A DNA stretch of 60,961 nt. Source: an uncultured Candidatus Saccharibacteria bacterium (lineage in GTDB: Bacteria > Patescibacteriota > Minisyncoccia > Phycocordibacterales > PALSA-1337). The notes beneath the pieces were generated by a model. That model saw only the letters and a program-made list of their open reading frames with translations, was not told the DNA's origin and made no database searches. The first letter of the stretch is position 1. Every line of letters starts with the position of its first letter. This document shows positions 1 to 60,961 of the stretch, in pieces. Both the position numbers and the translations under genes were made by a program. The stretch covers positions 1 to 60,961 of the forward strand of contig CAZMFR010000006.1 in NCBI GenBank assembly GCA_964565685.1, written 5' to 3'.

Positions 1-5
1 TTAAA

Positions 6-55
6 TTAATTGTGGCTAATGATTAATTCTAACTGTCCTACTTCAAAGGTTGCTA
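6..55 (+). repeat. Left copy of 50-bp perfect inverted repeat (partner 60912-60961)
   Basis: TTAATTGTGGCTAATGATTAATTCTAACTGTCCTACTTCAAAGGTTGCTA is the exact reverse complement of 60912-60961; the match breaks at position 56. Confidence 0.95.
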
Positions 56-95
56 TTTTTTGATGACATTGACCGAAAGGGTTTTACATCCAAGG

Positions 96-126
96 GCAGC
101 CCTCCTCGCGGAGGGCTGCTTTCTTT
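96..126 (+). terminator. Intrinsic terminator-like hairpin
   Basis: GCAGCCCTCC-tcgc-GGAGGGCTGC, a 10-bp stem followed by TTTCTTT, just past the NYN gene stop. Confidence 0.75.
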
Positions 127-132
127 ATTGTC

Positions 133-699
133 CTACTTGAGCTGTTGTCGATGCTTCAATTCCCTGCCCCAAATATCTTCAGTAATGTCGAGCACGTCAA
201 TATACCCGTCAGTTCCCGTCTTTAGCTCTTGCGAAATGTTGTTTTTTGAAGAAAATACGTAGACTTTCTTGCCACCATTCCGCACATACGAGGTAAGCGC
301 CAAGAAATCATAATCACCAGAAAATAGTACTGCCGTGTCATATCTTTTCATGTGAGTAACCACATCTATGGTTATTTCCACATCCATGTTGCCTTTCTCT
401 TCGATGGTTTCTCCTGTCGGCGACGTGACGGTTATCCGCTTCAGTTCTTTCTTACGAACGGTCATGCCGAGCCCTTTCTTGAGGTACGTAAAGAATTTAT
501 GCCTCCCATCAAGGTCATAATCTCTCGTGCCTTCTTTGGGGTAAGCGGTGTAATAGAACATTTCAACAGAAGAAGCATCAAATTTCTTTGTGAGAAAATC
601 CTTGAGCTTTGCATAGTCAAAAAAGCGGCCCTTTGTCTTTTGGGCCTGCCAAACATTCGATGCGTCTATGAATGCAAAAATTCTGTTCTTGCCTGACAT
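133..699 (-). CDS. NYN domain (LabA/DUF88, PIN-like) ribonuclease
   Basis: FIDASN, EKGNMDVEITID and LFSGDYDF acidic PIN/NYN motifs. Confidence 0.9.
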   Translation of the reverse strand: MSGKNRIFAFIDASNVWQAQKTKGRFFDYAKLKDFLTKKFDASSVEMFYYTAYPKEGTRDYDLDGRHKFFTYLKKGLGMTVRKKELKRITVTSPTGETIEEKGNMDVEITIDVVTHMKRYDTAVLFSGDYDFLALTSYVRNGGKKVYVFSSKNNISQELKTGTDGYIDVLDITEDIWGRELKHRQQLK

Positions 700-742
700 T
701 CTGACAATTATAATATTTTTTGCTCAACGATAAAAAAAGAGC

Positions 743-925
743 TTATTTAATTTTAATTGGAAAAATCGCATCCTCCCCTTTTGTCCATTCATCGTAGAGC
801 GCCTTGTTCGCTGCGATGAAATCCAGGTTTTTGAAATCATATTTCGTGCTGCCGATATTGGCGACCTTGCCGCCGGCTTCGGAAACAAGGAGCGAGCCGG
901 GAGCGTAATCGTCTTTTGTTTTCAT
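743..925 (-). pseudogene. C-terminal remnant of an inositol monophosphatase-family gene
   Basis: DYAPGSLLVSEAGGKV resembles the IMPase WD.AAG.L.V.EAGG.V signature; no N-terminal half present. Confidence 0.55.
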
Positions 926-974
926 GCTTTTATTCTATCACACCCCATGCACCCATCCTGGCAGAGGTTTTTGT

Positions 975-1661
975 CTACTTTTTTACTTTTTTTTCATCCG
1001 CCACCCTCCATAAAACTCGCGCAGCATACGTACTATACGGCGACCATTTATTTGCGAGCATATCCATGAACCGGTCGCTCGGCATCTTCTTTAATTTATA
1101 CAGATACATGATCCCCTTGCGCAGGCCGAGATCGCCTTTTGAAAAAATGTCTTGTCGGCCAAGTGAAAACATAAGGATCATCTCCGCTGTCCATGGGCCG
1201 ATGCCCTTGATGGAAGTGAGAAGCTCGATGACTTTCGCATCGTCATGTTTGTGGATTCTGGCAAGATCAATCTCTCCTTTCAAGACCGCCCGTGCCAGGC
1301 ATTTGACTGTGTTTGCCTTTGCTTCAGACAAACCACATGCGCGAAGATCTACCCTTCGCAAAGCTTGAATATTCTTTGGCGTGATTGCGCCTGCTTTACC
1401 CCCCTTGCCCCATTCTTTGCTGCTCTTTTCTTTTTCCTTGTCATTTACAAACCGCGTATGCGTATGACCGACGGCGAGAGCTTCGAGCCGATCATATATA
1501 GTATCCGCCGCTTTGCCTGAAAGCTGTTGATTCACAATCGCATGAACGATATCGCCAAACATGTCTCTTGAGCGGCGTATATTTGCTATCTCGTGCAGCT
1601 TTGCCGCCCGATACAAAATCGGGTCTACCTTTTTAAAATGAATTTTTGCGCGATGATACAT
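975..1661 (-). CDS. alkA: DNA-3-methyladenine glycosylase (AlkA/HhH-GPD family)
   Basis: IVNQQLSGKAA, LTSIKGIGPWTAEM helix-hairpin-helix, GDLGL, WSPY. Confidence 0.85.
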   Translation of the reverse strand: MYHRAKIHFKKVDPILYRAAKLHEIANIRRSRDMFGDIVHAIVNQQLSGKAADTIYDRLEALAVGHTHTRFVNDKEKEKSSKEWGKGGKAGAITPKNIQALRRVDLRACGLSEAKANTVKCLARAVLKGEIDLARIHKHDDAKVIELLTSIKGIGPWTAEMILMFSLGRQDIFSKGDLGLRKGIMYLYKLKKMPSDRFMDMLANKWSPYSTYAARVLWRVADEKKVKK

Positions 1662-1777
1662 ATCTACTATTCTATTTACTATTCAGTCAAAGCAAGTTCT
1701 AAAGTTTACAACGCTACCATATTTATCATATTAGAATAGCGATTTTGAGTTTTTGATTTTCATAATTTTTTCTAGAT

Positions 1778-2344
1778 CTAATATTTCCTAACTACCCCCC
1801 TTACCACTGCGGCGATATTAAAAGACTCTTTTGGATAGATAGGTTTGAAATTCTTGTTGGCCGGCTCTAGATATGACTTGCCGGCTTTGTCATGACGCAG
1901 ATATTTCATGGTCCATCCATCATCGACGCACGCGATGACGATATCGCCAGGTTTGGCTTCCTTGCCTCGTTCAGCCAAAACATAATCGCCTTCGTGAATG
2001 CCGGCGTCTATCATCGAGTCGCCTTTTACCTGTAAAAGATATGTCTTGTCTTTCTTTTCGATCAAGTATTCATCCAAGCTCAAACTGTCTAACGGCATTT
2101 CCTCGGCCACGGATGGAAAACCCGCCTCGACGAGACCGAGCAGAGGCACCTCACCGAAAAGTTTGCTGGGCAGAAGACGACCGGTCTTGTCTTTCAATAC
2201 AATGCCTTCATCGATGAGACGATTGACAAGCTTGTAAACCGCATTTTTTGATTTAAAGCCGACGAGACGCATGATTTCAGCATAGCTAGGCATGCGCTTG
2301 TGATCAGAGTAAAAATCGAATATTTTGTCTTTATAATCTGGCAT
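1778..2344 (-). CDS. lexA: LexA repressor (wHTH + S24 peptidase)
   Basis: PSYAEI HTH, VEAGFP Ala-Gly cleavage site, VKGDSM catalytic Ser, TMK catalytic Lys. Confidence 0.85.
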   Translation of the reverse strand: MPDYKDKIFDFYSDHKRMPSYAEIMRLVGFKSKNAVYKLVNRLIDEGIVLKDKTGRLLPSKLFGEVPLLGLVEAGFPSVAEEMPLDSLSLDEYLIEKKDKTYLLQVKGDSMIDAGIHEGDYVLAERGKEAKPGDIVIACVDDGWTMKYLRHDKAGKSYLEPANKNFKPIYPKESFNIAAVVRGVVRKY

Positions 2345-2362
2345 GTTCTTTATTATACAGGA

Positions 2363-2569
2363 TTAGAACATGAAGAGACTGGCGAATCGAAGCGAACCCC
2401 GCAACCAAGGACTTTTTCGCAGAGAAAGGTCCCGTAACTGTGCGCGCAGGAATTTATGCCTGCGGGCCTCGTTGTAATACGGGACACCCTGAATGATTTT
2501 TAGATCGATGCGATGATTGAGCTTGTTCAGCTCGCTTTTTATGACTTTGAATGCTTTATATTGGCTCAT
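2363..2569 (-). CDS. Small basic hypothetical protein upstream of lexA
   Basis: ORF from MSQYKAF, 18 nt from the lexA start, downstream of a TATACT -10. Confidence 0.6.
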   Translation of the reverse strand: MSQYKAFKVIKSELNKLNHRIDLKIIQGVPYYNEARRHKFLRAQLRDLSLRKSPWLRGSLRFASLFMF

Positions 2570-2612
2570 GGTTTTAAAATGACTAAATTTATAACTGCCT
2601 TCTAATGAATAT

Positions 2613-2635
2613 AGTATAAGTGAACAATCGTTCAC
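2613..2635 (-). promoter_or_regulatory. -10 box (TATACT) with adjacent GAAC-N4-GTTC palindrome, candidate LexA operator
   Basis: GTGAAC-aatc-GTTCAC at 2620-2635 next to the -10 at 2613-2618. Confidence 0.7.
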
Positions 2636-2650
2636 CTGCAATAGGTCACC

Positions 2651-2659
2651 TGTGGATAA
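2651..2659 (-). promoter_or_regulatory. Perfect DnaA box (TTATCCACA); others at 15099-15107, 18245-18253, 24332-24340
   Basis: Exact R1-type 9-mer in intergenic DNA. Confidence 0.6.
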
Positions 2660-2660
2660 C

Positions 2661-2685
2661 TAGTCCAAGGGTAGCCCTTGGACTA
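2661..2685. repeat. REP-like palindrome CAAGGG-(CTA/TAG)-CCCTTG, copy 1
   Basis: TAGTCCAAGGG-tag-CCCTTGGACTA, 11-bp arms. Confidence 0.85.
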
Positions 2686-2890
2686 AAGCCACATCTCGAT
2701 GCCTTGCTTACAAAACAATATCACTCACTACCAAATTTAGGACATAATAATACCCAAAATTTTTCATTTCTCCGCCATCTTCGCTTCCCAACTTTTCCTG
2801 CATAAAATTATTGGATTAAAATTTAATCCAATATTACAAATGCGCTAATCTTTGATGCACCCATTCAAGGCGCCGATCTGCTTGTCTATT

Positions 2891-3060
2891 AAATGACCTC
2901 CTCCCCGCAGTTCCTGCGTGGTTTCCTTTTGAGGCCGCTTCGCGAAGCATTGCTCCGCTCGTCGGGCTCGCTCCGGATCCATTCATCCATGCACTTCGGC
3001 TTGCTACTTCAAGCTCGAGCGACGCATCCTACGTGCGAGGTTTCCTGGAAAAGAAAAAAC
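2891..3060. repeat. ~170-bp dispersed MITE-like repeat, copy 1
   Basis: Near-identical to 28942-29110; its two ends are also fused at 17218-17270. Confidence 0.9.
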
Positions 3061-3137
3061 GCCTGAATTTGACGTAAATTCCTGAGTTTGTCGCAAGCGG
3101 TATCATCCGTCGCAAGCGGGTCTTTTTATTTCTCGAT

Positions 3138-4391
3138 CTATTTCTCGAGAATTTTTCCAAGTTCCCCCTTTACCACCATCTCCACCTTGCCAGATTTACG
3201 GTCTTTTACTTCAAACTTGCCTTCTTTCAAATTCTTTTCGCTGACGACAACGCGAGTAGGAATGCCGATGAGGTCGCTGTCGGCGAATTTTTCGCCAGGA
3301 CGGAGGTCACGGTCGTCGTAGAGGACGCTTGTTCCATTCTTTAAAAGCTCGTCATACAGCGCATCTGCTTCTTTTTTTGCAGTTCCTCCTTTATCAAAAA
3401 TAACCACGAGATGAACGTCGAATGGTGCAATACCGCGAGGCCAGACGAGGCCGTGATCGTCCGACATGGTTTCCGCTATAACGCCCATGACGCGGCCAGG
3501 TCCGATGCCATAACTGCCCATGACGACCGGTTTCTTCTTGCCATCCATATCTAGATAGTTCAAGTCGAATGCATCGGAAAAGCGCGTGCCGAGCGAGAAT
3601 ATATTGCCGACTTCGACGGCTTTCTTTTCGATCAGATTTTTGCGATCAAGACCGAGGTCATTGAGGACTTCGTCATTCAGCACTTCTTTGTTCACGGCGA
3701 TCTTTTTCTTTTCATCGATGTAGATCATATCCTCGCCGGCGTCGCTGAGCGTTTGGAATTCGTGAGAATACTTCGAGAAAGAGCCGCCGGAAGCGAATGT
3801 GATATACGTCTCGTCACCGAGTCCGAGCCGCTCAAAGATTTTGACATATGCCGCTTTTGCTTTTTCATAGAAGTCGACATGCTCCTTTTCGTCGCGGCTA
3901 AAAGAATACAGATCCTTCATTAAAAATTCGCGGGCGCGCATTATGCCGCTCTTTGCGCGCGCTTCATTGCGGAATTTCGTCTGAAATTGGTATGCAGAAA
4001 AAGGCAGATCGCGAAAAGAGCTGATGTAATCTTTCATCAAGTTCGTCAACTGCTCTTCGTGAGTAAAACCAAGACCAAGCTCAGTGTCGTTCTTTAATTT
4101 TGTTTTGAACCAATTGTCCACTGCGACATCATCCCAACGGCCGCTCTTTTTCCAGACATTCGGATCTTGGAGAGCCGTCAAATAGAGCTCCTGTCCGCCG
4201 ATCGCATTCATCTCCTCACGGATAACCTGAACGATATTATTGAGCACGCGCAAGCCGAGGGGCAAGTAGGAATAGACGCCAGCGAGCTCTTTGTGGATGA
4301 ATCCTGCACGGATCAAAAGCTCGGCGTTCTTGGCGACTTCGTCCTTTGGCGCCTCACGGCGGGTTTTGGTGAATAATTGGCTCTGACGCAT
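3138..4391 (-). CDS. proS: Prolyl-tRNA synthetase (short form, no editing domain)
   Basis: AGVYSYLPLG, FRNEARAKSGIMRAREFLMKDLYSF, GSYGIG class II motifs and anticodon-binding domain. Confidence 0.97.
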   Translation of the reverse strand: MRQSQLFTKTRREAPKDEVAKNAELLIRAGFIHKELAGVYSYLPLGLRVLNNIVQVIREEMNAIGGQELYLTALQDPNVWKKSGRWDDVAVDNWFKTKLKNDTELGLGFTHEEQLTNLMKDYISSFRDLPFSAYQFQTKFRNEARAKSGIMRAREFLMKDLYSFSRDEKEHVDFYEKAKAAYVKIFERLGLGDETYITFASGGSFSKYSHEFQTLSDAGEDMIYIDEKKKIAVNKEVLNDEVLNDLGLDRKNLIEKKAVEVGNIFSLGTRFSDAFDLNYLDMDGKKKPVVMGSYGIGPGRVMGVIAETMSDDHGLVWPRGIAPFDVHLVVIFDKGGTAKKEADALYDELLKNGTSVLYDDRDLRPGEKFADSDLIGIPTRVVVSEKNLKEGKFEVKDRKSGKVEMVVKGELGKILEK

Positions 4392-4618
4392 GATATTACT
4401 TAGCATTATTATAGCATATAGAAATCTTTTCAGAGAAGCTCACCCCAGTGTAAGTGTATATGACAATCATCTGACACGACTCTCGACATGACCAATGATA
4501 AGAGACCTATAGACAGAAAATCATTCGTAATCCACTATGTCATTTGCTATAATATGTCCATATTTATATAATTCATATACTTAATACCGCCGCAAACAGA
4601 TCTACGGCACAAATACAC

Positions 4619-5440
4619 ATGAAAATCTCTCCAAATAAAAGCCGCGGTTTCACTCTCGTAGAGCTCCTGGTGACCATATCGATCATTGCATTGCTGTCGA
4701 GCATAATCTTGGTCTCCCTGAACGGCGCCAGACAAAAAGGGACCGTCGGAAGTGCTATAGAGTTTGCCGATAACGTATATCACAAGCTCGGAGTCAATAC
4801 TATTTTGTCTATGAATTTCAATGAAGGATCAGGCGAACCAAACGATCAAACAGGGAATTTTATCAGACGGTCTGGTTATACACTTAATGATACAACATAC
4901 AGTAACAGCACTCCATTCAGTGATAACGGCGACTCTCTTAGTATTGGTAGTTCTTTTGATCTTCCTATGATAAATAATTATTCTGTTAGTACTTTCAATC
5001 TCACCGATCAGAGTGGATTAACAGTTTCCATATGGGCTAACACTCTTTCAACAGATAACATTACTAATACAGCATATAACCTATATTATATTACATCAAA
5101 TACTCCTTCTTCAAATTCTATTCTTCAAGGATATTACTCAAATTATTATGTAATATGCAAATTTTTAGGAAATATCTCAGGACAATCGGCAGTTTACATG
5201 CCTTCTTTTAATGATGGCAACTGGCACAATGTGACATGTTCATATGATGTAAATAGTGGCAATCTTATGCTTTATGTAGACGGTGTTTTAAAGAGTACAA
5301 CCAGCGTATCCACTGCGCCAGGAACAGTCATCACGGGGATAAACAATGTCTTGTATGTCGGCAGTGCAGGCAGTGGTGCTGGTCCATTCTTAGGCCTAAT
5401 AGACAACTTCCAGATCTTTTCCGGTTCCATCGTAGAATAA
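4619..5440 (+). CDS. Type IV pilin-like protein with C-terminal LamG/concanavalin-A domain
   Basis: RGFTLVELLVTISIIALL prepilin cleavage motif; DGNWHNVT...LYVDG...IDNFQIF LamG motifs. Confidence 0.85.
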   Translation: MKISPNKSRGFTLVELLVTISIIALLSSIILVSLNGARQKGTVGSAIEFADNVYHKLGVNTILSMNFNEGSGEPNDQTGNFIRRSGYTLNDTTYSNSTPFSDNGDSLSIGSSFDLPMINNYSVSTFNLTDQSGLTVSIWANTLSTDNITNTAYNLYYITSNTPSSNSILQGYYSNYYVICKFLGNISGQSAVYMPSFNDGNWHNVTCSYDVNSGNLMLYVDGVLKSTTSVSTAPGTVITGINNVLYVGSAGSGAGPFLGLIDNFQIFSGSIVE

Positions 5441-5466
5441 ACCACAGCTCATCTCACAGATCGTTG

Positions 5467-6204
5467 TTAGGAATTTATTCCTGTGTTTTTCCTCTTATCT
5501 TTCAATTCTTTTCTGATAGAAGCGACATATTTGCCGAAAGTCTCGCTCGTCGGATCGCGCGGATAGGCAAGCTTTACCACATGCTCATGGATGATGCGAC
5601 CTTCGTGCATGACCAAAATACGCTCACCGAGAGCGACGGCCTCTTCGAGCGAATGCGAGATCATTAAAATGGTTATCCCCCGAGATTTCCAAATATTCAA
5701 AAGCTCGCCATGCAGGGCTTCCGTCGTCTCGGCATCAAGAGCAGAGAACGGCTCGTCCAAAAGCAAAAGCTCCGGTTCAGCGGCCAGGGCGCGCGCAATG
5801 CCGACGCGCTGGCGCTGACCGCCCGAAAGATCGCGCGGATAGACCGAGGCGAGGTCTTTTATATTCATGAGAGCGAGCGCATCCGATGCGAGTTTTTTCT
5901 TGTCCAAGGTGCTACCTTGTACTGAACCAAGAGCAAGCATAACGTTATCCAAAGCCGAATACCATGGCAGGAGCGCGCCGTTCTGGAAGACCATCGACAT
6001 CTTCCTTGGAGCATCCAACGATCCAGATGAAGGTTCCGTCAAGCCAGCGACGAGCTTTATCAGAGTCGATTTGCCGCAGCCGGACGGGCCGACGAGGATT
6101 GTGAACGAGCTTTTTTCAAGAGAAAATAAGACATTATGTAGTACATCGGCACTGCCATTGTGATATTTAAAGCTGACGTCTTTGAATGTAAGAATTGGTT
6201 GCAT
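5467..6204 (-). CDS. ABC transporter ATP-binding protein (NitT/TauT-like)
   Basis: GPSGCGKST, LSGGQRQR, LLLDEPFSALD. Confidence 0.9.
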   Translation of the reverse strand: MQPILTFKDVSFKYHNGSADVLHNVLFSLEKSSFTILVGPSGCGKSTLIKLVAGLTEPSSGSLDAPRKMSMVFQNGALLPWYSALDNVMLALGSVQGSTLDKKKLASDALALMNIKDLASVYPRDLSGGQRQRVGIARALAAEPELLLLDEPFSALDAETTEALHGELLNIWKSRGITILMISHSLEEAVALGERILVMHEGRIIHEHVVKLAYPRDPTSETFGKYVASIRKELKDKRKNTGINS

Positions 6205-6308
6205 GTTAATAAAGCCAAAATGCAAAAGTTAAAATATAAAGCAATTGACTTTAGCATCTTTTAGTTTCACTTTTGCCTTTTGATTTTTGCCTTGTTTTTT
6301 CATTATTT

Positions 6309-7142
6309 TTAATCAAACCTGAATCTGCTAGCATACCGGAGAAGCTTCTGCCAGACAAAGACATTGATCAGGGTTATCGCAGCGACGATCACAACAATCG
6401 ACCAGAGAAACAATGATTGATTTCCGCTTGACGATGCTTGGACCAGAACACTGCCGATACCGAAGACATCGCCGACATTCTGCCCTGCCGGCACATAGGT
6501 GTGCAGAACTTCCGCCACAATCAGAATGTTCCAACCTGCCGCCCAAGCCAAGAGCGAGCCGGTAACGATAGATGGAAACAGCGCTGGTAAAATTACTTTG
6601 CGAAATGACCGGAATTTGGTCAGTCCGAAAACTTTTGGCACATATAAAACGTCTTCTGGTATCACATGCAGACCGCCGATAGCGGCAAAGACGATGCTCC
6701 AGATCATGGTGAGTATGAGTATGAATATCGCCGCAGTGTTGAGCAGATTGTAATGGATGAAAAAGAGGATGATAACTGGAAAGAATACGAGCACAGGCAC
6801 TGATTCGAGCACATCATATACAGGAATAAGCACGCGCTCCCACACATGCGAACGCAGGACGAACAGGGCCAAAGCCACGCCTATGACGAGCGAAAATATA
6901 TAAGAGATAAAAAGTCTGGCAAAAGAGGACAAGAAAGCCAATGAAAGATATCCTATCGGCGCGCTCTTTATGCTCTCGATAAAGAAGCTTGCATTAATAT
7001 TCATACCGGCCAATCGAAGGCCTCCGACAGTGAGCGCGACAAGAATAATCGGTATAAGAAACCATATGGACAGCTTTTCTAATAGCGATACTTTGTGAAC
7101 GTGGCGACTGCGATGAGAATAATGGGTGAAATTGGCTTTCAT
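6309..7142 (-). CDS. ABC transporter permease (NitT/TauT-like)
   Basis: Multi-pass hydrophobic protein, KVILPALFPSIVTG...AW...LIVAE pattern, adjacent to the ATPase. Confidence 0.85.
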   Translation of the reverse strand: MKANFTHYSHRSRHVHKVSLLEKLSIWFLIPIILVALTVGGLRLAGMNINASFFIESIKSAPIGYLSLAFLSSFARLFISYIFSLVIGVALALFVLRSHVWERVLIPVYDVLESVPVLVFFPVIILFFIHYNLLNTAAIFILILTMIWSIVFAAIGGLHVIPEDVLYVPKVFGLTKFRSFRKVILPALFPSIVTGSLLAWAAGWNILIVAEVLHTYVPAGQNVGDVFGIGSVLVQASSSGNQSLFLWSIVVIVAAITLINVFVWQKLLRYASRFRFD

Positions 7143-7208
7143 TTGAAATGTATAATTATTCTAACATGAAAAACATGCACCGGAACCAAGCAGAGCACAA
7201 GCATCGAT

Positions 7209-7260
7209 AATACAAGTCCAAGGGCTACCCTTGTAATACAAGTCCAAGGGCTACCCTTGG
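7209..7260. repeat. 26-bp tandem duplication, each unit containing the CAAGGGCTACCCTTG palindrome (copies 2 and 3)
   Basis: AATACAAGTCCAAGGGCTACCCTTG(T/G) twice. Confidence 0.9.
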
Positions 7261-7265
7261 ACCAA

Positions 7266-8462
7266 TCAACGGAATAACCTCAAAATATCGCGATAAGTCA
7301 CAAAAACCATGAGCAACATCAAAAGGACGAAACCGACCAGATTTACAGCATTGGCAAAGCCGGCTTTGATCTGGCGGCGAGTGGCGGCTTCGACAGCCAC
7401 AAAGAGGAGCCGTCCGCCGTCGAGAGCCGGAAACGGGATAAGGTTTACTATGCCGAGGTTCACAGAAATGAAAGCCGTAAACATCAGAAGATACGATAAT
7501 CCGAGGCGTGCGGCAGTTCCGACCATACCAGCAATACCGACTGGTCCGGTCAGATCTGATACCGAGGCGCTGCCTTGAAAAAGCCCTGCGACAAGCGTGC
7601 CGAAACCGACGACGATCTCTTGCATGAGCGACCAGGTGAATCGCGCGCCTTCATACACAGCCAAATATATAGGCAAACGCAGAGTCGCGGTGTCTTCCAT
7701 GGAAATCCCTATGGCATATTGATTCGGCTCGCCCTGGATGATGTTTTTTTGTGCTACGACGCTAATAGGCATTTGTTTGCCGTCGCGCAGAATAGAAATG
7801 GTCATGGACGCGCCTGTCGATGACGCAATTTCGGATTGGATAGCGTCGATAGTTATGGCTTGCTCTGCATTAATTCCTTGCCCAGTTTTAATTGAAGATC
7901 GCAAATTAGAATTGCAATTGAAATTGCAAGCTGAAGAAGGCAAAGAAATTCCTGTAATGACATCGCCCTCTTTTATTCCGGATCTATCTGCTGGACTTCC
8001 TGGAGAAACAGCGTCGATCATTATGCGTTCGTTCGTCATGCGATTTGCATATTGAGGATAATCGGATGGGCTTGCGGCGGTGCCGATCGACATGGCGATG
8101 ACGATCAGAAGCCATGCAAATACGAAATTTCCAAGGACGCCGGCGACCAGAATGATTGCCTGCTTCCAACGCTTTGCATTTACAAAGCTCCGTCCGCTAT
8201 CAGCGCCTTTCACCGATTCTTCGTCCGGATTCTCGCCGAAAATCTTTACAAAACCGCCGAATGGAATCGCATTTATGGCATATGCAGTCTCGCCCCAAAA
8301 TCCGCCGCCTTTCAGCCTCCAACTAAAAAGACGCGGACCAAAACCAAGGGCGAATTCATCCACTCTGACGCCAAAGCTCCTCGCAGCTATAAAATGCCCG
8401 AGCTCGTGGACGAATATGAGCGCAGCCAGGACGATTATGAAGATGATTATGGTTTCAAGCAT
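7266..8462 (-). CDS. rseP: Site-2 intramembrane metalloprotease RseP
   Basis: HELGH, PDZ segment, NLIPFPALDGG. Confidence 0.93.
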   Translation of the reverse strand: MLETIIIFIIVLAALIFVHELGHFIAARSFGVRVDEFALGFGPRLFSWRLKGGGFWGETAYAINAIPFGGFVKIFGENPDEESVKGADSGRSFVNAKRWKQAIILVAGVLGNFVFAWLLIVIAMSIGTAASPSDYPQYANRMTNERIMIDAVSPGSPADRSGIKEGDVITGISLPSSACNFNCNSNLRSSIKTGQGINAEQAITIDAIQSEIASSTGASMTISILRDGKQMPISVVAQKNIIQGEPNQYAIGISMEDTATLRLPIYLAVYEGARFTWSLMQEIVVGFGTLVAGLFQGSASVSDLTGPVGIAGMVGTAARLGLSYLLMFTAFISVNLGIVNLIPFPALDGGRLLFVAVEAATRRQIKAGFANAVNLVGFVLLMLLMVFVTYRDILRLFR

Positions 8463-8542
8463 GGAGAAAGTATAGCATTCTTAAAAAGAAAAAGATCGAG
8501 GATTTGTCATGCCATCGACCTTTTATTGTCACGCAATTGTCG

Positions 8543-8872
8543 TCAATACTGAAAAACTACACGAGGAATTTTATCACGAACACTGTCAAACTCAGGCATA
8601 TCGTAGTTTTCCTTGTAAAAAAGCAGATCGATGCCGCCAAGAAAGCCCTTGCGCAATTTTTCTACCACTTGAATAGCCGCTTTGCGCTCATATCCTTGTT
8701 TTACAAGAATATTGTATTCATCATATTCATCTGTTGAGTGATTCCTCCATGAGACACTAAGCTCCATAACTTTCGAGATTTTATGATGGTCTTCGTTTGG
8801 CAGTCGAAGATTCTGGTTTTCCTCGTTCAAAACAAAAAATTTCTTCAAGACAGCCCATATTTCATTTTTCAT
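8543..8872 (-). CDS. Hypothetical protein
   Basis: 109-aa ORF filling the gap; no recognisable motif. Confidence 0.55.
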   Translation of the reverse strand: MKNEIWAVLKKFFVLNEENQNLRLPNEDHHKISKVMELSVSWRNHSTDEYDEYNILVKQGYERKAAIQVVEKLRKGFLGGIDLLFYKENYDMPEFDSVRDKIPRVVFQY

Positions 8873-9092
8873 GACTCTTTCCTTTTGTTAAATTTTTATG
8901 TTCTTTTTGTGCTGTTTATACATTAAACGAAATAAAACATCTCGTCAATCATAAAAATCAAGGATCCAACTTCGTAAAAATAAAAGCAAGCAATCACTAT
9001 TTCCATAGTTAAAGGAGTGGGAACATTACTTTCAACGAGTTTTATGTTTATAACCTATTGGTTATATTTCAAAATGTGATCAACGGCATGAT

Positions 9093-9308
9093 TCACAGAC
9101 CGATCTTTGTAAACACGAATGCCAGTACGACGCTCAGTAATATAAAAAACGTGAAAGTAAATACGGACATCTTCACGCCTTCCGCCACCGCATTCTTGCC
9201 TCTAATATCATGTTTCTTGACCTCATTCCAAGTGACGAGATACGCGACACAAGCGCCGAGGATGCCGAATGCTCCACCTATCAAGATGAGGATTTTATAG
9301 ATATCCAT
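9093..9308 (-). CDS. Small two-helix membrane protein
   Basis: Two hydrophobic segments; abuts the frr stop. Confidence 0.65.
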   Translation of the reverse strand: MDIYKILILIGGAFGILGACVAYLVTWNEVKKHDIRGKNAVAEGVKMSVFTFTFFILLSVVLAFVFTKIGL

Positions 9309-9860
9309 TTAGCTCAAGATCTCCTTCTCTTTCTTTGAAAAAACAGCTTCGAGGTTTTTATTGGTGTCATCGACGAGCTTTTGGGCGTCTTTTTCTAAAC
9401 GAAAGATGTCGTCCTTGCCAAAACCGCCGGTCTTTTCCTTGCCTTTTATGTCCTTGATCGTTTCATCGCGGTGAGCGCGGATCTGTTTTTTTCCTTCTTC
9501 TAATTTTTCTCTTGCTGTCTTCACGATCTCCGTCCTGCGCTCGGAAGTCAATTCCGGAAAATTGACACGGAGACCTTTGTCATCGACTGCGACTGACAGG
9601 CCGAGATTGGCCTGACTGATGGCTTTCTCTACCCCTTTTGCCTGAGACATGTCCCAAGGCGTGATGCGAATGGTACGCGAACCCTCGATGCCTATATTAG
9701 CTACCTGGCTGATCGGCACTTGTGCGCCATAGGATTCGACGCGTACAGCGTCTAATATGGCCGGATTGGCTTGGCCTGTGCGGATATTGGCGAACTCTTT
9801 TTTTATCCACTCCTCCACGCCGGCGAGATTCTTTTTTAATTTTGAAAAGTCGTATGTCAT
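9309..9860 (-). CDS. frr: Ribosome recycling factor
   Basis: IRTGQANPAILD, FPELTSERR, KKEKEIL. Confidence 0.97.
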   Translation of the reverse strand: MTYDFSKLKKNLAGVEEWIKKEFANIRTGQANPAILDAVRVESYGAQVPISQVANIGIEGSRTIRITPWDMSQAKGVEKAISQANLGLSVAVDDKGLRVNFPELTSERRTEIVKTAREKLEEGKKQIRAHRDETIKDIKGKEKTGGFGKDDIFRLEKDAQKLVDDTNKNLEAVFSKKEKEILS

Positions 9861-10191
9861 GCGAGAAGTATAAAGTTAAAAGTAAAAAGTTGCAAGCGGA
9901 AAATCGGGATAAAAAAATAACCCTGCACAAAATGTGCAGAGTGTAAGGATGAGAAGTGGAAAAGAAGGATGGGAGATGGAAAATGTATCGGGGCAAAAAA
10001 TGCGGCTGAGAGGACTTGAAAATTAGAGTCATATAAAGCCGATACAAGATCCGCTCGCCATCCGTCGATTCCACTTGCTCAAAGAACTTACAACAAAAGT
10101 ATACACGTTCAAATGAAAAAGTCAATAAAAAATAACTTCAGACAAGCAATTATAAGCAAAGTCAAACAGCTAAATCAGCTCTATTTTTTGC

Positions 10192-10953
10192 TTATTTTCC
10201 ATTGTTCTTTCGTTCATTTTTTGACATCCTTAGCATCACATATTCAAGAAGCTGTTTGGTCGACGGCGCGCGGTCACGCAGATAGGACTCTGTTTGGGCA
10301 ATTACGGCAAGAATAGCGGCGTTCTCTTTTATGCCATTATTTAGAAGATATCGAGAAAGATCGGCACAAAAATCTAGAGCGGCAGATTTCGGTTTTTTGC
10401 CATCGGAAATGTCAGCGGCGAGCTTGTCGACAAAGGCGATGCGCTCGGCTGGCGATGAAACAATGAGATCGGCTATATTCCAAGGGCTACCCTTGGAATC
10501 TTTTTCAAGGGCTACCCTTGGATCGCGTACCATAAACAGCCGCGATCGCAATGTCGGCAAAAGCAATTCTTCGGACGGAATGATCAAGAAAAAATGTGCG
10601 TATTCATTCGGTTCTTCAAAAATCTTCAACAAGGCGTTTTGTGCTTCATGAGTGATCGAATCTGTCTCGATGATGAAAAACTTTCGGCCGCCGCCTAATT
10701 TTTTGTCGTTTTCATCATTTTTGCCGCCTCTCGAAGAAAAAGGCCTCGTGGCATGGGCTAATTTTAGTCCGCGCGCGTCATCTATCGTCAAAACCTCATA
10801 TTTTTGCATAAAAACATCAGGATTGCCGCGCATTACAACACCACATTCTTCTTCTAAAAAAGAAGCTACCTCTTGGCACACAGACGCACCGCCGACGACG
10901 CAATATGCGTGATGGGAAAGATTGCCCAGAGATTGCGATAAATTCATGTTCAT
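10192..10953 (-). CDS. holB: DNA polymerase III delta-prime-like clamp loader subunit
   Basis: EAQNALLKIFEEP and LLPTLRSR motifs; start may be 10947. Confidence 0.75.
   Translation of the reverse strand: MNMNLSQSLGNLSHHAYCVVGGASVCQEVASFLEEECGVVMRGNPDVFMQKYEVLTIDDARGLKLAHATRPFSSRGGKNDENDKKLGGGRKFFIIETDSITHEAQNALLKIFEEPNEYAHFFLIIPSEELLLPTLRSRLFMVRDPRVALEKDSKGSPWNIADLIVSSPAERIAFVDKLAADISDGKKPKSAALDFCADLSRYLLNNGIKENAAILAVIAQTESYLRDRAPSTKQLLEYVMLRMSKNERKNNGK
10477..10520. repeat. Two CAAGGGCTACCCTTG palindromes inside the holB-like CDS (copies 4 and 5)
   Basis: Cores at 10481-10495 and 10506-10520. Confidence 0.9.
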
Positions 10954-10985
10954 ATTGTATCCCTTATATCATTCCTGCGAAAGGA

Positions 10986-11076
10986 CAAGGGTAGCCCTTG
11001 TACTTTTTATAATGCTACCCTCGTACAACAAAGCCCCTCTGCGGGGCTTTTTGTGTTTATCCAAGGGCTACCCTTG
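10986..11076. repeat. Palindrome copies 6 (10986-11000) and 7 (11062-11076) flanking a terminator hairpin
   Basis: Exact 15-mer cores with AAGCCCC-tctgc-GGGGCTT at 11031-11049 between them. Confidence 0.85.
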
Positions 11077-11086
11077 GATTGGAAAT

Positions 11087-12631
11087 CTAGAATGCTTTTA
11101 CGATATGATTCCAAACCGATCCCCAGAAATTATTCCATGCCGGAGCAAAACCGCCGACGGCAGCCACGTTGGTAGAAGCGCCTGCGCCATTCTGTCCAAT
11201 TATAGGCGTCAAAGGCGTAGTGCTAGCGTTCGGAGTAGTCGTGGAATTAGCCGCACCGTTAGAAGGGACAGCTATACCAGTAGCATTATTAGAACCGTTT
11301 TGGCCTTGTTGATTTTTGTAAGCATTGATGATAGCCAATTCAGCCGGACTAAAGGTCAATGACGCATTGCAAGCCAATTCATTTATCTTTTTTTCCGTAG
11401 TTATATAGACGTATCCGGAAGGATGCGTCGCACCCCAAGGACCCATGATGTCAGACAGATATTTCTGTTGGAAAGCTTTCACGGCGTTGAGCGTCTGTTG
11501 ATCGAATATACCATTAATGTCCACGTTGAGGCCTTGCGATTCCTGGAGGAAGGCCTGTAGCTTCGATACCTGTGAAGCATCATTGTTTGAGCCAAATTGA
11601 AGATAAGAAGTCAATAGCGGGCAAGAATCGATGGTTGTCGTAGCTGTGGTGGTTGCCGAAGAGACGAGAGGATTAATCGATGAACCACTGCTCGAGCTCG
11701 ATGAACCGCCACCGTAATTTATAGTTTGGATCGCGGGAGTTGAAGTAGGAGTAGTCGTAGATTGAGATGTCGTCTGTGTGACAATAACGTTAAAAGTTGT
11801 CGAAGCAGAATTCCCTGCATTATCTGTGGCTGTGCATGTGACCGCTGTTGTCCCGGCACTGAACAATGAACCACTCGCTGGAACACAAACAGGAGTGATC
11901 GAACCGTCTACAGCATCGGTAGCTGAAGGAAGCGTGTAATTGACTATGACGCTCGTGCCAGAAGTCGTGGTAGATATATCGGAAACAGAGCTTATAACTG
12001 GAGGAGTGGTGTCAGAACCAGAATTATCTTGATTCTGGTTATTTGATGGGTTTGAACCGAATAGCCCATTTCCGTCTTGATTAGGATTTGTAGAAGAACT
12101 TGAACTTGCTGATCCAGATCCGTCTTGGTTTCCGTTGTTAGATGGATTGTTTGAAAAATTTCCAGGGTCGGTTGCACCAGTCACTATGAAATTCACACTG
12201 CCAGTCAAAGGAGGGTTCGGACTAGAAGTAACAGCGGAATTGGCAGACTCGGTCAAAGTTGTCGTGAAAGTATATGTACCATTGATATCACCATCATAAG
12301 TCGGCGAACTAGTCCATGTAGTGACATTCCAATTTTCATACGTTCCATTGCTCAAATAAACAATGAAATAGCTTGGTAAACAGGATACAAAAGGACCAGC
12401 AGAACAATTAATGGTGCCGAGATCAGCAACGGGAAGCACATTTTGGACAGTAATAATAGGAGAAGGAGCAATTATAGAGTTATCTTGAGCTAGGTTTGTG
12501 GAAGGGCTAACACTGAATGTCCCGGTGGCATCTTCATCGGCTTTGGTCAAAATCGGTTGCAATAGACTCAAACCAAGGATAAAAGCCATAATTAAAGCTG
12601 TATTTGTAAATAAATTAATTTTGTTTTTCAT
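11087..12631 (-). CDS. Secreted surface protein: Ig-like (Big_4-like) + HYR + peptidoglycan-binding domains
   Basis: Signal peptide; TW...YDG..GTYTF; DTTPPVI...ATDAVDG...TCTATDNAGN (HYR); LQAFL...GIFDQQTLNAVKAFQ. Confidence 0.8.
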   Translation of the reverse strand: MKNKINLFTNTALIMAFILGLSLLQPILTKADEDATGTFSVSPSTNLAQDNSIIAPSPIITVQNVLPVADLGTINCSAGPFVSCLPSYFIVYLSNGTYENWNVTTWTSSPTYDGDINGTYTFTTTLTESANSAVTSSPNPPLTGSVNFIVTGATDPGNFSNNPSNNGNQDGSGSASSSSSTNPNQDGNGLFGSNPSNNQNQDNSGSDTTPPVISSVSDISTTTSGTSVIVNYTLPSATDAVDGSITPVCVPASGSLFSAGTTAVTCTATDNAGNSASTTFNVIVTQTTSQSTTTPTSTPAIQTINYGGGSSSSSSGSSINPLVSSATTTATTTIDSCPLLTSYLQFGSNNDASQVSKLQAFLQESQGLNVDINGIFDQQTLNAVKAFQQKYLSDIMGPWGATHPSGYVYITTEKKINELACNASLTFSPAELAIINAYKNQQGQNGSNNATGIAVPSNGAANSTTTPNASTTPLTPIIGQNGAGASTNVAAVGGFAPAWNNFWGSVWNHIVKAF

Positions 12632-12905
12632 TGTAATGATTTTATAATAATTTGATATTTTAGCGTCCCCTATATATAAATTACTAGAGAAGACAACCCT
12701 ATCATAAAGGCATGTCATTGTCAAATATTTTACCCCCTATTCTAAGTTAGACCCTTTAATTAAAATGATTCTTGTAAATAACAAGTGTATTCTTTTGACT
12801 TCGCTCGGATATTGCGCGCACAAACATCCGTACAATCCTTGGCTGGCAAAAGAAAAAATGCAGGTGCTTGAAGCGCCCTGCATTTGTGATGATTCGTCGC
12901 AGCAA

Positions 12906-14081
12906 TCAGTTGCTCGGCTTGAAAAAATTTGTTGAGTATGAGCTCAACATACCTTTGGCCAAAGATATTGAATGCGGCTGCAGAACAAGTGTGTCAGATT
13001 GGAGAATGACGTTCGTGTTTTGTGACAATTTTACAAACACGACTTCATGCGGAGGAAAGCTCGGGTCTTCATATGAGTAACCCGTGCTCGCCGAAGCATT
13101 GTCCAATGTCCAACCAACATCATTGTAACGGCTGGGCAATCCATCATACAACGTAGACAGTGCCACCGACACAGTGTAGGTGTTTGTCGCCGGCGCCATC
13201 AGTGAAAACAACCTGGTGTTACCACGCGGCGTGGGCCAATAACTCCACAAGAAGTTTGTAGGAGCTTGACCATCCTGATAAACAGGCACGGTCCATGAAT
13301 GGTTCTCGCTAAATTGGCCACTTTCGTTTGTCCATGTATAAGTGTAGGTAAACGTAAACATATGACCGGTGCCAATATAAGATTCGACAGCATTGACCGC
13401 CGTCTGACCATATTGGCTCACATCGGCTCCGACACGAGCGCCTATGAAAACGATCGCATCAACCGGGATACTGCCTGGACCACTCGTGACAAGTGTCTGA
13501 TCGTTCCCGAACAGGACGCCGCTTGGTCCTTTTATTATACCCACACGGCTAACGCTATAGCCAAGGCCTGCCAATGTTGAGTTGTTATCGAGGTAACCCA
13601 CAGGATAATCAATAACACTCGTGCTCAAGCCATCCAGAGTAATCTGCGCGCCGTTTCCGACAAATACACCACCGCAATACAGACGTTGACCTTCCATGCC
13701 GACATAATTAGTGTTGGCCGGATTGAGCTGCCCCAACCACAAAGTATTTGTGGTAACCCCTGGTGTGACGACCATTAGGTCGCTTGCCAGGAAGAACGGC
13801 TTGATCTCGACGCCAATCGGATTATTGAGTCGATTGGCCGTCTGAATCGGAGCGCCGCCATGAATGGCGAGCCCGTTCATATAAGTGCCGCGTGATAGAT
13901 AGAACTGTGAGTTCGTATCGTTAATAAGCGACGCGGGAAACGGATACCACAACACATGTGGCGGAGTTGCCAAAACATGTGTTGATTTTAACGGCGCCGC
14001 TTGACTGTTGATGACGCTGAATCCGAGACCGGCCATACAAAGTATGACCCCGATAACTGACCAATTTTTAATGTTCTTCAT
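12906..14081 (-). CDS. Secreted beta-rich hypothetical protein
   Basis: N-terminal signal peptide, 391 aa, no family recognised. Confidence 0.7.
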   Translation of the reverse strand: MKNIKNWSVIGVILCMAGLGFSVINSQAAPLKSTHVLATPPHVLWYPFPASLINDTNSQFYLSRGTYMNGLAIHGGAPIQTANRLNNPIGVEIKPFFLASDLMVVTPGVTTNTLWLGQLNPANTNYVGMEGQRLYCGGVFVGNGAQITLDGLSTSVIDYPVGYLDNNSTLAGLGYSVSRVGIIKGPSGVLFGNDQTLVTSGPGSIPVDAIVFIGARVGADVSQYGQTAVNAVESYIGTGHMFTFTYTYTWTNESGQFSENHSWTVPVYQDGQAPTNFLWSYWPTPRGNTRLFSLMAPATNTYTVSVALSTLYDGLPSRYNDVGWTLDNASASTGYSYEDPSFPPHEVVFVKLSQNTNVILQSDTLVLQPHSISLAKGMLSSYSTNFFKPSN

Positions 14082-14369
14082 AATGTCCTTTTTTCTTCGT
14101 GTGTTCTTTTTTTACCCACAATCCTCAGCCGAAAGCCCATAAAAGAGCCCTCTTTAAGTTTTTAGCTGCAAATTATACGGGTTACTTCTGGATACTTTTT
14201 AGCAAACTCTTGACCTTTTGTCAATGAAGTGTAAGAGAACTCCGATTGTGATTATGTGGTCATATTATCATGATGATTTCGCACGCTTCTTATCTTCTTT
14301 GATGTTAATAGATAGACAATGTGCACAATGATACTTGTATACACGTTCATCACTTGCCATAATGAAGGC

Positions 14370-15065
14370 ATGAGCGGCACAGCCATCACATATGCATTCC
14401 TCGCTGGCATTTTGCCGTCGCTTCTGTGGCTTTTCTTTTGGCTCCGCGAAGACAATCTTCATCCGGAGCCGCGCTTGGTCATAGCGTTGACTTTCCTTCT
14501 CGGTATGTTGTCTGTCGCTCTGGCTATATATGGCGAGAGCGTGGTCACTATTTTTGTCAAAAGCCAGACCGAACAATATATCGTCTGGGCTATCATTGAA
14601 GAGGTGGTCAAGGGTCTCGCTGTCCTTATCATCTTTCTATTCACCGATCAGATAGACGAGCCGATCGATTTCATGATCTATTTCCTCACCGCCGCCCTGG
14701 GCTTTGCCGCCATAGAGAATTCTTTCTTTCTACTCAATCCGTTGTCGAATGGCAATATATCGGCATCGATCGCTGTCGGCGATTTCAGATTCATAGGCGC
14801 CACCCTCGTTCACACTGTCTCCTCGACTTTTATCGGCTTTTGCCTTGCTCTGGCTTTTTATCAAAGATTTTGGACAAAGATTTTTATGGGAATCATCGGC
14901 CTTATCGGCGCTTCCGCGATACATAGCGCATTCAATCTATCTGTCCTTTCATCTGCGCCGCAGAATACAATTTCCATTTTCGCATGGATCTGGTGCGCCG
15001 TTATTGTCTTGATAATCTTGTTTGAAGAGGTCAAAGCAGTTCATCCGCTTCTACCAGCGACCTAG
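14370..15065 (+). CDS. PrsW-family intramembrane metalloprotease
   Basis: IIEEVVK, GFAAIEN, two conserved His segments; start adjusted to the ATG after a CATAAT -10. Confidence 0.85.
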   Translation: MSGTAITYAFLAGILPSLLWLFFWLREDNLHPEPRLVIALTFLLGMLSVALAIYGESVVTIFVKSQTEQYIVWAIIEEVVKGLAVLIIFLFTDQIDEPIDFMIYFLTAALGFAAIENSFFLLNPLSNGNISASIAVGDFRFIGATLVHTVSSTFIGFCLALAFYQRFWTKIFMGIIGLIGASAIHSAFNLSVLSSAPQNTISIFAWIWCAVIVLIILFEEVKAVHPLLPAT

Positions 15066-15177
15066 AGCATTAGAACAAGAGAATCGGAAAAACAATCTTT
15101 ATCCACAGTCAATTCAACATAATTAAAGCCGTGTTATGTGATATAATCCACTCATACAGTTTAAAAAATTAATTTCT

Positions 15178-15663
15178 ATGGCAAAAAACAAACCATCATT
15201 TTTTGAACGGCTGACAGGCGCCGTCAAATTGGACGAAACGGAGGAGCGAAACGATCCCATCAGCGTCTCAAAGACGCGGACCATGGAGACTCCGTCCGTC
15301 AAGGCCGGTTCATGGATAGAAGAAAGCGCCGAGGAGGGCGAGCTCACTGTCGATGTCTATCAAAACAACGACACTATCTTCATAAAGGCCATGATTGCCG
15401 GCGTCCGACCGGAAGATCTAGATATAAATATCAGCCGCGACATGGTGACTATCCGTGGAAAACGTGAAGAAGAGCGCCTCAGCTCTTCCGATGATTATTT
15501 TATCCGCGAACTCTATTGGGGCTCTTTCTCGCGCGATATTTCCCTGCCAGAAGAGATCGATGTGGATGAAGCCGAAGCGATAGAAAAACACGGCTTGCTG
15601 ATGCTCCGTTTACCAAAACTAGACAAAAAACGCCAGTCGAAATTAAAAGTCAAGACAATTTGA
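15178..15663 (+). CDS. Hsp20/alpha-crystallin small heat-shock protein
   Basis: VDVYQ...IAGVRPEDLDI...ELYWGSFSR.I.LP...GLL.LRLPK. Confidence 0.93.
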   Translation: MAKNKPSFFERLTGAVKLDETEERNDPISVSKTRTMETPSVKAGSWIEESAEEGELTVDVYQNNDTIFIKAMIAGVRPEDLDINISRDMVTIRGKREEERLSSSDDYFIRELYWGSFSRDISLPEEIDVDEAEAIEKHGLLMLRLPKLDKKRQSKLKVKTI

Positions 15664-15683
15664 TATATGCTCTGTGCTCGTTG

Positions 15684-15754
15684 TGGACCTAGGGGGAATC
15701 GGACCCCCGCCTCGTCCATGCCATGGACGCGTCGTACCATTAGACTATAGGCCC
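15684..15754 (-). tRNA. tRNA-Ala(GGC)
   Basis: Cloverleaf with CGTCC/GGACG anticodon stem, GGC anticodon, G3:U70 acceptor pair. Confidence 0.92.
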
Positions 15755-15831
15755 GGGATTTCTCAATCTTATCATATCGTTTGAGTAATTTCAAAAAATA
15801 ACGTAAGCTGGACAATATGAATTAAATAAGA

Positions 15832-15905
15832 GCACCCTTAGCTCAGTTGGCTAGAGCGCGCCCTTCACACGGGCGAGGTCGCAAGTTCGAGCCTTGCAGG
15901 GTGCA
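15832..15905 (+). tRNA. tRNA-Val(CAC)
   Basis: GCACCCT/AGGGTGC acceptor, CGCCC-tt-CAC-ac-GGGCG anticodon arm, GTTCGA T-loop. Confidence 0.93.
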
Positions 15906-15915
15906 CAAATATATT

Positions 15916-17142
15916 ATGATCACTCTCGGCATAGAAACATCATGCGACGAAACCGCCTTATGTCTTCTTGAAACAAGAGGAGATTATCCTGCTCTAGAAT
16001 ATCGCGTCTTGGCGCATCTAATCCATTCACAGATTGATGTCCATTCAAAATACGGCGGCGTATATCCGATGATGGCAAAGCGAGAGCACGCAAAACGGAT
16101 CGTTCCTCTCCTCGAACAGACGATAAGGGAATCCGGCATCGAAACAAAAAAAATCGAAGCAATCCAATCAGACGATCCGGCAGGACCGCAATCTACGCTG
16201 GAAAATATTAGGAAGATCTGCGGCGAGCATGATGAAGACCTGTGGCGCTCAATCGTCGCGTCTTCTCTGATCAAAGAAAAACCAGCCATCGACAGGATCG
16301 CCGTTACCCATGGTCCAGGTCTCGAACCAGCCCTTTGGGTCGGAATAAACTTCGCCAATGCCCTGTCTGAACTCTGGAGAGTCCCCGTGATCGGCGAGAA
16401 TCATATGGAAGGGCATATCGCCTCCAGCATTTTGCCGCAAACAGAGATAAGGCATGATTTTGAAAAATTGATCAATTGTCCTTTTCCCGCTATGGCTTTT
16501 TTGCTTTCTGGCGGCCATACAGAAATAGTTTTGGTCAAGAAAATCGGCCAATATGAGATTTTGGGACAGACGCGAGACGATGCCGCCGGAGAAGCTTTCG
16601 ATAAAGTGGCACGCATGCTCGGGCTCCCATATCCAGGCGGTCCGGAGATATCGAGAATGGCGGAAATAGAGAGGACAAAAAGAACGAAGGCAGATATATC
16701 AGCTATATCTTTGCCTCGCCCAATGATTGATGCCGACACTCTCGACATGTCATTCGCCGGATTAAAAACAGCCGTGCTATATGAATTGCGCAAACATGAA
16801 AAAATAGACGAGCATTTGAAAATGGAGGTTGCCAGAGAATTCGAGGATGCCGTCACCGATGTCGTGATCGCCAAGCTCGAGCGCGCTTTTGGCTCTCATG
16901 AGGCGCACGCGCTCATCGTCGGCGGCGGCGTTTTTGCGAACAAGCACATATTGCTGACTTGCAAAGAATTTTCTGCGCGGCGAGGGATCGCATTCCTTCA
17001 TCCGGCTCGCGGCCTATCCGGAGATAACGCATTGATGATCGCCATGGCTAGCGTCATAAACGGAAAAATCATGCCTTCGGCTACGATCGAAGATGGATTT
17101 AAAGTCGAAGGTATACGGGCACAAGGGAATCTGTCGTTATGA
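15916..17142 (+). CDS. tsaD: tRNA threonylcarbamoyladenosine biosynthesis protein TsaD
   Basis: LGIETSCDETA, GPGLEPAL, HMEGH, SGGHT, DDAAGEAFDK, DNALMIA. Confidence 0.95.
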   Translation: MITLGIETSCDETALCLLETRGDYPALEYRVLAHLIHSQIDVHSKYGGVYPMMAKREHAKRIVPLLEQTIRESGIETKKIEAIQSDDPAGPQSTLENIRKICGEHDEDLWRSIVASSLIKEKPAIDRIAVTHGPGLEPALWVGINFANALSELWRVPVIGENHMEGHIASSILPQTEIRHDFEKLINCPFPAMAFLLSGGHTEIVLVKKIGQYEILGQTRDDAAGEAFDKVARMLGLPYPGGPEISRMAEIERTKRTKADISAISLPRPMIDADTLDMSFAGLKTAVLYELRKHEKIDEHLKMEVAREFEDAVTDVVIAKLERAFGSHEAHALIVGGGVFANKHILLTCKEFSARRGIAFLHPARGLSGDNALMIAMASVINGKIMPSATIEDGFKVEGIRAQGNLSL

Positions 17143-17217
17143 TCCTAGATGCAAAATAGCGCCTTGTGCCTTGCCTTGTATTTTGAGGGTATTAACCGGA
17201 CGCTTATTCGTCAATTC

Positions 17218-17270
17218 AATGACCTCCTCCCCGCAGTTCTTGCAGGGTTTTCTGGAAAAGAAAAAAGCGC
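17218..17270. repeat. Internally deleted copy of the 170-bp repeat
   Basis: Left end AATGACCTCCTCCCCGCAGTTC joined to right end GGTTTTCTGGAAAAGAAAAAA. Confidence 0.8.
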
Positions 17271-17351
17271 ATCATGTTTCAAATGGTACGCTTTGATCAT
17301 AGGAATCGCCCTGAACCTTTCGGCCACGGCGGTTCTGTAGATCTTTGGATT

Positions 17352-17699
17352 TCAGGCGCCAGCTATCATTACCGCTTCTTCGATCAAATGCTTGAGCGGC
17401 ATTTTTTTTATGCGATTTTTGCGTTCCTCCTTGGAACGACGTTCAAAAATCCATAAACGAATCGGCCCATAGTCTCCTTCGCGAACATAGATATCATATT
17501 TAAATCTGTTCGCGTTCGCTATCCTTTGGAAACTTTGCAGAAATTCGCGGCTCGGGCATCGCCATAGATTGCGCCTCACTCCGTCTTGGCAGAGCTTGTC
17601 TCTGCATTCATACCATTCATCCAATTCGGAGGCGATGAGCACGTTCGTTTTCGGATCGCCTTTTGTGTCGATAAACCAAGTGTATCTGGTATTAGCCAT
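17352..17699 (-). CDS. Hypothetical protein
   Basis: 115-aa ORF; no motif recognised. Confidence 0.6.
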   Translation of the reverse strand: MANTRYTWFIDTKGDPKTNVLIASELDEWYECRDKLCQDGVRRNLWRCPSREFLQSFQRIANANRFKYDIYVREGDYGPIRLWIFERRSKEERKNRIKKMPLKHLIEEAVMIAGA

Positions 17700-17806
17700 G
17701 ATTTGCTCCTTTCGTGATGTCAATTCTAGTATTTGTTTTTGAAGTTTTCTCTAGTTTTTACGCTGTGCTGTTTTCTGACACCAATTTACCGCTTTTTCAT
17801 AAAAAA

Positions 17807-18190
17807 TCAAGATGATCTCTCGTTCTCTCTTTTTCTCACTTCCATCTCATTCAAGCCGAAATGATGCGCGACTTCGTGCCAAATGGTCTCTTCGATCATT
17901 TTTTTGACAGTAACGCCTTCCTGTTCTGCGGATCGAAGTATTGGCAGACGATATAGAGTTATCGTATCCGGCAATGCTCCGGTATAATTATCCCCTCTTT
18001 TTGTCAAAGGAATTCCGTGATACAGACCGAGCAGAGTCTCATTATCAGGCAATCTCATATCGCGACGAAGCTCGAAGGAGACATCATCCTCGATGATTAG
18101 CGCCACATTGGATATCAGATTGCGGAATCTTTCCGGCACGGACGAAAATCCGATGCTGGAGACGAGCGATTCAAAGTCTTTTGAATTCAT
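17807..18190 (-). CDS. Zincin-like metallopeptidase family protein
   Basis: LLGLYHG.P, PDTITLYR, WHEVAHHFG. Confidence 0.85.
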   Translation of the reverse strand: MNSKDFESLVSSIGFSSVPERFRNLISNVALIIEDDVSFELRRDMRLPDNETLLGLYHGIPLTKRGDNYTGALPDTITLYRLPILRSAEQEGVTVKKMIEETIWHEVAHHFGLNEMEVRKRENERSS

Positions 18191-18356
18191 GATCATATTA
18201 TATGCTATGTTATAGGAAATTTGGGCATTATATCACCCCATAATTTATCCACATAAGCATTTGCATTTTTACTTATACATGCTATTATTTAGTAGTACTA
18301 AGTATTTTGAAGAATCCGTTCGTGTCTCGCTTCCTATATTCGCTTGGATACCAGCA

Positions 18357-18788
18357 ATGTCATTCTTTATCAACAACCAGAAATTAGATACGCCGGCGGC
18401 GAGGATATTCGCCTTCTTTCGCATGGCTCGAGAGCAGATATTTTGCGCAAAGCCGCATTGCTCTTCTTCTTTCATGGACATCGCGATACTGCATGCCGCC
18501 ATGGAAAAAGACAACCCTTCGATGAAAGACGTAGCCGATATGCTCCGCATCACCGGACCATCGGCTACGGTCATGATCGATCGCCTCGTCGAAAGCGGCG
18601 AGCTGGTGCGCACTGAAGACAAGGAGGACCGCCGTGTCGTGCGCATCGGGATAACAGAGGCGGGCAAGAAGATATTAAAGAACGGAATAAAAGACAGCAT
18701 CGCTGGAATGGACAGATTCCTCGCCGTCCTAGACGGTAGAGAGCGACACATGCTGGACAAGCTGATTACTAAAATAATTTCACAATAA
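18357..18788 (+). CDS. MarR-family transcriptional regulator
   Basis: SATVMIDRLVESG.LVR..DKEDRRVVRI.ITEAG. Confidence 0.9.
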   Translation: MSFFINNQKLDTPAARIFAFFRMAREQIFCAKPHCSSSFMDIAILHAAMEKDNPSMKDVADMLRITGPSATVMIDRLVESGELVRTEDKEDRRVVRIGITEAGKKILKNGIKDSIAGMDRFLAVLDGRERHMLDKLITKIISQ

Positions 18789-18901
18789 AAACCAGTTAAA
18801 AACTCCGAATTAGAGACATGCCCCCTGAACCACCCCCCGACTATGGGCAGAGAAAAACAAGTATTTCGGCTCGGAGCTTTCGACCCAGGTATCACACCAA
18901 C

Positions 18902-20431
18902 ATGTTTGCAAAAATCCTAGAACACAAGATAACTTTCATAGCCGGAACGATCCTCCTGATCGGCGTTTTGATAGTCGGCGGATATTTTGTCCTGCGCCCA
19001 ACAAGACAAAATTTGGCGACATCGCCGGTAACCGTCATGGATATACAGCAATCCGTGACTGCATCCGGCGACATAGATTCCGAACAAAACGTCTCCCTTT
19101 CTTTTGAAAACAACGCTATGGTAGGAGAGAGCGGCGGCACAGTCGCGGCAGTCAATGTCGCAGTCGGCGATCATGTCTACAAAGGCGAAGTGTTGGCTAG
19201 CATCGATAACAGCGATCTAGAAGCGCAATTGCAAGGAGCGCAAGCCGATGTCTTAGCAGCCCAAGCAAATTTGGCAACCTTGCAAAATGGCGCCACTCCG
19301 CAAACGCTGGCGGTTTACAATCAGGGCGTTTCCACCGCTTCCCTTGCCCTCTCCACTTCTATCGAAGACTCATATTTGAAAGCGGGAGACGCCATATTGA
19401 ACAAGAGCGATACCCTTTTCCAAAGCGGCACCAGCGCCAATCCGACCATCGTGATCCCTACTGATTCATATTCGATCGGTCTCGCCCTGAACAATGATCG
19501 CGTCGCGATTTCAACCAGATTAAGCCAATGGAAGGCGGATCTAGCCGCCAGCACGACCGCGAGCGATGCTCTCATATCCGAATCTTCAGACGATCTTTCT
19601 TTTATAAAAAACTTCCTCGATACATTGACGACAGAGACCACTCGATTGACTATCGGCAATTCTGGACTCTCGCAGGATCAGATCAGCGCGTATGTCGCGA
19701 CGATAAACGCCTCGGAGTCCGAGATCAACGGCGCTTTGTCTGAATTCAATTCAGCTGTCCAAGCTTACAAGACTTCAAATGACCAGCTCGCGGTCATAAC
19801 TGCCTCTAGTACGCCAGAAAATATACAGGCGGCGCAAGCCGAGGTCGCCAAAGCCGAGGCGAGCGTTTCAGCCATCGAAAGCCAGATCGCCGACGGGATA
19901 ATAACCGCGCCTTTCGACGGGATAGTGGCCAGCGTAAATCTAAAAGTCGGCGAGGCATACTCGGCGGCGGCACCAGCCATAGATCTGGTCAGCTCCGGAG
20001 ATTACAAGATCGACCTCATGATCCCGGAAAATCAGGTGGCAAACATAAGCGTAGGAGATCCGGTTGATCTCACTTTCACATCCAGCGCAGATTTAACAGC
20101 GACAGCCACAGTTTCTACGATCGATTTGGCTCCAACAGTGACGAACGGAGTCAGCGCTTACAAGACGACGCTATATTTGAGCGGATCTAATCCGAATATA
20201 CGCATAGGAATGACAGCCAACGCAACGATCCTCGGTCAGACAGTCGAGAACGTCCTGGCTGTTCCCTCTTCGGCCATCATATCCGAGAGCGATGGAAGCT
20301 TTGTGCTGGTAGATGGCGCAAACGGCTTGTTTGAAAAGCAAAAAATCGAAACAGGCGTATCGGATGGGAATTTTACGGAGATAAAGTCCGGTCTGTCGGC
20401 CGGAGAATTAGTAGCTACATTTGGAGAGTAA
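18902..20431 (+). CDS. Efflux periplasmic adaptor (HlyD/RND MFP family)
   Basis: N-terminal TM, lipoyl/barrel-sandwich halves around a long coiled coil, ITAPFDGIV, VLAVPSSAI. Confidence 0.85.
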   Translation: MFAKILEHKITFIAGTILLIGVLIVGGYFVLRPTRQNLATSPVTVMDIQQSVTASGDIDSEQNVSLSFENNAMVGESGGTVAAVNVAVGDHVYKGEVLASIDNSDLEAQLQGAQADVLAAQANLATLQNGATPQTLAVYNQGVSTASLALSTSIEDSYLKAGDAILNKSDTLFQSGTSANPTIVIPTDSYSIGLALNNDRVAISTRLSQWKADLAASTTASDALISESSDDLSFIKNFLDTLTTETTRLTIGNSGLSQDQISAYVATINASESEINGALSEFNSAVQAYKTSNDQLAVITASSTPENIQAAQAEVAKAEASVSAIESQIADGIITAPFDGIVASVNLKVGEAYSAAAPAIDLVSSGDYKIDLMIPENQVANISVGDPVDLTFTSSADLTATATVSTIDLAPTVTNGVSAYKTTLYLSGSNPNIRIGMTANATILGQTVENVLAVPSSAIISESDGSFVLVDGANGLFEKQKIETGVSDGNFTEIKSGLSAGELVATFGE

Positions 20432-20522
20432 AACACAAGATTTATGATTCGAGATTCAAGAAAAGCACAAAAAATCCGCGATTACATTCTTAAATCCTGA
20501 ATACTGAATCTATTCAAAAACC

Positions 20523-21224
20523 ATGACAAAAGAAGAACAAAAAATAGAACAAGAATTAAAGAAAGTGGAAACAGAATTAAAAAAGGACGAGCAAGAGATA
20601 AAGGAGACTGCTCGCCGCATATCGATGCGCGGCATCATAGCCCTCGTACTGATTTTGGCCGCGATCGGAGGCGGCATAGGAGCATATCTATTGGTCACTG
20701 ACAAAAGCGTCTACATAGAAAATTCGACCATCGAAGCCCCTGAAATAGACCTGGCCCCAACAACGCCTGGCATCCTTCAAAACATGTATGTAGAAGCCGG
20801 CGACACCGTTACGGCAAACGAAGTCGTTGCCCGCGTCGGAAATGAACTGATACAGACAAAGATAGCCGGATTGGTCACTATGGCAAATGCGAATATAGGT
20901 CAGCAATACGCCGCCGGTCAGACGGTTGTGGCAATGATAGATCCAACCGCTCTGCGCGTCGTCGGACAAATCGACGAGAATAAAGGCCTCAACCTCATTT
21001 CCGTCGGCCAATATGCCACATTCACAGTCGACGCTTTTGGATCGGAGAAATTTTCCGGTATAGTAGATGAAGTGAGCCCAGAAGCTCAATCTTCCGACGT
21101 GGTATTCCAGATTTCAGACAAACGCGAAGAGCAGATCTTTGACGTCAAGGTTCGTTTTGATACGACGCAATACCCTGATCTGAAAAACGGGATGTCAGCG
21201 AGATTGTGGGTGTATACGAAATAG
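20523..21224 (+). CDS. EmrA-like efflux adaptor
   Basis: TM anchor, barrel-sandwich, DLKNGMSA; upstream of a DHA2 MFS. Confidence 0.8.
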   Translation: MTKEEQKIEQELKKVETELKKDEQEIKETARRISMRGIIALVLILAAIGGGIGAYLLVTDKSVYIENSTIEAPEIDLAPTTPGILQNMYVEAGDTVTANEVVARVGNELIQTKIAGLVTMANANIGQQYAAGQTVVAMIDPTALRVVGQIDENKGLNLISVGQYATFTVDAFGSEKFSGIVDEVSPEAQSSDVVFQISDKREEQIFDVKVRFDTTQYPDLKNGMSARLWVYTK

Positions 21225-21410
21225 TCAGAAACCAAAACTCAAGGAATAAGATCTGTGATTTAAGAATGAATTGGGGAATGAATAGAAACATTTTCGGAAA
21301 GGATTCTCGGAGCGCGATGGCACGAGAGCAAGACGCATGACGAGCACGCGATGACGGCGTGCCCTAACAGAGATGTTCCTATTCTTTCACAAAGATTGAA
21401 TTAAATTTAA

Positions 21411-22928
21411 ATGACTTCAACTCCAACAACCGAAAAAAGCTCCATAAAATGGCTCGTGCTCTTGACCGTCATTATCGGTACCTTCCTGGGCAGACTCGAC
21501 CAGACTATCGTCAATCTAGCTATTCCAAAGATCATAAACGACTATGGCATCACTATCACGGCCGCCAGTTGGATCGCCACGGCTTATATAATCGCTAACG
21601 CGGTATTCGTGCCTATATGGGGCAAGCTAGGCGACACGATCGGACGCAAGAAAGTCTATATCTTAGGATTCACCATATTCATCATTGGATCGGTTTTAGC
21701 CAGCATGGCATGGAATCTTAGCTCGATGATCGTTTTTCGCATAATACAGGCGATCGCTGTCTCCGCAGATTATCCGACAGCCATGGCCATATTGACTGTC
21801 ACCTTCAAGGAAGGCAAGGAACGCGCGCAGGCCCTGGGCATATGGTCGTCCGCCTTCGCCGCGGCGTCAGTCTTTGGACCGCTCATAGGAGGGCCATTGA
21901 TCGATACTTTCGGCTGGAGATCCGTATTCTTCATCAACTTGCCCATCGGTCTCCTCGGCATATTCATGGCCTTGGCATATATACATGAATCAGTATCAGA
22001 TCGCGGCACAAAAAGATTCGACTGGTGGGGAGCCGCCTCTCTCGGCACTGCTCTGGCGTTTCTGGTCATGATATTAGACCAAGGCACTGATTGGGGTTGG
22101 ACATCCGCCACGGCTCTTCTTTCATACGCGATAATAATAGTATCCAGCGCCGCATTCTATTTCATTGAAAAGAATCATCCTGAACCGATCGTTGATTTTT
22201 CATTCTTCAAGAATCGTACCTTCAACGCCGCCCTCTTGAACAATTTCATCATATTCCTCGGCATGATGGGCAGCGTCTTTGCCATACCTATATTCGCTCA
22301 AACATTTCTCGGCATGGACGCGACGCAATCAGGCATGCTCTTCATCCCTATGGGCTTTTGCATGTTGATCGCCGCCATATTTCTCGGACGGCTTACGGCG
22401 AGATTATCGGTGCGATCGGCCATATTCTGGAGCACTGCCGGATGTGCTGGGGCTTTTTATTACCTATCATATATCGATCCTCGTTCGACGGCATTAGATA
22501 TCATCATACCGCTCGTTATCATGGCCCTTTTCATGGGTTCGGCCATGGCCCAGAGAACCAGCATCATCGCATCATCCGTGCCTCGTTCCGAGATCGGCGT
22601 CGCTTCTTCTGTCCTTGCCCTAGTACGAAATATCGGCGGCGCTTTTGGCATAGCTATATTCGGCACGTTGCTCAATAGCTTGACGGAAAGCAACGCCCTC
22701 GCCCTTGCAAAAAATAGCATCATCCACGCAGTAACTCCGGCACAGCATGCGACTGTCATAGCGTTGATCGAACTGAAAGCCCAGGTAATGGCTTATTCGC
22801 AAATCGACGGCTTTGCCGCTGTCGTCGTATTGATCGGCACTTTTTCTGTCTTTCTCATGAGAACACCAAAAAAAACGGCGGCTCTATCGCAAGAAGAGCA
22901 AGAAGAGTTAGCCATGGCAGAGGCGTGA
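21411..22928 (+). CDS. DHA2-family MFS efflux pump (EmrB/QacA-like)
   Basis: LDQTIVNLAIP, GKLGDTIGRK, FGWRSVFFINLPIG, FD.WG motifs. Confidence 0.92.
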   Translation: MTSTPTTEKSSIKWLVLLTVIIGTFLGRLDQTIVNLAIPKIINDYGITITAASWIATAYIIANAVFVPIWGKLGDTIGRKKVYILGFTIFIIGSVLASMAWNLSSMIVFRIIQAIAVSADYPTAMAILTVTFKEGKERAQALGIWSSAFAAASVFGPLIGGPLIDTFGWRSVFFINLPIGLLGIFMALAYIHESVSDRGTKRFDWWGAASLGTALAFLVMILDQGTDWGWTSATALLSYAIIIVSSAAFYFIEKNHPEPIVDFSFFKNRTFNAALLNNFIIFLGMMGSVFAIPIFAQTFLGMDATQSGMLFIPMGFCMLIAAIFLGRLTARLSVRSAIFWSTAGCAGAFYYLSYIDPRSTALDIIIPLVIMALFMGSAMAQRTSIIASSVPRSEIGVASSVLALVRNIGGAFGIAIFGTLLNSLTESNALALAKNSIIHAVTPAQHATVIALIELKAQVMAYSQIDGFAAVVVLIGTFSVFLMRTPKKTAALSQEEQEELAMAEA

Positions 22929-23005
22929 TGACTACAAGATTTCAAGCAAACTATTCGAGAAATAGAGCAGGATGCCGGTAATGATGAACGAAATTGTTAT
23001 GAGAA

Positions 23006-23029
23006 AAAGGGCGCCTATGCGCCCTTTTT
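23006..23029. terminator. Bidirectional terminator hairpin
   Basis: AAAAGGGCGC-ctat-GCGCCCTTTT between convergent genes. Confidence 0.75.
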
Positions 23030-23052
23030 TCATTCCAAGATCGGATCTTGGA

Positions 23053-23910
23053 TTACTGCGTCGTTGTCGAGGCGGTTGTCGATGAAGTCGAATTGTCTGT
23101 CGAAAGACTCAGCGAGCCCTTTATTATGTTGACTATCGTAGTGACGTCTTTACGGGCGGCGGTGATATCGGTTGTAGCGGTCTTTATGTCTGCTTGGGCG
23201 CTCTTCAGAGCGGCAGTGTTTGCCTTTAATGTGCTCGTGGCGCCTTGGTCTGGTTGCAATCCTGAAACTAGAGAGATAGCGGCATTGGCTTGCGTTCCAG
23301 CATCGGCTATCTTTGCTGTTATGTCTGCCATAGCTGAGGATGCGGATGATACATTCGTGCCGTTCGATTGGGCAGTAGCAATGTATCCCTGGAGTTTCGT
23401 CGATAAAGCGTTGAAATCATTGATCAGATCGAGGGCTCGGTCCGCTGCGGCTATTATAGAGGATTGTGGCAAAACAAGCGCATATACGCGATATGATTCC
23501 GTTATCGATTGAAAATCTGTCTTTATGGTCGAAGTAGACGTATCAGCATCGATCGAGCCCTTTAGCGAGGTCAGGTTGGCGATCTCGGTTTGAATAGATG
23601 AGGATAGACTGGCTTCGTCGCTGGACGAGATGTTCTTCATAGATTCTACGCGCGATAACAGCTGATTTAGAGCGTTGACGCGGTTTGATATTTCCGTATC
23701 AGAACGGCCTTGGATATTGGCGATCTTTTGTTGAGATGTCATGCGTGTAGTGCTGGCTATGCGCATATGCATTCCAGACGTAGTGCTTGCTAGATGGGTT
23801 CCGAGACGCATACGGATTGCCGTTGTGCCCACTTTGGCTGAAGCGGAAAAAGCTAGAGCAAGAGAAACGGCTCCAATAATGCTCGATATGATGATTTTAT
23901 TTTTAGGCAT
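23053..23910 (-). CDS. Secreted alpha-helical, Ser/Thr/Ala-rich hypothetical protein
   Basis: Signal peptide and coiled-coil-like heptads. Confidence 0.75.
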   Translation of the reverse strand: MPKNKIIISSIIGAVSLALAFSASAKVGTTAIRMRLGTHLASTTSGMHMRIASTTRMTSQQKIANIQGRSDTEISNRVNALNQLLSRVESMKNISSSDEASLSSSIQTEIANLTSLKGSIDADTSTSTIKTDFQSITESYRVYALVLPQSSIIAAADRALDLINDFNALSTKLQGYIATAQSNGTNVSSASSAMADITAKIADAGTQANAAISLVSGLQPDQGATSTLKANTAALKSAQADIKTATTDITAARKDVTTIVNIIKGSLSLSTDNSTSSTTASTTTQ

Positions 23911-23934
23911 GGTTTTAATGTATGGATTAGAAGC

Positions 23935-24222
23935 TTATTGCGTAACGCTCGATGAAGCGACGCTCGAATTTACATCGGTATTATCCTGATTCAACCCGTT
24001 AAGCTGGCTGTCGATCGAATTGAGATCAGAACTGATAGACGATGATGCTGTTATATCAGACGTAGAGCTGGCGTTTGTTTCAACTGTAGCTGGCGTACTG
24101 GATGCAACAGTCTCGGTTAGAGTGACAGACGATGACGAAGATTTTCCTGCAATCCACCAAATGACCCAAATGATTATTATGACTAGTATCACACTGACTA
24201 CTGCCTTTCCTGTTTTTGACAT
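23935..24222 (-). CDS. Small membrane-anchored Ser/Thr-rich protein
   Basis: Single N-terminal TM and low-complexity tail; operonic with the previous gene. Confidence 0.65.
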   Translation of the reverse strand: MSKTGKAVVSVILVIIIIWVIWWIAGKSSSSSVTLTETVASSTPATVETNASSTSDITASSSISSDLNSIDSQLNGLNQDNTDVNSSVASSSVTQ

Positions 24223-24448
24223 TTTAATTTTAAATTATGCTAATAAAAGTTTTGGCAAGCTGCGAGACGTCTGGAGCTTGAACCAAGGTTTGGTAGACAT
24301 GCATTATAGCATTTTTTGAGAAAAGCGGCCATGTGGATAAAAAATACTTTTTATCATATATTTAATATATAATTGGCATGTTCTAGAAGCCAGTTTTGTG
24401 GGACATCGTGCTACAGTGCGATATCTAACGATAATTTGATCATCAAAA

Positions 24449-25105
24449 ATGAAGAAAAACTACAAATCATACCTTTCGAACAGACGATTCGTACTATCGT
24501 GCATCGTCAGCATCGCCTTTTTGGCTTTAGCTTTCGTCACAAATTATTATGCCAGCGTCTATGCCACAGATAGCGCTTCAAATCCTGTCAACGATATCAT
24601 TCTCAGCAATATCCCTGTTTTTGACGTCGACGGGATATTTGTCTTTGGACCTTTCATTTTTTGGGCTTTCATTTTTTTACTTTGCGTCCACCGACCGCAG
24701 AGGGTGCCGTTTTTGGCAAAAAGCATAGCCATCTTTGTAATAATCCGCGCTGGTTTCGTCACATTGACTCATATAGGTCCATTTCCATATCAAGTGCCGA
24801 TCAATTACAACTCTGATTGGATCTGGTGGCTATCCCAAGGCGGCGATCTGTTTTTCTCGGCCCATACAGGATTGCCGTATCTGATGGCTTTGATCTTTGG
24901 AGCATTGAACAAATGGTATTTTTACATTTTCACGGCCGTAGCGGTGTTTTTCGGCATCGTGGTCTTGCTCGGGCATCTGCACTATTCTATCGATGTCGCG
25001 GCGGCGTTCTTTATAACATACAGCATCTACAGTATAGCAATACGATGGTTCAAGAAAGACAAGGAGATCTTTGAGAAAGGGCTCCCCGCGTTGCCGACAG
25101 ATTAA
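24449..25105 (+). CDS. PAP2/sphingomyelin-synthase-like membrane protein
   Basis: DLFFSAHT and HYSIDV histidine motifs. Confidence 0.75.
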   Translation: MKKNYKSYLSNRRFVLSCIVSIAFLALAFVTNYYASVYATDSASNPVNDIILSNIPVFDVDGIFVFGPFIFWAFIFLLCVHRPQRVPFLAKSIAIFVIIRAGFVTLTHIGPFPYQVPINYNSDWIWWLSQGGDLFFSAHTGLPYLMALIFGALNKWYFYIFTAVAVFFGIVVLLGHLHYSIDVAAAFFITYSIYSIAIRWFKKDKEIFEKGLPALPTD

Positions 25106-25128
25106 AACCGAGGTGACATCTCGGTTTT

Positions 25129-26436
25129 TTAAATCTCGCTTATATCCCGAGGCGTGAATATGTTTATCGTCCATTCGAAGACGATCGAAAGGCGTTTTCT
25201 CCATGAATTGAACTTGAACAAATAGATTGTACGCCAGAGAAACCACATCAGACGACCGGAAGGATGCATGCCGAACATATCTCCTGCGGCTTGCCATGAG
25301 CCGAGGGAGATGAGCATGCCTTTTGATTTATAAGTAAAACTCGTCAAGTTTGGGAATGTCGTGCGATCTTGTTCACCTTTGATCAAAACTGAAATGTTTT
25401 TCGCTACGATTCTCGCTTCTTGCACAGCAGATTGGGCGAGCTGAGGAATCGGCGGCTCGCCGTCTCTTGTCGGAAGGATGGCCGCATCTCCTAGCGCAAA
25501 GCAATCCGCATATCCTTCGACTTGCAAAAAATCGTTGACCATCAAACGGCCGTTTTTATGCAATCGCATCTTCCCTTTCATTTCCGGCAGAGAAGCTTCT
25601 ACACCCGCTACCCAAACGATCGTTCCCGCAGGCAGAAAACGTGTTTTTGCTGCACCGATCTTTGAATTATCTCTCATATCGACGCCGATGGCGGAGACCC
25701 TTATAACAGCAGTATTGAGAAGTATCTCGATGCCTTTTTCTCTTAGAACGGACAGAGCTTTCGCACGGACTTCCGGCGAGAATTGCGGCACCAGATCGTT
25801 GCCGGAAGCGATCAGAGTTATAGAGATCTCATGCGCAGAAAGAGCGGAGGCATAATACGACTTTGCAACTTGGAATATGAATTCGGCCAGCTCTATGGTC
25901 AACTCCACCCCGGTCGGACCGGCGCCGACGATGATAAAAGAAAGCAAGTTCTTTCGTTCATTTTGATCGTCCGTATGCGAGGCCGTCTTGATAGATTCGA
26001 TTATCCGTTTGCGCAAAGCTACAGCATCAGGCAAGGTCTTTAATTTTAGAGTGAATTCAGCTACGCCAGGAATATCGTATGTATTCGTCTCTGCGCCAGA
26101 GGAGACGACAAGATAATCATAAGAAAAAGCGCGCATATCCGTTTCGACAGTCTTGCCCTCAAAGTCCAAGGAATGCACTTCATTCTGAACAAAACGCACA
26201 TCCGTGCCGCGGAATATCTCGGCAATCGGTTCGGTCACTGATCTATTAGATAGCCCTCCAGTAGCCACTTCGTGCAAAAGAGGCGTGAATAGGAAATAAT
26301 TGTCGCGGCTGATGATCGTTATATCCGCCTCGTCATGGAGCTCGTGAACTAAATATCTGGCAGTATAGACACCGCCAAAGCCGGCGCCGATGACCAAGAT
26401 GTGTGGTTTTTTATGCGTGTATTTGTCCTGTTTCAT
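25129..26436 (-). CDS. ndh: Type II NADH dehydrogenase-family flavoprotein
   Basis: IGAGFGG, LFTPLLHEVATG, VGAGPTGVEL, FALGD, AQSAVQEA. Confidence 0.88.
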   Translation of the reverse strand: MKQDKYTHKKPHILVIGAGFGGVYTARYLVHELHDEADITIISRDNYFLFTPLLHEVATGGLSNRSVTEPIAEIFRGTDVRFVQNEVHSLDFEGKTVETDMRAFSYDYLVVSSGAETNTYDIPGVAEFTLKLKTLPDAVALRKRIIESIKTASHTDDQNERKNLLSFIIVGAGPTGVELTIELAEFIFQVAKSYYASALSAHEISITLIASGNDLVPQFSPEVRAKALSVLREKGIEILLNTAVIRVSAIGVDMRDNSKIGAAKTRFLPAGTIVWVAGVEASLPEMKGKMRLHKNGRLMVNDFLQVEGYADCFALGDAAILPTRDGEPPIPQLAQSAVQEARIVAKNISVLIKGEQDRTTFPNLTSFTYKSKGMLISLGSWQAAGDMFGMHPSGRLMWFLWRTIYLFKFNSWRKRLSIVFEWTINIFTPRDISEI

Positions 26437-26489
26437 CTCATTGATATTACTGTATTCATACCAAAGACGGTGCGCTCTACGGATAGGAT

Positions 26490-27251
26490 TTAAAGATTGG
26501 CGACGTGAATGGCTATATATAGGATACCTGCGCCGAGCACTGTCATCGCAGTAGTCAAAAATTTTGGGTGACCATGATAGCTTTCAGGAATGAGATCAGA
26601 AGCTCCTATATACAGAAAAAAACCTGAAAATACGGCGAGAATGATCGCAAGAGCGCTCTCTGGCAAAGTGAAGAATAGCGTTGAGATGACGCCGACTACT
26701 GGCGCCGCCGCGTCTACGATGAGCCAATGAAAAGCGCTCTGACCGGCGCCTTTGTTCTTTAGAATGAGATTGACGGTATTTATGCCGTCTGAAAAATCAT
26801 GGACCAAGACAGCAACGGCAACGATGGCTCCTATGGCCGCAGAAACTTGGAATGCCAGACCGATCGCTACACCATCTAGAAAGCTATGTATCGAGAGACT
26901 GCCAGCTCCTAGAGTGCCGCGGCGATGATGTGCGACCGGATCTCCGGCGGTCGGAAGTAGATGACCATCGTCATGGTCATTGATGTGAGCATGGAGAAAG
27001 ATCATTCTATCAAGCACGAGATATGTCAAAAAACCGAGCGCCACTATCGATGGTATGGTGGCCACAGCGTAATACTTGCTTCCGATATTTATCGCCTCCG
27101 GCATTAGGTCAAAGAAAGCCACAGCGATGACTGCTCCAGCAGAAAAGCCGAGTATGAGATGCAACTTATCCTTTAATTTCAAGGCGATAGAACCGCCGAT
27201 CAATGTCGAGCAGAATGTAGCGAGAGCGATTAAAATAACGAATGGATGCAT
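26490..27251 (-). CDS. ZIP-family metal transporter
   Basis: LGFSAGA, HSFLDG, HDFSDG, GFFLYIGASDLIPE. Confidence 0.88.
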   Translation of the reverse strand: MHPFVILIALATFCSTLIGGSIALKLKDKLHLILGFSAGAVIAVAFFDLMPEAINIGSKYYAVATIPSIVALGFLTYLVLDRMIFLHAHINDHDDGHLLPTAGDPVAHHRRGTLGAGSLSIHSFLDGVAIGLAFQVSAAIGAIVAVAVLVHDFSDGINTVNLILKNKGAGQSAFHWLIVDAAAPVVGVISTLFFTLPESALAIILAVFSGFFLYIGASDLIPESYHGHPKFLTTAMTVLGAGILYIAIHVANL

Positions 27252-27332
27252 GATTTTATTTCAATGATTTCTTTTGGATCAGGATTTTTCAGCTAATATA
27301 TTCGCCGGCAATTTATCTACGCGAACCAACCA

Positions 27333-27848
27333 TCACTGGAGCTCGGTAGCTACACATCCTGAATACGTAGAGGTGCCATTTTCTATGACAAAGGCAGTGT
27401 CGCCTCTCGTCCAAAACACAAAGCTCTCGTCTGCGTTCGCATAGCGCGCTCCGTCAGCAGAAATGACATGGGCAAGGACCATGCCTCGACCATCGCTCAG
27501 ATGTATATTAATGAAATTATCTTTTGGAAGATGGAATGTCGCCGCTATTTTTTTGCCGCCATCGCATGAATAAGTGTAAGCCGGCGATGATGTGGCAAGA
27601 TTTTCAGATATCTCTGCGGCTGTTTGCGTGCTCGTCGAAACAATACCTGTCTGGACTTCTGACGGCATCCTCCTACCGCCATGGTCATTCATTCCCCAGA
27701 TGATGAGCATGACTATTATTATCGTTACGACTATGGAGACCCAAAAGCGCTTGTCATTACGATTTGTAGAATCGCGATTCATCGAACCGTTGTTTGAATT
27801 GTGATTTGTCGAATTATTATTGGTATTGTTATGTGGATTATTATTCAT
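27333..27848 (-). CDS. Membrane-anchored MliC/PliC-type lysozyme inhibitor
   Basis: YSCDGG...ISADGARYAN...FWTRG, matching the MliC SGxxY motif region. Confidence 0.8.
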   Translation of the reverse strand: MNNNPHNNTNNNSTNHNSNNGSMNRDSTNRNDKRFWVSIVVTIIIVMLIIWGMNDHGGRRMPSEVQTGIVSTSTQTAAEISENLATSSPAYTYSCDGGKKIAATFHLPKDNFINIHLSDGRGMVLAHVISADGARYANADESFVFWTRGDTAFVIENGTSTYSGCVATELQ

Positions 27849-28017
27849 TGTAGTTATCGATTAAATGACCATTAGTGCTACGGCAAACAAGGCGACGTTC
27901 TATCATTGAGTGATAATTCTAGCGGACAGTATAACACGGGGAAATGACAATCTCCAAGCATTACTATAACTTCGTGACCACACTCATACAAACGATAGAT
28001 GTGGTACAATACAATTC

Positions 28018-28881
28018 ATGCTAACTTATCTACAAGCCATAGTTTTAGGTGCAGTGCAGGGCGTGAGCGAGCTCTTTCCGGTATCATCGCTCGGTCATAG
28101 CGTCATTTTACCGGCTATTTTTGGTTGGAACATAGATCAAGGCGCCGATTTTTTCTTGACCTTTTTGGTAGCGACCCATTTCGCTACAGCGCTCGTCCTA
28201 TTCGTTTATTTTTGGAAAGATTGGAAGAAGATCATTGTCGGCATTCTTCGCTCGATAAAGCGCATAACCATCGTCAATGATGCCGATGCACGGCTCGGTT
28301 GGCTATTGGTATTAGCCACTGTGCCGGCCGGATTGCTCGGGCTCATTTTTCAAAACAAACTACAGCAACTATTCGCATCGCCAAAATATGTTTCGATCTT
28401 TCTGATCTGCAATGGGCTCGTCCTTTTTGGTGCAGAATATTTGAGAAGGAAAAGACAAGCGACGATGGACATCCGAGATGCCAACAAGGACACAGAGCTC
28501 GCCAAGCTATCATGGATGGACAGTTTCAAGATAGGCATAGCCCAAGTCCTAGCTCTCATACCAGGATTTTCGCGTACCGGTTCGACTCTCGGCGGCGGAT
28601 TGCTCGTCGGCCTCAATCATGAGGAAGCCGCTAGATTCGCCTTCCTCCTCGCCACACCGATCATCGGCGCCGCGGCCGTCTTGAAGCTTCCCCATTTTCT
28701 CTTGCATATGCATTCATATCCGACTGGACCGATTTTTGTTGGCGCTATCTGTGCCGCCATCGGCGCTTGGCTTTCCATTAAATTTCTCTTGAGATATTTC
28801 AAGACAAAGACGCTCAATCCGTTCGCCATCTATTGCATCCTTGCCGGAGCCGTTAGCGCCGCACTCTTTTTCTTGAAATAA
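28018..28881 (+). CDS. uppP: Undecaprenyl-diphosphatase
   Basis: QGVSELFPVSSLGH, PGFSRTG, AARFAFLLATP. Confidence 0.95.
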   Translation: MLTYLQAIVLGAVQGVSELFPVSSLGHSVILPAIFGWNIDQGADFFLTFLVATHFATALVLFVYFWKDWKKIIVGILRSIKRITIVNDADARLGWLLVLATVPAGLLGLIFQNKLQQLFASPKYVSIFLICNGLVLFGAEYLRRKRQATMDIRDANKDTELAKLSWMDSFKIGIAQVLALIPGFSRTGSTLGGGLLVGLNHEEAARFAFLLATPIIGAAAVLKLPHFLLHMHSYPTGPIFVGAICAAIGAWLSIKFLLRYFKTKTLNPFAIYCILAGAVSAALFFLK

Positions 28882-28941
28882 TAACCTCCTACTACCCGCG
28901 CATGTTTGCCACGCTTGTGTGCGATGTTTCCTGCACTATCA

Positions 28942-29110
28942 AAATGACCTCCTCCCCTCAGTTCCTGCGGGGTTTCCTTTTGAGGCCGCTTCGCGAAGCA
29001 TTGCTCCGCTCGTCGGGCTCGCTCCGGATCCATTCATCCCCGCACTGCGGCTTGCTACTTCAAGCTCGAGCGACGCATCCTACGTGCGGGGTTTCCTGGA
29101 AAAGAAAAAC
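28942..29110. repeat. ~170-bp dispersed MITE-like repeat, copy 2
   Basis: Near-identical to 2891-3060 with a few substitutions; overlaps the hairpin AAAAACACTCCTT-aactt-AAGGAGTGTTTTT. Confidence 0.9.
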
Positions 29111-29156
29111 ACTCCTTAACTTAAGGAGTGTTTTTGTAGAAAAATCGATTGTTTGA

Positions 29157-29873
29157 TTACTGCTGTACCTGACCTCCGCGCATTGGACCTCCTGGATTCA
29201 CTCCTCCTGGAACTGGAAAATTGCCGCCGCGGTCCTGCGATTGATCGCCTTGGCCTTGCATAGGATACATCCTGCCTGGTGTGGTTGAACCCATCCTACC
29301 ATCATATCCTCTCGTACTGGAAGCATTCCATATACGTGTCGTTGTACCCGTCCTGCCAATCCATGAACCAGTCGAAGTAGCAAAACCGGAACCTTTTGGA
29401 CCACCCCGGCCACCTAGACCGCCCTGAACGCTTGGACCGCCGTTCATGAACATCCCATCAATTATAGTCGTGGCTGTAATAGTATCGTCACTGTTAATAG
29501 TTCCCTCTACCACAACATGGTCTCCGACAGAAATATCAGATATAGTTGCGGTCGTCGTAGCAGAACCATTCATTACGGCAGAACCTTTGATGATCTTTGC
29601 ATTCGAAGCATCGACGCTATAAGTAGTGGTTGCCGTAGAAGTGCCCTCTCGACCATCAATTGTTAAGGTCGTGCCGTTGATCGTTTCAACAAGACCAAAG
29701 ACACCGTCTTTGAATATAGCCATATCGCCGCGCATAGCAGTCGTCGATGATTCCCAAGCAGAATTCGGCTGTTGGTGCATCATAGGCGGCGTAGTCGAAG
29801 CATGGCCGCCTCCAAACATACCAGTAAAAAAAGCTCCAAATCCAGTAAAAATCGAAGCGAATATATTAGACAT
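29157..29873 (-). CDS. Secreted protein with DUF5666-like beta domain and Gly-rich tail
   Basis: G.V..INGTTLTI...YSVDAS...ISVGDHVVVEG pattern. Confidence 0.65.
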   Translation of the reverse strand: MSNIFASIFTGFGAFFTGMFGGGHASTTPPMMHQQPNSAWESSTTAMRGDMAIFKDGVFGLVETINGTTLTIDGREGTSTATTTYSVDASNAKIIKGSAVMNGSATTTATISDISVGDHVVVEGTINSDDTITATTIIDGMFMNGGPSVQGGLGGRGGPKGSGFATSTGSWIGRTGTTTRIWNASSTRGYDGRMGSTTPGRMYPMQGQGDQSQDRGGNFPVPGGVNPGGPMRGGQVQQ

Positions 29874-29981
29874 ATTTTTATTTTTTAATATTAAAAGCCA
29901 ATGCGGCTTTGTGCGATTATACTACGTTTTTAATGGTAAAGCGGGTGCAATGGCGCATAAACGAACCTATTTTCCCCGATA

Positions 29982-31451
29982 TCACTCAACAAAAGTCAAT
30001 GCTTTGCCTTTTTTGCCTGCACGTCCAGTACGACCGATACGATGAATATAGTCTTCATAGGTCGAAGGTAGATCATAATTGATGACATGGCTTATATCCG
30101 AGACGTCTATACCGCGAGCGGCGACATCGGTAGCGACGAGAACCTGCAGATGGTTGCTCTTAAATAGATCGAGAGCCCTTTGACGCTTGCCCTGGTTTTT
30201 GTTGCCATGGATAGATTCTGACTTGAAGCCGCGTTTGACGAGATCGTCCTTGAGCCGTTCGACGCCATGCTTTGTCCTGCCAAATATGAGCACGCGAGTG
30301 AAATCGCTCTGCTTCAGAAGCTCGTCTAGGACGTCAAGCTTGTTGCGTGCACCGACGCGAATTATATCCTGGTTTATGCTCTTTGCCGTGTCGCCAGTTT
30401 TCACCGAGATCGAGACTGGATCTCGTAGAAAGTCCTTTATCAGCACTTCTACGTCACGCGACATCGTGGCCGAGAAAAATAGCGTCTGTCTCACTGATGG
30501 CATCTTTGCCATCATAAAACGCATATCATGGATGAATCCCATGTCGAGCATGCGGTCTGCTTCATCCAGCACGACCGTCTTGAATTCAGCCAAATTGAGA
30601 CATTTTCTCTCGACGAGATCCTTTAGTCTGCCTGGTGTGCCGATGACAAAATTGTTGATCCTGCGCAGATTGCTGATTTGTCTCGAAATCGGCGCACCAC
30701 CGACGCAACAGACCGAAAATATCGATAGCATTAGGGCGAATTCGCGCAGTTCATCGTCGATTTGGGTAGCGAGCTCGCGCGTAGGCACCATGATCAGGAT
30801 CTTTTCCTTGTTATTCTTTAAAACTTTGTCGATGAGAGGAATGAGAAAAGCGGCCGTCTTGCCGGTACCGGTATTAGCGACGCCGACGACGTCTTGACCA
30901 GCTAGAACATGCGGAATGGCCCGATCCTGAATAGGCGTCGGGTCTGTATAGCCCTTCTTTAGTATGTTTGCCTTTAGTCTTTCTTCGACTTTGAAATCGA
31001 GGAAAGAATGCTCTGGTTTGAAATTCGGCACTTGCTCTGTGATAACGGCTTTGTTGACGAACTTGGACAAATCCATGAATTGCTTCACAGCCCTTCCTCT
31101 TTGTCCGCCTCTGCCGCCTGATTGACCGCCGCGCCCGCCGCCGCTTCGTCCAGAGTAAGTCGAAGCACGATAGCCGCCGGATGACGGGCGATATTGGTAA
31201 CCGCCAGTTGTCGAGCGAGATGAATACCCGCCCGTTGTAGGACGAGCATGATAACCGCCTACCGTTGGTCTGGCTTGATATTGGCTTCCACGACGATCTT
31301 GATGCAGGGCAGAATGATAAGGTTTTTTGTTTTGAACGTACGGCGGCTTTGCGTCGCTTTTTTGGATAGATTTGACTGCTGGCGCTTTCTTGGTCTCCGT
31401 AGATTTTGAAGCAGAAGCGGCAAAGACAGGTCTTGGATTGTTTTGTTGCAT
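29982..31451 (-). CDS. DEAD-box RNA helicase
   Basis: PTPIQ, ANTGTGKT, PTRELA, DEAD, SAT, ARGID, HRIGRTGRAG. Confidence 0.95.
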   Translation of the reverse strand: MQQNNPRPVFAASASKSTETKKAPAVKSIQKSDAKPPYVQNKKPYHSALHQDRRGSQYQARPTVGGYHARPTTGGYSSRSTTGGYQYRPSSGGYRASTYSGRSGGGRGGQSGGRGGQRGRAVKQFMDLSKFVNKAVITEQVPNFKPEHSFLDFKVEERLKANILKKGYTDPTPIQDRAIPHVLAGQDVVGVANTGTGKTAAFLIPLIDKVLKNNKEKILIMVPTRELATQIDDELREFALMLSIFSVCCVGGAPISRQISNLRRINNFVIGTPGRLKDLVERKCLNLAEFKTVVLDEADRMLDMGFIHDMRFMMAKMPSVRQTLFFSATMSRDVEVLIKDFLRDPVSISVKTGDTAKSINQDIIRVGARNKLDVLDELLKQSDFTRVLIFGRTKHGVERLKDDLVKRGFKSESIHGNKNQGKRQRALDLFKSNHLQVLVATDVAARGIDVSDISHVINYDLPSTYEDYIHRIGRTGRAGKKGKALTFVE

Positions 31452-31561
31452 ATATTGGATAACCTCCAGCATTAAAATAATGTCGCCGGTCAGTCTCGAG
31501 AGGTTTATCTTTTTATTACAGCACAAACCAAAGAGAAATCAGTTATACGCTGATAGTATAC

Positions 31562-32896
31562 TTAAATGGATGTTTTGTCAAGAGAATCGTATTTTTCCGC
31601 CAAGTTTTGAGAAACGACGCTCGTTCCAGCGACGTACCCTGTCGTCCAACACAATTGCAGGGAATAGCCGCCTGATGGACGGTTGATATGGAGGAGGTCG
31701 CCTGTGACATATAGATTATCGATCAATTTTGACTTCATCGACTTCATATCTATCTCCTCCAAGGAAACTCCTCCGTCTGAAACGACAGCTCTATCCTCGC
31801 CCATCAGACCAATGATGGTCAACGGCAATGATTTGAGGAGGCGCACGAGCGTTTTTCGTTCGATGACCGTGACGCTATGCACTTTCTTTTCCAGTATGAC
31901 TTTTTCTTTCGTTTCGATGTTTATTTGACCGCCAAAGACAAGCTCGATGCCCTTGCCCATACCGGCTGGGACTATATCGCCGAGGACATTCTTTAGCATC
32001 TTATTTTTATTCTGATCGAAGACGCCTATGACCCTTCTTTCAAGGGCGCCTTGATCCTCGCCCGGAAACAGATCGATCGTCGCGGTGACTATCCCGGAAC
32101 GCAACAAGTCCGATACTTTCTGAGCGCTGTTTAGGATAAGAGGACCGGACAGGCCGAAATGAGTGAAAAGCAACCTTCCTTTTTTTGAAAAGGCCTTTAC
32201 GCCGTCGGTGAAAAACGTGATCTTCATTTCTTCTACGGCAATGCCCGCGAGCTTCTTGACCCATTGATCCCTTACCGAAAGCGGGACAATCGAAGGAGTC
32301 GGATCGATGACGCTGTGACCGGCTTTTTTGAGCCAACCGAATCCGTCGCCGGTAGAACCGGTTTCCCGATGCGATGCGCCGCCTGTCGCTAATATGAAGC
32401 TCTTTGCGAAATAATCCTTGCCGCCGCATTTGACCGAGACGATGCGGCCATTGTCGAAATAGACATTCGTCACAGGCGAGCCGGCTTTGACCGCGACATT
32501 CCCCGTTTTTATATATTTTTCAAGGACAGCATATACGTCGGGTGCTTTCTGTGTCTTTGGAAAAGCGCGCTTGCGTTCTTCCACGACTAACGGCAAACCT
32601 CTGGATTCAAAGAATAAAAAAGTGTCTTTGACGCCGAATTGAGCAAATGTCGAAAAGAGGAATTTTCCCGAATCGCCATAATGTTTGAACAGCTCGTGTA
32701 TATCATATTCGGCATTGGTGATGTTGCAACGCCCGCCGCCTGTTATCTTTAGCTTCTCGCCCATCTTCTTGTTCTTTTCGATGATTAAAATGCGCGCCGC
32801 GCGTCCGGCCTCTTGCGCCGCTTCAGCCGCGCGACCTGCAGCCATAAGACCGGATGCCCCGCCGCCTATCACGATGACGTCATATTGTTCGTTCAT
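31562..32896 (-). CDS. HI0933/BaiN-family flavoprotein
   Basis: GGGASG, KLKITGGGRCNITN, LFTHFGLSGP, TGDLL...GGYSLQ. Confidence 0.92.
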   Translation of the reverse strand: MNEQYDVIVIGGGASGLMAAGRAAEAAQEAGRAARILIIEKNKKMGEKLKITGGGRCNITNAEYDIHELFKHYGDSGKFLFSTFAQFGVKDTFLFFESRGLPLVVEERKRAFPKTQKAPDVYAVLEKYIKTGNVAVKAGSPVTNVYFDNGRIVSVKCGGKDYFAKSFILATGGASHRETGSTGDGFGWLKKAGHSVIDPTPSIVPLSVRDQWVKKLAGIAVEEMKITFFTDGVKAFSKKGRLLFTHFGLSGPLILNSAQKVSDLLRSGIVTATIDLFPGEDQGALERRVIGVFDQNKNKMLKNVLGDIVPAGMGKGIELVFGGQINIETKEKVILEKKVHSVTVIERKTLVRLLKSLPLTIIGLMGEDRAVVSDGGVSLEEIDMKSMKSKLIDNLYVTGDLLHINRPSGGYSLQLCWTTGYVAGTSVVSQNLAEKYDSLDKTSI

Positions 32897-32906
32897 GCGG
32901 ATTACT

Positions 32907-33353
32907 TTAGCACTTTTTCAAGTTCTCGGAAGGATAGTATTTTCTACCAGTCTTGTAGGAATCAAATGCCAGCTTGCAGAATTCAAAAGTCGGTCCTTTC
33001 GGCAGATCGTCGATCCCATACCATTTCCATTCTTCTGCCTTATTTGGCTCTAAAGTCTGAGGTTCACCGTCTGACCAATCCGCCACCAGTCCTATGTGGA
33101 CATAATGCTTTGGAGCGTACTTTGTGACATTCGTAAGATACAAAAATCTGATATTTTTTATTTCTATTCCGCACTCTTCCCTCGTTTCCCTTGTCGCGCA
33201 ATCTTCAAAAGATTCCATGAGCTCCAAATGTCCTCCAGGAAACCCGTACTCGCCCGCTCCATGAGAGCCCTTGCGCTTCGCCATCAATACTTTCCCGTCT
33301 TTAAATATCATCACCCCCACACCGACTTTTGGCCTGTTTTCTGAATTATTCAT
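32907..33353 (-). CDS. NUDIX hydrolase
   Basis: GGHLELMESFEDCATRETREECG Nudix box. Confidence 0.92.
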   Translation of the reverse strand: MNNSENRPKVGVGVMIFKDGKVLMAKRKGSHGAGEYGFPGGHLELMESFEDCATRETREECGIEIKNIRFLYLTNVTKYAPKHYVHIGLVADWSDGEPQTLEPNKAEEWKWYGIDDLPKGPTFEFCKLAFDSYKTGRKYYPSENLKKC

Positions 33354-33435
33354 GGTCGTATTATATCAAACTTATATGCTGGCCGTGTGGGACAGTATTC
33401 GAACAGAGTTAAGCCGTTAAAGGCCGATTATGGAA

Positions 33436-34653
33436 CTATTCTCTGCTCTCAACAATGAAGCTTGCTCTTTTATAGAGCTCGTCAAATGTAATGATGTCTA
33501 TACCATGAATTGACTTACGAAAACGTTGGAAGGTCTCACGTTTACTTCTTTCAGTAGAAATTTCACTCAATAAGCCAATAACGATAATCCCCTTGGGTTG
33601 GACAGTGTAAATATCGTTATTTTCTAATCTATCTCGATTATCGGGTTGTTCAGAACCCTGTTTTTCCCATGTCTGAATATTTGCTCCAATTTGTGATAAT
33701 GCATCTGTTAGCTCCTTAGACAAACTCCATGCACCGTTCCTGATTTCACTATTACCTTGAAGTAAATGTGTTGACGGTCTTTTGATCTCGACAAGTACAG
33801 TAAAGTTTATATCTCCAACAGTAGAGGTTAAAAAATCTCCTCTTTGTCCACCCTGTCCATCAACATGCTGACCGCCGTAGTTTGGCTGAGATTGTTCTTG
33901 CTTCAAGATTTGATAATTTAAACCATATCCAAATATCCACTTATTTTTCTCAAAAAAGTCTTGCCACCAACCTTCATCATTCGATTGACTAGAAATTGCA
34001 GTATTGAATTCAGAAAGTTTCTCACGTCGTTTAAGAACCATATTCAGGTCTTCCTTAGAAAATTGTAGGTCTGGTATTGATGTTGAAAGACTTTTTATAA
34101 TATTCACTACACTTCCTGCATATCGTCCACGCAGTTCAGAAATAATATCTGCTTCATTTTTCGGCACTAGAGCGACAGGTTCTTGTAAAGGAAGTTCTCT
34201 TAAAAGTTCAGTAATAACATTCTGTTTCCTCGCATCAGGCCATTTTCTAATTGCATCTAGAACGTTTTTCTCATTACTATGTATTTTCACAAGATTATCT
34301 TTTTGATCATCAGTAAGTGTAATATTTTCTAATGATATATTTTGTCCGAGAAATGCTTTTAACCTCCCTCCGGTTTTACGTCCTATAGTTATACAGAACT
34401 TTTGATAATCGTCCATATTAATCAGAAAGCCACCATCCACTTTTAAGAAAGGTCTAATGTTCGAGTTGAGTGTAAAATATAGTTTAACTTCTGGGTTTTC
34501 CTGTAGAAAAGGAACTATATTTTGACGATAAAATGGGAAGTCTCTTCGTTTTGTTTTATGATTGAAATAAGTCTGAAAATTGTCTCGTTTATCAAGATAT
34601 AGACTTAATGCTCCGTATGATTCTGAACTGAAATTGTCGGAATTAAATTCCAT
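33436..34653 (-). CDS. sduA: Shedu-type (DUF4263) PD-(D/E)XK nuclease with uncharacterised N-terminal domain
   Basis: FFEKNKWIFG, GDFL...LVEIKRP, ALSQ, KGIIVIG, IITFDELY. Confidence 0.8.
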   Translation of the reverse strand: MEFNSDNFSSESYGALSLYLDKRDNFQTYFNHKTKRRDFPFYRQNIVPFLQENPEVKLYFTLNSNIRPFLKVDGGFLINMDDYQKFCITIGRKTGGRLKAFLGQNISLENITLTDDQKDNLVKIHSNEKNVLDAIRKWPDARKQNVITELLRELPLQEPVALVPKNEADIISELRGRYAGSVVNIIKSLSTSIPDLQFSKEDLNMVLKRREKLSEFNTAISSQSNDEGWWQDFFEKNKWIFGYGLNYQILKQEQSQPNYGGQHVDGQGGQRGDFLTSTVGDINFTVLVEIKRPSTHLLQGNSEIRNGAWSLSKELTDALSQIGANIQTWEKQGSEQPDNRDRLENNDIYTVQPKGIIVIGLLSEISTERSKRETFQRFRKSIHGIDIITFDELYKRASFIVESRE

Positions 34654-34732
34654 AGTAGATAGAAAATAATCTACCATATTTTTGAATATTTTTCAACCTG
34701 ATCCTTGACTAGAATGAATTTAATGAATTTTC

Positions 34733-35509
34733 TTATTTTTTATAAGAATCTACCCGTTTATTTGCTAAATCAACATATTTCTTTTCCTTTTCAATTCCAA
34801 TCCAATTACGGCCTAGAGCTTTTGCAACAACTGCAGTCGTTCCGCTACCTAAAAATGGATCGAGGATTAAATTGCCCTTTTTGCTAGATGCTAATACAAC
34901 TTGCTGTATAAGTTTAAGAGGTTTTTGGGTGGGGTGTAATTTTATTCCATCCGCACCTCTTAATCGCTCATTTCCTCGACAAATAGAAAAATTCCAATCG
35001 GTATCTTTCATTTGTTTTCCACCATTCATCTTTTTTAAAAGTTTGTAATTAAATGTATATCCTTTCGCGGTTTTATTTTTTACAGCCCATATTAAAGTCT
35101 CGTGATTATTAGTCAGTCTCCTGCAGTTTAAATTCGGTAGTGCGCCAATCTTTACCCAGATGACATCATTCAAAAACCATAAACCTAAATCTTGCATTAT
35201 TTTTCCAACACGAAAAATATTATGATACATTCCAATAACCCAAATTGTTCCTGTTGATTTCAAAACTCTTTGACATTCTCTTAACCAATTCTCGGTGAAT
35301 TTATCGCATTCTTCATAACTTTCAAATTTATCCCAATCGTTATCAACCGGTATTACTTCTGAACCATCTGCTCGTTTCAATCTTTTCCCTTTTGGTAATT
35401 GTAAATAATACGGCGGATCTGCAAAAATCAAGTCAAAAGTATTGTCGGGAAATGTCTTTAATATTTCCAAACAGTCGCCATGAAAAATTTTATTAACGTC
35501 TTTAAGCAT
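34733..35509 (-). CDS. Beta-class amino DNA methyltransferase (M.HinfI/CcrM/DpnA-like)
   Basis: LIFADPPY precedes HPTQKP...ILDPFLGSGTT. Confidence 0.92.
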   Translation of the reverse strand: MLKDVNKIFHGDCLEILKTFPDNTFDLIFADPPYYLQLPKGKRLKRADGSEVIPVDNDWDKFESYEECDKFTENWLRECQRVLKSTGTIWVIGMYHNIFRVGKIMQDLGLWFLNDVIWVKIGALPNLNCRRLTNNHETLIWAVKNKTAKGYTFNYKLLKKMNGGKQMKDTDWNFSICRGNERLRGADGIKLHPTQKPLKLIQQVVLASSKKGNLILDPFLGSGTTAVVAKALGRNWIGIEKEKKYVDLANKRVDSYKK

Positions 35510-36630
35510 CAGTAATTCTTTACAATTAAATGTTCGACATCTCGATCATTCCTACCCTTTACGTTGTATAAATAAGTCTTATCAAAGCTAGAAATTGATA
35601 TTTTTGGCTTATTCTTGTACAAATTCAAAATAAAAGGTGTGTTTTTAATAATTAAAATAAACTTTGCTTTTGTGTGATATAGATTCTGAGCTAACCTTTC
35701 TTGATCTTGTTTATCAAAAGACGCTTTTTCGTAATCACTAAAATCAGTATCGTATGGAGGATCAAGAAACATAAAGTCCTTGTCCGTAAAACCATTTTTT
35801 CTGAATATTTCTCCAAAATCTTTATCCTCAATTTTTGCGCCATTAAATAATCGCTCAACTTCATCACTAAAAATATAATCAACTTTACCCCTAAAGTCCT
35901 TTGCGTTATAAGCTATACCGCCATATGGGATGTTAAAGTGTCCGTCTGCGTTAAAACGAAACATTGAAGCATAACAAAACTCTCGAATAAAATAATAATT
36001 CGCTATTTTTTTGGCTAACGATGTCTTATATTTATTTCCATTGAAATTCATCACATCCCTAAAGTGCATATAGAAGCCGCTTCGAAATGCTGTTTCGATA
36101 TTTTTTATCAGATCGCCATCGCCAATTTTTCCTCGTTCTTTTTCAATCTTTTTTACTCTGCCAAGTTTTGAAGTAAGATTTGATATGATTTGTCTCAATA
36201 AATTTTTATCATCTAGACAAAAATCATTATTAAATAGGCCATTAAATCTCTTTTCCTCTGACTCTAAATATTTATTTACTGATTTTTCAAGATCTTCTAT
36301 AGATATTTTATCATCCTTAAAATCAACATATAATTTTATTATCTTGTTTTCAAAAATATCAATATATTTTGGTATTTTTTCCCAATTATCGACATAGTCA
36401 TATAAAGCTTTTTTAAATTCTTTTTTATCTTCTTGGCCTTTTACAAATTTATAAAAATACGTCAGTTCTTCACACACGTCATTTATGATGGCTTTGCGTG
36501 GTTTTAGTTGGAAAAAGACAGCTCCACCGCCAAAGAACGGTTCGATATAGCGATCATATTGGGGGATAATATCTTTAATGTATTCAAACTCTCTTGATTT
36601 ACCCCCCGGCCATTTGATAAGTGGTTGCAT
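35509..36630 (-). CDS. Alpha-class (Dam/D12-like) DNA adenine methyltransferase
   Basis: KWPGGK, YIEPFFGGGAVFF, FRFNADG.FNIPYG, FLDPPY; stop overlaps the next start. Confidence 0.92.
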   Translation of the reverse strand: MQPLIKWPGGKSREFEYIKDIIPQYDRYIEPFFGGGAVFFQLKPRKAIINDVCEELTYFYKFVKGQEDKKEFKKALYDYVDNWEKIPKYIDIFENKIIKLYVDFKDDKISIEDLEKSVNKYLESEEKRFNGLFNNDFCLDDKNLLRQIISNLTSKLGRVKKIEKERGKIGDGDLIKNIETAFRSGFYMHFRDVMNFNGNKYKTSLAKKIANYYFIREFCYASMFRFNADGHFNIPYGGIAYNAKDFRGKVDYIFSDEVERLFNGAKIEDKDFGEIFRKNGFTDKDFMFLDPPYDTDFSDYEKASFDKQDQERLAQNLYHTKAKFILIIKNTPFILNLYKNKPKISISSFDKTYLYNVKGRNDRDVEHLIVKNY

Positions 36631-36635
36631 AATAA

Positions 36636-37454
36636 TTATCCTAAATAAGTTTTCCTTATTGAATCTAACGAAGCTTTAATAAGGCCGGCTTTTTCTTTAT
36701 ACGCTTCAAGCACAATGTTATATCCATCTTTCGATTTACAGACAAAATCCCAGAAATCTTTTCCGATCAAAAGTTCATCATCAGCAAAAAACTGACGTAC
36801 TCTTTCTTGTCGCCACGGCTTACCCTCACCAAAACGATTATAAGCAGTCGCAAAAAATATTTTAATACCAGCGTCCTTTGCCTGTGTATTTGATAAAATA
36901 GCGAATTGTTCCAATAAAGCTTCTTTTTCTGATCGCGCTTTTTTGTTATCAAGATCACCGCCTATTTTTAACTCAATCAAAGATTCTTCGCTTGTTTCTT
37001 TGTCGATTAAATAATAATCGCTATCATGCCTTTTTGTAACGAGTGATTTTTCTGCTGGTTTGATTCTCAAAAATTGATAGTCTTTTATCGTAGGTGGAGT
37101 AATTTCTCTGCGCTTGTATTTTTCTAATAATTCCGCAATATCTTGAGTTTGTTTTAAGCTAAGAGGCCCTTCAACATTTTGTTTAACTTCATACGATAAT
37201 TTGGCAATATTTATTGCCATTTTTTCTAGCATATTACCCAAAGAACTATCAAGTGAACGGACAAGAGCTGTGTAGTATTGTATTTCCGGTCCAAGAACAG
37301 CAATAAAGACATTGTGTATCTTCATATTCAAAGTGCCTTCAGGATCATCCAATTCACCTTCGTGCCTGCCCTGAAAACCGACTGCAAAAGATTCAACGGA
37401 GGCATGGACGATTGATCTTATTGCTTCTTTCTTTTCTAAAGTATTTTGAGACAT
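36636..37454 (-). CDS. TdeIII-family type II restriction endonuclease
   Basis: SLDSSLGNMLE and IELKIGGDLDNKKARSEK motifs recalled from this family; adjacent to two MTases. Confidence 0.75.
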   Translation of the reverse strand: MSQNTLEKKEAIRSIVHASVESFAVGFQGRHEGELDDPEGTLNMKIHNVFIAVLGPEIQYYTALVRSLDSSLGNMLEKMAINIAKLSYEVKQNVEGPLSLKQTQDIAELLEKYKRREITPPTIKDYQFLRIKPAEKSLVTKRHDSDYYLIDKETSEESLIELKIGGDLDNKKARSEKEALLEQFAILSNTQAKDAGIKIFFATAYNRFGEGKPWRQERVRQFFADDELLIGKDFWDFVCKSKDGYNIVLEAYKEKAGLIKASLDSIRKTYLG

Positions 37455-37538
37455 GATAAGTAGTTACCTTGTGTTAAATAATAATTTTCTAAATTATACC
37501 ACCCTTACAATAAAATAGGTATTTTTAGGTGGGTCATT

Positions 37539-37761
37539 CGCGCCAAGAGGTGCGCGGTCGCGGGGGTTGTTTTACGTCCGCTTCATACCACCATACTCTT
37601 TGCGCCTGCGTTATCGGCATGGCGGACGCGCCTCGGTATTGCGAAGCAATTACGAGATAGCGCGGTAGCCATGCGGATATAAGCAAAGGCGCACTACAAG
37701 CTGTTATTGAAGCGGACATACGCTCTGGAGTATGTTCCGCGACCGCGTACTGCTTGGCGCG
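37539..37761. other. Nested rod-like inverted-repeat structure, candidate single-strand origin (sso)
   Basis: Five nested complementary pairs plus a terminal ATTGC-gaa-GCAAT hairpin; GC-rich within AT-rich DNA. Confidence 0.65.
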
Positions 37762-37808
37762 GTGTTGACTCGTTATACATTTTAAAAGTGTAATGATAAA
37801 ATTGTCCT

Positions 37809-38450
37809 ATGAGCCTAAGAGAAGACACAATCAAGTTTTTGGAGATGATCTGCGCCGAGCTAATACCTCGAGAAATTTGTGACGAAGAATTTCAAGAAGT
37901 CACTCTTACTGAAGATGATTTCAAAAAAGAGGGATTCTCCTTGAACTCGGCTATCTCACTGATAAAGGATATCTTTGTTGCGGGTTATATTAAAAATTTT
38001 AATTCTACTTCTAAAGATAACGTCAATACTGTACTATTATCCGTCTCATCTGATATTGAATTCTACACAAAACGGCTGAAATACCCGGAGTTGAAATACC
38101 CAGATATTGAATATGATGAATTCTTAGATCCTATTCTAACCACACCAACAAAAACGAGCATAAAGATCAATTCTAGCAGGGGTATATTTAGAGAAGATAA
38201 TCCAGAATTATGCTATCCACTTAAAATGTCTGCAAGCAGAATGAAAATAGTTCTTTGTCTTCTTAACAAAGACAGAGTTTCACTTTCAGAATTGGGAAAA
38301 AAGACCAAGCAGGCACATGGACTTATCTCAAAAGAAATTCGAGAAATCAATTCTAATTTTAGAAAAAAAGTTATTGATGATGACCTCATTACTCGATTGC
38401 CTACCAATGTATATTCTATCAATAGAGACAAGTTTGACGTAAAAACCTGA
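37809..38450 (+). CDS. Hypothetical protein with probable C-terminal winged HTH
   Basis: IVLCLL...VSLSELGKKT...ISKEIREIN...LIT...YSIN pattern. Confidence 0.65.
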   Translation: MSLREDTIKFLEMICAELIPREICDEEFQEVTLTEDDFKKEGFSLNSAISLIKDIFVAGYIKNFNSTSKDNVNTVLLSVSSDIEFYTKRLKYPELKYPDIEYDEFLDPILTTPTKTSIKINSSRGIFREDNPELCYPLKMSASRMKIVLCLLNKDRVSLSELGKKTKQAHGLISKEIREINSNFRKKVIDDDLITRLPTNVYSINRDKFDVKT

Positions 38451-38559
38451 AGAAAACTTTAAGTAGTTGTTATAAACCTCACTTAAAAGGCCTCTGATAT
38501 GGCCTTTTTTATGTTGGGGTCAACTAGAGGTTACTTGCCGATGATGCCAAGATATTTGT

Positions 38560-38727
38560 ATGCAATCGTTCGATAAATTATTGATCATGCGCATACAAGC
38601 ATATTTCAAAAAGAAATACAGGTTGAGTATTTCTGATGAAACTGCAAACGAGTACCTAGATTCTCTGGGTGGCGTCTTTGCTGTGTTTGCCGAGAGCGGG
38701 GTCGTCGAGGCGGTGCCGCGGGCTTAA
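38560..38727 (+). CDS. Small (55 aa) protein upstream of rep, below the ORF-track cutoff
   Basis: MQSFDKLLIMRIQAYFKKKYRLSISDETANEYLDSLGGVFAVFAESGVVEAVPRA, translated by hand. Confidence 0.5.
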   Translation: MQSFDKLLIMRIQAYFKKKYRLSISDETANEYLDSLGGVFAVFAESGVVEAVPRA

Positions 38728-48481: not shown

Positions 48482-49474
48482 ATGTCGTATAAAAAAGATC
48501 ATGATGAATGGGACAAATTCTCCAGAAAATTTGAGGATATTGTTCAAAGCAAAATCGACCATGCGGCCAACCAAAGACATCTCTCACAAATAAAAACTAT
48601 GCACAAAATTTTCGAACTAAACAGAGAAGAATGGCCAGAGCTTTTGTTGCAGATAAACGATCCACCGAAACGGCTCTATTGCATAGGAACTCCGCCGCCG
48701 CAAAAAGCCGTCTATTTGACGGTAATCGGCTCGCGTACGCCGACTGATTATGGATGCGATTGCGTTCATAATCTCGTGACCGGCCTTGCCGGCTACCCGA
48801 TCGTGATCGTCTCCGGTTTGGCGACTGGCATTGACGGATTCGCTCACGAAGCGGCGCTCGAGGCCGGTCTAAAGACGATATCTTTCCCTGGCTCAGGATT
48901 AGATAGAAATGTCCTATACCCGCCAGAGCATCATGATTTGGCCGATAGGATAGTCAATGCCGGAGGATGTCTTCTATCCGAGTTCGAGCATAACCAGATC
49001 GGCTATTATTACATATTTCCCCAGCGCAATCGGCTGATGGCCGGCATTTCAAGAGCGACTCTCATCATCGAAGGAAGGATCAAGAGCGGCAGTTTGATCA
49101 CGACAAAACAGGCATTTGACTACAATCGTTCTGTATTGGCTGTGCCCGGCTCTATCTATAATCCGCTTTCCGCCGGACCGAATATGCTCCTTCATACTCC
49201 TTCTGCCCTGGCAGTAAGCTCTTCAAAAGACATATTGGAGGAGCTAGGATTCGAAGCAATCGAACCAGTGCCAAAAATCTCTCCGGAGCGCTTGGCCGCC
49301 CTCGACCCATCATCGCGTCAAATAATCCAAGCCCTTGAAACCGGATCCATGAACAAAGACAACCTCTGCCGCGAATTGAGCTTGCCCATGGTAGAACTCA
49401 ATCCGTTAGTTTCTTTTTTGGAGATAGACGGCCTCGTCAAAACGAATGGCAATGTGGTTAGGAGGGCTAGATAA
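48482..49474 (+). CDS. dprA: DNA processing protein DprA (start may be 48599)
   Basis: VIGSR, VSGLATGIDGFAHEAAL, FPQRNRLMAG, SGSLIT, VLAVPGSI. Confidence 0.93.
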   Translation: MSYKKDHDEWDKFSRKFEDIVQSKIDHAANQRHLSQIKTMHKIFELNREEWPELLLQINDPPKRLYCIGTPPPQKAVYLTVIGSRTPTDYGCDCVHNLVTGLAGYPIVIVSGLATGIDGFAHEAALEAGLKTISFPGSGLDRNVLYPPEHHDLADRIVNAGGCLLSEFEHNQIGYYYIFPQRNRLMAGISRATLIIEGRIKSGSLITTKQAFDYNRSVLAVPGSIYNPLSAGPNMLLHTPSALAVSSSKDILEELGFEAIEPVPKISPERLAALDPSSRQIIQALETGSMNKDNLCRELSLPMVELNPLVSFLEIDGLVKTNGNVVRRAR

Positions 49475-49536
49475 AGATTATCAGAATTTGCCAAACAATC
49501 CATCATCGTGCAATACTTACGCACGACACTATATAT

Positions 49537-51867
49537 ATGAAGCTCGTCATCGTAGAAAGCCCATCGAAAGCAAAAACGATCTCCAAATACCTTGGAAAAG
49601 ATTTTCGCGTGCTCGCTTCCGTTGGTCATGTGCGAGATTTGCCGAAATCGAATCGAAAAGCGATAGATATAGATGGCGGCTTTGTCCCGCATTATGAGGT
49701 CGTAGCTAAAAAAGAGCCGATCATAGCCGACATAAAAAGGGAGGCGGCCAAAGCAGACGAGATACTCCTCGCGACAGACCCAGACCGCGAAGGCGAAGCG
49801 ATCGCTTGGCATATTTCTGAATTGCTTATGAAAAATGAGAAAAGCATTTCCTCTTCAAAGATAAAAAGGGTTACCTATCATGAAATCACAAAAGAGGCCG
49901 TGCTCGATGCTATCGAACATCCGCGAGACATAGATCAGAACTTGCGAAAAGCCCAAGAAGCGCGGCGCGTGCTCGACCGCCTGGTGGGATATGATCTGTC
50001 CGGCTTGATATGGAAGAAGGTACGATATGGTCTTTCCGCCGGTCGCGTTCAATCGCCGGCGCTCCGCATAATAATGGAACGCGAGCGAGAGATACGCGCA
50101 TTCAAGCCGGAGGATTATTGGACCATCGCCGGAAAGTTCAAAACCATGAACAAGGCGGATCTGACGCTGACATGCACCGAAGAGCCGCGCAACAAGGATG
50201 AAGTCGAGCGCATACTAGATGTTGCCAGAAATAATCCTTGGAAAATTTCAGATATAGAAGAGAGCGAGCAAAAACGCCAGCCGCGCGCGCCTTTCATCAC
50301 TTCTACCCTTCAACAAACCGCTAGCTCGCGCCTAGGATTTTCTCCGTCGAGAACCATGGGCATCGCGCAAAAATTGTATGAATCCGGCTTTATCACCTAT
50401 ATGCGCACCGATTCAACCAATCTCAGCAAACAAGCCCTCGGAGCTATCGCTTCAACCATCGAGAAAAAATATGGCAAGGAATATCTCCAATTCAGGACAT
50501 ATTCAGCAAAGAGCAAGAATGCCCAAGAAGCGCATGAGGCCATACGCCCTTCCCATTTTGAAAAGGAATCGGCGGGGCATAATGACGAGCAAAAGAAGCT
50601 CTATCGGCTCATTTGGTCTCGTGCCGTAGCTTCGCAGATGGCAGACGCTAGGGTGGCAAGGACAAAGATAGCGGCGAATGTAAAAGAAGTCGAGAATGGA
50701 AAAATCCCCGACTTCGTTGCCTCTGGCTCGCGCATCATCTATGACGGATGGCTAAAAGCCGACCCCGAATCGACGGGCGAAGAGATCGATTTGCCAAAAT
50801 GCGGCAAGGGAGAAAAGCTCGACCTCGTATCCATAGATTCTCTGGCCAAACAAACCCAGCCGCCGGCGCGATACACCGAAGCAGGTCTGATCAAAGAACT
50901 GGAAAAAAGGGGCATCGGCCGACCTTCTACTTATGCCAGCATAACAAAGACGATAGAGGACCGCGGCTATGTGGAAAAAGAGGGCCGTTCGCTCCGGCCG
51001 ACCGATACCGGCGACGTCGTGTCTTCTTTTCTTGAAGAGAATTTCCCTACTTATATCAGCGACACTTTTACTGCAGAGATGGAAAACGAATTGGATGAGA
51101 TAGCCGACGGCAAACGCACTTATGAAAAGACCCTGTCTGATTTCTATGATCCTTTTTCAAAAGAAGTGAGATCGAAAGACAAGCTGGCCAAAGCGACCGA
51201 TCTCGGCGTCGCAGACGCAAAATACAGATGCCCGAAATGCGGCAGCCCTATGCAGATAAAGCTGGGCCGCGGCGGCAAATTCCTGTCTTGTTCGCGCTAT
51301 CCGGATTGTGATGGCGCGCTTTCCATCGACGGTATGGAATACAAAAAAGACGAGCCGATCGGCACCGATCCGGCCACAGGATTGCCGATCTTTGTGCTCA
51401 ATGGAAGATTCGGGCCATATGTACAGCTCGGTATAAAATTGCCAAAAGTGAAGAAGGCCAGAAAATCAAAAAAGAAAGACGGAGTTAAAACGGTAAAAAA
51501 CAAGAAAGCTGTTGATTTTATTGATGAAAAAAAAGGGGGAGAATCGCCGCTCGCCGAACCAGTCGCTCCTGTACCAGTCAAACCAAAAATGGCTTCGATA
51601 CCAAAAACCATCGACCCATCAAAGATAACAGTCGCGGATGCTTTGAGGTATTTGAGCTTGCCACGCTCGCTCGGCATTGACCCGGCGACCGGCAAGGAAA
51701 TAAAAGCTTCTATCGGCAGATTCGGGCCATATATCGTCCGTGATGGTGATTTCCGCTCGCTAAAAGGAACCGACAATCCATACGACATCACCCTTTCGCG
51801 CGCCATCGAATTGCTTGCGATAGCCAAAAAACCGAGAGGTTTCGTAAAGAAAAATAAGAATATTTAG
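49537..51867 (+). CDS. topA: DNA topoisomerase I
   Basis: LVIVESPSKAK, DPDREGE, SAGRVQ, ITYMRTDS, GIGRPSTY, zinc ribbon and C-terminal repeats. Confidence 0.97.
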   Translation: MKLVIVESPSKAKTISKYLGKDFRVLASVGHVRDLPKSNRKAIDIDGGFVPHYEVVAKKEPIIADIKREAAKADEILLATDPDREGEAIAWHISELLMKNEKSISSSKIKRVTYHEITKEAVLDAIEHPRDIDQNLRKAQEARRVLDRLVGYDLSGLIWKKVRYGLSAGRVQSPALRIIMEREREIRAFKPEDYWTIAGKFKTMNKADLTLTCTEEPRNKDEVERILDVARNNPWKISDIEESEQKRQPRAPFITSTLQQTASSRLGFSPSRTMGIAQKLYESGFITYMRTDSTNLSKQALGAIASTIEKKYGKEYLQFRTYSAKSKNAQEAHEAIRPSHFEKESAGHNDEQKKLYRLIWSRAVASQMADARVARTKIAANVKEVENGKIPDFVASGSRIIYDGWLKADPESTGEEIDLPKCGKGEKLDLVSIDSLAKQTQPPARYTEAGLIKELEKRGIGRPSTYASITKTIEDRGYVEKEGRSLRPTDTGDVVSSFLEENFPTYISDTFTAEMENELDEIADGKRTYEKTLSDFYDPFSKEVRSKDKLAKATDLGVADAKYRCPKCGSPMQIKLGRGGKFLSCSRYPDCDGALSIDGMEYKKDEPIGTDPATGLPIFVLNGRFGPYVQLGIKLPKVKKARKSKKKDGVKTVKNKKAVDFIDEKKGGESPLAEPVAPVPVKPKMASIPKTIDPSKITVADALRYLSLPRSLGIDPATGKEIKASIGRFGPYIVRDGDFRSLKGTDNPYDITLSRAIELLAIAKKPRGFVKKNKNI

Positions 51868-52019
51868 TCGCTGGATTTCTCATATATATGTGCACATCGC
51901 CCATTGAATTCAAGCCCATCTATTGACACATCTACTTTAATCTGATAACATAGAATTCGGTCAAACAGTTCTTCGAACTCTCAAAAGAGAGCCAAAATAA
52001 AAAAAGATAAAGGAAAACT

Positions 52020-52409
52020 ATGAAAGAAAAGATACTCTTTGTCGATGACAACGAGTCGTTGCTGGAGCTTGCGAACAATGTTCTGTCAAAAAGCGGATAT
52101 GAATGCAAGACAGCGGCAAATGGTCTGGAAGCCATAAAAGCAATCGAAAACGGCTTCAAACCTGATCTGGTGATCACTGACGTTGTCATGCCTGTCTTGA
52201 ATGGTCTCGGACTGGCAAATCAACTTCGATTAATGGGAATGATGGTGCCGATCATATTCATTTCGGGTCATCTAGGGTCTCATAAATCAGAGGATCTCGA
52301 GCAATTCAGCAATTATATAATCGGCAAGCCATTCGAGATTCTGGCGTTGACGAACATCGTCGCAGAAGTCCTCGAAAAAGCAAAATCGCAACCATGCGTT
52401 GCGAGTTGA
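52020..52409 (+). CDS. Stand-alone response regulator receiver (CheY-like)
   Basis: FVDD, TDVVMP, IFISG, GKPF. Confidence 0.88.
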   Translation: MKEKILFVDDNESLLELANNVLSKSGYECKTAANGLEAIKAIENGFKPDLVITDVVMPVLNGLGLANQLRLMGMMVPIIFISGHLGSHKSEDLEQFSNYIIGKPFEILALTNIVAEVLEKAKSQPCVAS

Positions 52410-52553
52410 TTATTTTGCTCTATTCATCAAGCCGCTTCACCTCATGTGTTGCGGCTTTTTTCTTGCATGATCAAAAGACGCGCATTGATTAAACCGCCTA
52501 CCCAATGAAGCGACAATGCAAAAATTCACGATATCTGAAATATATGGTCTTGG

Positions 52554-53546
52554 CTAAACCGAGAAATCCTTCAACGAATACAGATCTGAATTATCGTCTT
52601 CATTTTTTTCCTTCGGCGAGCGGTCGTCTATCGGTGCAGAATCTGAAACCTTATCTTTGTCGCCGGCAACAATGCCCGTAGCCGCAGAGCTTTCCGATTG
52701 CACATTCCCCTCTTTGCCCTTGTTCAAAAGCTCCAAAATCGTGCGTACGTCAGAGTTGGAGAAGAAGTCGATCATTATTTTTCCGCCATTCTGCCTTTTT
52801 TCTATGTAGACTTTTGTGCCGAGTGATCCTGCCAGCATATTCTCGAGCTCTTCCAATTCCGGATCGTTCTTGTCTTTCCTCCTTGCGCGGTCTTGTGCGA
52901 TTCGTCGGGCGAACATCTCGGCTTCTCGGACATTTATTTTGTTCGTTGTAATCTCCTTGAAAAGGACTGCTTGCTCTTCCGGTCGATCTACGAGCATCAA
53001 AAGCGGACGAGTATGCCCTTCTGAGATATGTCCGGCGGAAACAGCATCGAGCATGTGCGCAGGCAAAGCCAAGATGCGCAAAGTATTCGAAACATATTCG
53101 CGGCTCTTGCCTATTTTTTCGGCGACTTGGGCATGACGCATGCCGAATTCCTTTATCAAGCGATCGAAGGCGCGCGCGCGGTCGACGGCGTTTATGTCCT
53201 CGCGTTGCAGGTTTTCTATGATGGCAAGCTCGAGCTTTATCCTATCTGAATCTTCGGAAGTCCTCACCAGAGCAGGAACTCTGGCCAGTCCGGCGATCTT
53301 TGAAGCGCGCAACCTCCTCTCGCCAGAGATCAATTCATAATCGACGATCAGTCCGTCCGGATGCGCAGTTTCTCGACGAGTCACTACGAGCGGCTGAAGG
53401 ATGCCGTACATACGGATCGACTCGGCAAGATCCTTTAGCTTTGCCTCGTCGAAATCGCGTCTTGGTTGAAAAGGATTCGGGCTTATCTTTTCCACTTCTA
53501 TCCAAAAAATCGAGTCAGCGAAATATTTATTTTTTTGTGGAGGCAT
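52554..53546 (-). CDS. parB: ParB/Spo0J partition protein
   Basis: NPFQPRRDF, ISGERRLRAS, ENLQRED, HTH region. Confidence 0.93.
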   Translation of the reverse strand: MPPQKNKYFADSIFWIEVEKISPNPFQPRRDFDEAKLKDLAESIRMYGILQPLVVTRRETAHPDGLIVDYELISGERRLRASKIAGLARVPALVRTSEDSDRIKLELAIIENLQREDINAVDRARAFDRLIKEFGMRHAQVAEKIGKSREYVSNTLRILALPAHMLDAVSAGHISEGHTRPLLMLVDRPEEQAVLFKEITTNKINVREAEMFARRIAQDRARRKDKNDPELEELENMLAGSLGTKVYIEKRQNGGKIMIDFFSNSDVRTILELLNKGKEGNVQSESSAATGIVAGDKDKVSDSAPIDDRSPKEKNEDDNSDLYSLKDFSV

Positions 53547-53660
53547 ACGAATATTATAATTCAGAAAGCTAAAAGTTGAAAGTAAATAAATGGAACAACA
53601 AAAATTAGATAAATCATCGAATTATAGTCATCATCCAATTTAGATAGAAAGGACTAAAAT

Positions 53661-53774
53661 ATGGCTTACAGAGACACCCTCGTCAATATCGACTTAAAAA
53701 TCTCAGCTACCGGAAAAATATTCTGGGAATATGAAACGTATCAGCACCGGAATTGCTTTAAAAGAGATGAATGA
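53661..53774 (+). CDS. Candidate 37-aa small protein with its own terminator
   Basis: AGAAAGGA upstream; MAYRDTLVNIDLKISATGKIFWEYETYQHRNCFKRDE; followed by AAGCCGCAC-ctatt-GTGTGGCTT and a T-tract. Confidence 0.35.
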   Translation: MAYRDTLVNIDLKISATGKIFWEYETYQHRNCFKRDE

Positions 53775-53962
53775 AATTTCAAGCCGCACCTATTGTGTGG
53801 CTTTTCTTTTTTGAGGCATTTTACAATGTATGTACATTGTAAATATCGGTAATCTATCAATGCTCCTTTCTATGCTATGAGACTTTTTTGGTTTTTAGAC
53901 AAAAAATCCTACGCAAACATCATATATTTTTGTTATGTGATCTGTACTATACTTGAATCATC

Positions 53963-55087
53963 ATGAAGCCGTTTTTGAAGATTTCCATCATCGTCTTGCC
54001 TGTCCTTATTTTTCTTGCCCTATGCTTGGCGCTGATAATGCAACGGTCAAATCACTCTTCCTCCGTTGGCACGACGGAGATGAAAATTAAATCAAAGCAA
54101 ACGATGGCTATTGCTCCCTCCGCTTCAACTATCATAGTAATGATCGGCGGCGATATCATGCTCGATCGAGGGAATCGGGCTTTTGGCGAAACGAATGGAT
54201 ACGATTCTCTGTTCGCCGGCATTGCCCCATTATTTCATAGCGCGGATATCTCTATCGCCAATCTGGAAGGTTCTATCACCGATTATCCTTCGAAGACATT
54301 TCTCTCTGATAGCTCATTTGGAAAAGACCTAATTTTTACCTTTGCTACGAGCACGGCGCCGGTTTTAAAGCGAGCTGGATTGACCGCAGTGAGCTTGGCA
54401 AATAATCACACGGGTAATTTTGGCATAGACGGCATCGATCAAACGCATCATTGGCTGGAATAAGCCGGCGTCGAATGGTTCGGCGACCCTTCGAATATCG
54501 GTCCAGTAAGCGGATCGACGAGCCAAAGCATGTTTACATCGACAAGCGAAACCATAACTGGCGCCAGTTCTACAGCCGACATCATCTGTAAAAAAGGCAT
54601 TTGCCTTGCTTTTGTCGGTTATCACGAATTCGAGCCGGGATTTGACCGTATCCTTGCGGATGTTCATCGCCTCTCGTCTCTGGGATATCCTGTCATAGTA
54701 ATGGCTCATTGGGGCGACGAATACGCTTCGACTTCCCCTCTACGAGTCAAGGAAAAAGCCAGAGAGCTCGTTGCGGCTGGCGCTTTTGCGATCATTGGAG
54801 CGCATCCGCATGTCATCGAGGATCGCGAGTGGATCGGCGATGTCCCCGTGGTCTACTCGCTCGGAAATCTGGTTTTTGACCAATATTTTTCGCCGCAAGT
54901 CATGACAGGAAATATCGTCGAGCTCACTGTCTCTGCTATGCCTCCAGAAAGCGACGGGAATCTGGAGATACTGGCTCCGCCAAAATCTGCTCATATCGAC
55001 GATGTCCGTCTATATACGATATCAAACGCTTCACACGTAGGTCCGGTCGAAGTGGGCAGTCCAATCGAGTTTCCAAGGATGGATTGA
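53963..55087 (+). pseudogene. CapA/PGA_cap-family metallophosphoesterase interrupted by an in-frame TAA
   Basis: GDIMLDR, NLEG, SLANNH before the stop at 54461-54463; the frame continues AGVEWFGDP...HWGDEY...GAHPHV...YSLGNLVFDQ. Confidence 0.8.
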
Positions 55088-55144
55088 AGAAATCATTATA
55101 AATTTGATTTCCTTGAAAAAAATTGCTAGAATTTTTCTGAAAAA

Positions 55145-55227
55145 GCCGGGATGGCGGAACTGGCAGACGCACACGACTCAAAATCGTGCGGAGCAATCCA
55201 TGGGAGTTCGATTCTCCCTCCCGGCAC
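55145..55227 (+). tRNA. tRNA-Leu(CAA)
   Basis: GCCGGGA/TCCCGGC acceptor, CAA anticodon, long variable arm. Confidence 0.93.
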
Positions 55228-55287
55228 AACCAAGGCCGACGCGGATGCCTCATAAATCCGCACCAAGTAGGATATAATTTGATAGCT

Positions 55288-55866
55288 ATGACAATTGAGG
55301 AACTCGAGTCAAAACTTGAAGGAGGAGCGGAGACCCAGACATTCGAAGTCAAGGGTCCTTACGACTGGGATGTTAAATCATTGGCAAAAGATATCTTAGC
55401 CATGTCGAATGTTCAAGAAGGGGGCGATCTCGTAATCGGAATTGAAGATGGATCTTTCAAACGTCATGGTGTTACTGCAGCCCAAAAAGCAACCTATAAT
55501 GAAGATATTATGAAGGATCAGATGGCCGCTTACGCAGATCCCCATGTCGACTTTCATGTTTCGTTGGTGATTGATGATGCGAAAAAAGAATATATTGTTA
55601 TCACGGTATTGCCGTTTGAAGAGATACCAGTGATATGCAGAAAAGATGGTTCAGATACCAAGAGAGGCTGTGTATACTATCGAAATAAGAGCGGTCGTGT
55701 CCAAAGTGCACCAGTCTCAAGCTCGTATGACATGCGCGAGATTATTACCAGTGCAACGGCCAAGATGATGAAACGATTGACTCGCATGGGACTTAATACA
55801 GGAGAGAATATCAGTATGGAAATGCGCGTGAGAGAAAAATTGGATAAGGAAATTAAAGACCTATGA
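55288..55866 (+). CDS. Schlafen/AlbA_2-domain protein (stand-alone)
   Basis: ETQTFEVK, KDILAMSN.EGGDLVIGIED, Y.RN motifs. Confidence 0.82.
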   Translation: MTIEELESKLEGGAETQTFEVKGPYDWDVKSLAKDILAMSNVQEGGDLVIGIEDGSFKRHGVTAAQKATYNEDIMKDQMAAYADPHVDFHVSLVIDDAKKEYIVITVLPFEEIPVICRKDGSDTKRGCVYYRNKSGRVQSAPVSSSYDMREIITSATAKMMKRLTRMGLNTGENISMEMRVREKLDKEIKDL

Positions 55867-56579
55867 AAAAGGAACTTCTAGAAAAAATAAAATCTCGCGG
55901 ATATTGGAGGATAAATTTCCAACCTTTAGTTGATGAGATGAAATTGAAATCACTCGGTGATTGTCGTTCTCTTGTTGAAAAGAATCATGTACAACTTCGA
56001 GGATGGAATTATCCTCACTATCCTCGGCGTAAAGGTGATGATACCGATTTGTCGCCTGGCGCTAACTATTACGAGGGTTGGATCGAATGGTACGATCACA
56101 TAGAATTTTGGCGCATGTACCAAAGCGGTCAGTATTTGCACTATCGTGCGCTCAATGACGATTGGGCTGAGCGCAACGGCTGGGATATTGTAGCAAACCA
56201 GACCATTAAACCCGGCGAACAATTGAGTATCGTTGGGGCTACTTACCTGATAACAGAAATATTCCAATTTCTTTCGAGGTTGGCACAAGCAGGTATTTAC
56301 GATGAAGGTGTGCGAGTAAATATATCCCTACGGAATACGAAAGGTAGAGGTCTATCGCTCAATGATCTATCGCGGGGGCCCCTTTGGGAAGAATACAATA
56401 CGACCGCGGAAGAAATTCCATTTTCTGAACAGTACTCTAAAGAGGCATTAATCACAAAGCCCCAAGAACTAGCTCTTGACACGATAGTATTTTTCTTCGA
56501 TAGATTTGGCTGGCATAGACCTAATATAGAGGTAATAAAGAAGGATCAGGATGATCTCTTGAACAGGAGGTGGTTCTAA
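55863..56579 (+). CDS. Hypothetical partner protein translationally coupled to the AlbA_2 gene
   Basis: ATGA overlap; 238 aa, aromatic-rich, no family recognised. Confidence 0.75.
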   Translation: MKKELLEKIKSRGYWRINFQPLVDEMKLKSLGDCRSLVEKNHVQLRGWNYPHYPRRKGDDTDLSPGANYYEGWIEWYDHIEFWRMYQSGQYLHYRALNDDWAERNGWDIVANQTIKPGEQLSIVGATYLITEIFQFLSRLAQAGIYDEGVRVNISLRNTKGRGLSLNDLSRGPLWEEYNTTAEEIPFSEQYSKEALITKPQELALDTIVFFFDRFGWHRPNIEVIKKDQDDLLNRRWF

Positions 56580-57895
56580 TCGATCAAGAGTTTCTTATCC
56601 CTCAGCACTATCCCGCTCTTTATACACGACAACACCTCCCTCTTCTGTAACACCGTCCCGTGTTTCAGCATATGCTTAGCGAAGATCTTGATGCTGACAT
56701 CTTTGTGCTTTTTCGATTGCTTCAGGTCGAGGCCGAGCACCCCTGTCTGGAAGAGCGCATACCGCGCCACCTCTTCCTGTAGCTTGTGCTTGAGCTCACT
56801 TTTGTCTAGACTCATTTTGTCGATGATGGGGAGCATCTCGTCGATGAGAATAGTTTCGCTGACTGACTCATTCGGGCAGTCTCTATCTTTCACCTTTGTG
56901 CATCGGTAGTATATGTGGGCGTTGAAGCCGCCGTCTTTCAGCTCTTTGATCTTTTCCTCGGCCGTGATACCCGATCCGCAATAGGCACAGTGAAACATTC
57001 TCGTGAAGGCGAACTCCCGGCCGTAAGCTTTCTTTTTCTCCACTTTGATCTTTTCCTGCACGGCGTCAAAAAGTTCTTTTGATATGATCGGCGTATGCTT
57101 TCCGGTATACCACTCGCCGCTGTCGACGGGATACTCGAATACGCCGTAGTAGAAGGTCATACGGAGCATGCGGTAGATATTGCCGAGAGTGATGTATTTG
57201 CCGTTCTTGTTCTTGAAGTCGATTTCCTTGAGCCATCGATATATCCTTCTGCCTGAGTAATTTTCATACGCTACTTTCTCGAACATCTGCTTTACCACCG
57301 GTGCGCGTAAAGGGTCTACGATCACCTGACACTTCTCGTCCTTGTTCTTGCTGTTGAGGTATCCCGTCGGCGCTACCGATGGCCGCAGTCCCATGGCCGC
57401 TCTCGCTCGCAATCCTCGTCTCACGTTTATGACTTTGTTATCGTTCTCCAATTTCGCCTGCGACCCTAATATCATCAGCATGAACTTGTCATTCGGCGTG
57501 TTCATGAACTTTTGTCCATACGTGCGTATCTCGACAAGCCTTTTCTGATCCATGAGGTCGACGATCCTGCCGAGGTCGCCTGCGTTACGAGCGATACGGT
57601 CAGGTGCCCATGTCAAGATTCCGTTGAACTTGCCTTGTTTCAGCTCTTCGACGATCTCATTGAATACCGGCCTCTGCCCAGCCTCTTTGGCCGAATGAGA
57701 CTCCTTTTTCCTGATCGCTATCTCCAGTCCGTCATTCGCTGCCATCTTCTCCATCTCCGCTATCTGGCTATCGATGGACAGTACCTGCTTGTCCTCTTGC
57801 TCCGTCGATTTTCTCGCGTAAAGGCAGTATTTCACCTTTACAGGGCTTGCTGGTTTTGCCGTCAGCCCCACTGGCATTTGTGTTGTTTGTATCAT
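56576..57895 (-). CDS. Large serine recombinase
   Basis: LYARKSTE catalytic Ser, PDRIARN, PTGY, CAYCG/YYRCT zinc ribbon. Confidence 0.93.
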   Translation of the reverse strand: MIQTTQMPVGLTAKPASPVKVKYCLYARKSTEQEDKQVLSIDSQIAEMEKMAANDGLEIAIRKKESHSAKEAGQRPVFNEIVEELKQGKFNGILTWAPDRIARNAGDLGRIVDLMDQKRLVEIRTYGQKFMNTPNDKFMLMILGSQAKLENDNKVINVRRGLRARAAMGLRPSVAPTGYLNSKNKDEKCQVIVDPLRAPVVKQMFEKVAYENYSGRRIYRWLKEIDFKNKNGKYITLGNIYRMLRMTFYYGVFEYPVDSGEWYTGKHTPIISKELFDAVQEKIKVEKKKAYGREFAFTRMFHCAYCGSGITAEEKIKELKDGGFNAHIYYRCTKVKDRDCPNESVSETILIDEMLPIIDKMSLDKSELKHKLQEEVARYALFQTGVLGLDLKQSKKHKDVSIKIFAKHMLKHGTVLQKREVLSCIKSGIVLRDKKLLID

Positions 57896-57992
57896 ACGAC
57901 ACAATGAATGACGCAGACCCGATGGGGAGTCTACTATGGGCTGTTGGTAAGCTGTTGACAACTTTTTGCCTCAAAACCCTTGATTTTCCTCA

Positions 57993-59075
57993 TCATTCTT
58001 TGACCCAATACCAAAAAAGACTCTCCACCTCTTGTGCTAACCCATGTGCATCGGCGTGAGAAAGAACGCCAAGATATGATCGCAACGATCCCTTCAGAGT
58101 CGCTTCGCTGATTCGCCCATTCTTGAATCGAGTGACTTGCTCTCTCAGTTTCCTCATCATCCGCTTTTTTGTTTTCGTCCTGACAACAGTATGGTATGGT
58201 AGTACGACATAGCCGAGAAAGTCGATGCCACGGGTACACCGCCGAATCTCGACCTTTCGTGGATGGAGTTCGAGAAGCAGTTTTTCTTCGAGAAATGTTC
58301 TGATCGGTGGCAGGATTTTTTGCAAGTATTCAACATCATCGGAAATGATGACAAAGTCATCCGTATACCGCGCGTAATTTTTTACCTTAAGCTCATGCTT
58401 CACAAATTGATCAAACTCATTCATGTAGACATTAGCGAAAAGCTGGGAAGTAAGATTCCCTATGGGAATGCCTTTTCGGCGCGGAGCGCCGAGTACTCTC
58501 TCTCTCTCTCTCTCTCTCTCTCGCAAAATGCCGCTAGAATAGCTTTCTATGATTTCCTTAAGGAGCCACCGTGCCTCTGCATCTTTCAGTCTCTTGGTCA
58601 TTATTTCAAACAGTATGTCATGGTCGACACTGTCGAAGAATTTCCGTATGTCGCATTTGAGGACAAAACAAGGACGAGTGTAATTGGCACTCACTTTTCT
58701 GACCGTGTCTCGCAGATACAGCATTCCTCGATGGGTGCCTTTGCCGATCCTGCAGGAAAACGAGGTGGGGATGAATGTCGGCTCGAATATGGGGTTCAAT
58801 ACCTTGAATACCGCATGGTGGAGAACGCGATCTCTGACGCTCGCTTTGTAAATATGCCTCAGTTTCGGATCGCGTATCCAAAATGGCTGGTACGGCCCGT
58901 GTCGGTAGGTATGATGCCTGAGTTCCCGATACAGTCGAAAGATTTCTTGTTCAAGTTGCCGCTCGAACCCTGCCACGTCTGGCTTGTTCCTTTTGTCGCG
59001 CTTGAACGCATCCCACGCAGAGAGAATGGTATCCGGCCGAATTATTGAATCATAAATTTTAGTATATATTCTCAT
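57993..59075 (-). CDS. DGR reverse transcriptase
   Basis: RDRVLHHA, LKCDIRKFF, GIPIGNLTSQLFAN (DGR-type SQ), YARYTDD, GIDFLGY. Confidence 0.95.
   Translation of the reverse strand: MRIYTKIYDSIIRPDTILSAWDAFKRDKRNKPDVAGFERQLEQEIFRLYRELRHHTYRHGPYQPFWIRDPKLRHIYKASVRDRVLHHAVFKVLNPIFEPTFIPTSFSCRIGKGTHRGMLYLRDTVRKVSANYTRPCFVLKCDIRKFFDSVDHDILFEIMTKRLKDAEARWLLKEIIESYSSGILRERERERERVLGAPRRKGIPIGNLTSQLFANVYMNEFDQFVKHELKVKNYARYTDDFVIISDDVEYLQKILPPIRTFLEEKLLLELHPRKVEIRRCTRGIDFLGYVVLPYHTVVRTKTKKRMMRKLREQVTRFKNGRISEATLKGSLRSYLGVLSHADAHGLAQEVESLFWYWVKE
58496..58522. repeat. 27-nt (CT)n/(AG)n microsatellite inside the RT gene
   Basis: Encodes RERERERER just before GIPIGNLTSQ. Confidence 0.95.
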
Positions 59076-59081
59076 AAAAAT

Positions 59082-59441
59082 ATGAACCACATGGACAACC
59101 TTGATATTCCGATATTCAGAAAAACATACGACCTATACAAGACATTTTACGGTTTCCGGGGAAGCGTTCCCAAGCAAGACAGATATACCATCTGGCAGAG
59201 GTGTGAAACGCTCATCCTCGAAATCTTAGAAGGGCTCCTCTATGCCAGCCAGACATCGAAAGCCGAAAAGCTGCCGATGCTCGAAAGAACGAGCGTGAAG
59301 CTCAACTTTCTCCGCATATTCGTGCGGCTCATGAAAGACACCAAAGCCGTCGACGAGAAAAAGTATCTCATCCTCGAAAGCTCGATCGACGAGATTGGCC
59401 GAATGCTGGGCGGTTGGATCAAGTCGACGAAAGACCGATAG
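59082..59441 (+). CDS. avd: DGR accessory variability determinant (four-helix bundle)
   Basis: IFRKTYDL...PKQDRY...LNFLRIFVRL...EIGRMLGGWIK; lies between TR and RT. Confidence 0.88.
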   Translation: MNHMDNLDIPIFRKTYDLYKTFYGFRGSVPKQDRYTIWQRCETLILEILEGLLYASQTSKAEKLPMLERTSVKLNFLRIFVRLMKDTKAVDEKKYLILESSIDEIGRMLGGWIKSTKDR

Positions 59442-59443
59442 CA

Positions 59444-59470
59444 CAAGCTCCCACGATTTGCGGGAGCTTG
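59444..59470. other. Hairpin between TR and avd
   Basis: CAAGCTCCC-9nt-GGGAGCTTG, 9-bp stem. Confidence 0.7.
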
Positions 59471-59487
59471 CAGGATGGAGACGACTG

Positions 59488-59602
59488 CCGGGAGGACGAG
59501 ACGCCGAGATTGTCGTTCACGTTGTCGTCGTTGTAGTTGTTGACATTGAGGCCATCGGCATCGAACTTGCCGACGTTCACGCGGTTGCCGTCCGAGTCGA
59601 GA
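59488..59602 (-). repeat. DGR template region (TR)
   Basis: AAC-rich; 101 of 115 positions identical to VR; 28 adenines on the minus strand. Confidence 0.95.
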
Positions 59603-59889
59603 GATTGTCCGCTTCCGTCCGTGTCACCGAAGCTCAAGGGTTACCGCTTCAAAGAAGCCTATATCCTTTCGCTCCTGAATTTTATGCGGGAGCAGTTTTC
59701 GTCTGAAAACACCTCCACAAGAAGTGGACAAGAAGTTCAATCCCCATCCTTAATCGCACACTGCCGTGATCCGTGAACCACCGGCACTCCGGCGATATCT
59801 CAAAGGTGAGATATCTTGCGAGGATAAACCGTGGCCTGGCCTTCATGAGCAAGATGCATGTATCATATCGGTTTATATGGAAAAAGAAA

Positions 59890-59919
59890 GAGCCTCCGGA
59901 AAAAAATTCGCGGAGGCTC
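59890..59919 (-). terminator. Hairpin downstream of VR (DGR target-recognition stem-loop and/or terminator)
   Basis: GAGCCTCCG...CGGAGGCTC 9-bp stem, 47 nt past VR, followed by a T-tract on the minus strand. Confidence 0.75.
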
Positions 59920-59951
59920 AAGGGAATCAAGAGGAACGAGAATTCAAGCAC

Positions 59952-60737
59952 TCAAGATTCCAACTTCCGGGAGGACGAGACGCCGAGACTGCCGCCCACG
60001 CTGTCGTCGTTGTAGTAGTCGACAACGAGGCCATCGGCACCGAACCCGCCGACGCCCACGCGGTTGCCGTCCGAGTCGAGATCGGAACAACGCACGTAGA
60101 GCTTCTCGAACAGGCGTTCGCCGGTGGCGAGGAAGTGGCCGATGATGGTGTAAACCATGATCTGAGCCTTCGGCGTCTCCTCGATCTTGCCGTCGAGCAA
60201 CGCTTGCTGCTGACTCCACGTCTTCGACAGGGAGTCGCTCACGGGAGTCTTTCGAACGAGCTGCCACTCAAGCTTGCCTCTTTCGTTGGCGAAGGCTTGG
60301 CTGTCATACCAGTCCTGGCTGTAGAAGAAGCTCTTCTGGCTTTTCGGCAGTCTCATGGCCGTAGCGTATGACCGGATCTGCACGATCGAGAGCGGCATGA
60401 CTGCCACCAGGATGTGGGTATCCTTGCACGCTTGGAGCGTGGTTTCCGAGAACGGAATCTCGCTCATGTAGGCGATCTGCCGCTTGGAGAAGCTCATGCC
60501 GAAGTGCTTCATGGCTTCCTCGAGGCCGAAGAAGTTCGTGCCCATGATTTCCTTGGCGCGAGCTTGGTTGGTCGAGAGTTCGAAGCCGCCGTTTCGGCAC
60601 AGGGATGCCACGCGAGTGGCAACCGTGTCGTCGGTGTTAATCCGCTCCACGATTCCGTCGGCTTGATCGCCGAATGCGACCATCAGCCGTTGGAACGCGC
60701 CGTTTATCTGACCGCTGGGTATTTCTGTCCATTTCAT
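59952..60737 (-). CDS. DGR target (variable) protein, probable C-terminal CLec-like fold
   Basis: VR at the extreme C-terminus ending LGVSSSRK; no signal peptide; alternative GTG start at 60752. Confidence 0.9.
   Translation of the reverse strand: MKWTEIPSGQINGAFQRLMVAFGDQADGIVERINTDDTVATRVASLCRNGGFELSTNQARAKEIMGTNFFGLEEAMKHFGMSFSKRQIAYMSEIPFSETTLQACKDTHILVAVMPLSIVQIRSYATAMRLPKSQKSFFYSQDWYDSQAFANERGKLEWQLVRKTPVSDSLSKTWSQQQALLDGKIEETPKAQIMVYTIIGHFLATGERLFEKLYVRCSDLDSDGNRVGVGGFGADGLVVDYYNDDSVGGSLGVSSSRKLES
59967..60081 (-). repeat. DGR variable region (VR)
   Basis: 14 substitutions versus TR, all at A (12 A>G, 2 A>T). Confidence 0.95.
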
Positions 60738-60911
60738 AACTTTGCCTTTCACTGTTAGCCCTTTTTATCGGGCGACTGTTTCGGACATACGATTCCGATG
60801 TTGTTAGTACGGCCGTCTATGAGACGAGCTTATTGAGGCCTAATCTAAGCCGCAAAAAGCTCGTCTCATATGTCTTTTGAATCTTGAATGACAATGATCT
60901 TTACTGAAAAC

Positions 60912-60961
60912 TAGCAACCTTTGAAGTAGGACAGTTAGAATTAATCATTAGCCACAATTAA
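60912..60961 (-). repeat. Right copy of 50-bp perfect inverted repeat
   Basis: Reverse complement of 6-55. Confidence 0.95.

Follow-up and report, generated by a model that had tools for sequence, protein, structure and literature searches.

Insertion and excision of a mobile element appear to swap the last 8 to 12 amino acids of the element's own integrase. This rewriting of the tail is established by sequence, and it recurs in a family of large serine recombinases whose attachment site lies inside the recombinase gene; a functional difference between the two resulting isoforms is a more tentative proposition. The DNA analyzed here (the window) comprises 60,961 nt of the forward strand. We interpret positions 33382 to 41081 as a 7.7-kb integrative rolling-circle element, with positions 33377 to 33420 forming its attL end, and assign this reading as a whole a probability of roughly 0.88. 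The element would have inserted at the 3' end of a tRNA-Gln(UUG) gene in a Patescibacteria genome, and it carries a large serine recombinase, an HUH replication initiator (Rep), and defense cargo (Shedu and a TdeIII restriction-modification system).

Element, flanks, and recombinase

The features of the element and its boundaries are as follows.

33354 to 33376, no strand: host flank, B arm of the presumed former attB, between the start of the NUDIX gene and the core
33377 to 33381, no strand: attL core TGCTG, identical to 41077 to 41081, with the crossover predicted within GCTG
33382 to 33405, plus strand: predicted P' half-site of attP (GCCGTGTGGGACAGTATTCGAACA), which imitates a tRNA arm but has TTCGAAC displaced outward by 5 bp, and which fits the consensus of 72 distinct P' arms
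33382 to 33420, plus strand: displaced 3' end of the integrase ORF, 12 codons and a stop (AVWDSIRTELSR), in frame with the codons at 41076 to 41081
33436 to 34677, minus strand: Shedu SduA-like defense nuclease (PF14082, E = 1.6e-31)
34733 to 35509, minus strand: N6/N4 DNA methyltransferase (PF01555, E = 1.2e-65)
35509 to 36630, minus strand: D12-class adenine methyltransferase (PF02086, E = 4.8e-31)
36636 to 37454, minus strand: TdeIII-type restriction endonuclease (PF09520, E = 4.8e-39)
37533 to 37766, plus strand: G+C-rich structured non-coding region (DNA fold of -74.7 kcal/mol, z = -9.2)
37809 to 38450, plus strand: ORF of 213 aa without a Pfam or PHROG match
38560 to 38727, plus strand: ORF of 55 aa without a Pfam or PHROG match
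38795 to 39559, plus strand: HUH rolling-circle replication initiator (PF23343, E = 3.9e-19; phrog_3419, E = 4.7e-25)
39624 to 41108, plus strand: large serine recombinase, prophage isoform, 494 aa (PF00239, PF07508, PF13408), its last 8 codons being antisense tRNA
41052 to 41076, plus strand: P half-site of attP inside the codons for SPKNTDLPS, predicted from the ~25-bp half-site of large serine integrases (PMC3783163)
41077 to 41081, no strand: attR core TGCTG, overlapping tRNA nucleotides 71 to 73
41082 to 41104, plus strand: predicted B' half-site, consisting of the antisense tRNA acceptor stem and T-arm, translated as RDLGSNQ
41079 to 41149, minus strand: tRNA-Gln(UUG), intact and full length, the integration target (ARAGORN; Rfam RF00005, 60 bits, model positions 1 to 71)

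A NUDIX gene flanks the element on the left, and a DUF2127 gene and dnaX flank it on the right; the best relatives of these flanking genes are in Paceibacterota/Patescibacteria genomes. The G+C content drops from ~0.47 to 0.29 to 0.38 immediately right of 33400, and that of the cargo genes (33436 to 37454) is much lower, at 0.27 to 0.36. The cargo in this interval is all defense related, and its four genes lie on the strand opposite to Rep and the recombinase. The structured region at 37533 to 37766 is 85% conserved in a sister element (described below), is detectable in six further loci of the family, and is a candidate single-strand origin or structured RNA (ncRNA) of the rolling-circle element.

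The recombinase (ATG at 39624, stop at 41106 to 41108) has a resolvase catalytic domain (PF00239, E = 7.3e-22) with a YCRKS motif, a recombinase domain (PF07508), and a zinc ribbon (PF13408) in which all four Cys are invariant. Its catalytic residues are intact, R8 and S10 being invariant across 27 to 44 homologues, and it carries serine recombinase domains only, with no domain of tyrosine chemistry. The AlphaFold2 model places long helices at residues 330 to 411, consistent with a coiled coil. Foldseek matched the model to the SPbeta, Bxb1, phiC31, and LI integrases (E = 1e-21 to 1e-12), and the nearest solved structures are the SPbeta, Bxb1, and phiC31 integrases, with SPbeta SprA the nearest of all.

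Two reading frames at the junction

In the window the recombinase gene ends ccg agt ctg ctg, cga gac ttg gga tcg aac caa gat tag, which is read as PSLL-RDLGSNQD and a stop. The preliminary description placed this end (DLPSLL-RDLGSNQD and a stop) within the antisense strand of a tRNA-Gln gene, and translation of the ORF, ARAGORN, and Rfam all agree. It also held that the far boundary shares TGCTG and continues in frame, and this too is confirmed from the sequence. TGCTG is found at both 41077 to 41081 and 33377 to 33381, the left end of the element reads ATGCTG followed directly by GCCGTGTGGGACAGTATTCGAACAGAG, and positions 33382 to 33420 read gcc gtg tgg gac agt att cga aca gag tta agc cgt taa, which encodes AVWDSIRTELSR and a stop in frame with the ctg ctg of the recombinase.

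Recombination within GCTG would always exchange the tail of the integrase: the episomal gene would end SLL-AVWDSIRTELSR and encode 498 aa, and the prophage gene would end SLL-RDLGSNQD and encode 494 aa. The RDLGSNQD tail would be the same tRNA-like DNA read from the real tRNA, with the spacer absent and the tRNA untouched. GCTG covers tRNA positions 71 to 73 and one further base, so the tRNA would stay intact whichever dinucleotide is exchanged. For the window element we infer that the crossover falls within GCTG (41078 to 41081 and 33378 to 33381); because the identity shared by the two ends is only 5 nt, this assignment rests on family analogy. Crossover in the shared core with retention of the tRNA, and an excised form ending DLPSLL-AVWDSIRTELSR, had both been proposed from the window, and recurrence across the family and a circular relative (see below) speak for them. 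The predicted attP junction is CCGAGTCTGCTGGCCGTGTGGGACAG, and the predicted attB junction is CAAACTTATATGCTGCGAGACTTGGGATCG.

A 17-nt consensus of the P' arm, with one mismatch allowed, occurs once in the window, at the left boundary, against 0.18 expected occurrences. CAGTATT and AATACTG form a pair in the window, a possible inverted symmetry of P and P' by which the central dinucleotide might be placed; the symmetry in the circular relative is weak.

Anatomy of the attachment site

We propose that in this family the 3' end of the recombinase ORF contains attP. The codons immediately ahead of the crossover would form the P half-site, and the next eight codons would form the P' half-site, which would be a copy of the tRNA acceptor stem and T-arm with a 5-nt spacer added. 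The spacer would set the TTCGAAC motif 5 bp farther out than in attB, and it is by this spacing that large serine integrases distinguish attP from attB. A zinc-ribbon motif 5 bp nearer the center in attB than in attP has been described for Listeria LI and other large serine integrases (PMC3783163; PMC11722253). A short core and a motif lying 5 bp outward in attP were found here as well, in a comparison of the primed arms only.

The P' profile, built from 72 distinct arms, is conserved from +1 to +23 (G at 1, T at 5, TGG at 7 to 9, ACGA at 11 to 14, GTT at 16 to 18, and GAAC at 20 to 23), and beyond +23 it holds nothing other than a single T at +29. The B' arms have GGA at +9 to +11 and TCGAAC from +13 (41 of 42). 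In the P' arms GG(G/T)A occupies +8 to +11 and is followed by a spacer of 5 nt, in most cases CGANN; T(C/G)GAAC starts at +18 (67 of 72). In two loci (L039 and L050) B' and P' agree in all of their first 11 nt (AGACGGTGGGA), after which TGAAG precedes TTGGAAC in P' as an insertion. By this comparison, the integrase tail is largely the translation of the P' half-site of attP, and both tails are two readings of essentially one tRNA-like DNA, which gives DSNQ/P without the spacer and DIRT in the frame set by the spacer. The host-side B arm (positions -9 to -6) carries almost no information across the family, which suggests that recognition of attB rests mainly on the tRNA half.

Recurrence in homologous loci

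The protein search yielded 3,074 homologues (E <= 1e-10), and the scan of species-representative genomes gave 577 matching stretches; the few homologue sources that name an organism are Patescibacteria lineages. We retrieved 79 genomic loci, 60 of which were analyzable. After a conserved PKNxDLxxLL, the C termini of the 120 closest homologues fall into three classes.

Class a: translations of antisense tRNA, e.g., RDLDSNQD or GDRESNPN
Class b: a stop 2 to 4 residues on
Class c: a conserved tail, [AL][VL]WDDIRT, which is the peptide that the left boundary of the window encodes

The class c tail ends an intact ORF in ~14 of these 120 homologues. The recombinase ORF ends inside an antisense tRNA gene, at the identical codon boundary, in 42 of the 60 loci. 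The targets in these 42 loci are tRNA genes for Gln, Ser, Leu, Lys, Ile, Tyr, Trp, Gly, Pro, and Met, and the tRNA 3' end lies at a constant offset from the codon boundary. The core depends on the tRNA: Gln loci have TGCTG, Ser and Trp loci TGCGG, and Leu, Lys, Ile, and Tyr loci TGTGC.

At least 23 of the 42 loci have a cognate remnant 2.6 to 11 kb upstream on the same strand, consisting of a matching 4- to 5-nt core followed by GCNNTNTGGKACRANRTYVGRAC. The conserved 24-nt arm of the remnant encodes [AG][VL]W[DY]x[IV][RG]T, in line with the WDxxRT tails at distal island ends for which the preliminary description proposed a survey. The first pattern used had recovered a remnant in just 17 of the 42 tRNA-junction loci, and in ~7 such loci with at least 9 kb of upstream sequence a remnant was still not found. 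In 943 kb of homologous loci the tail peptide pattern has 46 matches on the recombinase strand and none on the opposite strand, and 21 of 28 distal matches have their last 4 nt in common with the junction core of their own locus. Among 23 cognate attL/attR pairs from other loci, 21 have at least 4 nt in common immediately left of the boundary, and 13 have nothing in common right of the codon boundary.

A circular relative and a sister element

Two 5,897-bp contigs (L001 and L002), which come from different samples, encode a class c protein, P0052. The ends of each contig overlap by 30 nt, and both sequences represent a single 5,867-bp circle, of which they are exact circular permutations. The recombinase of the circle reads across TTGCTG directly into GCCGTCTGGGACGATATTCGAACAAGATTGCCTTAG (also given as GCCGTCTGGGACGATATTCGAAC after the same TTGCTG), and this intact gene ends STLL-AVWDDIRTRLP and a stop. 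Terminal overlaps were sought in four further attP-type contigs (L003, L129, L130, and L131), and none was found; circles are shown by L001 and L002 only. No circle was found for the window element itself.

A sister element from the same sample as the window (contig L126) encodes a recombinase (P0121) with ~97% protein identity as far as DLPSLL; from there its sequence is set by its own tRNA-Gln(CUG) and reads RGLDSNQDDSFQRAASYH. Homology between the window and the sister contig begins at 33388. In the sister contig (regions 4100 to 4170 and 11440 to 11530), the left end of the element begins TGGGACAG, without the core and 6 nt (TGCTGGCCGTG). Such ends can therefore decay, and this element may no longer be able to excise.

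Searches for an empty site and occurrence of the island

An empty attB was sought with the exact NUDIX and DUF2127 flanking proteins and was not found, as all 12 loci recovered carry the island; several of these loci stop inside or beside it. The tRNA-Gln/NUDIX arrangement was not conserved among 31 genomes compared through synteny of a flavoprotein neighbor. A metagenome scan with the host-flank pattern gave no matches, and a scan of viral contigs with the family attP pattern likewise gave none. The metagenome scan with the predicted attP junction gave two matches, both of which were rejected as unrelated high-G+C contigs without homology.

The island is found in peat and bog samples (e.g., ERZ27249819, SRR6181329, and JGI 3300014160). 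Five of six contigs compared have identical islands (100% over 2.7 kb), and the sixth differs in two bases; the recombinase gene is 100% identical in five and 99.9% identical in the sixth. Given its presence in all 12 flank-recovered loci and the identity of five of the six contigs, the element may be fixed in its population. We infer that it is still mobile.

Does exchange of the tail have a function?

A chance match of TGCTG, with the boundary of the island elsewhere in 33354 to 33435, would fit the mere 5 nt shared by the two ends and the failure to recover an empty site, but it is highly improbable. The adjoining 24 nt form a family motif that, across more than 20 independent loci, keeps a constant position, strand, and frame with respect to the core, and both the start of homology with the sister element and the shift in G+C content coincide with the proposed boundary; the worry that a 5-bp match might be accidental, voiced in the preliminary description, is countered by the joint presence of core and conserved 24-nt arm in at least 23 homologous loci. 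Given an exchange at this boundary, we lean slightly toward the tail being a pure by-product, in which the ORF overlaps attP through the compactness of the element, the tail is unselected, and the isoforms are equivalent. The identity of the DNA as a P' half-site explains most of the conservation of the tail, judging from the aligned arms: each strongly conserved residue of the tail falls on a conserved P' DNA position, and the conserved block stops at +23 save for the single T at +29. Because the P' motif cannot create an in-frame stop, read-through needs no selection, and the length of the tail after the motif (9 to 21 codons) is about that expected by chance in A+T-rich DNA. In prophages the tail can be as short as 2 residues or longer than 100 and is thus not selected, two homologues with 82% body identity (P0093 and P0086) share only 2 of 20 tail positions, and the 28 C-terminal residues of the SPbeta integrase are disordered in cryo-EM (PMC11722253). 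An unselected tail is harder to reconcile with a subclade of six proteins (58 to 74% body identity) whose tails of 31 to 33 aa all end in KLREAG, with up to 10 of 21 identities past the first 10 residues; this conservation lies ~90 nt from the crossover and is therefore too distant for a half-site. Nor does it fit well with a predicted helix across the junction or with the role that has been published for the C-terminal element of SPbeta SprA, as cited in PMC11722253.

These last observations speak instead for a functional, state-dependent switch in which the isoforms differ in directionality control, partner binding, or stability, a possibility that we regard as doubtful on the sequences and models at hand. 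The episomal isoform would have a complete C-terminal amphipathic helix, and the prophage isoform a truncated helix followed by an arbitrary tail. In the AlphaFold2 model of the episomal isoform a helix spans the junction at 482 to 495 (pLDDT of ~80); in that of the window prophage isoform it ends at 485, with pLDDT values of 60 and then 37 beyond. These confidence values, however, may just track conservation in the alignment. A hydrophobic residue (L, I, V, F, or M) lies two positions past the conserved Thr in 68 of 72 tails, with more than 12 different codons in use. It is encoded at +28 to +30, beyond the conserved DNA block, and together with V/L2, W3, and I/V6 it gives amphipathic spacing, but P' arms in arrays without a preceding recombinase ORF (e.g., in L058) retain the +25 to +30 pattern. 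The extreme C-terminal element and F532 of SprA are reported to affect directionality (cited in PMC11722253), and a gapless extrapolation of the HMM alignment places the C-terminal region of SprA near the PKN...LL junction, although only as a rough correspondence. In Mx8, integration gives int a new 3' end and the properties of the enzyme change (PMC6070905). In a stronger form of the switch, which seems unlikely, the helix completed or truncated by recombination would be a built-in determinant of directionality: the episomal isoform would be locked into integration, and the prophage isoform, which lacks the helix, would perform or allow attL × attR excision, either with no dedicated directionality factor or together with another partner. 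If true, the placement of attP would by itself give a serine integrase a toggle that needs no further component. This toggle would belong to a family whose zinc ribbon targets the universal tRNA T-loop DNA and which assembles cassette-like arrays beside tRNA genes. The exchange might alternatively act on expression, as the prophage integrase mRNA would lose its own 3' end and meet the tRNA gene head-on, giving less integrase and more stable integration. The integrase and tRNA genes are convergent and overlapping in all 42 tRNA-junction loci, and in the circle the ORF would end 15 nt from a convergent cargo gene; an effect of this kind nonetheless strikes us as improbable.

The assertion that no directionality factor is evident is unsupported. 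Both the 55-aa and the 213-aa unannotated ORFs lie in the element and are candidate directionality factors, the 55-aa ORF being a possible regulator or directionality factor, and directionality factors have no conserved signature (PMC12286644), so the absence of such a factor cannot be concluded. A small ORF lies at the equivalent position, upstream of Rep or the integrase, in five related contigs (L003, L126, L129, L130, and L131).

Comparison with known systems

The preliminary description took mycobacteriophage BPs-type integrases as the precedent for an att site within an integrase gene. This is wrong, as attP of these phages sits in the repressor gene (PMC3694055). The BPs-type integrase has a C-terminal degradation tag that is unaltered by integration, and it is the degradation tag of the repressor that integration removes (PMC3694055). 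BPs resembles the window element in having attP inside an ORF, such that the C terminus of a protein is changed on integration, but there the ORF is a repressor, the lost tail is a degradation tag, and Int is a tyrosine recombinase. In the window, attP lies in the recombinase gene and no repressor gene spans the site.

The true analogue of an int ORF that crosses attP is the IntP/IntX pair of Mx8, and also the integrase of SSV. Mx8, whose integration target we take to be the 3' end of tRNA genes, replaces a much longer segment than is replaced here, and the integrase gene of SSV-type viruses is split into two large parts. As in the window element, int of Mx8 gains a new 3' end and hence a C terminus that depends on the integration state. 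Mx8 int nevertheless encodes a tyrosine recombinase, whereas the window enzyme is a large serine recombinase with a swap of just 12 codons for 8, in DNA that also serves as a half-site. The attP of Mx8 lies inside int (IntP in the phage and IntX in the prophage), and the integrated enzyme stays active with changed properties (PMC6070905; PMC4383910). SSV-type fuselloviruses likewise have an integrase ORF that spans attP and a tRNA gene as the target (PMC4383910). Their integrase is also a tyrosine recombinase, while the window enzyme keeps its catalytic and DNA-binding domains in one piece, and 486 of its 498 codons, including all domains, remain contiguous after integration. Both Mx8 and SSV are named in the Islander paper as having integrases that extend across attP (PMC4383910).

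The window recombinase shares its domain set and fold with the integrases of Listeria LI/A118, SPbeta (SprA), Bxb1, and phiC31. The 5-bp outward shift of the zinc-ribbon motif in attP is common to large serine integrases (PMC3783163), among which the extreme C terminus of SprA has been implicated in directionality, as far as the cited source relates. Unlike in characterized large serine integrases, the B arm of attB has no conservation in the window family, and recognition appears to rest on the tRNA half. With the tRNA-targeting genomic islands of tyrosine integrases (Islander signature), the window element shares insertion at a tRNA 3' end, an integrase at the tRNA-proximal end, and defense cargo. 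Those islands, however, duplicate a tRNA fragment, and their displaced end is a piece of tRNA, whereas the two ends of the window element have only 4 to 5 nt in common and its distal end is a tRNA mimic with a 5-nt insertion. A search for repeats found no direct repeat of the tRNA, and only TGCTG is shared.

The literature that we searched, which is incomplete, gave no description of attP inside a serine integrase ORF, of a tRNA gene as the target of a serine integrase, of a Patescibacteria integrase clade, or of tRNA-arm mimicry in a serine attP. The homologues thus apparently constitute a large, undescribed integrase family in Patescibacteria with an ORF that runs across its own recombination site, for which the anatomy, the recurrence across the family, and one circular relative are shown by the sequences compared. 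Targeting of tRNA genes, the habit of this large clade, is given in the searched literature as a property of tyrosine integrases only. Serine integrases are major tools of genome engineering, and the control of their direction is an active question; a natural family that edits its own C terminus at each recombination would offer a direct and cheap test of the role of the C terminus in directionality. Its attP/attB pairs display the 5-bp zinc-ribbon shift very clearly, attP being a tRNA arm plus five bases. In addition, these elements bring defense systems into Patescibacteria, whose mobile elements are poorly known.

Gene calls, other targets, and arrays

The JGI gene calls leave out the recombinase in four contigs (L086, L087, L089, and L090) whose DNA is 99.9 to 100% identical to the window; the ORF was checked in L086 and is intact. 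Overlap of the ORF with a tRNA gene is the probable cause. The integrase family may accordingly be under-annotated, and with one gene-calling pipeline dropping tRNA-overlapping ORFs, it is partly invisible in some annotations.

In four loci (L027 at 11458, L035 at 11458, L052 at 5539, and L064 at 11320) the recombinase ORF enters GCCGTCTCGAG(C/T)T(A/C)GAACCG and has tails such as AVSS and a stop. The target in these loci is GCCGTCTCGAGCTAGAACCG. A tRNA was considered for this target and rejected, as ARAGORN finds none and Rfam gives no family. The motif has attB-like spacing and resembles the P' arm of another locus (L073) minus 5 nt, and may therefore be a mimic of attB that belongs to another element. 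Matches to LOOT RNA (RF03000) above the gathering score occur in the neighborhood of three of these loci, away from the junctions (L027, 19853 to 19967; L035, 19454 to 19573; L052, 3492 to 3605 and 12337 to 12449).

Dense arrays of P'-arm remnants lie upstream of tRNA-adjoining recombinases of the family in L058 (positions 1 to 5700) and also in L042, L047, L025, and L074. The L058 array has 11 arms in 5.6 kb, mostly near-identical over 24 nt and preceded by GCTG. They are 300 to 1,400 bp apart, and each spacer has one or more small ORFs, a layout suggestive of stepwise accretion or of a cassette array that a serine recombinase has assembled.

What the first reader, a model, noticed from the sequence alone, without database searches (positions are those of the whole stretch)
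58496..58522. (AG)13 slippage tract in the RT gene, a possible phase-variable ON/OFF switch for hypermutation
Seen: a pure 27-nt dinucleotide run, the only long one I saw in the window, encoding RERERERER upstream of the SQ motif and the YTDD catalytic site. It is currently in frame. Gain or loss of one or two units would truncate RT before catalysis; three units keeps the frame. Established: simple-sequence repeats drive phase variation. Inference: a stochastic switch lets subpopulations turn diversification on or off, a contingency locus controlling a mutator.
Basis: partly seen in the sequence, partly recalled or inferred. Interest (0 to 1): 0.78.

Follow-up and report, generated by a model that had tools for sequence, protein, structure and literature searches.

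The report
Repeat-tract on/off switch in mutator gene
A 27-base AG repeat inside the reverse-transcriptase gene of a bacterial targeted-mutation system (a DGR) is real, and in hundreds of related genomes the same repeat gains or loses single AG units that knock an otherwise intact gene out of frame, so it very likely works as a heritable, reversible on/off switch for the cell's own protein-diversifying machinery.

Summary
Window 58496-58522 is a pure 27-nt (AG)13.5 run on the minus strand and the only long simple repeat in the 61 kb. It lies in frame inside the reverse transcriptase (RT) of a complete DGR: RT, bAvd, and TR/VR with 14/14 adenine-specific mismatches.

The tract is a disordered loop insertion between RT motifs 3 and 4, absent from the solved Bordetella RT.
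- Of 216 classifiable unique alleles, only 47 (22%) are in frame.
- Both RT halves stay intact and equally conserved in the other 169.
- 123 of 130 assessable shifted alleles become a full-length ORF after adding or removing one AG unit.
- Three contig pairs are identical over 3.7-4.9 kb except for one AG unit.
- 1.49 Mb of flanking DNA holds no other dinucleotide repeat of 12 nt or more.

The window's allele is ON. Not shown: read-level heterogeneity, switching rate, and whether RNA-level slippage lets OFF alleles leak. I found no prior report. The closest precedent is the (AG)n-switched Mycoplasma Type III mod gene.

The parts
58496..58522 (-). (AG)13.5 dinucleotide tract, the proposed slipped-strand switch; currently in frame (ON) and encoding RERERERER
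57993..59075 (-). DGR reverse transcriptase gene (ATG at 59075; the mechanical ORF extends to a GTG at 59090)
   Evidence: Pfam RVT_1 E=6.7e-24; best PDB match is the Bordetella DGR bRT 8ub7, E=8e-49; homologue alignment A1
58443..58466 (-). RT motif 4, PIGNLTSQ (the DGR-type SQ motif), 30 nt downstream of the tract; lost in all out-of-frame simulations
58356..58367 (-). YTDD catalytic box (RT motif 5), lost when the tract is out of frame
59082..59441 (+). bAvd accessory gene on the opposite strand; its ATG is 6 nt from the RT ATG
   Evidence: Pfam PF22296 bAvd E=2.6e-16; same arrangement next to P0001 and P0002
59484..59602 (-). Template repeat (TR)
   Evidence: 119-nt direct repeat, 87% identical to VR; all 14 internal mismatches are at TR adenines
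59963..60081 (-). Variable repeat (VR) at the 3' end of the target gene
59952..60752 (-). DGR target gene (266 aa, no Pfam hit) carrying the VR at its C-terminus

Best explanation
The (AG)n tract is a hypermutable simple-sequence repeat in a dispensable surface loop of the DGR reverse transcriptase. Slipped-strand mispairing during DNA replication adds or removes AG units. Every change that is not a multiple of three units moves the catalytic half of the RT (motifs 4-7, including YTDD) out of frame and gives a truncated 200-220 aa product. The next slip can restore the frame. The tract is therefore a heritable, reversible ON/OFF (phase-variation) switch on DGR mutagenesis. Lineages can diversify the target protein while ON and keep a working variant while OFF. 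The window's allele (27 nt) is ON.

Shown directly: the tract and its frame; its position in a loop insertion; its conservation as a DNA repeat across a CPR-wide RT clade; length polymorphism, including single-unit differences between otherwise identical contigs; a majority of out-of-frame but otherwise intact alleles.

Inferred: that the variation arises by replication slippage at high rate within populations; that RT activity and VR diversification follow the frame; that the arrangement is maintained by selection for switchability.
For: (1) The tract is real, pure and unique in the window.
(2) The DGR is complete, with 14/14 adenine-specific TR/VR mismatches.
(3) The tract lies in a 23-residue insertion (query 182-204) that replaces residues 173-175 of solved bRT 8ub7. 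It is the only internal low-confidence segment of a pLDDT 85.7 model. Loop length varies freely among homologues.
(5) Two independent frame calls (motif regex and tblastn) agree: 47 in frame, 92 shifted one way and 77 the other, out of 216 unique alleles.
(6) Shifted alleles keep both halves open and as conserved as in-frame ones. 123/130 become a full-length ORF with a single AG unit change, in every tract-length class. Both wrong frames stop before YxDD in 211/216.
(7) Five groups with identical flanks differ by exactly one unit. In three pairs that 2-nt indel is the only difference over 3660-4863 nt.
(8) There is no other dinucleotide repeat of 12 nt or more in 1.49 Mb of flanking DNA.
(9) Relatives found by protein search encode the loop as pure AG (25-26 nt; every R is AGA, every E is GAG) at about 70% protein identity.
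(10) Shifted loci carry diversified TR/VR pairs as often as in-frame loci, 60/115 vs 20/35.
(11) An OFF/OFF pair has 13 substitutions and none in VR. An OFF/ON pair has 19 of its 64 substitutions in the 132-nt VR, 18 of them at TR-adenine positions.
(12) Precedent: (AG)10/12 switching of the Mycoplasma mmyCImod gene, with TAA directly after the tract (PMC3498834); here 65/216 alleles have TAAA after the tract.
(13) Saccharibacteria show no evidence of MutS/MutL (PMC8406219), which would raise slippage rates.
Against: All data are consensus assemblies, and no reads were available. The one-unit differences between otherwise identical contigs come from assemblies within the same studies, some at low coverage, so PCR stutter could have decided a few consensus calls. 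In-frame alleles are rarer than the 1/3 expected from random lengths (47/216, p=2e-4), which simple neutral switching does not predict. Short tracts of 6-8 units, which are expected to slip slowly, are mostly OFF yet undecayed. That fits fast switching, but it fits an RNA-level bypass equally well. The link between frame and VR change rests on a single pair. The window's own population could not be examined: its exact RT is not in the protein collection and its nearest relative is 72% identical.
Confidence: 0.7

Rival explanations
1. RNA-level recoding. The RT is made from any DNA frame because RNA polymerase (transcriptional slippage) or the ribosome (+/-2-nt re-pairing of tRNA-Arg from AGA to AGA) slips on the tract. 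The tract encodes RE in every frame, so the shift is silent. The tract would then set RT dosage (a rheostat or attenuator) rather than acting as a binary genetic switch. This could also coexist with DNA-level switching.
For: In-frame alleles are not enriched and are even depleted. All 24 assessable short-tract OFF alleles are undecayed, which is easiest to explain if OFF alleles are still expressed. The tract is longer than a 9-bp RNA:DNA hybrid. Two-nucleotide transcription deletions are concentrated in dinucleotide repeats in E. coli (PMC5574713). No stop codon can occur inside the tract in any frame.
Against: Both shift directions and the in-frame state all occur (92/77/47), so there is no fixed programmed direction. 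There is no stimulatory structure specific to shifted alleles: downstream z is about -1 in all three classes and upstream about -0.2, and the window fold has z=+1.23. DNA-level length changes are directly observed. In the E. coli data, deletions did not increase with repeat number. An OFF/OFF pair showed no VR change despite 13 substitutions elsewhere.
Confidence: 0.15
2. Non-adaptive mutational hazard. The loop tolerates any insertion, an AG run expanded there by slippage, and the resulting frameshifts are accidental, mildly deleterious or neutral inactivations of a dispensable element. There is no selected switching function.
For: The loop is disordered and variable in length. 98 of the 120 best full-length homologues work without the tract. 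Apparently stabilised or degenerate versions exist (P0047, P0055, P0114). Sporadic RT inactivation in otherwise intact DGRs has been described (PMC3521204).
Against: A hazard should be removed by interrupting point mutations. Instead the tract stays pure across relatives of 55-72% protein identity and many CPR classes. It is the only such repeat in 1.49 Mb. 95% of OFF alleles have no second lesion, so they are not on a path to decay.
Confidence: 0.1
3. Sequencing or assembly artefact. The tract lengths in assemblies are wrong (PCR stutter, k-mer collapse), and the genes are really in frame.
For: Dinucleotide repeats stutter in PCR-amplified libraries. Several contigs have 2-6x coverage. Tracts longer than the assembler's k cannot be sized.
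Against: The out-of-frame majority holds for 12-16-nt tracts (37/43), which are shorter than any assembly k-mer and barely stutter. Both shift directions are about equally common, whereas stutter is biased towards contraction. Identical out-of-frame lengths recur in independent assemblies and samples that differ by SNPs: L011/L163 (35 nt) and L002/L034 (18 nt). The result replicates in two collections.
Confidence: 0.03

Closest known systems
Phase-variable Type III mod genes of Mycoplasma, (AG)n in the coding region, e.g. mmyCImod AG12 (OFF) / AG10 (ON) (PMC3498834)
   Same: The same repeat unit (AG) at similar copy number inside the ORF of a cytoplasmic enzyme. Homologues carry tracts of various lengths, several of them out of frame. 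A TAA stop lies directly after the tract in wrong frames. ON/OFF depends on unit number.
   Different: The gene controlled is a DGR reverse transcriptase, not a methyltransferase. The hosts are CPR/Patescibacteria rather than Mollicutes. No clone-to-progeny switch or activity assay exists for the RT.
Classical contingency loci (SSR phase variation in Haemophilus, Neisseria, Campylobacter, Helicobacter; Moxon et al., cited in PMC3521204; review PMC11868660)
   Same: An uninterrupted SSR in an ORF, frame toggling by unit changes, a large OFF fraction among genomes, OFF alleles otherwise intact, and the SSR standing out against the genome background.
   Different: Those loci mostly control surface structures or restriction-modification in host-adapted pathogens, with many loci per genome. 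Here there is one specific site, in environmental ultra-small bacteria, and the output is the activity of a second, targeted hypermutation system.
Bordetella phage BPP-1 DGR (bRT-Avd, PDB 8ub7) and canonical DGRs
   Same: RT with an IGxxxSQ motif and YxDD, an Avd accessory protein, TR/VR with adenine-specific changes, and VR at the 3' end of the target gene.
   Different: bRT has a 3-residue connector where this RT has a 23-residue insertion holding the repeat. avd is inverted here, the arrangement Wu et al. report for 90% of CPR DGRs (PMC5758913). No SSR control is described for any DGR in the papers I could search.
Sporadically inactivated DGR RTs with intact TR/VR (Schillinger et al. 2012, PMC3521204)
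   Same: RT ORF broken (including by frameshift) while the rest of the cassette looks recently active.
   Different: Those were isolated, heterogeneous lesions (nonsense mutation, IS insertion, frameshift) read as recent inactivation. Here the lesion is always at one conserved repeat, is reversible by one unit, and is present in most members of the clade.
Transcriptional-slippage / frameshift recoding (IS elements, dnaX; own knowledge), and transcription indels in repeats (PMC5574713)
   Same: A repetitive run inside an ORF, with the downstream part in another frame in most genomes.
   Different: Known cases use homopolymer or heptanucleotide slippery sites and a fixed shift direction conserved among homologues. 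Here all three frame relations occur and no dedicated stimulator was found.

Membership tests
Diversity-generating retroelement (DGR) | RT with DGR-type motif 4 ([I/L]GxxxSQ) and YxDD catalytic box | tested here: met
   PIGNLTSQ and YTDD are present and invariant in 29 aligned homologues; RVT_1; best PDB hit is DGR bRT 8ub7, E=8e-49
Diversity-generating retroelement (DGR) | TR/VR repeat pair whose differences fall at TR adenines | tested here: met
   119-nt repeat at 87% identity; 14/14 internal mismatches at TR adenines
Diversity-generating retroelement (DGR) | VR at the 3' end of a target ORF, plus an Avd-type accessory gene | tested here: met
   VR 59963-60081 ends 9 nt before the stop of ORF 59952..60752; bAvd PF22296 E=2.6e-16
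Diversity-generating retroelement (DGR) | Demonstrated mutagenic retrohoming | not testable with these tools
   Needs an experiment or read-level VR diversity data
SSR contingency (phase-variable) locus | Uninterrupted SSR inside the ORF, so that unit changes shift the frame | tested here: met
   Pure 27-nt AG run; +/-1 or +/-2 units truncate and +/-3 units preserve the protein
SSR contingency (phase-variable) locus | Tract length polymorphic among (near-)identical alleles | tested here: met
   Met for relatives: 5 of 14 identical-flank groups differ by one unit, and three pairs have 0 substitutions over 3.7-4.9 kb. Not testable for the window's own population, because no second copy exists in the collections
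SSR contingency (phase-variable) locus | OFF alleles otherwise intact and restored by a unit change | tested here: met
   169/216 alleles shifted with both halves open; 123/130 restored by one unit, in all length classes
SSR contingency (phase-variable) locus | SSR stands out against the genome background | tested here: met
   Only SSR over 10 nt in the 61-kb window; 0 other dinucleotide runs of 12 nt or more in 1.49 Mb of related loci
SSR contingency (phase-variable) locus | High-frequency, reversible switching within a clonal lineage | not testable with these tools
   Needs reads, time series or a reporter assay
SSR contingency (phase-variable) locus | Phenotype (RT activity, VR diversification) follows the frame | tested here: inconclusive
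   One contrast only: OFF/OFF pair with 0 VR changes vs OFF/ON pair with 19 VR changes, 18 at TR adenines
Programmed ribosomal frameshift | Fixed shift direction conserved among homologues | tested here: not met
   In frame 47, one direction 92, the other 77
Programmed ribosomal frameshift | Stimulatory RNA structure a few nt downstream, specific to shifted genes | tested here: not met
   Same modest z (about -1) in in-frame and shifted alleles; it comes from the palindromic IPIGN codons about 25 nt away; window z=+1.23
Transcriptional-slippage recoding | mRNA heterogeneous in tract length relative to the DNA | not testable with these tools
   Needs paired RNA and DNA reads; plausibility only from PMC5574713
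Split (two-polypeptide) RT | Dedicated start codon for the C-terminal half in shifted alleles | tested here: not met
   Start codon between tract and PIGN in 32-43% of shifted vs 30% of in-frame alleles, so no real enrichment

The most novel reading that the evidence does not exclude
Out-of-frame alleles are the normal working state. Full-length RT would then be produced by +/-2-nt slippage of RNA polymerase or of the ribosome on the (AG)n run. The shift is silent because the tract encodes Arg-Glu in every frame and AGA re-pairs with AGA two bases away. This would be a previously undescribed dinucleotide-repeat recoding mechanism that sets a low dose of a mutagenic enzyme across a whole bacterial superphylum, layered on top of DNA-level switching.
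Probability: 0.15. Interest if true: 0.9.

Novelty: new variant of a known kind. Interest (0 to 1): 0.82.

Why it matters
How DGRs are regulated, and how a cell stops mutating a target once a good variant is found, is largely open. A built-in, heritable, reversible switch in the RT gives a concrete and testable answer for a very large group of DGRs: diversify while ON, lock in while OFF. It also places one stochastic mutation device (an SSR) in control of another (a retroelement mutator).

It would also be, to my knowledge, the first contingency-type locus described in CPR/Patescibacteria, organisms thought to use DGRs to adapt their attachment to hosts.

There is a practical consequence. About four in five tract-bearing RT genes are split into two ORFs in assemblies. 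Protein-based DGR surveys probably undercount CPR DGRs or call them dead, and activity estimates that ignore the frame will be confounded.

Tried and rejected
- Viral contigs: the tract-plus-motif pattern gave 0 hits, so this is a cellular (CPR) feature rather than a phage one.
- Exact-protein look-up of the window's RT found nothing on record, and the nearest relative is 72% identical. The window's own population variation could therefore not be examined.
- Pseudogene decay: rejected. Both halves are intact and equally conserved in shifted alleles.
- k-mer collapse or stutter artefact: rejected as the main cause (short-tract bins, both shift directions, reproducibility across assemblies).
- Split RT with its own internal start codon: no real enrichment of start codons.
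- Directional programmed frameshift with a stimulatory structure: no fixed direction and no specific structure.
- Selection on the RE peptide rather than on the DNA: rejected. Protein-found relatives use only AGA/GAG codons.
- Literature: eight searches and look-ups in Wu 2018 and Schillinger 2012 found no report of an SSR in a DGR RT. The Paul et al. 2017 CPR-DGR paper is not held, so I cannot exclude a mention there.
- DNA for the closest relative P0001 was not available.

Full report
OBSERVATION. Window 58496-58522 is an uninterrupted 27-nt CT run on the plus strand, which is (AG)13.5 on the minus strand. It is the only simple-sequence repeat longer than 10 nt in the 60,961-nt window: the next dinucleotide run is 10 nt and no homopolymer exceeds 8 nt. 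It lies inside the minus-strand ORF 57993..59090. That ORF is 365 aa, and the ATG that aligns with the homologues' starts is at 59075. The tract encodes RERERERER at about residues 190-199. It is in frame, upstream of PIGNLTSQ (58443-58466) and YTDD (58356-58367). Simulated gain or loss of one or two units gives 208-220 aa products lacking both motifs. Three units either way keeps the protein intact.

CONTEXT. The ORF is a reverse transcriptase (Pfam RVT_1). Its best solved relative is the Bordetella phage DGR RT (8ub7, E=8e-49). A bAvd gene (59082-59441, plus strand) abuts it head to head. A 119-nt repeat pair, TR 59484-59602 and VR 59963-60081, lies upstream, and all 14 internal mismatches fall at TR adenines. 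The VR closes a 266-aa target ORF (59952..60752). This is a complete DGR with avd inverted, the arrangement Wu et al. report for 90% of CPR DGRs (PMC5758913). The rest of the window is ordinary chromosome: aminoacyl-tRNA synthetases, topoisomerase I and a helicase.

WHERE THE TRACT SITS IN THE PROTEIN. The alignment to bRT breaks exactly at the tract. Query residues 13-181 match bRT 9-172 and query 205-356 match bRT 176-320, so about 23 residues here replace a 3-residue connector between RT motifs 3 and 4. In an AlphaFold model with mean pLDDT 85.7, residues 187-189 and 194-202 are the only internal low-confidence segment. Among homologues the loop ranges from absent (349-aa proteins, loop ...SRPNLFERRG) to long RE runs. 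The tract is therefore in a dispensable, length-tolerant surface loop, a place where in-frame length changes are harmless.

THE TRACT IS A CLADE-WIDE FEATURE. Many 55-72% identical homologues from Patescibacteria MAGs have RERERE at the same position. I then scanned public DNA with a frame-agnostic pattern, (AG)6, then 15-45 nt, then back-translated PIGNLTSQ. The pattern matches the window once and matched 0 times in 100 shuffles. Viral contigs gave nothing. The named genomes are almost all CPR lineages, including Saccharibacteria, Paceibacterota, Berkelbacteria, Wolfebacteria, Doudnabacteria, Peregrinibacteria, Uhrbacteria, Yanofskybacteria and Nomurabacteria. Pure AG runs range from 12 nt (the search floor) to 71 nt, with a median of 21 nt.

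MOST ALLELES ARE OUT OF FRAME, AND ONLY AT THE TRACT. I compared the frame of the upstream RT motifs 1-3 with that of PIGNLTSQ in two independent ways, a motif regex and tblastn with the two halves of the window's RT. The two methods agree.
- After removing duplicates there are 231 unique alleles, of which 216 are classifiable: 47 in frame (22%), 92 shifted one way and 77 the other.
- The shifted genes are not decaying. The N-terminal half is open for a median of 189 codons before the tract. The C-terminal half is open for at least 125 codons after PIGN in 99% of them. Identity to the window's RT is the same as for in-frame alleles.
- Adding one AG unit to one shifted class, or removing one from the other, restores a full-length ORF in 70/73 and 53/57 assessable alleles, 123/130 or 95% overall. 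This holds in every tract-length class, including 24/24 of the 12-16-nt tracts.
- In 211/216 alleles both wrong frames terminate before the YxDD box, so OFF means no catalytic domain.
- The out-of-frame majority is present in both collections (in frame 21/107 and 25/108). It is also present for 12-16-nt tracts (6/43 in frame), which are shorter than any assembler k-mer.

DIRECT EVIDENCE OF LENGTH CHANGE. Fourteen groups of loci share identical flanks, 150 nt upstream and 200 nt downstream of the tract. In five of them the members differ by exactly one AG unit, which changes the frame state. Over the whole shared contig length, three pairs have no substitution at all and a single 2-nt gap:
- L194/L216: 29 vs 27 nt, OFF vs ON, 4863 nt aligned.
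- L062/L191: 27 vs 25 nt, 4108 nt aligned.
- L042/L164: 20 vs 18 nt, ON vs OFF, 3660 nt aligned.
The tract therefore changes faster than any other position in several kilobases. Conversely, identical OFF lengths recur in assemblies that differ by SNPs: L011/L163 at 35 nt and L002/L034 at 18 nt. This argues against random assembly error.

SPECIFICITY, AND DNA VERSUS PEPTIDE. The 1.49 Mb of DNA in the 240 loci contains 245 AG runs of 12 nt or more. All of them are at this one position in the RT. There is no other dinucleotide repeat of that length and only one homopolymer of 10 nt or more. Two close relatives found by protein search, and so not selected on DNA, encode the loop as pure AG runs of 26 and 25 nt with only AGA and GAG codons, at about 70% protein identity. 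What is conserved is the DNA repeat, not merely a charged peptide.

LINK TO DGR ACTIVITY. Among loci of at least 4 kb, a TR/VR pair with at least 80% adenine-specific mismatches was found in 60/115 shifted and 20/35 in-frame loci. These proportions are similar and are limited mostly by contig ends. OFF loci are thus complete DGRs that diversified in the recent past. One contrast is suggestive but anecdotal. L002 and L034, both OFF, differ by 13 substitutions over 8.2 kb with none in the VR. L002 (OFF) and L024 (ON) differ by 64 substitutions over 3.4 kb, 19 of them inside the 132-nt VR and 18 of those at TR-adenine positions.

MECHANISM AND RIVALS. The best-supported reading is classical slipped-strand phase variation: a heritable, reversible frameshift switch on the RT and hence on mutagenic retrohoming. 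The window's allele is ON.
- A directional programmed ribosomal frameshift is not supported. All three frame relations occur. The modest downstream RNA structure is the same in in-frame and shifted alleles, and it stems from the palindromic I-P-I-G-N codons about 25 nt away.
- A split RT with its own start codon is not supported.
- Assembly artefact is unlikely for the reasons given above.
- A purely neutral hazard is hard to reconcile with the purity, exclusivity and phylogenetic breadth of the tract, although 98 of the 120 best full-length homologues do without it.
- The rival I cannot dismiss is RNA-level slippage. The tract reads RE in every frame, AGA can re-pair with AGA two bases away, and 2-nt transcription deletions cluster in dinucleotide repeats in E. 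coli (PMC5574713).

Two observations remain unexplained and keep the RNA-level idea alive. In-frame alleles are rarer than one third (47/216, p=2e-4). Short, presumably slower tracts are mostly OFF yet undecayed. Fast slippage in lineages lacking mismatch repair would also explain the second point: no MutS or MutL was seen in Saccharibacteria (PMC8406219). Selection against prolonged ON states would explain the first.

COMPARISON WITH WHAT IS KNOWN. Mechanistically this is an SSR contingency locus. The nearest precedent is the Mycoplasma Type III mod gene. There, (AG)12 is OFF, (AG)10 is ON and active, a TAA follows the tract, and homologues carry various and often out-of-frame lengths (PMC3498834). 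Here 65/216 alleles have TAAA directly after the tract. Sporadic RT inactivation in otherwise intact DGRs was noted by Schillinger et al. (PMC3521204), but as isolated, heterogeneous lesions. In eight full-text searches and the DGR surveys I could read, I found no description of a repeat-controlled DGR RT, nor of SSR phase variation in Patescibacteria. The main CPR-DGR paper (Paul et al. 2017) is not in the library, so this is absence of evidence in what I could search.

VERDICT. A rough extrapolation follows from 22 tract-bearing among the 120 best full-length homologues, combined with a 22% in-frame rate. It suggests that about half of the genes in this RT clade may carry the tract. I class it as a new variant of a known kind: a DGR gated by an SSR switch, or equivalently a contingency locus whose output is another mutator. 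What is missing is read-level, transcript-level and experimental confirmation.

Noticed in passing
window 59075-59084: The RT ATG (59075, minus strand) and the avd ATG (59082, plus strand) are only 6 nt apart, head to head, so each gene's promoter must lie inside the other's coding region. A TR-to-RT transcript would run antisense through avd. P0001 and P0002 have the same arrangement, consistent with the avd/TR-orientation variant (architecture B3) that Wu et al. report for 90% of CPR DGRs.
   Followed up: partly
window 55145-57961: Directly beside the DGR lie a tRNA-Leu(CAA), a Schlafen/AlbA_2-domain ORF that overlaps the tRNA, an unannotated 238-aa ORF and a large serine recombinase (56576-57961). 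The DGR may sit on, or next to, an integrated element.
   Followed up: no
window 34000-41150: An AT-rich island (GC 0.32-0.36 at 34-38 kb vs about 0.46 elsewhere) contains a D12-class adenine methyltransferase (35509-36630). A second large serine recombinase (39522-41108) overlaps tRNA-Gln (41078-41149). This is probably another integrated element.
   Followed up: partly
window 7208-7259: A perfect 26-nt tandem duplication (TAATACAAGTCCAAGGGCTACCCTTG x2), TRF score 104.
   Followed up: no
window 58452-58466 and all related loci: The invariant I-P-I-G-N codons (ATT CCC ATA GGG AAT) form a perfect 6-bp hairpin. The 45 nt downstream of the tract are more structured than shuffles in all allele classes (mean z about -1). 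This may simply follow from the peptide motif.
   Followed up: partly
L121:4770-4864 (Wolfebacteria RIFOXYD12_FULL_48_21); L227 (Berkelbacteria): Extreme tracts of 71 nt and 55 nt of pure AG, both out of frame. Lengths this great may exceed the assemblers' k-mers, so they are uncertain.
   Followed up: no
L059:587-779: Two copies of the tract-plus-PIGNLTSQ segment lie 120 nt apart on a 1.5-kb contig (tracts of 21 and 23 nt). This is a tandem duplication or an assembly artefact.
   Followed up: no
L124/L164, L157/L209, L153/L167, L214/L233: Several genomes carry two tract-bearing RT genes. The states were OFF/OFF, OFF/OFF, OFF/OFF (opposite shift directions) and ON/ON. Independent switches could give combinatorial control of several DGRs.
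   Followed up: partly
L132, L133, L147, L150, L186, L191, L194, L210, L216, L225, L228, L236, L237: MAGs labelled Gammaproteobacteria, Bdellovibrionales, Actinomycetota or Syntrophorhabdaceae carry this CPR-type RT with the tract. These are most likely mis-binned or mislabelled contigs. Horizontal transfer was not examined.
   Followed up: no
alignment A1: P0015 vs P0040: Two Nomurabacteria RTs have near-identical N-terminal halves, but one has the RE tract and the other has the tract-less PSLFKRRG loop with a different C-terminal half. This hints at recombination, or repeated gain and loss of the tract.
   Followed up: no
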